Source: a virus. Taken from it: 15,173 nt of DNA. The stretch lies in the UHGV virus genome UHGV-0105671. The stretch is one strand, 5' to 3'. Shown here one piece after another: positions 1 to 15,173 of the stretch. Both the position numbers and the translations under genes were made by a program. The first letter of the stretch is position 1. Each line of letters begins with the position of its first letter. Under the pieces are notes generated by a model. It saw only the letters and a list, made by a program, of their open reading frames with translations. It searched no databases and was not told the DNA's origin.

Positions 1-95
1 TCGTTACCACTTGGGCCAGTGATTAACACAGATGCTATAGCAATAGCCCCGCCACCAATAGCAGCAGCAACAGCTTTTCGTAATGATGGAGGCAT
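1..95 (-). CDS. SAR endolysin (phage 21 R-type lysozyme), N-terminal fragment; gene continues beyond the left edge
   Basis: Reverse complement of 1..95 translates [31 protein letters not shown], a Gly/Ala-rich signal-anchor-release type N-terminus. The ATG (93..95, minus) overlaps the holin stop, the usual holin-endolysin arrangement. Family call is from recalled SAR endolysin features. Confidence 0.75.
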
Positions 96-310
96 TATCC
101 ACCTCTCGCAGCCTTGCGCTTATCTTCTTTAATCTTGAAATAAAGGTTTGTCAGGTACGTCAGCAGGCCAAATACCAGGCTACCCAGCACTCCAATTGCC
201 GCCCACTGTGAGGGCGTGACTTTATCTAGCAGCTGTAAAAACCAGTATCCGGCACTACCTGCTGAGGTGCCATAGGCGACACCCGTTGTTAACTTATCCA
301 TGGATTTCAT
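95..310 (-). CDS. Class II holin / pinholin (S21-like) with dual-start motif
   Basis: 71-aa ORF beginning MKSMDK (Met1 and Met4, the dual antiholin/holin start pattern), with two hydrophobic segments and a charged C-terminus ([13 protein letters not shown]). GAGGTGGGG Shine-Dalgarno upstream; sits immediately upstream of the endolysin start. Confidence 0.85.
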
Positions 311-420
311 AACCCCACCTCGCAGACAAAGCGGGTGTAAATTGAGGGAATACTACGAAACGTAACAGACTCGGAGTCAGTGAATAACTCAGGTATTGGG
401 TTATCAGCTAATATCGAGAC

Positions 421-455
421 TCAAAAAATGGAAAAACCCGCTCGACGGCGGGTTT
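421..455 (-). terminator. Intrinsic terminator-like hairpin (minus-strand sense) in the leader upstream of the holin
   Basis: Inverted repeat AAACCCGC / GCGGGTTT (434..441 and 448..455) with a 6-nt loop; read on the minus strand it is followed by TTCCATTTTTT. On the plus strand no U-tract follows. Confidence 0.5.
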
Positions 456-871
456 AAGCTGTGTGACGAAGTGACCACTCTTAATAGCATAACCAATTTT
501 TTACGTACGTAAACCACTAAATGATATTTGCGAGAATGCTACCGAGTATTGAAAACACCACTACAAATACATAAGCAAATCTCAACAAATAACCAACAGT
601 GTTATTTTTAGCCGGTTTAAATTGAACCTTCAAATTATAGAGCACTTATAAATAACAGACATTAATATAAATTGGCTAATAGATTTATTTTTATTCAGCC
701 AAGAGCCATGAATAGGATTCGATAGAAAAAAGTTCAGATAAAAATAGAGATCTACTTCACAAATCAAACGAGAAACCAAAACTTACATCTTGAAATAATC
801 ACATTGATTAGATGAATATTTATCGCGCAGTGACATCATTTTTTAATAATAGTTCAAAAAAAGGGCTCACG

Positions 872-1954
872 ATGAAAAAATTAACAGTGGCAATTTCTGC
901 TGTAGCTGCATCAGTACTGATGGCGATGTCTGCTCAGGCAGCTGAAATTTATAATAAAGACAGTAACAAGCTGGATCTGTACGGGAAAGTTAATGCTAAG
1001 CACTACTTCTCCTCTAATGATGCAGATGATGGTGATACTACTTATGCCCGTCTTGGCTTCAAAGGTGAAACCCAAATCAACGATCAACTGACTGGTTTCG
1101 GTCAGTGGGAATATGAATTCAAAGGCAACCGCGCTGAATCTCAAGGTTCCTCCAAAGATAAAACCCGTCTTGCCTTCGCTGGCCTGAAATTCGGTGACTA
1201 CGGCTCCATCGATTACGGCCGTAACTACGGTGTAGCATACGACATCGGTGCGTGGACTGACGTCCTGCCAGAATTCGGTGGTGACACTTGGACTCAAACC
1301 GACGTGTTCATGACTCAACGTGCAACTGGTGTTGCAACTTATCGTAACAACGACTTCTTTGGTCTGGTCGATGGCCTGAACTTTGCTGCTCAGTATCAGG
1401 GTAAAAATGACCGCACTGACGTAACTGAAGCCAATGGTGATGGTTTCGGTTTCTCCACTACTTATGAGTATGAAGGATTCGGCGTGGGTGCAACCTATGC
1501 TAAATCAGATCGCACTGACGGTCAGGTCGCCTATGGTAAGAGCAAATTCAATGCCTCCGGCAAAAATGCGGAAGTATGGGCTGCAGGCCTGAAATATGAT
1601 GCGAACAATATCTATCTGGCTACCACATATTCTGAAACTCAGAATATGACCGTTTTTGGTAATAACCATATTGCAAACAAAGCACAAAACTTTGAAGCAG
1701 TAGCACAATATCAGTTTGACTTCGGTCTGCGCCCATCTGTTGCTTACCTTCAGTCAAAAGGTAAAGACCTTGGTGTTCATGGTGACCGAGACTTAGTCAA
1801 GTATGTCGATGTCGGTGCTACTTACTACTTTAATAAAAACATGTCCACTTTTGTTGATTACAAAATCAACTTAATTGACGATAGTAAGTTTACCAAAACA
1901 GCTGGTATTGATACCGACGACATCGCCGCTGTAGGTCTGGTTTATCAGTTCTAA
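872..1954 (+). CDS. nmpC: General bacterial porin (OmpC/NmpC/OmpD family), prophage-borne moron
   Basis: 361-aa product starting [23 protein letters not shown] (signal peptide ending AQA-AE), with porin motifs and the C-terminal ...VGLVYQF beta-barrel signature. AAGGG Shine-Dalgarno before ATG 872; the ORF-track start at 812 is an unsupported upstream extension. Lies between Q and the lysis genes on the opposite strand, as recalled for DLP12 nmpC. Symbol assigned by family and position, not by alignment. Confidence 0.9.
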
Positions 1955-1962
1955 TCTGACTT

Positions 1963-2005
1963 ACGAAAAAGATATGTTGCGGGAGGCTTTGCCTCCGCAA
2001 CATAT
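1963..2005 (-). terminator. Intrinsic terminator (minus-strand sense) about 180 nt downstream of Q; candidate tR'-like or early-right operon terminator
   Basis: Near-perfect 15-bp palindrome ATATGTTGCGGGAGGC-TTT-GCCTCCGCAACATAT (1972..2005); on the minus strand it is followed by CTTTTTCG. On the plus strand it is preceded by an A-tract but not followed by U's. Confidence 0.55.
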
Positions 2006-2091
2006 AAGTGGAGCCCTCAAGCCACTTCCTTTAGAAGCACTACCTTACTTCTTACTATATAAACCTTCTGTTATATATTACCCTTTATTTT

Positions 2092-2121
2092 GGGGGCGTT
2101 TCCACGCCCCATTTTTAATAA
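2092..2121 (+). terminator. Intrinsic terminator (plus-strand sense), likely porin transcript terminator
   Basis: GGGGGCGT-TTCC-ACGCCCC hairpin followed by ATTTTTAATAA on the plus strand. Confidence 0.55.
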
Positions 2122-2142
2122 CTTTTAGTAAACAATTGCATA

Positions 2143-2526
2143 TCAATTAGAATTATTAGCAACGATATCCATATCTAACCGGATATCTAATGTCATTAAC
2201 ATCCCTTCAATTATGCCCTCAGCCTTCTGTAACCTTTTCCCGATATAACCATCCGAGCAGCAATGCTTACTTGCCAGTGACATGAATGTCATACCACATA
2301 CATAATAATCTACTAATAAATCGTGTAAATCGCTGTTGTTCTTTTTCAGACGGGCCATGCACCCGCAAATGATCATCGCGTCATCGTCACAACATTGCAG
2401 GCGAGATTTTACTTTTGAAGGAATTAATCCCTTAAAACCGGCAGCAATGGACGACCAGGTCACATCCTCATGATTATTTGCCGCCCATGCACCCCAGCGT
2501 TCAAGAACCATCTGAATATCACGCAT
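2143..2526 (-). CDS. Late-gene antitermination protein Q (small 82/DLP12-type Q family)
   Basis: 127-aa product from ATG 2526 (GGAG Shine-Dalgarno 7 nt upstream); the ORF-track TTG start at 2541 is less likely. Cys-rich segment ([16 protein letters not shown]) typical of zinc-binding Q proteins. Position is last gene of the rightward-type operon, before a terminator and the lysis cassette. Confidence 0.8.
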
Positions 2527-2543
2527 CAACTTTCTCCACAAAA

Positions 2544-3539
2544 TCAGGACAGCACACCAATCGCCAGCGCGCGATCGATAAAACGAAATATCAGCTCCAG
2601 TTGGGAACCATACTTCTCTTCAAATGCCACGGTATCCGCATGCAGTTCGTCATGGTGTTTTCTGCACAAAGGCAACACAAAAAGGTCATGCGCTTTTGTA
2701 CCCATTCCACCCTGACCATGACCAATCAGGTGGTGGGCATCATCAGCAGGCTTTCCGCAACATGCGCACGGCTGCGTCTTAACCCAGCGCGTGTACTTTT
2801 CATTAACCCAGCGGCGACGTTTTGGGCGTAACATAAAAGACTCCGGCGACTCCGGATCCACTTTCAGCGCCAGCACCTTTTTCGCTTTATCCTGGATGAT
2901 GCTGGTGGCAGGAACCGAAGGCACAAGATCACTTTCCCGGGTGACAGACGGCACAACAGGCTTCGGTAATCTCAGTGCCTTACGGGCTGCACTTTCCGGT
3001 AAGGCATCCGCCAGATCATTACGAATCAGCCACCAGCACAGTTCAGGCATTGTCACAACGTGACTGTCATCAAAACCGAGATCCCGACGCACAACAGACA
3101 ACACCCAGCGGGCACAGTTATCCGTTGCCATTGATTCCAGCCGTTCCGTGAACTGATCGCGCAACTGGTTATCGCAGTGCCAGCACAGACGGATTGCGCC
3201 CGGCGCGTGTCGCATTGTTGTCATGTTCTCGCTGTGCCAGCCGGAATGAGGCCACTGACAGCCCTTTTCACGAAGTAACCAGCTTTCAAGACATTCCACA
3301 CCACCAGCACGACGGATCACTGCCTCATTGCGGAACACGGCCCGAACGGCAGGATCATCCGCCAGCGGTTGTGATGCCGCCGGAACGGCACCACTGGCGA
3401 AAGATGAATAACGCTCCGGCTCAGGCTCCAGCAGGACACGCCCCTGCATAAACAGGGGCATCAGCTCTGAACCGGGTCTGAACAATACGATCCCCATACG
3501 CGGGGCAATTTCAGGGGTCAGTAGTGCTCTCACGGTCAC
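2544..3539 (-). CDS. DUF968-family prophage protein with C-terminal Cys/His HNH-like motif
   Basis: 331-aa ORF; C-terminal [18 protein letters not shown]...[10 protein letters not shown] resembles a zinc-binding HNH-like core. A DUF968 gene next to Q is recalled from the Qin prophage (YdfU). GTG start at 3539 sits directly after the upstream TGA with no clear Shine-Dalgarno, so the start is uncertain (alternative ATG at Met15). Confidence 0.6.
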
Positions 3540-3540
3540 C

Positions 3541-4338
3541 TCAATGAACGGTATCGAGCAGCTTTAACAGCTCAGGGAATCGGGATTCGAAGAAGTGTGG
3601 CTGCGTCTCGCGCGGATTTGCGGGACTGGTGATGTTCTTGCCGAACATGCAGCCTTTCGCTGTCAGCGACCAGAATTTTTTGATGTTGTTAATCGCGGTA
3701 CGGCTGTATCGTTCGCGTTGTTCAACGATCCCCAGCTTCACCATCTGGTGATATGCCTGATTAGCCGTCAGGCGGATACCATACTGTTTCAACAGTGCAC
3801 TCAGTGACAGTGTCGGGCGACTTGAGCCATCGTGTGCATCAGCAGGAGCATCAATGGCATAGCGCGGTGCCAGATTCGGTAAGCCAACAGCCTCCTGAAG
3901 CTTCTGACAGGCTCCAAGCACTGATGAGTTAGACAGATTTAATTCCCGGCGCATAAAGTCCAGCAGGATCACGCCAGCCTGCATCTTGTCAGCAGCCTGT
4001 CCGGATAATTTTTCCGGTGCGCTGGTTACCATGTCGAAAGTACGGATCACCTTCAGATGGAATGACGGGCTGATCCACATTGCATAGGCATACACCAGTT
4101 CTTTGCAGACATACGTCCCCTGGTTATTTCCGCCACGAATAACGTTAACTGGCTCTATATTGACCGAGTTGCAAATCTGCAACTCGCTTATTAAACGCTC
4201 AGTTTGCTCATTGCGGAGCCAGAATGCAGGCTTATGCTTATCCAGAGAACCAGCAGCCCTATGCAGATCGTTCAGGCTGTAACGCCCATAAGCATCACGA
4301 CGAACTTCAATACCATCAATGACCATCAGATTATTCAT
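3541..4338 (-). CDS. KilA-N domain protein (antirepressor-like or BstA-like architecture)
   Basis: N-terminal MNNLMVIDGIEVRRDAYGRYSLNDLHRAAG...KPAFWLRNEQTERLISEL matches the KilA-N fold pattern. GAGGAG Shine-Dalgarno precedes ATG 4338 (the track start at 4371 would overlap rusA). The C-terminal ~150 aa are unassigned. Confidence 0.7.
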   Translation of the reverse strand: MNNLMVIDGIEVRRDAYGRYSLNDLHRAAGSLDKHKPAFWLRNEQTERLISELQICNSVNIEPVNVIRGGNNQGTYVCKELVYAYAMWISPSFHLKVIRTFDMVTSAPEKLSGQAADKMQAGVILLDFMRRELNLSNSSVLGACQKLQEAVGLPNLAPRYAIDAPADAHDGSSRPTLSLSALLKQYGIRLTANQAYHQMVKLGIVEQRERYSRTAINNIKKFWSLTAKGCMFGKNITSPANPRETQPHFFESRFPELLKLLDTVH

Positions 4339-4357
4339 ACTTCGTTTCTCCTCTTGA

Positions 4358-4747
4358 TCAGGCGGCTGCACCCGCCGTTTTCTCGTACTTACTGATAGTG
4401 ATCTCGACCTTCCCTTCCGGGATAACCGGTCCCCACTCCACCAGCATTCTTTTCACCTGGCTGTCGTCTTCCCACACACCCGCGTGGGTCAGGGCGTCAA
4501 ACAGCGCCTTGTTATAGTTGTCCAGATCGCGGATCCGGTTATCCGGAGGAAACAACACGATCTCCACTGAAGCAGGTGCCGACGTTGGTTTTGGCAGACG
4601 ACGTAACTGCTCAACTATTGCTGCACACGCCGCGCTCTGGAATTTTCGCCCCGCCGCGCTTATCAGGCTCTTACCTGCAAACGCCCCTTTGTTGGGGTGT
4701 CGCCAGTACGTGTTCACGCTGGGCGGAAAAGGCAGAATCAGCTTCAT
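4358..4747 (-). CDS. rusA: RusA-family Holliday junction resolvase
   Basis: 129-aa product with the conserved core ...DLDNYNKALFDALTHAGVWEDDSQV... matching the RusA catalytic aspartate region as recalled. ATGA overlap with the upstream gene stop. Confidence 0.8.
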   Translation of the reverse strand: MKLILPFPPSVNTYWRHPNKGAFAGKSLISAAGRKFQSAACAAIVEQLRRLPKPTSAPASVEIVLFPPDNRIRDLDNYNKALFDALTHAGVWEDDSQVKRMLVEWGPVIPEGKVEITISKYEKTAGAAA

Positions 4748-5070
4748 ACTTTCAGGCCTCTCTCATGTAACCAGTGAGCTGCACGCAGCCTGGCGTTCAC
4801 CTCACCGGCAAGCAGTGCGCGGATAATCCCGACCGCCTCGCTGTCGTCGTCCTTCACCGCGGTATGAAGCGTGATCCCCCGGGCCACGCCACGCTTTATC
4901 GTGATGACGCCTTTTTTCTCCAGTGCGCGAAGATGCTCCACCGCTGTATTCACTGAACGGTATCCCAGCATGGTTGCCACCTCCTGATTGGTTGGCGGGA
5001 AGCCACGTTCTTTCTGATAAGAAATCAGCATATCCAGCACCTGCTGCTGGCATTGAGTTAACGTCGTCAT
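4744..5070 (-). CDS. LexA N-terminal DNA-binding-domain-like winged-helix protein lacking the S24 peptidase domain
   Basis: 108 aa; MTTLTQCQQQVLDMLISYQKERGFPPTNQEVATMLGYRSVNTAVEHLRALEKKGVITIKRGVARGI parallels the LexA N-terminal domain (recalled as [58 protein letters not shown]). No Ser/Lys autoprotease region. ATGA coupling at both ends. Confidence 0.6.
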   Translation of the reverse strand: MTTLTQCQQQVLDMLISYQKERGFPPTNQEVATMLGYRSVNTAVEHLRALEKKGVITIKRGVARGITLHTAVKDDDSEAVGIIRALLAGEVNARLRAAHWLHERGLKV

Positions 5071-5720
5071 GCCGCCATCTCCCTGACCAGTTTTTCCGCC
5101 TGCTGGCGAACCTGCGCCAGAAACGCCTCACCACATGCCTCAAGTTCATCGCGCCCGATGTAGCTGATTGCCGGTCCCTTCCAGGTCTTGTCAAAAACAG
5201 CAATAGCACCAGCGAAAAAAGCTCCTGTCGGTACCTGCTTCTCGTCTTTCGGGATAAACCAGACAGGCAGTTCAAAACCAATACGCCCACGAATAAAAGC
5301 AATATGATCTGCATATTCCGGCCACCACACTTCGCTGGTGGCAGCTTTGATCAGGAAAACATAGCGCCCGCCCTTATCACGCATGGCACTGGCATGTTTC
5401 ATGATGTAACGCATGCCGGTGATGTATTGCCCATCATGTTGACTGGCGCGGCTGTATGGAGGATTACCAAAGGCAGCACCTTTAAGCCCCGCAAGGCGTT
5501 CTGACCAGTCATGCGCCAGCGCGTTGTCTTCCGCCGTGTAATACGCGGCACATTTGGCGTTATCACCGTCAGTGAACAGATCCAGAACAAACGGGCCAAA
5601 CAGGGTGTTAATTCCCCAGAAAATGTTGTCCGGCGTGCACCACTGATCACCCACTTCCTTCAGTTCATGGGCTGGTTTGTTCCGCAGTTCCACCAGCTCC
5701 TGGCAATATTTATTACTCAT
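5067..5720 (-). CDS. Phage-type DNA N6-adenine methyltransferase (Dam family), orphan
   Basis: Contains the FGNPPYS (NPPY) catalytic motif; 217 aa from ATG 5720, whose TAATG overlaps the upstream gene stop and is preceded by GGGGG. No adjacent restriction endonuclease gene. Confidence 0.8.
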   Translation of the reverse strand: MSNKYCQELVELRNKPAHELKEVGDQWCTPDNIFWGINTLFGPFVLDLFTDGDNAKCAAYYTAEDNALAHDWSERLAGLKGAAFGNPPYSRASQHDGQYITGMRYIMKHASAMRDKGGRYVFLIKAATSEVWWPEYADHIAFIRGRIGFELPVWFIPKDEKQVPTGAFFAGAIAVFDKTWKGPAISYIGRDELEACGEAFLAQVRQQAEKLVREMAA

Positions 5721-6208
5721 TAAGCCCCCACGTAATTCCCTGACAGATACCACTCATCACCCGATACAGCTCGCTTGCTGCTTTTCCGTAAGCACCGCTC
5801 ACGACGCGCCAGAAAATTGTTTCGTTCTGGCTGGGAGTGGCTTTCACGGAATGCCGCCATCCACACGGTTGCAGCACGACGGTATAAGCCCCTTGACTCC
5901 AGTTCTTCAGCCTGGCGGGTCAGGCACAAAATCACCCGGGGATCGTTAGTGCCGACATAGAAATTGCGCACAGGTCTGGTTTCACGAACTGGTTGTGGTT
6001 CCGGCTCCTGCGCTCTCTCAGTCAGGCGTGGGAAATGTCTGCGTGTATCTCCTTCACAACGGTGAGCCACACGCCCACTCTGACGTAACTTGCTTGCTGA
6101 CTGCAGAACGCGCTGCCGTGAGTAACCTGCAAAAGCATCCGCAACGTCTCCGGAAGTACACCCCGGATGGGCTTCAATGAATTTCTGAACTTCATTCAAA
6201 AGACTCAT
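5720..6208 (-). CDS. yfdN: YfdN-like prophage protein; C-terminal region resembles PerC-family regulators (tentative)
   Basis: 162 aa from ATG 6208 (AGGGGGTG Shine-Dalgarno, 5-nt spacer); the track GTG at 6214 gives 164 aa, the size recalled for K-12 CPS-53 YfdN. C-terminal GLYRRAATVWMAAF...ERNNFLARRERC is reminiscent of PerC-like proteins. Symbol rests on recalled size and gene order, not alignment. Confidence 0.45.
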   Translation of the reverse strand: MSLLNEVQKFIEAHPGCTSGDVADAFAGYSRQRVLQSASKLRQSGRVAHRCEGDTRRHFPRLTERAQEPEPQPVRETRPVRNFYVGTNDPRVILCLTRQAEELESRGLYRRAATVWMAAFRESHSQPERNNFLARRERCLRKSSKRAVSGDEWYLSGNYVGA

Positions 6209-6210
6209 GA

Positions 6211-7203
6211 TCACCCCCTGAATCCTACCGGGATCTGGCTGTAGTCCACGTTGTCGTAACTGGCTTTGAAGTACGGGTCTTCACGTTTTTCTGTGTGCGT
6301 GCTGACGGACGGCGATAAGCGCAGGGAAAGCTCATCCCATTTTTCCCGCAACTTCGACGGGCTGAGCACGTTACGGCACCAGAACGGATCACGGCTGACG
6401 CGGCTGTACATCTCGCAGATTTGTTTGTGAGTACGACCATCCTGCACACACATCAGGCGAATTTCGTTTGCCCATGCTGTCCAGTTCGGTTCTTTGGGAC
6501 GAACCACCTCGCCGTCACATTCGGCGGCCTGCTCGTACAGGGCGATGATTTTTTTCCAGAGCCACTGTGCGCAGGTCAAATCATCCTGCGTTCCCCACTG
6601 GCGCTTTTTAGGGCTGAATACAACCGCATCAGGATGGCGAGTTAAAAACTCCTGTTCAGCCGTTTGCGTGTCCGGTTGCGAAGCGTCCGGACGAGAAGAG
6701 GTTTTATTCTCTGTAGTAATCTCTGTTGTATTCTCTGTAAGATCATTGGGCCATTTTGACCCGATGACAGCGTGTCGTTTTGAACCAATGGATCGTGTCA
6801 TTTTGCGCCCATCCATCAGGTCACTTTGACCCGATGGAGAAGTGCATTTTGACCTGATGGATTCGTTCACTTTGACCTCTTCTAAAAGCTCACTTTCATA
6901 GTTGATCGTGTAGAAGTTGGTCATGTCACGCTTCGATTTATTGAGTTGCTCGCGACGCAAAACCCCAAGTGATTTCAGGCTTGCAAATGTGCGTTTCAGA
7001 GTGGACTCTGACCAGAACGGAAACTGCTCCAGCCACTGTTCTGTCGTGTTATAAACCCAGCGAATTCCGCCATGCTCAGTGCCTGAATTCGTTTCATTCA
7101 GCCAGTAATGAAGCTGCTGCAACACAATTGCCTCATTCAGACCAATACGGCATGCAAGATCACGATTTATCACAATGGGCTGGGATGTCATTAACAGGCT
7201 CAT
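6211..7203 (-). CDS. Replication initiator (functional analogue of lambda O) with internal iteron origin
   Basis: 330-aa ORF with GGAGG Shine-Dalgarno; located after the immunity region as for lambda O. It contains an array of about six ~23-bp-spaced direct repeats followed by an AT-rich tract (see repeat feature), mirroring lambda ori-inside-O. The repeats encode a reiterated peptide (…RSIGSK…VIGSK…). Confidence 0.6.
   Translation of the reverse strand: MSLLMTSQPIVINRDLACRIGLNEAIVLQQLHYWLNETNSGTEHGGIRWVYNTTEQWLEQFPFWSESTLKRTFASLKSLGVLRREQLNKSKRDMTNFYTINYESELLEEVKVNESIRSKCTSPSGQSDLMDGRKMTRSIGSKRHAVIGSKWPNDLTENTTEITTENKTSSRPDASQPDTQTAEQEFLTRHPDAVVFSPKKRQWGTQDDLTCAQWLWKKIIALYEQAAECDGEVVRPKEPNWTAWANEIRLMCVQDGRTHKQICEMYSRVSRDPFWCRNVLSPSKLREKWDELSLRLSPSVSTHTEKREDPYFKASYDNVDYSQIPVGFRG
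6701..6879. repeat. Candidate phage origin of replication: iteron array plus AT-rich repeat region
   Basis: Plus-strand direct repeats with core CAYTTTGACCYGATGG beginning near 6752, 6776, 6798, 6822, 6845 and 6868 (spacing 22 to 24 bp). Adjacent AT-rich segment 6701..6745 carries three TCTCTGT repeats at 12-bp spacing. Confidence 0.6.
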
Positions 7204-7424
7204 GCCGCACCTCCGAGATGCTTCATGTTTTTTCCGGAGCGAAAGGCTATAAGCGGCATACTGACGCGGTAATTACGGCCCAGCGGTTCACAAACCACCT
7301 TCTGACATTCACGGTCAACCAGGCTAACACGTAGAACATGCCCTGCAGGCGTGGTGTACCACTGACCCGGACGAGGACAACGGAAAGTCTGATTGGTAAA
7401 ACGTTTGAAAATATTCCGGATCAT
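7200..7424 (-). CDS. Hypothetical small protein (74 aa)
   Basis: ATGA overlaps with both flanking genes and an AGGTAAGGGGG Shine-Dalgarno upstream. No recognisable motif. Confidence 0.4.
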   Translation of the reverse strand: MIRNIFKRFTNQTFRCPRPGQWYTTPAGHVLRVSLVDRECQKVVCEPLGRNYRVSMPLIAFRSGKNMKHLGGAA

Positions 7425-14379: not shown

Positions 14380-15020
14380 GTAACCGTTTTTACATGATGT
14401 GCTCGCGTGAAACTGTGGGTAATAACGCTTCATTCCATTGCCATAACGGCAATGGTTACAGTTCTGATATCGATCGCGCTCATGTTTACACGCTGGAAGA
14501 AGCCCAAAAAGCCTGGAATTGTGGGCGAGATATAGATCAGCCTGTTTGTGCCGATAGTGTGGATACAATGGCAGTGTGGCACGTTGATTGCCAGTACATC
14601 CCTACAGAAAACCTGATTGAGCCAGATTGCACTGCGTATGTGGCCTACAAAAAAGGTAGCTGGAACAGCAACGATGTTTACTGGCTTCAACACGGTGGAT
14701 TGCCAACAGATGACTTCAGTAAAGCGACCATCTTTAGCGTCGCCAACAAAAACGAACCAGGAATAGTTTGGTTGCCATTTTCCATTGCTGATGCAGCAAA
14801 GCGCCGGACGTTCAATATCAATAACTTTAACCGCAGAACAATGGTTCAGGGCGCAGGTTTGGTCATGCCTGACTGGTTGAAAGAGCAGAACAGAAGAAAG
14901 AAGTCGCGAAGCGGGAAGGTGCGTTGGAATTGTCCGCATTGCGGAAAAATAACCTGGCAGTACAGCCCATATGATTTTGAAGGCTGTAGTGATTACAACT
15001 GTGAAGGATGGCGAGAATGA
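14376..15020 (+). CDS. Hypothetical Cys/His-rich protein with C-terminal zinc-ribbon-like motif (214 aa)
   Basis: GTG start with strong AAAGGAGG Shine-Dalgarno 6 nt upstream; C-terminus NCPHCGKITWQYSPYDFEGCSDYNCEGW plus additional Cys/His pairs (HCHNGNG, CADS...HVDC). Confidence 0.5.
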   Translation: MSNRFYMMCSRETVGNNASFHCHNGNGYSSDIDRAHVYTLEEAQKAWNCGRDIDQPVCADSVDTMAVWHVDCQYIPTENLIEPDCTAYVAYKKGSWNSNDVYWLQHGGLPTDDFSKATIFSVANKNEPGIVWLPFSIADAAKRRTFNINNFNRRTMVQGAGLVMPDWLKEQNRRKKSRSGKVRWNCPHCGKITWQYSPYDFEGCSDYNCEGWRE

Positions 15021-15173
15021 CAATTGACTATCAGGCACTGCGTGAAAAGGCAGAGAAAGCAACGAGTGGTGTGTGGTCGCTCGAATATGGAGAGGGCCGA
15101 TTTGATGGTGATGATGCACTAATTCATCGCGAGGCTGCTGGATATATTCCCATTTGCAGAATTGAAGGAGCGC
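15017..15173 (+). CDS. Hypothetical protein, 5' fragment (possibly Ead/Ea22-like); continues beyond the right edge
   Basis: ATGA-coupled start at 15017; N-terminus MTIDYQALREKAEKATSG… loosely recalls Ea22-like proteins; truncated by the window end. Confidence 0.35.
   Translation, partial: MTIDYQALREKAEKATSGVWSLEYGEGRFDGDDALIHREAAGYIPICRIEGA

Follow-up and report, generated by a model that had tools for sequence, protein, structure and literature searches.

The porin gene located between the late antiterminator gene and the lysis genes of lambdoid prophages has long been described as the qsr'/DLP12 nmpC or PA-2 lc module, and the region analysed here is this already known module. The order and strands of Q, an antisense porin, S and R are shared by K-12 DLP12, PA-2 (J02580) and phage 434B, DLP12 displaying the order quuD-nmpC::IS5-essD-rrrD. 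According to the literature on PA-2, the porin is expressed in lysogens, with OmpC replaced or repressed. In addition, the regulatory RNA IpeX has a published length of 167 nt and lowers both OmpC and OmpF, as given in PMC12197685, PMC5069750 and PMC10690425. Late control in Q-dependent phages follows a general cassette architecture, which includes a Q-binding element placed between the -35 and -10 hexamers of the late promoter (PMC6606751; 10.1101/651190).

The stretch of DNA analysed, hereafter the window, comprises 15,173 nucleotides of the virus genome UHGV-0105671. The genes and transcript ends between the antiterminator and the lysis genes are the following:

95 to 310, minus strand: holin/antiholin gene essD of the phage-21 S type, the first late lysis gene (Pfam PF04971, P21 holin S family, E 2e-35)
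872 to 1954, plus strand: porin gene of the NmpC/Lc type, 360 aa, signal peptide at 872 to 940
1955 to 2126, plus strand: porin 3'UTR, an IpeX-equivalent RNA of about 172 nt with five hairpins
2093 to 2126, plus strand: intrinsic terminator of the porin/IpeX transcript, stem 2093 to 2110 followed by ATTTTTAATA (scanner)
1965 to 2005, minus strand: hairpin 2005 to 1972 followed by CTTTTTC at 1971 to 1965, probable terminator of the Q (delayed-early) transcript (RNAfold, both strands)
2143 to 2526, minus strand: antiterminator Q of the quuD type, 127 aa (Pfam PF06530, Phage_antitermQ; quuD in RefSeq genomes)

The porin lies in an open reading frame spanning 812 to 1954 on the plus strand, with the true start assigned to the ATG at 872 by homology to PA-2 Lc and by RefSeq annotation. 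Pfam PF00267 (Porin_1) covers the whole protein (E 1.7e-151, 504.8 bits against a cut-off of 23.7, profile positions 1-337 of 337), and the NCBIfam subfamily 'porin OmpC' matches it with 521.8 bits against a cut-off of 484, in agreement with the original prediction of a complete OmpC-family porin that has its own terminator and is read in the direction opposite to Q and the holin. Aligned to Lc, the translated protein displays an N-terminal signal peptide, like that annotated for Lc in J02580, and a C-terminal aromatic residue (...GLVYQF). Compared to the 365-aa Lc, the 360-aa allele of the window is identical at 328 of 365 residues (90%), the differences, both indels among them, being concentrated in a few short segments. 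Judged by this kinship, the porin is a gene of the lysogenic-conversion type and a close relative of Lc, the classic converting porin of PA-2, as had been proposed from the window alone; a literature search on the PA-2 Lc porin and lysogenic conversion found no paper.

The similarity extends beyond the coding sequence. Gene order, strands and terminator hairpins are those of DLP12 nmpC and PA-2 lc, and the spacers flanking the porin are 93-95% identical to their DLP12 and PA-2 counterparts, the porin-holin spacer of the window being 11 nt shorter; unlike the K-12 porin, which is split by IS5, that of the window is intact. The holin gene is annotated as essD both in K-12 DLP12 and in a 99.6% identical genome. 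A 2.6-kb query is matched over at least 80% of its length by 2391 of 5426 complete E. coli genomes (about 44%) and also by 36 phage records. The position and strand of the porin are kept in 78 of the 80 IMG/VR loci carrying this Q, the contigs of the other two ending at or right after Q.

The porin and its 3'UTR would form an autonomous, prophage-expressed unit on the plus strand, with the mRNA ending at 2093 to 2126. The best match to a porin promoter is TTGAAA-19-AATATT at 790 to 820, a weak candidate from a relaxed consensus scan. Downstream of the gene, positions 1955 to 2126 share about 93% identity with the quuD-nmpC spacer of K-12 and fold with a z-score of -5.0, and this 3'UTR of about 172 nt would be the IpeX RNA; a search of Rfam at gathering thresholds gave no match in 311 to 2142, to an IpeX model or to any other. 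The terminator ends 16 nt before the stop codon of Q, and K-12 Term-seq displays 3' ends on the porin-sense strand at 574366/7 and 574476, with strong ends right after the homologous hairpin and T-run. Since IpeX lowers OmpC and OmpF in the published work cited above, the lysogen may exchange its major porins for the phage porin, and the porin and IpeX alleles of the window would be expected to act like Lc and IpeX.

On the opposite strand, RNAfold gives the hairpin at 2005 to 1972 a singly bulged stem of about 15 bp, with CUUUUUCG after it; the bulge interrupts the stem, and the simple scanner therefore missed this hairpin. From the Q stop codon there are 138 nt to the beginning of the hairpin and 178 nt to the end of its T-run, so that the terminator predicted some 180 nt after Q is confirmed in position, and all three terminators of that prediction lie at or within a few bases of where they had been placed. 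The number of terminator-like matches is not above chance (four found against 2.4 +/- 1.6 expected from shuffles); nevertheless, two of the three hairpins have independent support, the plus-strand terminator from Term-seq and that at 455 to 434 from 14 aligned loci. K-12 Term-seq lists no Q-strand 3' end at the homologue of 1965 to 2005, whose plus-strand side is the first IpeX hairpin. We prefer to read the element at 1963 to 2005 as the place where the Q transcript ends and as the first IpeX hairpin; it is probably not a tR'. If the hairpin at 2005 to 1965 ends the Q transcript, as proposed, the Q and porin transcripts would converge and overlap by about 150 nt.

The antiterminator matches PF06530 (E 2.9e-53, 179.2 bits against a cut-off of 26) and, distantly, the phage 21 Q structures 6p18 and 6jnx (E 1.4e-6, residues 8-87). 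The DNA-contact residues of Q21, S93, K94 and H95, are not conserved in the Q alignment. Because the contact residues and the candidate binding element described below both differ from those of phage 21, QuuD can be regarded as belonging to the phage-21 Q family by sequence, while its DNA specificity is predicted to differ.

The porin module itself holds nothing new; the useful result is a correction of the probable position of the late promoter, with the cassette and the cargo slot described below as a modest extra. According to the original prediction, late transcription antiterminated by Q has to pass through the porin in antisense, and sequence alone does not allow the late promoter to be placed. 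The second claim stands for a single sequence, whereas comparative analysis does place the promoter, in a cassette downstream of the porin, which runs against the first:

486 to 513, minus strand: proposed late promoter pR', -35 TTTACG at 513 to 508 and -10 TATGCT at 491 to 486
500 to 513, minus strand: palindrome TTTACGTACGTAAA, candidate Q-binding element, unique in the window
462 to 484, minus strand: initial transcribed region, with the invariant block TTAAGAGTGGT at 484 to 474, likewise unique in the window, and a small hairpin GUGG..CAC (14-locus alignment)
424 to 455, minus strand: tR'-like intrinsic terminator of the late cassette, stem 455 to 434 followed by TTCCATTTTT, T-run at 433 to 424 (scanner and RNA fold)

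Upstream of the holin, which begins at 310, a promoter is hence closely followed by an intrinsic terminator. By consensus alone the promoter is weak: TTTACG-16-TATGCT matches at 8 of 12 positions with a 16-nt spacer, and a scan of both spacers on both strands gave no promoter at 9/12 or better, while relaxing it to 8/12 produced many weak candidates that can be ranked only with outside evidence. Such evidence comes from alignment and from K-12. The A2 and T6 of the -10 are kept in 14 of 14 aligned loci, the other -10 positions varying, and the -35 is poor in most Q subtypes. The K-12 Cappable-seq start site 576452 (U00096.2) maps to the A at 479, exactly 7 nt past TATGCT, with a low score of 1.7, just above the apparent cut-off of the list; this start falls within 456 to 811, the interval named as a fallback in the original prediction. 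A hairpin and T-run are kept at the position of 455 to 434 in the 14 aligned loci with differing stem sequences. Pair counting on this alignment, with the terminator stem nearly invariant and the small-hairpin pairing misregistered, gave no covariation signal and was set aside in favour of single-sequence folds. K-12 Term-seq lists no 3' end at this terminator, and the supplement of the ROSE in vitro start-site paper has no data for the region. All of these experimental 5' and 3' end data derive from K-12 DLP12, a defective prophage, rather than from the element in the window. As for pause elements, the alignment discloses AAGAGT within TTAAGAGTGGT (A2, T6) and CAGCTT at +19 to +24, neither being a clear -10 repeat.

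The cassette follows Q well beyond the porin-bearing loci. It is located downstream of Q in 223 of 251 loci of the QuuD family, or 218 after removal of five spurious matches at the Q end, and is present in 85 phage records. In 35 of the 218 it is adjacent to Q, in the canonical Q-pR'-tR' layout, whereas in the other 183 it lies behind cargo; the longest cargo open reading frame is antisense in 181 of these, orientation being scored as the strand of that frame and frame coverage being dropped as confounded by shadow frames. PhiR40_1 and POCJ13, with the same Q subtype as the window, display a different sequence after Q and keep the cassette beside unrelated genes. In addition, the element between the -35 and -10 tracks the Q subtype across the 218 loci with no exceptions:

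Q1 element: TTTACGTACGTAAA, 77 loci
Q2 element: AACGCGTACGCAAAA, 66 loci
Q3 element: GCGGTCCGC, 74 loci
Q4 element: GGAATTCC, 1 locus

Most differences between the Q subtypes fall in the predicted HTH region. The pairing of element and Q is a correlation that could partly reflect linkage, because both lie within 4 kb, and the cargo families shared between subtypes, only two in number, provide a weak control for linkage because they are remote homologues with 31-36% identity. The palindrome is a candidate Q-binding element, and the cassette would be expected to respond to Q. Since the cassette follows Q, its element tracks the Q subtype and K-12 start sites fit, the most likely place of the porin is between Q and the late promoter.

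Three other arrangements have to be weighed against a late start at the cassette. Beside the porin start, the minus strand displays a second promoter zone:

829 to 861, minus strand: divergent promoter zone by the porin start, with a sigma-70-like -10 TATTAT at 851 to 846 and the equivalent of a K-12 start at 839
855 to 850 (GAACTA) and 833 to 829 (TCACT), minus strand: RpoE-type 'essDp', a Q-responsive promoter according to published DLP12 work, +1 at 824 (position from the reporter primers of PMC7918800)

We consider it unlikely that the Q-responsive late promoter is this essDp (+1 at about 824, sigma-70 start at 839), from which transcription would run about 385-410 nt to the hairpin at 455 to 434 and then into the holin, leaving 513 to 486 as no more than a part of its leader. 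The K-12 start at this position is strong (Cappable-seq 576081, U00096.2, score 90.2), mapping to 839, 7 nt past TATTAT, and the porin would likewise stay out of the late transcript. For Q-type and RpoE control of the lysis operon in DLP12, PMC7918800 refers to Rueggeberg 2013 and 2015; the reporter fragment of PMC7918800 spans -121 to +650, with the +1 mapping to 824, and cannot separate the two promoters because it also contains 513 to 424. The zone, however, is found only in porin-bearing loci, and PhiR40_1 and POCJ13, with the same Q subtype, have the cassette but no such zone; the 35 loci with a Q-adjacent cassette have no room for another promoter. Moreover, all studied Q families load at sigma-70-dependent pauses near the start site and not 330 nt downstream of it. 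The TGAGCC at -30 to -25 of the 839 start resembles the phage 21 half-site TGAGCA, and was rejected as a Q21-like half-site, occurring as a single copy with a different spacing while the Q21 contact residues are not conserved.

A late promoter and qut site directly after Q, at 2006 to 2142, would make the hairpin at 2005 to 1965 the tR' and send late transcription in antisense through the porin and through 455 to 434 to the holin. This is where pR' lies in lambda, 21 and 82, and a hairpin followed by CUUUUU some 140-180 nt past Q resembles the 6S/tR' layout of lambda; Q complexes also appear processive enough for the distance, as the DLP12 segment of phage 434B has an extra 1.2-kb IS5 in the porin. 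The late start originally expected in this interval nonetheless finds no sigma-70 match at 9/12 or better, the best being TGGAAA-18-TAATAT at 8/12, and no Q-strand start site in K-12, where Cappable-seq lists none between 573406 and 575093 (U00096.2), a range that covers the Q-porin spacer. Other phages of this Q subtype do not share positions 2006 to 2142: they have unrelated sequence after Q yet keep the cassette of 513 to 424. The IpeX 3'UTR fully accounts for the spacer, with the 3' ends mapped on the other strand. A start directly after Q is therefore very unlikely.

Finally, we give hardly any credence to 513 to 424 being an insulating terminator with a site for CRP or another regulator, which would shield the lysis genes from upstream read-through, with late transcription starting elsewhere: the PA-2 record J02580 does annotate a 'CRP site' overlapping the invariant block, the promoter consensus is only 8/12 and the K-12 start-site signal is weak, but no other non-coding place for a late promoter is left where the block lies 28-39 nt past the Q stop codon, the -10 varies at its other positions but not at A2 and T6, the mapped start is exactly 7 nt past this -10, and the upstream element tracks the Q subtype, unlike what is expected of a host CRP site.

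The reading that we regard as probable joins these observations: a DLP12/PA-2 module in which the porin/IpeX unit occupies a cargo slot and late transcription starts downstream of it, at the cassette of 513 to 424. The slot would lie between the Q gene and its cognate late control cassette, the latter comprising a weak sigma-70 promoter, the Q-subtype palindrome, the invariant block TTAAGAGTGGT with its small hairpin, and a terminator about 25-55 nt past the start site. In the absence of Q, a short RNA of about 50-55 nt would end at the cassette terminator; with Q, RNA polymerase loaded at the cassette promoter would read through 455 to 434 into the holin and the rest of the late operon. The late transcript would thereby start past the porin, which it probably never has to cross; antiterminated early transcription reading past Q could still cross it. 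With the late promoter after the porin, the porin and IpeX could be expressed in the lysogen without conflict with late transcription, and lysis would not depend on crossing 1.7 kb in antisense.

It is possible, and we propose it only tentatively, that the whole QuuD-like branch of the phage-21 Q family uses a mode of Q binding other than the direct repeats of phage 21, through subtype-switching palindromes (ACGTACGT, GCGTACGC, GCGGTCCGC, GGAATTCC), and that the gap between Q and the cassette is a general hotspot for antisense cargo. Our search of the openly available literature found no paper on a subtype-switching palindrome or such a hotspot. If the proposal is right, cargo in the slot would be expressed in the lysogen, outside the late transcript. 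Besides the porin, the cargo comprises at least 24 other protein clusters, including candidate anti-phage defence genes. A recurrent antisense slot would also be a practical place to seek new prophage defence or conversion genes.

Compared to the morons described by Hendrix and colleagues, such as bor and lom of lambda or gp15 of HK97, the porin is likewise autonomous, has its own terminator, lies between conserved phage genes and benefits the lysogen. Its candidate promoter and its terminator are its own, the slot is empty or otherwise filled in related phages, and the upstream region is AT-rich in the manner of morons (GC 0.28-0.31 at 501 to 900). Unlike Hendrix-type morons, the unit includes a regulatory RNA in its 3'UTR and recurs in one particular slot between Q and pR'.

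The late switch shares with those of lambda, 82 and 21 a Q (here of PF06530), a promoter with a close terminator before the lysis genes, and a subtype-specific element between the -35 and -10; unlike in these phages, the cassette lies in most loci 0.6-3.8 kb from Q, with cargo in between that is usually antisense. The Q-binding element of phage 21 comprises two direct repeats of TGAGCA between the -35 and -10, whereas the candidate in the window is the palindrome TTTACGTACGTAAA. The 6S RNA of lambda has 194 nt. The terminated RNA of the window cassette is predicted at about 50-55 nt, against a predicted 258 nt for the pR' transcript of a Stx phage.

Shiga-toxin phages likewise carry accessory genes in the interval between Q and lysis, and make a short terminated pR' RNA (StxS) in lysogens. 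The cassette described here also precedes stx1 and stx2 in several of them, including POCJ13, Stx2a_1447, Stx2_EH2201 and phiP27, and the comparison of Stx phage pR' regions in PMC6266700 defines no pR' for this Q family; the position of pR' and of a candidate Q-binding element in these phages bears on differences in toxin output between Q types. The two arrangements differ in the place of the cargo: stx follows pR' on the late strand and shares a transcript with the late genes, whereas the porin of the window precedes the proposed pR', lies on the opposite strand and would be expressed from the prophage independently of Q.

The window comes from a lambdoid prophage of E. coli, and its first 2,600 nt, used as the query, share 99.6% identity with prophages of several complete genomes in which rrrD, essD, a 'porin OmpC', quuD and a DUF968 protein are annotated. 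Of these genomes, the closest (99.6% identity across the query) carries the IS21-family element ISEc62 at 21071..23037, in the prophage early region. The query comprises the following features:

Genes, hairpins and RNA elements within window 1-2600
95..310, minus strand: phage-21-type holin (PF04971)
513..424, minus strand: cassette C, a proposed promoter with a terminator before the holin, comprising TTTACG-16-TATGCT, TTAAGAGTGGT, a small hairpin, then the GC hairpin 455..434 and its T-run
455..434, minus strand: hairpin with minus-strand T-run (terminator scan)
from 812 (longest ORF), plus strand: complete general porin (Porin_1, E 1.7e-151, full length)
1955..2126, plus strand: porin stop codon to terminator, about 172 nt, equivalent to IpeX
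1972..2005, minus strand: hairpin with CTTTTTC (RNAfold; stem of about 15 bp, then CUUUUUCG)
2093..2110, plus strand: hairpin with plus-strand T-run (terminator scan)
2143..2526, minus strand: Q antiterminator of the phage-21 family (PF06530, E 2.9e-53), remotely similar to the solved structures of Q21

The original prediction had described an antisense porin between Q and the holin, flanked by three terminators. The profile matches confirm the three genes in this arrangement and all three hairpins are present, two found by the scanner and the third, at 1972..2005, by RNAfold, since a bulge hides it from the simple scanner. This confirms the observation. Judging by homology to the annotated Lc protein, the true porin start is the ATG at 872.

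This arrangement, as first written, is already known: it is the porin moron found in DLP12 and PA-2, together with its IpeX RNA, and the identity of the porin/IpeX module is practically certain. The K-12 cryptic prophage DLP12 shows the same order of quuD, nmpC (opposite strand), essD and rrrD, with nmpC interrupted by IS5 whereas the window porin is complete; in phage PA-2 (GenBank J02580), lc is likewise opposite in strand to the lysis genes. Lc and the window porin share 90% identity, and where they differ the changes are grouped in a few short segments that include two indels. Identity to K-12 is about 93% in the Q-porin spacer, and the porin-holin spacer is about 95% identical among the window, K-12 and PA-2. 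Within the latter, which is AT-rich, the window lacks 11 nt at about 596 (between 595 and 597, plus strand) that are present in K-12 and PA-2 (GAAATTATTTT on the late strand), and PA-2 carries an extra 16 nt closer to the holin. Among 5426 complete E. coli genomes, 2391 contain at least 80% of the 2.6-kb query, as do 36 phage records. Of the 80 viral contigs in IMG/VR whose Q is closest, 78 have the porin, mainly as two alleles of 360 and 365 aa, at the same place and orientation, the remaining two ending at or right after Q.

Phage 434B (OL657227), a laboratory derivative of phage 434, is viable with an acquired DLP12 Q-nmpC::IS5-S-R segment (3697..7288). The left crossover of this substitution is annotated within ylcG. 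An IS5 in the porin thus does not keep the module from supporting lytic growth. The segment corresponds to the qsr' substitutions long known in lambda (Strathern and Herskowitz 1975); Highton et al. 1985 is also cited in this connection.

IpeX is described, in passages of papers citing the original work, as an RNA of 167 nt that derives from the nmpC/lc 3'UTR and down-regulates OmpC and OmpF (PMC12197685, PMC5069750, PMC10690425). The equivalent stretch folds into five hairpins (z-score -5.0). In the K-12 Term-seq list (Adams et al. 2021, supplement), the porin-sense strand shows strong RNA 3' ends at 574366/574367, directly past the homologous GGGGCG..CGCCCC hairpin and T-run, and at 574476, just beyond the first hairpin. 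Thus, the porin-Q interval is nearly filled by a documented porin-strand RNA, which ends 16 nt before the Q stop codon.

The late promoter likely lies at 513..486, in cassette C. Comparison of the window spacers by blast with PhiR40_1 and POCJ13 matched exactly this block, which in both phages adjoins unrelated genes. In all, 85 phage records contain the cassette, among them Stx1, Stx2a and Stx2e phages, SfII, SfIV, the cdtI phage, mEp460 and a Klebsiella phage; a QuuD-family Q lies upstream in 10 of the 11 records fetched and inspected, the other, SfIV, carrying IS1 at the expected Q position. In an alignment of 14 cassettes, (i) the TTAAGAGTGGT block is invariant and the small hairpin conserved; (ii) the -10 hexamer varies around a constant A2 and T6; and (iii) the terminator varies in stem sequence and loop length, retaining hairpin and T-run. 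The K-12 Cappable-seq list (Ettwiller et al. 2016, supplement; U00096.2 coordinates, offset by 777 bp from U00096.3) contains a weak start at 576452, the A at window 479, exactly 7 nt past TATGCT. Against this placement, that K-12 signal is faint and comes, like all the K-12 data here, from DLP12, a defective prophage, the K-12 Term-seq list shows no 3' end at the cassette terminator, and the invariant block carries a CRP-site annotation in the PA-2 record. The annotated 'CRP binding site' (J02580 1067..1087) corresponds to window 459..479 and coincides with the predicted early transcribed block of the cassette, which is conserved even in phages without a porin.

A late promoter beside the porin start codon is the stronger of two less likely alternatives, given the strong K-12 start at 576081 (score 90.2), equivalent to window 839 on the minus strand, 7 nt past TATTAT, and the account in PMC7918800, where Rueggeberg 2013 and 2015 are the sources given for RpoE and a Q-type antiterminator as regulators of the DLP12 lysis operon. 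Its promoter zone, however, is present only in porin-carrying loci, and although the published work, as cited there, makes this site Q-responsive, the reporter fragment (-121..+650, whose primer sequences place +1 at window 824, after GAACTA-N16-TCACT) includes cassette C as well. The 839 start (829..861, minus strand; K-12 NC_000913.3 about 576858) lies 33 nt from the porin ATG and fires away from it, toward the holin. It overlaps the RpoE-type essDp of the literature (+1 at 824) and would give a leader RNA of roughly 400 nt. The main model of the original prediction, a promoter right after Q (2142..2006), fares worst, the consensus scan giving no sigma-70 match of at least 9/12 there, the K-12 starts on the Q strand passing from 573406 (inside quuD) to 575093 with none listed in the homologous spacer, and PhiR40_1 and POCJ13, of the same Q subtype, having unrelated sequence downstream of Q.

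Cassette C was then examined in 240 additional IMG/VR loci retrieved with three Q subtypes as queries (251 loci in total). The cassette lies downstream of Q in 223 of the 251; many of the other 28 are contigs ending within about 2 kb of Q, and some 10 lack a match despite a full 6-kb flank. After removal of five spurious matches at the Q2 gene end, the element between -35 and -10 falls, in 218 loci, into four classes that match the Q subtype in every locus:

Element between -35 and -10 by Q subtype
Q1 (QuuD, the window's own): GTTTACGTACGTAAAAA, 77 loci
Q2: TAACGCGTACGCAAAA, 66 loci
Q3: GCGGTCCGCA, 74 loci
Q4 (phiP27): TGCGGAATTCCAAAAA, 1 locus

Differences among the Q subtypes are concentrated at residues 75-100, in what resembles a helix-turn-helix of the sigma-region-4 type; part of the co-variation may reflect linkage. 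In 35 Q3 loci the invariant block starts about 40 nt or less from the Q stop codon (39, 28 or 9 nt past it, or overlapping it), which is the canonical Q-pR'-tR' layout.

In the lysogen, the porin unit would be transcribed on the plus strand, ending at 2093..2126, with IpeX as its 3'UTR. Q would close the early-right operon, and the hairpin 2005..1965 probably ends the Q transcript, so that the Q and porin transcripts would converge with an overlap of about 150 nt. Late transcription would start at about 479 from the promoter at 513..486 and stop at 455..424 unless Q is loaded, in which case polymerase would proceed into the holin (310) and further. With this start the porin would lie upstream of the late unit, uncrossed. 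The original prediction is thus partly supported: the porin and hairpins stand, and the obligatory antisense crossing of the porin is probably wrong, since comparison places the late promoter past it. That placement is the useful by-product.

Possibly less well described are the cassette with its Q-subtype-specific palindromes and the recurrent use of the gap between Q and pR' for cargo on the opposite strand; we found no described hotspot at this position in the literature outside subscription journals, a possible modest novelty. The gap spans 0.6-3.8 kb in 183 loci, and its longest ORF, between the Q stop and the TTAAGAGTGGT block, runs antisense in 181. These ORFs form 25 protein clusters, the porin being the biggest (75 loci, only with Q1). 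Cluster representatives match the PADLOC candidate defence families PDC-S42, PDC-S20 (accompanied by a PifA-like KAP NTPase) and PDC-M68A (HNH), with a weak NYN nuclease match as well; five of the ten examined gave no match.

The cassette also lies upstream of stx1 or stx2 in several Shiga-toxin phages, at about 2440..2600 of loci L007, L010, L012 and L014 and at 4448..4532 of POCJ13. In Stx2a_1447 and Stx1_14744 it is set apart from Q by two or three antisense ORFs, and it follows Q immediately in Stx2_EH2201. A comparison of Stx phage pR' regions reported several without a 933W-type pR' site, and defined no other (PMC6266700). The position of the cassette before the stx genes may be one source of the variation in toxin expression among Q types.

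Elsewhere in the window, matches at Rfam gathering level place a C4 antisense RNA (68.4 bits; 8021..8108, minus strand) and isrK (60 bits; 8133..8209, minus strand) back to back within a long ORF (7421..8569, minus strand), annotated as a Rha-family regulator in the 99.6% identical genome. This zone looks like the c4-ant anti-repressor control region of P1/P7 type, so the annotated start of the ORF may be too far upstream.

Structural work on Q21 describes a Q-binding element between the -35 and -10 of pR', in a cassette of promoter, sigma-dependent pause element and terminator (PMC6606751, 10.1101/651190). No convincing pause element was identifiable in cassette C. The two cassettes are alike in position, in pairing with Q and in promoter-terminator architecture, and differ in the element itself, the candidate in cassette C being a palindrome whereas that of Q21 is a TGAGCA direct repeat.

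What the first reader, a model, noticed from the sequence alone, without database searches (positions are those of the whole stretch)
3541..4338. KilA-N domain protein between rusA and Q: antirepressor or BstA-like abortive-infection candidate
A KilA-N N-terminal domain joined to an unassigned C-terminal ~150 aa is the architecture recalled for the BstA family of prophage abortive-infection proteins, as well as for Ant-type antirepressors. Its position inside the coupled early-right operon rather than beside the repressor favours a regulatory role, but a defence function cannot be excluded from sequence alone.
Basis: inference. Interest (0 to 1): 0.45.

Follow-up and report, generated by a model that had tools for sequence, protein, structure and literature searches.

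The report
Common prophage KilA-N early regulator gene
This is a real but ordinary and very common lambdoid-prophage early gene: it encodes a two-module, probably DNA-binding protein of the shuffled Ant/Roi/KilA regulator class, and no test supports the suggested link to the BstA anti-phage defence family.

Summary
The gene is real. It lies at window 3541-4338 on the minus strand and encodes 265 aa, with a solid Pfam KilA-N domain at residues 7-105. It sits in the rightward early operon between rusA and a DUF968/HNH gene that precedes Q.

The BstA reading fails every test I could run:
- It does not match the PADLOC BstA model, which scores authentic BstA at 412 bits.
- BLASTP and profile-profile comparisons are insignificant.
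- It is about 5 kb from the repressor and has no promoter or terminator of its own.

The classical antirepressor reading is only partly right. The C-terminus is not a KilAC/ANT domain. It is a domain absent from Pfam: a helical hairpin, a conserved loop, then a basic winged-helix-like fold ending in an NPRETQPH motif. In other phages this domain is fused to Rha, Bro-N, KilA-N, AntA, ORF6N or P22_AR_N heads, which are the antirepressor/regulator domain-shuffling set.

The closest characterised analogue by position and architecture is HK022 Roi. The family (phrog_129; SfV orf44, ST64B Sb46) occurs in about 42% of complete E. coli genomes and has not been characterised experimentally.

The most likely function is a delayed-early DNA-binding regulator or accessory factor of lytic growth. 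Interest is low to moderate.

The parts
3541..4338 (-). Whole gene: a 265-aa KilA-N domain protein of the phrog_129 family (SfV orf44, ST64B Sb46, cdtI orf50)
   Evidence: ORF and translation. phrog_129 full-length match, E 9.6e-129. RefSeq WP_001061404.1. AF2 model with mean pLDDT 89.5.
4024..4338 (-). N-terminal KilA-N domain (residues 1-105), a putative DNA-binding module. Its alleles are swapped between otherwise identical genes.
   Evidence: Pfam PF04383, E 2.2e-26. N-terminal identity is 45-100% among 80 loci whose C-terminus is at least 98% identical.
3886..4023 (-). Helical hairpin (residues 106-151). It may be a linker or oligomerisation element; that role is an inference.
   Evidence: AF2 predicts helices 110-133 and 137-151 with pLDDT about 90.
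3811..3885 (-). Conserved loop (residues 152-176) carrying LPxYAIDAP...GSSxPT
   Evidence: Y160 is invariant. P158, D163, S172, S173 and T176 are conserved in at least 90% of 95 diverse members. pLDDT is lower here, 69-83.
3544..3810 (-). Basic C-terminal globular module (residues 177-265). It has a winged-helix-like helix-helix-beta-hairpin core, then a second beta-hairpin carrying YGKN...NPRETQPH, then a C-terminal helix. It is not in Pfam.
   Evidence: AF2 pLDDT 95-98. Weak PadR hits in 21 of 84 members plus other winged-helix families. pI 10.0. 811 cluster representatives at E<=1e-3. R210, G233 and N235 are invariant.
4339..4357 (-). 19-nt junction with upstream rusA. It contains the ribosome-binding site and shows no promoter.
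   Evidence: Sequence. No promoter-like site upstream of the gene on the minus strand.
2544..3539 (-). Downstream DUF968/HNHc_6 gene. Its ribosome-binding site overlaps the stop codon of the KilA-N gene, and it is a conserved neighbour.
   Evidence: Pfam. Sequence. DUF968 is directly downstream in 72 of 74 assessable viral loci, and also in SfV, ST64B and Franconibacter.
4358..4747 (-). Upstream RusA Holliday-junction resolvase gene, a conserved neighbour
   Evidence: Pfam RusA. RusA is directly upstream in 76 of 76 assessable viral loci.
2143..2541 (-). Q antiterminator (quuD-like), the last gene of the early-right operon
   Evidence: Pfam Phage_antitermQ, E 2.9e-53. RefSeq quuD.

Best explanation
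The gene encodes a delayed-early protein of an E. coli lambdoid prophage. It is transcribed from the rightward early promoter as part of one tightly packed operon: cro-like, cII-like, Rha/Ash, replication, PerC, Dam, LexA-DBD, RusA, KilA-N, DUF968, Q. It is therefore made during lytic growth or induction, not in the quiescent lysogen.

The protein has two nucleic-acid-binding-type modules:
- an N-terminal KilA-N domain;
- a basic C-terminal winged-helix-like module, joined to the N-terminus by a helical hairpin and a strongly conserved loop.

It belongs to the combinatorial class of phage early regulators and antirepressors (P1 KilA, HK022 Roi, phi24B/P22 Ant). In this class a 'head' domain (KilA-N, Bro-N, Rha, AntA, ORF6N or P22_AR_N) is joined to interchangeable 'tail' domains. 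Here the tail is a family not yet in Pfam, rather than KilAC.

The most likely mode of action is sequence- or structure-specific DNA binding that tunes the lytic programme, as Roi does in HK022. That could mean effects on early-to-late gene expression, on replication, or on relief of repression. The protein is probably accessory rather than essential.

Shown: the domain anatomy, operon position, family membership and domain-shuffling partners. Inferred: DNA binding, timing of expression and the regulatory role.
For: Anatomy:
- KilA-N at E 2e-26.
- Confident AF2 models, pLDDT 89.5 and 91.3.
- The C-terminal module gives recurrent weak PadR/GntR/MarR-type winged-helix hits: 21 of 84 members for PadR.
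- The only weak Foldseek resemblances are winged-helix proteins.
- The C-terminal module has pI 10.0.

Class:
- Among 95 diverse proteins sharing the C-terminal module, the heads are Phage_pRha 32, Bro-N 18, KilA-N 11, AntA 8, ORF6N 5 and P22_AR_N 1.
- HK022 Roi is Rha+ANT, P1 KilA is KilA-N+ANT and phage 2851 Ant is ORF6N+P22_AR_C.
- HK022 Roi lies upstream of rusA and Q. Phage 2851 Ant and Roi lie upstream of ninG and Q.

Expression context:
- The gene is 19 nt after rusA, and its stop codon overlaps the ribosome-binding site of DUF968.
- No flanking promoter-like or terminator-like site is seen.
- There is no LexA box nearby.
- The gene order is identical in SfV, ST64B and Franconibacter prophages.
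- Distant members also sit in co-directional early or replication operons.

Precedent: deleting the nin-region ant of phi24B lowers late-promoter output on induction to 27-56% of wild type, and this is complemented in trans (PMC3064807). Roi is implicated in HK022 lytic growth (PMC3430580).

Database label: phrog_129 is annotated 'transcriptional regulator'.
Against: No member of this exact family has been studied experimentally, as far as four literature searches on KilA-N proteins, BstA and Roi show.

The invariant polar residues (Y160, D163, S172, S173, T176, R210, K234, N235, E244, Q246, H248) are more than a plain DNA-binding fold needs. They could mark an enzymatic or protein-binding site.

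P1 KilA, the closest homologue of the N-terminal domain, is known (from my own knowledge) mainly for killing the host when expressed, not for regulation.
Confidence: 0.55

Rival explanations
1. It is a protein-binding antirepressor. Made early after induction or infection, it binds and inactivates a CI-type repressor, either its own or that of a co-resident prophage. This locks in lytic development or cross-induces neighbouring prophages, as P22 Ant, phi24B Ant and the Gifsy antirepressors do.
For: The same C-terminal module is fused to AntA, ORF6N and P22_AR_N heads, which are typical of antirepressors. A nin-region antirepressor that boosts late expression exists in phi24B (PMC3064807). Some phage records annotate relatives as 'anti-repressor Ant'. 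Trans-acting antirepressors are documented (PMC3121763, listed).
Against: There is no homology to the domains of characterised antirepressors: ANT, P22_AR_C and P22_AR_N are all absent. There is no LexA box or separate immunity-type control. Because the gene lies in the pR operon, it is made only after repression has already been lifted. Both modules look like DNA-binding folds.
Confidence: 0.2
2. It is a BstA-like abortive-infection or inter-phage exclusion protein. A KilA-N head would sense replicating foreign phage DNA and a C-terminal effector would abort the infection.
For: The gross architecture is the same: a KilA-N(-like) head plus an unassigned tail of about 150 aa (PMC8585504). A short motif resembles BstA residues 213-239 (W..L..YG...PHxYxxxF). 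For it, hhalign gives P 0.014-0.05, and 1 of 150 column shuffles reaches the observed score. There is also a weak PADLOC hit to the candidate system PDC-S22, over the KilA-N core only.
Against: There is no hit to the PADLOC BstA profile, whereas BTP1 BstA scores 412 bits. BLASTP gives E 0.48. An HMM of the C-terminus scores about 0 bits on 50 BstA homologues. BstA C-termini give no winged-helix hits, unlike this family. The gene is not downstream of cI, has no terminator or promoter of its own and is embedded in the lytic early operon. BstA, by contrast, is expressed in the lysogen from the immunity region. No aba-like element was seen at the gene start.
Confidence: 0.05
3. It is a host-takeover or toxic factor, or an enzyme. 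Like P1 KilA it would harm or reprogramme the host when expressed. Alternatively, the conserved polar residues of the C-terminal module form a catalytic or ligand-binding site that works with the adjacent DUF968/HNH nuclease.
For: P1 KilA is the best-known KilA-N protein (46% identity over the head). The polar residues are invariant or nearly so. DUF968 is directly downstream in 72 of 74 loci. It is also directly downstream of a Rha-headed protein carrying the same tail in an unrelated contig.
Against: No enzyme family is detected by sequence or fold. DUF968 adjacency is absent in 8 other diverse contexts, so the link may only reflect a shared lambdoid cassette.
Confidence: 0.15

Closest known systems
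HK022 Roi (also the Roi of Stx phages 2851 and phi24B)
   Same: Both are nin-region genes just upstream of rusA/ninG and Q in lambdoid phages. Both are about 240-265 aa. Both have a shuffled N-terminal 'head', a helical linker and an HTH-type C-terminal 'tail'. Roi is reported as a DNA-binding protein affecting lytic growth (Clerget & Boccard 1996, cited in PMC3430580; details are from my own knowledge).
   Different: Roi is Phage_pRha + KilAC/ANT. This protein is KilA-N plus a tail not in Pfam. There is no detectable sequence homology in either half (hhalign probability 0.4% for the tails).
Phage P1 KilA
   Same: The N-terminal KilA-N domains are homologous (46% identity over residues 2-101; Pfam). 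Length (266 aa) and two-module layout are similar.
   Different: The P1 KilA tail is KilAC/ANT PF03374, which this protein lacks. P1 kilA lies in the C1-controlled lytic replicon operon, next to repL, not in a lambdoid nin region.
BstA (Salmonella prophage BTP1; PADLOC PDLC02356)
   Same: Both have a KilA-N-type head plus an unassigned tail of about 150 aa, and both are prophage-encoded.
   Different: There is no family-profile match and no significant similarity in the tail. BstA sits downstream of cI with its own terminator, is expressed in lysogeny and carries an aba element at its start. None of these applies here.
phi24B / phage 2851 / P22 Ant antirepressors
   Same: These are nin-region accessory genes of lambdoid Stx phages (phi24B, 2851) made of shuffled head and tail modules. 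phi24B Ant enhances late gene expression on induction. The ORF6N and P22_AR_N heads also occur fused to this protein's tail in other phages.
   Different: 2851 Ant is ORF6N + P22_AR_C. It shares no domain with this protein.
SfV orf44, ST64B Sb46, cdtI orf50, mEp460, APSE-2 gene G (phrog_129)
   Same: These are true full-length homologues (38-99% identity). In the enterobacterial phages the gene order dam, orf42, rusA, this gene, DUF968, Q is the same.
   Different: None in kind. All are annotated 'unknown', 'KilA-N domain protein' or 'transcriptional regulator', with no experimental data found.

Membership tests
Pfam KilA-N (PF04383) | Match to the family HMM above the gathering threshold | tested here: met
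   92.2 bits against a cut-off of 23.8, E 2.2e-26, residues 7-105.
phrog_129 (SfV orf44 / ST64B Sb46 family) | Full-length match to the family profile | tested here: met
   E 9.6e-129. Residues 1-263 match profile positions 2-268 of 273. tblastn shows 75-99% identity to cdtI orf50 and other coliphages and to Salmonella phage 118970_sal3. The C-terminal 109 aa are 87-100% identical in SfV, ST64B, cdtI and mEp460.
BstA abortive-infection family | Match to the BstA family profile (PADLOC PDLC02356), or significant sequence similarity to BstA | tested here: not met
   No BstA hit at E<=1. The positive control, BTP1 BstA, scores 412.5 bits. BLASTP E 0.48. Full-length hhalign probability 3.5%.
BstA abortive-infection family | [quoted passage not shown] | tested here: met
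   Canonical KilA-N. In BstA the domain is detectable only by HHpred, and Pfam does not find it.
BstA abortive-infection family | BstA-type C-terminal domain (BstA residues ~156-307) | tested here: not met
   hhalign probability 1-3%, P 0.014-0.05. HMM scores are about 0 bits on 50 homologues. Only a 27-column motif resembles BstA, with 1 of 150 shuffles reaching the observed score. Winged-helix Pfam signals are present here and absent in BstA tails.
BstA abortive-infection family | Located downstream of the cI repressor as a lysogeny-expressed unit with its own terminator | tested here: not met
   The gene is about 5 kb from the cI-like gene, on the opposite strand, inside the early-right operon. 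It lies 19 nt after rusA and its stop codon overlaps the DUF968 ribosome-binding site. No terminator-like site follows it.
BstA abortive-infection family | Cognate anti-BstA (aba) DNA element overlapping the gene start | tested here: inconclusive
   No inverted repeat or other distinctive element was found at the 5' end. The BTP1 aba region was read for comparison. aba sequences are family-specific, so absence cannot be proven from sequence.
BstA abortive-infection family | Confers abortive infection against heterologous phages | not testable with these tools
   Requires expression and phage challenge.
KilAC/ANT antirepressor-type proteins (PF03374: P1 KilA, P1 Ant1, HK022 Roi) | C-terminal KilAC (ANT) domain | tested here: not met
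   No ANT hit at E<=1. ANT appears in only 2 of 84 C-terminal segments, at E 0.16. Profile-profile hhalign against a 121-sequence KilAC alignment gives probability 0.4%, E 0.15. P1 KilA and Roi score 112-113 bits as controls.
Antirepressors (functional class) | Binds and inactivates a phage repressor | not testable with these tools
   No sequence proxy exists. There is no LexA box or separate immunity control near the gene.
Bro/KilA/Rha/Ant domain-shuffling class of phage regulators (Iyer, Koonin & Aravind 2002; from my own knowledge, paper not held) | One of the class's head domains, joined to a tail that recurs with the other head domains | tested here: met
   The tail is found with Phage_pRha (32), Bro-N (18), KilA-N (11), AntA (8), ORF6N (5) and P22_AR_N (1) among 95 diverse members.
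PadR-like winged-helix DNA-binding domains | Match to a winged-helix family profile, or structural similarity to one | tested here: inconclusive

The most novel reading that the evidence does not exclude
The roughly 95-residue C-terminal module (GSSxPT...YGKN...NPRETQPHWY) is a previously undescribed effector or sensor domain of phage early proteins. It may be very distantly related to the BstA C-terminal domain through the shared W..L..YG..PHxYxxxF motif, and it may act together with the adjacent DUF968/HNH nuclease. In that reading, this abundant nin-region gene pair would be an inter-phage competition or DNA-targeting device used during lytic growth, rather than a transcription regulator.
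Probability: 0.07. Interest if true: 0.7.

Novelty: new member of a known kind. Interest (0 to 1): 0.25.

Why it matters
The practical value is mainly negative. A KilA-N head plus an unassigned tail is not enough to call a gene BstA-like. This very common gene, present in about 42% of complete E. coli genomes and also in Stx2, SfV and ST64B phages, should not be listed as a defence candidate on that basis.

On the positive side, the work defines a tail domain that Pfam lacks. It has about 800 cluster representatives and six alternative heads, and could be added to domain databases. The work also identifies an uncharacterised, highly conserved nin-region block (RusA, KilA-N protein, DUF968, Q) in medically relevant prophages. 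Its effect on induction and on late-gene (including toxin) expression can be tested directly, as was done for phi24B Ant.

Tried and rejected
- BstA membership was rejected by the PADLOC profile with a positive control, BLASTP, hhalign, an HMM against 50 BstA homologues, and genomic context.
- KilAC homology of the tail was rejected by hhalign against a 121-sequence KilAC profile and by Pfam scans.
- Sequence searches of the PDB found nothing for BstA or for the family profile.
- The BstA motif resemblance was followed up with a column-shuffle null (1 of 150 reach the observed score). I judged it a lead, not evidence.
- A functional link between the tail and DUF968 was considered. It was not upheld in 8 other diverse contexts.
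- An intragenic 8-bp palindrome (4166-4185) was considered as a Roi-like self-binding site. It is confined to one N-terminal allele, so I dropped it.
- A LexA-box scan found no site near the gene.
- Iyer 2002, Clerget & Boccard 1996 and Strauch 2008 could not be read because they are not held.

Full report
**Observation**

The window is part of an E. coli lambdoid prophage. The cI-like repressor is at 9453-10079 (+). A long minus-strand early-right operon runs from a cro-like gene to Q. An OmpC-like porin follows, and a CPS-53-like early-left arm (yfdP, yfdQ, yfdR) lies on the other side.

The reported ORF is real. It lies at 3541-4338 on the minus strand, starts at an ATG preceded by AGGAGA, and encodes 265 aa. 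RefSeq annotates the same ORF as WP_001061404.1, 'KilA-N domain-containing protein'. Pfam KilA-N covers residues 7-105 (E 2.2e-26, 92 bits against a cut-off of 23.8). Nothing in Pfam or NCBIfam covers residues 106-265.

RusA ends 19 nt upstream. Downstream, the stop codon overlaps the ribosome-binding site of a DUF968/HNHc_6 gene, which is followed directly by Q. So the gene lies between rusA and DUF968, one gene away from Q. No promoter-like site precedes it on the minus strand and no terminator-like site follows it. The only LexA-box match in the window is 4 kb away.

**How common it is**

The DNA is found in 2293 of 5426 complete E. coli genomes, with up to 4 copies per genome, and is always annotated as a KilA-N domain protein. 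Full-length homologues occur in phages 2H10, Kati, cdtI (orf50), Stx2c and Stx2a phages, and Salmonella, Vibrio and APSE phages. The C-terminal 109 aa are also 87-100% identical in mEp460, SfV (orf44), SfII, SfIV and ST64B (Sb46).

The protein matches phrog_129, labelled 'transcriptional regulator', over its whole length at E 1e-128. The gene order dam, LexA-DBD protein, rusA, this gene, DUF968, Q is the same in SfV, ST64B and a Franconibacter prophage. In 80 IMG/VR contigs, RusA is directly upstream in 76 of 76 assessable cases and DUF968 directly downstream in 72 of 74. Four literature searches on KilA-N proteins, BstA and Roi found no experimental study of this family.

**Anatomy**

AlphaFold2 gives confident models for the full length (pLDDT 89.5) and for residues 106-265 (pLDDT 91.3). 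The predicted parts are:
- the KilA-N domain (residues 1-105);
- a helical hairpin (residues 110-151);
- a less confident but strongly conserved loop (residues 152-176) carrying LPxYAIDAP...GSSxPT;
- a compact module (residues 177-265) of two helices, a beta-hairpin, a second beta-hairpin carrying YGKN...NPRETQPH, and a C-terminal helix.

Y160, R210, G233 and N235 are invariant across 95 diverse members. A dozen further, mostly polar, positions are conserved in at least 90% of them. The last module is basic, with pI 10.0.

An exhaustive HMMER search with residues 106-265 finds 811 cluster representatives. When 84 C-terminal segments are scanned on their own, 21 give sub-threshold PadR hits. 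Others hit GntR, Replic_Relax and further winged-helix families (HTH_34, HTH_45). This matches the helix-helix-beta-hairpin topology and the weak winged-helix Foldseek hits.

No significant structural neighbour was found in the PDB or BFVD. I therefore treat the tail as a winged-helix-like domain not in Pfam, with an extra conserved beta-hairpin motif. The winged-helix call is probable, not proven.

**What class it belongs to**

Among 95 diverse proteins that share the tail, the N-terminal heads are Phage_pRha (32), Bro-N (18), KilA-N (11), AntA (8), ORF6N (5) and P22_AR_N (1). This is the combinatorial head and tail behaviour of the phage KilA/Bro/Rha/Ant regulator class (Iyer et al. 2002; from my own knowledge, as the paper is not held).

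Characterised relatives in architecture are:
- P1 KilA (KilA-N + ANT);
- HK022 and phage 2851 Roi (Rha + ANT);
- phage 2851 Ant (ORF6N + P22_AR_C).

Roi, and Ant in the Stx phages, occupy the same nin-region slot upstream of rusA or ninG and Q. Module exchange is visible even within E. coli. Proteins whose linker and tail are 97-100% identical carry KilA-N heads only 45-77% identical. The mosaic junction therefore lies at the domain boundary.

Distant members sit in co-directional early or replication operons of prophages and phages.

**Test of the BstA idea**

BstA is defined by four things (PMC8585504):
- a KilA-N-like head found only by HHpred;
- a distinct C-terminal domain;
- a position downstream of cI with expression in the lysogen;
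- an aba element overlapping its start.

The results for the candidate are as follows:
- The PADLOC BstA profile scores BTP1 BstA at 412 bits but does not hit the candidate at E<=1.
- BLASTP gives E 0.48.
- I built a 50-sequence BstA alignment from IMG/VR loci. hhalign against the tail profile gives probability 1-3% and P 0.014-0.05.
- An HMM of the tail scores about 0 bits on all BstA homologues.
- BstA tails give no winged-helix Pfam signals.

All methods align the same 27 columns, W..L..YG..PHxYxxxF, and only 1 of 150 column shuffles reaches the observed score. I record this as an unexplained resemblance, not as homology. The local hhalign set-up also failed to link the two KilA-N heads (probability 0.3%), so its sensitivity is limited.

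Position and expression logic also differ from BstA. The candidate lies in the lytic early operon, has no transcription signals of its own, and shows no aba-like element at its start.

**Test of the KilAC idea**

A 121-sequence KilAC profile built from P1 KilA relatives gives hhalign probability 0.4% against the tail. Pfam ANT appears in only 2 of 84 tail segments, at E 0.16. So the tail is not KilAC, although it plays the same architectural role.

**Mechanism**

The best-supported reading (confidence about 0.55) is a delayed-early, DNA-binding accessory regulator of lytic development, analogous to Roi. It would be made only after derepression of pR. It would use the KilA-N head and the basic winged-helix-like tail to bind DNA, and the helical hairpin may mediate oligomerisation. 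It would tune early-to-late expression, replication or relief of repression. The phi24B precedent supports this: deleting a nin-region ant lowers pR' output to 27-56% of wild type, and the defect is complemented in trans.

The rivals are:
- a true protein-binding antirepressor (0.2);
- a host-toxic or enzymatic factor, possibly acting with DUF968 (0.15);
- a BstA-like defence protein (0.05).

**Verdict**

The BstA alternative is not supported, and the Ant/KilAC alternative holds only at the level of class. The gene is an ordinary, abundant, already annotated but uncharacterised prophage gene. The only modestly new point is the definition of its tail as a distinct, widely shuffled domain missing from Pfam. 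Interest is 0.25.

Noticed in passing
window 3541-4338 (junction near 4023/4024); loci L093-L172: There is an intragenic mosaic junction at the domain boundary. Eighty viral contigs share a tail at least 98% identical, but their KilA-N heads range from 45 to 100% identity (15 identical, about 40 at 65-70%). The DUF968 gene downstream stays above 90% identical.
   Followed up: partly
L091:2923-4721 (and L092): A Rha-headed protein (P0204) whose tail is only 43% identical to this one is also directly upstream of a DUF968 gene, with overlapping stop and start, followed by an antiterminator. This hints at a tail-DUF968 linkage. It was not seen in 8 other diverse contexts.
   Followed up: partly
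window residues 220-255 of the protein (about 3574-3681) versus L002 BstA residues 213-239: A short motif is shared with the BstA C-terminal domain (W..L..YG, an 8-aa gap, then PHxYxxxF). BLASTP, local hhalign and the tool's hhalign all picked the same columns. P is 0.014-0.05, and 1 of 150 shuffles reaches the observed score. It is unexplained.
   Followed up: yes
window 4166-4185: A perfect 8-bp palindrome with a 4-nt spacer (GAGTTGCA-AATC-TGCAACTC) lies inside the KilA-N coding region. It is present only in loci carrying the same head allele (20 of 80 viral loci, plus L001), so it is probably just coding sequence.
   Followed up: partly
window 4744-5070 (-): A 108-aa protein consists only of a LexA DNA-binding domain (PF01726, E 4e-19) and has no S24 peptidase domain. 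It lies just upstream of rusA and is conserved in SfV (orf42) and Franconibacter prophages. It could be a non-cleavable LexA mimic.
   Followed up: no
window 2544-3539 (-): The DUF968 protein has a weak HNHc_6 nuclease match in its C-terminal part (E 7e-7). It is a constant neighbour between the KilA-N gene and Q, and its function is unknown.
   Followed up: no
window 812-1954 (+): An OmpC-like porin gene with its own terminator (2093-2110) lies between Q and the lysis genes, on the opposite strand. It resembles nmpC of DLP12 and lc of PA-2 (that comparison is from my own knowledge).
   Followed up: no
window 7421-8569 (-): A long ORF combines Phage_ASH (residues 117-211) and Phage_pRha (residues 222-307). 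RefSeq calls a shorter Rha protein plus an overlapping DUF4222 gene here. A terminator-like site at 8155-8138 (-) lies inside this ORF.
   Followed up: no
L001:1465-1962 (-), outside the window: The closest complete relative carries a second, unrelated KilA-N protein (KilA-N + ORF11CD3, 165 aa) downstream of the lysis genes. One prophage can therefore hold two KilA-N proteins with different tails, in early and late regions.
   Followed up: partly
L083:3033-5726 (APSE-2): In APSE-2 three head/tail proteins sit in tandem in the early region: gene G (KilA-N plus this tail), P43 (Bro-N head) and P42 'Roi' (Rha head). The tails of P43 and P42 do not match this family's HMM.
   Followed up: partly

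Follow-up and report, generated by a model that had tools for sequence, protein, structure and literature searches.

Organization of the yfdN-dam locus

The window, that is, the whole stretch of 15,173 nucleotides analyzed here (UHGV virus genome UHGV-0105671), contains a phage adenine methyltransferase gene (dam) directly behind a yfdN-like gene. This module is a stretch of an SfV-like lambdoid Escherichia coli prophage of a very common type that has already been annotated. On the minus strand, the early-right operon reads cro-like gene, ymfL, Rha, a small ORF, an O-like replication gene and yfdN, and continues with dam, a LexA-N-domain gene, rusA, a kilA-N gene, a DUF968/HNH gene and Q. A cI-like repressor gene and the cro-like gene are located upstream of yfdN and dam. 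The features of the module and its immediate neighbours are the following:

4744..5070, minus strand: downstream neighbour of dam, 108 aa, LexA DNA-binding domain only, no peptidase domain (PF01726, 68.5 bits)
5067..5070, minus strand: ATGA overlap of the dam stop and the start of the next gene (dam-plus window compared with the dam-less phage 2H10)
5067..5720, minus strand: dam, orphan phage N6-adenine DNA methyltransferase of 217 aa, ATG at 5720 and stop at 5067 (profile matches)
5454..5465, minus strand: catalytic motif IV, N-P-P-Y, residues 86-89 (AAT CCT CCA TAC), invariant in both family alignments
5718..5722, minus strand: TAATG junction, yfdN stop TAA (5722-5720) and dam ATG (5720-5718) with 1 nt in common (same shared base in RefSeq)
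5720..6214, minus strand: yfdN-like gene, 164 aa from GTG 6214 (RefSeq) or 162 aa from ATG 6208 (PF06069, phrog_1324)
5725..5729, minus strand: G5 run four bases upstream of the dam ATG, site of a +1 G slip
5762..5941, minus strand: predicted C-terminal three-helix PerC/ANR-like module of YfdN, residues ~92-151 (PF06069; AF2)
5942..6022, minus strand: predicted variable Pro/Glu-rich linker of YfdN, low model confidence, residues ~65-91 (pLDDT <50 at residues 65-86)
6023..6214, minus strand: predicted N-terminal winged-helix domain of YfdN, residues ~1-64 (AF2 order helix-helix-helix-strand-strand, pLDDT 84-89)
6211..7203, minus strand: upstream neighbour of yfdN, O-like/DnaD-like replication initiator of 330 aa (phrog_391, 339.7 bits, full length)

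Six consecutive gene junctions of the operon overlap by 1 to 4 nt each. Neither a sigma-70-like promoter, in a consensus scan, nor a minus-strand terminator was found between positions 4300 and 7500. The stop codon of the replication initiator gene (TGA, 6213-6211) abuts the yfdN start, and a replication gene precedes yfdN in every examined locus whose upstream flank is visible. In the 108-aa LexA-N protein, the match to TIGR00498 extends over positions 1-90 of 203 only. Further downstream, a nuclease domain of the HNH type is recognized (PF16784, 29.5 bits) in the DUF968/HNH protein encoded at 2544-3539, and rusA codes for a resolvase of Holliday junctions (PF05866).

The pair is already known from the RefSeq annotation, from phage SfV, from the CPS-53 remnant of E. 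coli K-12 and from the literature on yfdN. Both genes are named in RefSeq, with identical gene names in a 99.7%-identical chromosome. In several RefSeq phage records the dam gene is mislabelled as "phosphoadenosine phosphosulfate reductase".

The methyltransferase and its probable specificity

A preliminary description of this DNA, made from the letters alone, had recognized a Dam-type adenine methyltransferase by its NPPY motif, and the profile searches bear this out. The protein matches PF05869 with 151.6 bits (cut-off 28.1) and the equivalog-level model TIGR01712 with 250.1 bits (cut-off 97.05), which places it in both families, and the PADLOC model MTase_II (PDLC03263) aligns over the full length with 507.7 bits. 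All 22 family-invariant residues are intact in an alignment reaching down to 31% identity, and the retained residues include W27, T29, P30, D47, N54, K56, C57, G145 and R146. Members of the Dam family have no separate target-recognition domain. The AF2 model of Dam, built on a shallow alignment of 15 sequences that are all at least 75% identical, has a mean pLDDT of only 37.3, and no solved structure related by sequence was found for either Dam or YfdN.

Compared with the Dam of phage SfV, the window enzyme shows few substitutions, namely R28C, E78G and D136Y. R28C and E78G affect otherwise conserved positions and both also occur in the phage record PhiR47_1, while 13 of 14 aligned close homologues have D at position 136. 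A possible inactivation of the window copy by these changes was considered; none of them falls on a family-invariant residue, and two recur in PhiR47_1.

The target of the enzyme is most likely GATC, the site of the host's own Dam, judging from the 97.2%-identical SfV homologue, which the SfV record (NC_003444) names "dam". SfV orf41 is reportedly a GATC Dam methylase that is active alone, a result said to go back to Allison and co-workers (J Bacteriol, 2002); full-text searches of other articles found no statement on the SfV Dam experiment. The window contains 57 GATC sites, with an observed/expected ratio of 0.85, that is, no avoidance worth noting.

The view that the methyltransferase has no partner endonuclease likewise stood up. 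No restriction-endonuclease-like gene is present among the neighbours (replication gene, yfdN, LexA-N, RusA, KilA-N, DUF968/HNH and Q), and the downstream neighbours persist in loci that have no dam. A PADLOC scan of the two flanking proteins gave only a faint match of the LexA-N protein to a CARF model (19.9 bits). The dam gene is thus an orphan without a cognate nuclease. The locus also does not have the makeup of a controller (C-protein) restriction-modification unit: an endonuclease partner was not found, and regulator and methyltransferase occur independently of each other.

[quoted passage not shown] The depositors of the SfV record annotated a putative -35/-10 promoter for dam inside orf40, which suggests that there may be some expression in lysogens; its hexamers (TTGCGC, TTACGG) are poor, and this promoter was not recovered here by the consensus scan. 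With a likely GATC target and no promoter-like site found within the operon, the methylome of a lysogen would probably contain no new motif. The comparison of lysogen and cured strain that had been suggested is therefore probably uninformative, and its proposed refuting outcome, no new motif in lysogens, makes a weak test since it would be expected even with a fully active enzyme.

Predicted two-domain architecture of YfdN

The yfdN start is probably ATG 6208 rather than the GTG 6214 used by RefSeq, because the M-S-L that follows from it is invariant and most homologues, even distant relatives, begin with it. A GGGGG run is located 5 nt upstream of this ATG.

The resemblance of the YfdN C-terminus to PerC-type regulators had been proposed tentatively, and the profile search substantiated it: residues 98-151 match positions 5-58 of the 90 in the PerC profile PF06069 with 38.1 bits (gathering score 22.6), and the homologue of phage ST64B reaches 32.2 bits. 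YfdN also matches phrog_1324 with 262.5 bits. The matches that identify dam and yfdN are strong homologies rather than chance resemblances. The ANR model NF033650 scores 23.5 bits over residues 98-144 (E 3.7e-5), which is below its cut-off of 32, so that YfdN is not counted as an ANR protein. Nor is it a small single-domain protein of ~100 aa such as PerC and the group 1 Pch proteins.

Rather, the AF2 model describes YfdN as a two-domain protein consisting of a winged helix, a disordered linker and a PerC/ANR-like three-helix module. In Foldseek searches the N-terminal part resembled the winged helices of ArsR, SmtB, BlaI, MarR and MepR (1.8-3 Å over 57-66 residues) with probabilities of ~1.0, yet weak E-values of 0.01-0.2; profile matches of residues 8-70 were likewise weak (phrog_1687 MarR, E 2.5e-4; BilQ, 17.3 bits, cut-off 125). 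The linker differs in both length and sequence among homologues. The three C-terminal helices are predicted at residues 92-107, 111-124 and 128-151, with a pLDDT of ~89-94 through residue 140 and lower values beyond, and the best-conserved block of the protein is GLYxRAATVW. Both domains are kept in 20 further full-length homologues with 24-70% identity. The label "PerC family" accordingly applies to the C-terminal third of YfdN only, and does not predict LEE activation.

Junctions, distribution and the database fusions

As originally described, the dam start overlaps the stop of the yfdN-like gene, by the 1 nt of TAATG, and the G5 run in front of it is probably the Shine-Dalgarno sequence of dam. 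The two genes had, however, been presented as a coupled pair, and here only the adjacency and the overlap hold. A special pairing is not supported, given that six consecutive operon junctions overlap by 1-4 nt, which makes any coupling generic, and that each gene also occurs alone. The stop/start overlap should therefore not be taken as a sign of a dedicated regulator-methylase system.

The dam start is formed by the same ATGA that joins dam to the next gene. With ATGA at both of its ends, dam can be inserted or deleted as an exact cassette. Both states are found among complete E. coli genomes: the exact 32-nt yfdN-dam junction is present at 2,274 places in 1,964 of the 5,426 genomes, the junction of yfdN with the LexA-N gene, without dam, at 538 places in 508 genomes, and yfdN-like sequence as such at 3,360 places in 2,668 genomes. 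About one third of the complete E. coli genomes carry the pair, which is of little importance as a discovery; the present analysis makes modest additions, namely the predicted two-domain architecture of YfdN and the origin of the apparent YfdN::Dam fusions.

The dam-less yfdN loci are L007, L011, L012, L014 and L015; this arrangement is found in phage 2H10 (L007), S. flexneri, Citrobacter and other genomes, and SfIV has been described as lacking the methylase that SfII and SfV possess (PMC3851460). The dam-less loci L007 and L011 retain the DUF968/HNH, RusA and KilA-N neighbours with 96-99% identity, and L014 retains the downstream neighbours with 68-91%. Conversely, the phages cdtI and YeP2 (loci L005 and L006) have a dam gene but no yfdN. 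The ORF upstream of dam in the Yersinia phage YeP2 was considered as a diverged YfdN and rejected, with no BLASTP alignment and no Pfam match. In the Leclercia locus L016, YfdN is 27% and Dam 75% identical to the window proteins, a discordance which points to independent recombination of the two genes. A search for loci in species representatives returned seven, among which both dam-plus and dam-less loci were seen, a number that does not allow statistics beyond E. coli. Taken together, dam is an optional plug-in cassette and not a dedicated partner of yfdN.

Sequence databases contain YfdN::Dam "fusion proteins" of 380 aa, which were examined as Rosetta-stone evidence and discarded. Their junction results from a +1 G in the G5 homopolymer, and the resulting G6 junction is found in none of the 5,426 complete E. 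coli genomes, compared with 1,964 for the G5 junction. A second fusion arises from a different indel, and most fusion clusters are singletons. These entries are homopolymer frameshifts, of the kind that sequencing errors or sporadic mutations would produce.

Proposed role of the module and alternatives

We consider it likely that the module comprises an SfV-like early-operon Dam, probably specific for GATC and made upon induction, a two-domain YfdN that probably modulates transcription, and an optional dam cassette. Dam would be made only post-induction, from the polycistronic early transcript, and would maintain full Dam methylation of the rapidly replicating phage DNA. Full methylation could protect this DNA from nucleases that cut unmethylated GATC, and a phage-encoded Dam would make the phage independent of the host's Dam capacity. 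By analogy with Pch/PerC and ANR, YfdN would most likely act on transcription through complexes of nucleoid proteins (H-NS), with the modelled winged helix supplying the DNA contact. The 1-nt stop/start overlap would provide ordinary translational coupling, as at five neighbouring junctions, and the ATGA that links yfdN with the LexA-N gene would be the precise insertion point of dam, so that YfdN and Dam are neighbours rather than obligate partners.

A related reading, which we regard as possible but doubtful, is that YfdN-type proteins form a distinct, undescribed two-domain class of DNA-targeted modulators of H-NS-type complexes or of replication-coupled transcription, that they are not LEE activators, and that the dam cassette simply uses the yfdN stop codon and G5 site. 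A more remote version has YfdN also steering or timing the recognition-domain-less Dam when both are present. That the two are a true functional pair, with YfdN targeting Dam to DNA or timing its expression like a C protein, is very unlikely. The adjacency with 1-nt overlap at the 2,274 E. coli places, its recurrence in Salmonella phage ST64B, with 67-69% identity, and in a Leclercia locus, the 380-aa database fusions and the DNA-binding-type fold predicted for YfdN would fit such a pairing. Yet phage records and hundreds of genomes show each gene without the other, dam comes and goes as a precise cassette, the two proteins have diverged discordantly in L016, and the fusions trace back to the extra G or another indel. 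Moreover, Staphylococcus and Lactococcus phages encode family members of 140 aa that stand alone, and SfV orf41 by itself was reportedly active. Hardly conceivable is a cryptic restriction or toxin system in which dam is the modification half and the DUF968/HNH protein or RusA the nuclease. An HNH-type domain and RusA are indeed encoded two to four genes downstream in the same operon, but the dam-less loci L007, L011 and L014 keep DUF968/HNH at 87-99% and RusA at 91-99% identity, so neither protein needs Dam to be tolerated; RusA is a junction resolvase, and the flanking proteins matched no PADLOC family beyond the faint CARF hit.

Returning to Dam as an induction-made GATC enzyme, two alternatives concern its specificity and timing. 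A relaxed or non-GATC specificity like that of Hia5, Hin1523 and M.EcoGII, giving broad anti-restriction protection, appears improbable. Non-specific prophage adenine methyltransferases do exist (PMC3299994, PMC5778455), and the lack of a separate recognition domain in the Dam family would be compatible with one; M.EcoGII, however, is a 349-aa beta-class enzyme of another family, TIGR01712 is an equivalog-level model, and the 97%-identical SfV gene, named dam, is reported to encode a Dam methylase. The other alternative, suggested in the preliminary description, is that the enzyme is expressed in the lysogen and acts epigenetically, or adds a new motif to the host. Regulatory orphan methyltransferases are well known, and the SfV record places a putative dam promoter inside the upstream gene. 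Against this, the annotated hexamers are weak, the interval 4300-7500 holds no sigma-70-like site, dam lies in mid-operon downstream of the cI/cro switch, the K-12 copy is truncated to residues 1-89, and other E. coli prophage methyltransferases (M.EcoGII) are silent in lysogens (PMC5778455). Given further that the nearest characterized homologue, 97.2% identical, is named as a Dam and is said to share the host's GATC specificity, the new-motif or epigenetic idea is weak, and we hold lysogen expression of this kind to be quite improbable.

Relation to known systems

M.EcoGII and Hia5 are, like the window Dam, prophage-borne orphan m6A methyltransferases; they are silent in lysogens and thought to be active on induction (PMC5778455). 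M.EcoGII differs in being a beta-class protein of 349 aa from a different family, with a DPPY motif placed first and its own recognition domain (PMC5778455), and no sequence relation of the window Dam to M.EcoGII or Hia5 was detected. Much closer are the small Dam enzymes of phage Chi, Staphylococcus phage 80 ("dam") and the Lactococcus 936 group, which are 31-46% identical and share the WxTP, LD, NAKC, NPPY and GR motifs as well as their order. Two insertions and a C-terminal helix distinguish the window Dam from the 140-aa versions of Gram-positive phages, which lack them. The Dam enzymes of T1, HP1 and VT2-Sakai belong to the same kind of small phage Dam, and all of them are reported to methylate GATC.

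With regard to YfdN, the C-terminal module passes the threshold of PF06069, the family of PerC (EPEC) and PchA/B/C (EHEC), which are likewise carried by prophages or mobile elements, and yfdN has been treated as the K-12 PerC homologue (PMC5931665). Pch proteins act by relieving H-NS silencing (PMC4764244). Group 1 pch genes have 315 bp and encode ~104 aa (PMC5931665), whereas YfdN, with its 162-164 aa, has the predicted winged helix and linker in addition. Only group 1 Pch proteins activate LEE1, while PchD, PchE and PerC-like proteins of phage-inducible islands have little, no or the opposite effect (PMC5931665, PMC11773190); at LEE1, members of the PerC family can be activators or repressors or have no effect, and the resemblance of the family to ANR is in print (PMC11773190). 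The similarity of ANR (AraC negative regulator, Aar) to residues 98-144 of YfdN is weak but significant, at a score below the cut-off. ANR proteins, which are small and helical, have H-NS and AraC-type regulators as binding partners; the window contains no gene for an AraC-family partner.

The closest counterpart is phage SfV (NC_003444), in which orf40, dam (orf41) and orf42 occur in the same order, through rusA, kilA-N and DUF968, with the same TAATG and ATGA overlaps. YfdN is 96.3-97%, Dam 97.2% and the neighbours are 94-99% identical to their SfV counterparts, except that the upstream replication gene is a different allele that is alike in its last 33 residues only. The same module is also found in SfII, mEp460, Stx2a_1447 and Stx2c-converting phages. 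In CPS-53 (KpLE1) of K-12, the yfdN-yfdM pair has the same junction and a ~96% identical yfdN, but in such K-12-type loci (L010, L013) the methyltransferase match is confined to residues 1-89, the yfdM remnant, whereas the copy in the window is full-length.

Results

The window is a lambdoid, SfV-like prophage that is 99.7% identical to an E. coli chromosome over 3 kb, in which RefSeq uses the names 'PerC family transcriptional regulator' and 'phage N-6-adenine-methyltransferase'. All relevant genes lie in a long minus-strand operon opposite the cI-like repressor. It begins with a cro-like gene, ymfL, Rha, a 74-aa ORF, an O-like/DnaD-like replication gene and yfdN, followed by dam, the LexA-N gene (encoding a LexA DNA-binding domain only), rusA, a kilA-N gene, a DUF968/HNH gene and Q.

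Features of the yfdN/dam region
9453-10079, plus strand: cI-like repressor
6211-7203, minus strand: O-like/DnaD-like replication gene (phrog_391, 339.7 bits)
5720-6214, minus strand: yfdN (PF06069 match)
5067-5720, minus strand, ATG at 5720: dam, phage N6-adenine DNA methyltransferase, 217 aa (profile matches)
5454-5465, minus strand: NPPY motif of the dam product (residues 86-89)
4744-5070, minus strand: LexA-N gene, 108 aa (PF01726, 68.5 bits; TIGR00498, positions 1-90 of 203)

The preliminary description had proposed an NPPY adenine methyltransferase, and this assignment was confirmed by the scores of the dam product against Pfam PF05869 (151.6 bits, cut-off 28.1), the NCBIfam equivalog TIGR01712 (250.1 bits, cut-off 97) and, over the full length, PADLOC MTase_II PDLC03263 (507.7 bits). 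In a family alignment reaching down to 31% identity, which took in phage Chi, Vibrio phage H20, Staphylococcus phage 80 and a Lactococcus 936-group phage, all 22 invariant residues are intact in the window Dam, including WxTP, D47, NAKC, NPPY and GR. The substitutions R28C and E78G are also present in the phage record PhiR47_1, and D136Y introduces the sole Tyr among the aligned sequences at a site that is variable family-wide. No restriction-nuclease-like gene was found in the neighbourhood of dam, in agreement with the earlier view that the enzyme lacks a partner endonuclease. Since the DUF968/HNH and RusA genes are retained at 87-99% identity in dam-less loci, neither depends on Dam.

In several RefSeq phage records (SfV, SfII, mEp460, cdtI, ST64B) the dam gene carries a PAPS reductase label. 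This is an annotation-propagation error, probably due to phrog_33262, a two-part profile labelled 'phosphoadenosine phosphosulfate reductase', whose positions 2-279 match the PAPS-reductase-like protein of the window (311.6 bits) and to which Dam aligns at 283-492 (317.4 bits). The former protein (13069-13947, plus strand), encoded in the early-left operon and adjoined by a YfdR-type 5'-deoxynucleotidase gene (12515-13078), is weakly similar to the DNA-phosphorothioation/defence proteins SspD (55.7 bits), DndC and BrxP, and a role in DNA modification or nucleotide metabolism is possible.

The last base of the yfdN stop codon TAA (5722-5720) is the first base of the dam ATG, so that the start of dam does overlap the preceding stop, by one shared base. 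This overlap is not a special link, because it follows the house style of the operon, in which six consecutive junctions from Rha through rusA each overlap by 1-4 nt. Neither a sigma-70-like promoter on either strand nor a minus-strand terminator was found between 4300 and 7500. YfdN::Dam proteins of 380 aa and Dam::LexA-N proteins of 292 aa are present in databases. The YfdN::Dam junction YVGG-LMSNKY corresponds to an insertion of one G into the G5 homopolymer (5725-5729, minus strand), a form found in none of 5,426 complete E. coli genomes, and a further fusion carries another indel. We therefore rejected the YfdN::Dam proteins as functional fusions and read them as homopolymer errors or sporadic frameshifts.

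The pairing of yfdN with dam is not specific, and dam is a facultative cassette. In the same 5,426 genomes, yfdN-like sequence occurs at 3,360 places (2,668 genomes) and the exact yfdN-TAATG-dam junction at 2,274 (1,964 genomes), while at 538 places (508 genomes) the exact yfdN-TAATG junction leads directly to the LexA-N gene without dam. Phage 2H10, genomic loci of S. flexneri and Citrobacter and a short contig bearing the label Fredinandcohnia also have yfdN without dam, and the methylase of SfII and SfV is absent from SfIV according to its authors (PMC3851460). The converse arrangement, dam lacking YfdN, is seen in phage cdtI, which retains only 28 codons of yfdN, and in Yersinia phage YeP2, whose dam is preceded by an unrelated ORF of 156 aa. 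In a Leclercia locus, identity is 27% for YfdN and 75% for Dam, and these discordant values indicate that the two genes recombine independently. Comparison of the dam-plus sequence (...GGGGCTTAATGAGT...GGCGGCATGACGACG; window 5067-5070 and 5718-5722) with the dam-less sequence of phage 2H10 (...TGGGCTTAATGACGACG; locus L007, 2950-3030) places both cassette boundaries exactly on a shared ATGA, and the next gene thus stays coupled through TAATG in dam-less phages. With dam facultative and its overlap one of six, a special coupling to the YfdN-like regulator is not supported.

The LexA-N gene, whose start overlaps the dam stop (ATGA), is found both with and without dam. Its product has no S24 autocleavage domain and could be a non-cleavable LexA mimic produced during induction. 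Just upstream of the Rha/antirepressor ORF of the same operon, or within its 5' part, Rfam identified a C4 antisense RNA (RF01695; 8021-8108, minus strand; 68.4 bits against 45) and isrK (RF01394; 8133-8209, minus strand; 60 bits against 50), a pair that looks like an RNA-based secondary immunity element of the P1/P7 or Gifsy type. Between Q and the lysis genes, a 380-aa ORF (812-1954, plus strand), whose counterpart in the near-identical chromosome is RefSeq 'porin OmpC', is a porin moron carried by the prophage.

For yfdN, RefSeq places the start at GTG 6214 and the preliminary description at ATG 6208. The latter appears the better candidate, because most homologues, distant ones included, begin with the invariant M-S-L, and a GGGGG run lies 5 nt upstream. 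The AF2 model (mean pLDDT 76.5) has three parts: a winged helix (residues 1-62, pLDDT 84-89), a linker rich in Pro and Glu that is disordered and variable (65-86, below 50) and a three-helix module (92-151, ~89-94 through 140, lower beyond). With Foldseek, the N-terminal domain aligns to ArsR/SmtB, BlaI, MarR and MepR winged helices over 57-66 residues at ~2-3 Å with weak E-values (0.01-0.2), in agreement with weak MarR-type HMM matches. The suspected C-terminal resemblance to PerC was upheld by profile search (PF06069, residues 98-151, 38.1 bits, gathering score 22.6); the score of this module against the ANR family was 23.5 bits, below the threshold of 32, and PerC/ANR similarity is already in print (PMC11773190). 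When 1.84 billion cluster representatives were searched exhaustively, only 102 clusters were obtained at E ≤0.001, about 25 of them full-length two-domain homologues (25-47% identity, both domains kept).

Discussion

The most likely target of the window Dam is GATC, since the homologue is named dam in the SfV record and Allison et al. reportedly confirmed by experiment in 2002 that SfV orf-41 encodes a Dam methylase. GATC, also the site of the host's own Dam, is not markedly avoided in the window (57 observed, 67.2 expected, ratio 0.85). In the window, CTAG (2 against an expected 11.6) and GGCC (28 against 57.8) are strongly depleted. Expression of dam would likely be confined to induction, because the gene sits in the middle of the operon, downstream of the cI/cro switch, and no promoter of its own was detected; the same has been argued for other prophage methyltransferases of E. 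coli (PMC5778455). Its probable role would be to maintain full GATC methylation of phage DNA during rapid replication. With a host motif as the likely target and expression probably upon induction only, a methylome comparison of lysogen and cured strain would be expected to be blank even with a fully active enzyme.

In the literature, yfdN is regarded as the K-12 PerC homologue (PMC5931665). Pch proteins displace H-NS (PMC4764244), and PerC-family members act at LEE1 as activator, inert or repressor, so that the family name is no guide to function. YfdN departs from the 'small single-domain' description of PerC/Pch, although it is a PF06069 member by profile score.

The yfdN/dam feature is ordinary, widespread, annotated beforehand and already known. 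The orf40/dam(orf41)/orf42 module of Shigella phage SfV is 96-97% identical to that of the window. SfII, mEp460, Stx2a_1447 and Stx2c-converting phages carry the same module, and Salmonella phage ST64B has it at 67-69% identity. In K-12-type loci of the prophage remnant CPS-53, the same yfdN is followed by an 89-residue methyltransferase remnant, yfdM.

Follow-up and report, generated by a model that had tools for sequence, protein, structure and literature searches.

A probable replication origin inside the initiator gene of a lambdoid E. coli prophage, and a DnaT-like tail on the encoded protein

The initiator gene and its surroundings

The window analysed here, a 15,173-nucleotide stretch of a virus genome (UHGV-0105671), carries on its minus strand a gene of 993 nucleotides in which six dyad-symmetric iterons, followed by a low-stability block of 12-mers, lie between the parts that code for a winged-helix domain and for a lambda-O-type C-terminal domain (Table 1). 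The gene stands at the end of the series cI / cro / cII / Rha-type regulator / 74-aa ORF (7200-7424) / O-like, with the cI-like repressor at 9453-10079 on the plus strand, and past it come a PerC-like gene, Dam, LexA-like, RusA, KilA-N and HNH genes and a Q-like antiterminator. The whole neighbourhood corresponds to the immunity and early-right region of a lambdoid prophage. Transcription of the rightward operon from the pR-like promoter candidate ahead of the cro-like gene would run through the repeats.

The gene is widespread. It was found at 100% identity in an E. coli chromosome and at 98% in phage mEp460_4F5, and of 5426 complete E. coli genomes about 1057 have a gene that spans 80% or more of it. 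RefSeq labels the product 'hypothetical protein' in those matching E. coli records that were examined, and the value of the present analysis for annotation is that this product is a recognisable replication initiator with an origin inside its gene.

Table 1. Features of the initiator gene and its promoter candidate in the window (all intervals in window positions).
Feature	Position	Strand	Basis or sequence
O-like replication initiator gene, 330 aa	6211-7203	-	ORF list; PHROG 391 'replication initiation O-like', E = 4e-101
N-terminal winged-helix domain coding, ~aa 1-105, presumed iteron-binding module	6889-7203	-
Six iterons	6743-6881	-	consensus near-palindrome CATCGGGTCA-AAA-TGACCCGATG
23-bp iteron units, gene register	6859-6881, 6836-6858, 6813-6835, 6790-6812, 6767-6789, 6743-6765	-
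Three tandem 12-mers, presumed DNA-unwinding element	6705-6740	-	gene strand TACAGAGAATAC / AACAGAGATTAC / TACAGAGAATAA; gene nucleotides 464-499
Mosaic junction	6704-6710		SfIV-type homology begins immediately past last 12-mer
Lambda-O-type C-terminal domain coding, ~aa 185-296	6316-6651	-	BLASTP to lambda O
Disordered C-terminal tail coding, aa 297-330, ending YSQIPVGFRG	6214-6315	-
pR-like promoter candidate (TTGACC-17-TAGCAT), before cro-like gene	9382-9410	-	consensus scan only

Only PHROGs supplied a named family for the protein, and searches of Pfam, NCBIfam and PDB sequences with the whole protein gave no hit. An earlier note, made from the DNA letters of the window, had been unable to match the initiator to lambda O. 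This holds for the N-terminal domain, which is of a non-lambda kind, and has to be revised for the C-terminal domain, where residues 135-270 of lambda O align to residues 147-294 at 33% identity (BLASTP, E = 1e-26). The conserved core of this domain is evident in an alignment, and its relatives number 2682 at E <= 0.001, counted as representatives of 50%-identity clusters. Because the C-terminal domain matches lambda O, the arrangement as a whole is homologous to that of lambda and not merely analogous to it. The Pfam family PF04492 (Phage_rep_O) gave no Pfam hit at E <= 0.01 and the lambda O N-terminal domain stayed unaligned, a test that failed only because that Pfam model covers the N-domain. 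By these comparisons the protein reads as a lambda-O-type initiator with a swapped N-terminal specificity domain.

The full-length AF2 model was built on an alignment of 8 sequences and is of low confidence (mean pLDDT 55, weak fold hits), and the N-domain was accordingly modelled separately. In the full-length model the residues encoded by the iterons and 12-mers (113-178) are disordered at a pLDDT of ~25, residues 183-296 are helical (pLDDT 60-83) and residues 297-330 are again disordered. The best fold match of the N-terminal winged helix was the N-terminal domain of the pSK41 plasmid RepA, and the specificity cassette may be of the RepA_N / DnaD-N-terminal fold type. At the level of sequence, an N-domain profile run against PDB sequences returned chance hits only, and Pfam RepA_N (PF06970) gave no hit. 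A Rep_3 iteron initiator of the RepE, pi or TrfA type was also considered and rejected, as the protein lacks a Pfam hit to the tandem winged-helix family PF01051 and is predicted to contain a single winged helix.

The repeats, their conservation and their exchange

The repeats occupy gene nucleotides 323-499, with the coding part for the winged helix (aa 1-105) on one side and that for the C-terminal domain (aa 185-296) on the other. Six iterons come first, at nucleotides 323-461 and with spacings of 23, 23, 23, 23 and 24 bp. The earlier note had described six repeats at a spacing of about 23 bp inside the 330-aa ORF, and both their place in the minus-strand gene and their spacing of 23-24 bp were confirmed: (i) a repeat search returned five 23-nt copies at 6744-6859 (spacing 24, 23, 23 and 23) with a sixth copy of the core at 6861-6877, (ii) a 23-bp array was reported independently by TRF, and (iii) the degenerate core pattern RGKTCAAARYGVMC gave four perfect matches and one with a single mismatch, all of them on the minus strand, in phase and inside 6749-6878. 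All other matches to RGKTCAAARYGVMC in the 15 kb carry 1-2 mismatches and are scattered, with no perfect match among them, and the same scan found no second iteron cluster in the 15 kb. DnaA boxes were absent from the vicinity of the repeats, and no Rfam family overlaps them.

The 12-mers at 6705-6740 (TATTCTCTGTAG / TAATCTCTGTTG / TATTCTCTGTAA) share the motif ACAGAGAWTA, whose three perfect matches in the 15-kb window all fall in this block. The earlier note had spoken of an AT-rich tract with three TCTCTGT repeats spaced by 12 bp; the repeats and the A+T richness are real, though the richness is modest at 67% A+T over 6700-6745 (35% G+C over 6700-6759, in surroundings of ~50% G+C). Nearest-neighbour energies place the lowest stability of the gene, taken over 30-50 bp, in this block, which also ranks in the bottom 2-3% of the whole window; several intergenic regions of the window are less stable still. 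Phages of Klebsiella, Pantoea, Erwinia and Pseudomonas share these 12-mers and a Staphylococcus phage retains a remnant of them, and the 36-bp block is 100% identical in HannyBb, whose gene as a whole is only 78% identical. Their codon choice is fixed across hosts with gene versions ranging from 34% to 58% G+C. Since the block was located through the motif ACAGAG, a codon-usage test is in part circular and can count only the codons outside this motif; there every threonine codon of the block is ACA or ACT and none is ACC or ACG, compared with a ratio of roughly 40:60 elsewhere. The TACAGAGAWTAC 12-mers could be a sequence-specific element for unwinding or for binding of single-stranded DNA, and not merely A+T-rich DNA.

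Conservation of the repeats was followed in 27 non-redundant homologues drawn from 80 IMG/VR loci and from phage loci, the viral-contig scan having given only close relatives (79-100% identical) and the phage collection the distant lineages. The iteron core RGGTCAAARTGA and its phasing are conserved throughout these homologues, and conserved positions keep to the 23-bp register. The earlier note had named conservation among homologues as the comparison that could refute its proposal; repeat position and six-copy phasing proved to be conserved, and the proposal came through it. In the 27 genes, which are phylogenetically related and for which the flanking coding sequence of the same genes is the sole control for shared ancestry, third-codon-position identity is 0.55-0.76 where the N-domain is encoded, the level to be expected when purifying selection acts on a protein, and rises to 0.80-0.90 over nucleotides 331-480, where, and only where, it equals all-site identity.

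We therefore judge the iteron and 12-mer stretch to be constrained at the level of DNA and not of peptide, since the iterons are read in three frames, third positions are conserved as well as the others and the 12-mer block is identical in HannyBb. The opposite possibility is that the repeats merely reflect a protein linker of repetitive, low-complexity sequence and play no part as DNA. The stretch does encode a linker predicted to be disordered, the 12-mers are always read in one frame as T-E-x-T repeats, and the 15-bp repeats of SfIV do yield a peptide repeat. The iterons, however, have a DNA palindrome as their consensus and a period of 23 bp that rotates the reading frame (frames 1, 0, 2, 1, 0, 0), and neither the third-position conservation confined to this stretch nor the fixed codon choice of the 12-mers across the whole range of G+C content is what a peptide repeat would leave behind, so that we regard this account as highly improbable. 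The rotation also bears on the earlier claim that the repeats impose a reiterated peptide on the linker. That claim is upheld for the 12-mers, which encode TENT-TEIT-TENK, and not for the iterons, only three of which give I(R/G)SK; because of the rotating frame they produce no single reiterated peptide.

A further line of evidence comes from the exchange of parts between phages. In SfIV and SfII the C-terminal half of the gene is 97-98% identical in DNA to that of the window (98% in SfIV), starting exactly past the last 12-mer, and upstream of this junction there is another N-domain (Pfam HTH_36) with other repeats, of 15-bp period, in the same place. The megablast match to the SfIV-type genes ends at query position 497 (window 6707), and identity among the 27 homologues collapses past gene nucleotide ~505. 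Stx2a_1447 and Ayreon carry a third iteron set together with two 12-bp repeats. An N-domain of the window type also occurs with other C-terminal domains (Phg_2220_C), and in each case it retains the same iterons and 12-mers. Because the iteron type switches with the type of N-domain, and because the N-domain keeps its repeats when its C-terminal partner differs, the N-domain, iterons and 12-mers form one recombination module, which is the pattern expected of an origin and its cognate binding domain.

Across phages, N-domain identity amounts to 57-81% for those that infect Klebsiella, Pseudomonas, Erwinia and Pantoea and to ~50% for those of S. aureus, Bacillus and Listeria. Iterons of 22-23 bp (core GGnCAAAnTGnCC) and then ACAGAGA 12-mers follow the N-domain in the phages of Klebsiella, Pantoea and Erwinia. 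Three such iterons are present in Staphylococcus phage 96, where the 12-mers are reduced to a remnant, and Pseudomonas phage AF combines two 12-mers with a single recognisable iteron, so that iteron copy number is not universal. The combination can be regarded as a portable specificity cassette, present in Klebsiella, Pantoea and Erwinia phages and in part in those of Pseudomonas and Staphylococcus.

Taken together, the repeat stretch (6705-6881) very probably serves a lambdoid (mEp460_4F5 / LLS / SfIV-like) prophage of E. coli as its origin of vegetative replication, and does so from within the initiator gene itself; we put this at roughly 85%, and the support is a comparison of sequences. 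The earlier note had proposed an iteron-type origin embedded in the initiator gene after the ori-within-O logic of lambda, and all of the comparative tests that were run agree with it. Weighing on the other side are the modest A+T content of the 12-mer block, the lack of DnaA boxes and the single iteron recognisable in Pseudomonas phage AF. The main competitor holds that the repeats bind the initiator or some other regulator for purposes of control (autoregulation, copy-number handcuffing or exclusion of related phages) and that the origin lies elsewhere. Iterons of plasmids do act in copy control as well, and cloned lambda ori fragments are reported to inhibit related phages (PMC3349717, PMC4488673). 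Yet the iterons are directly joined to conserved low-stability 12-mers, in the same order and gene position as the annotated iterons and A+T tract of lambda, they travel with the DNA-binding domain as a single recombination module, and the 15 kb hold no other cluster of them. Control functions would, moreover, add to an origin function and not replace it, and we consider a purely regulatory role improbable.

If the repeats serve as an origin, events there might be pictured by analogy with oriLambda (PMC7466680) and the pSK41 Rep system (PMC5703833). The N-terminal domain would attach to the palindromic iterons as dimers, giving a bent nucleoprotein complex, the adjacent 12-mer block would melt with the aid of this complex and of transcription from pR, and the C-terminal part of the initiator would then bring in the replicative helicase.

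Loader genes and the C-terminal tail

How the helicase would be delivered is a question of particular interest here, as no member of the P, DnaB or DnaC families was found among the window ORFs scanned with Pfam and PHROG, nor among 49 non-redundant ORFs from the 2.4-3 kb downstream of the gene in loci with the same type of tail, and the complete genome of SfIV, a viable phage, has no such annotation. One reading of this absence is that the window holds a decayed, non-functional origin in a cryptic prophage that has lost its loader gene. Two further observations would fit such decay, namely a truncated copy of a related gene beside yfdN in the E. coli K-12 cryptic prophage CPS-53, and a variant (P0013) that lacks four of the iterons through a 93-bp deletion. 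Against it, the ORF is intact and nearly identical to the gene in the record of phage mEp460_4F5, and purifying selection is visible on both protein and DNA. SfIV and SfII, both isolated phages, moreover have the same one-gene module in their complete genomes, and a 2025 study (PMC12315714) reports it for the plaque-forming LLS and for 34 of 314 lambdoid phages in all, mEp460_4F5 included, which encode only an O homologue and whose replication is there called 'not yet understood'. Decay is accordingly very unlikely in our judgement.

The extreme C-terminus of the initiator offers a lead on how a helicase might be loaded. E. coli DnaT ends in ...DSQIPPGFRG, and its last nine residues match the initiator tail at 8 of 9 positions. 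In an hhalign comparison the tail matches DnaT 147-179 with a probability of 89%, the similarity being confined to that segment, and the tail of HannyBb shares 14 of the last 20 residues with DnaT (E = 9e-8). Across 105 clusters of DnaT orthologues the IPxGFRG ending stays practically unchanged, and a variant ending in ...GFRGAK is found both in phage tails and in some DnaT proteins. Residues 154-179 of DnaT are absent from its crystal structures (PMC4132743).

Phage records in which RAST labels the protein 'Primosomal protein I' would imply that the whole C-terminal domain is DnaT-like. We reject this, as the similarity covers only the last ~30 residues and the domain itself is lambda-O-type. 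[quoted passage not shown] The label therefore reflects the tail only.

Tail type and loader gene were tallied over 80 genomic loci with a lambda-O-type C-terminal domain, loci that are not independent lineages. Where the tail is of the lambda type (NTDW..G..) or of the WNxxEAWE type, a lambda P homologue lies downstream in 45 of 48 cases. Where it ends in IPxGFRG, 15 of 17 loci lack P, DnaB and DnaC, and in one of the remaining two a gene for a phage DnaC homologue directly follows. P0016, a close twin of the window gene that ends in a ...DWNSADGWEDVL tail, is followed by a Phage_lambda_P gene.

As no homologue of P, DnaB or DnaC is encoded in the window or within 2.4-3 kb downstream of its relatives, we propose that the DnaT-like tail (...IPxGFRG-COOH) would dock the initiator onto whichever host partner is bound by the tail of DnaT itself. 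The likeliest partner would be the DnaB-DnaC complex, with PriA or PriB as alternatives. Put generally, our hypothesis is that the extreme C-terminus of these initiators is a docking motif for a helicase-delivery factor, and that a DnaT-like version lets the initiator use the host machinery directly. That 'O-only' lambdoid phages dispense with a loader through such a copy of the DnaT tail, docked on a host factor that is most plausibly DnaB-DnaC, is a tentative suggestion for which we would give somewhat less than even odds. A loader without detectable similarity to known ones may instead be encoded, the candidates in the window being the 74-aa ORF and the N-terminal 100 aa of the PerC-like protein.

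Recruitment of DnaB-DnaC by the DnaT-containing preprimosome has been stated as an open question (PMC13377028). If the docking proposal is true, the IPxGFRG motif would supply the connection that is still missing, in replication restart, from the PriA-PriB-DnaT preprimosome to DnaB-DnaC, and a tail that is shared with DnaT and exclusive of a P gene offers one short, mutable motif with which to approach both this question and that of helicase loading in O-only phages. Literature searches outside subscription journals turned up no description of the present iteron set or of the GFRG tail.

Comparison with known systems

The closest parallel is the lambda origin, oriLambda, together with those of the six-iteron Stx phages 933W and P27. 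There too the origin sits in the middle of the initiator gene and consists of four to six dyad-symmetric iterons at 20-24 bp spacing with an A+T tract on the promoter-distal side, the gene encoding an acidic linker and a C-terminal domain as it does here (PMC7466680). Read with the same tools, lambda shows four iterons at 20-24 bp and then an A-rich tract, collinear with the repeats of the window. The operon context (cI / cro / cII ... O) is shared, as is the combination of a type-specific N-terminal domain with a common C-terminal domain. The differences are several. The iteron sequence is GGTCAAAATGACC here and TCCCTCAAAACGAGGGA in lambda, in line with what the earlier note had said. Lambda has a Phage_rep_O N-domain where the window gene has a winged helix that may be RepA_N / DnaD-N-terminal-like, the A+T tract takes the form of three 12-mers in the window, and the lambda O protein ends in ...NTDWIYGVDL, whereas the present tail is DnaT-like. 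Finally, lambda has a P gene, which is absent here, the next gene being PerC-like.

A second parallel is found in the RepA_N plasmids of Gram-positive bacteria, where the Rep boxes of pSK41 lie centrally in the rep gene like the present repeats. In pSK41 Rep the linker that joins the N- and C-terminal domains is dispensable and is encoded by ori DNA, which parallels the predicted disordered linker of the initiator, and in pPR9 the N-terminal domain and ori have been exchanged together as a module of ~500 bp (PMC5703833). The two systems differ in host range, phage context and iteron sequence. The present protein, moreover, has a C-terminal domain of the lambda-O type and no sequence-level match to the pSK41 family (Pfam RepA_N, PDB chains). 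With E. coli DnaT the initiator has in common the C-terminal ~20-30 residues, with no match in the DNA-binding bundle (PF17948) or in the DnaT N-terminal domain.

Replication modules of the Eru-type Stx phages (PMC8044961) differ from that of the window and were set aside because each has a helicase-type gene, an SF2 helicase in Eru1 and a DnaB-domain protein in Eru2 and Eru3. The module instead resembles the O-only modules of LLS and mEp460_4F5 (Zheng et al., Genome Res 2025), which consist of an O homologue with no helicase or loader. That paper gives mEp460_4F5, whose initiator gene is 98% identical to the present one, as a relative of LLS. Like this class the window is rich in Chi, with 9 sites where 0.68 are expected. 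The searched passages of the paper (PMC12315714) contain no description of an origin or of the tail.

The layout of an origin inside its initiator gene is already well known, and the present origin is an ordinary addition to the lambdoid ori-in-O kind. Its main interest lies in its membership of the P-less class and in the lead given by the DnaT-like tail, which is outside the coordinates of the repeats though in the same gene.

Tail of the initiator and the gene that follows it

The last nine codons of the O-like gene, which encodes the 330-aa replication initiator, read ...SQIPVGFRG, and eight of these nine residues are those of the extreme C-terminus of host DnaT, a motif that is essentially invariant among DnaT orthologues. 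The same DnaT-like ending is shared by O-like initiators with unrelated C-terminal domains (Phg_2220_C). Among lambda-O-type initiators (loci L096-L175 from genome_contigs, together with L095) the type of tail was found to co-vary with the downstream gene: a lambda P homologue accompanies WN/NTDW-type tails in 45 of 48 loci, and a P, DnaB or DnaC homologue that could serve as loader is absent from 15 of the 17 loci with IPxGFRG tails. At one locus (L103) a phage DnaC homologue directly follows an initiator with an IPxGFRG tail.

In the window it is a YfdN/PerC-family gene that sits in the slot held by P in lambda; the only matches to the N-terminal ~100 residues of its product are PHROG families without a known function. 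The O-like gene overlaps each of its neighbours by 4 bp, and these overlaps at both of its ends suggest translational coupling along the operon.

Repeat variation among homologues

A natural allele on a Logan contig (P0013) carries an in-frame 93-bp deletion, equivalent to ~6766-6858 of the window, that fuses iteron 2 to iteron 6, so that four of the predicted origin's six iterons are lost. The allele may reflect a genuine difference in copy number or repeats that collapsed during assembly. The 12-mer array also differs in copy number among homologues, which is usual for tandem repeats: the window has three copies, L061 and L063 have at least four (gene nucleotides 465-512), and only two perfect ACAGAGA copies are found in each of L075, L079, L086, L087 and L090. 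A lambda-O-type initiator from the representative library (P0130) possesses yet another N-terminal domain and also a TEITTETTTENK linker, and more than one family of N-domains may therefore occur together with the ACAGAGA-type block.

Sites and small RNAs in the surrounding window

The 15 kb contain nine Chi sites (GCTGGTGG); the number expected from shuffles is 0.68. Three GATC sites lie within or adjoining the origin, a number not clearly above chance, and the prophage's own Dam methylase gene is located 0.5 kb downstream.

Features of the window
Feature	Position	Strand	Remark
DnaT-like tail codons	6214-6240		
Upstream 74-aa ORF stop / O-like start	7200-7203		4-bp overlap
O-like stop / PerC-like start	6211-6214		4-bp overlap
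YfdN/PerC-family gene	5720-6214	minus	directly after initiator
Dam methylase gene	5067-5753		
GATC sites	6741, 6791, 6904		
Chi sites	2901, 3030, 3301, 4438, 5334, 5690, 8248, 8524, 8870		
C4 antisense RNA	8021-8108	minus	Rfam, 68 bits
isrK Hfq-binding RNA	8133-8209	minus	Rfam, 60 bits
Called 382-aa ORF	7421-8569		

The C4 and isrK RNAs both fall within a mechanically called 382-aa ORF, and the true Rha/Ash-type antirepressor gene therefore probably begins downstream of them, an arrangement as in the P1/P7-type immI and Gifsy isrK-anrP loci.
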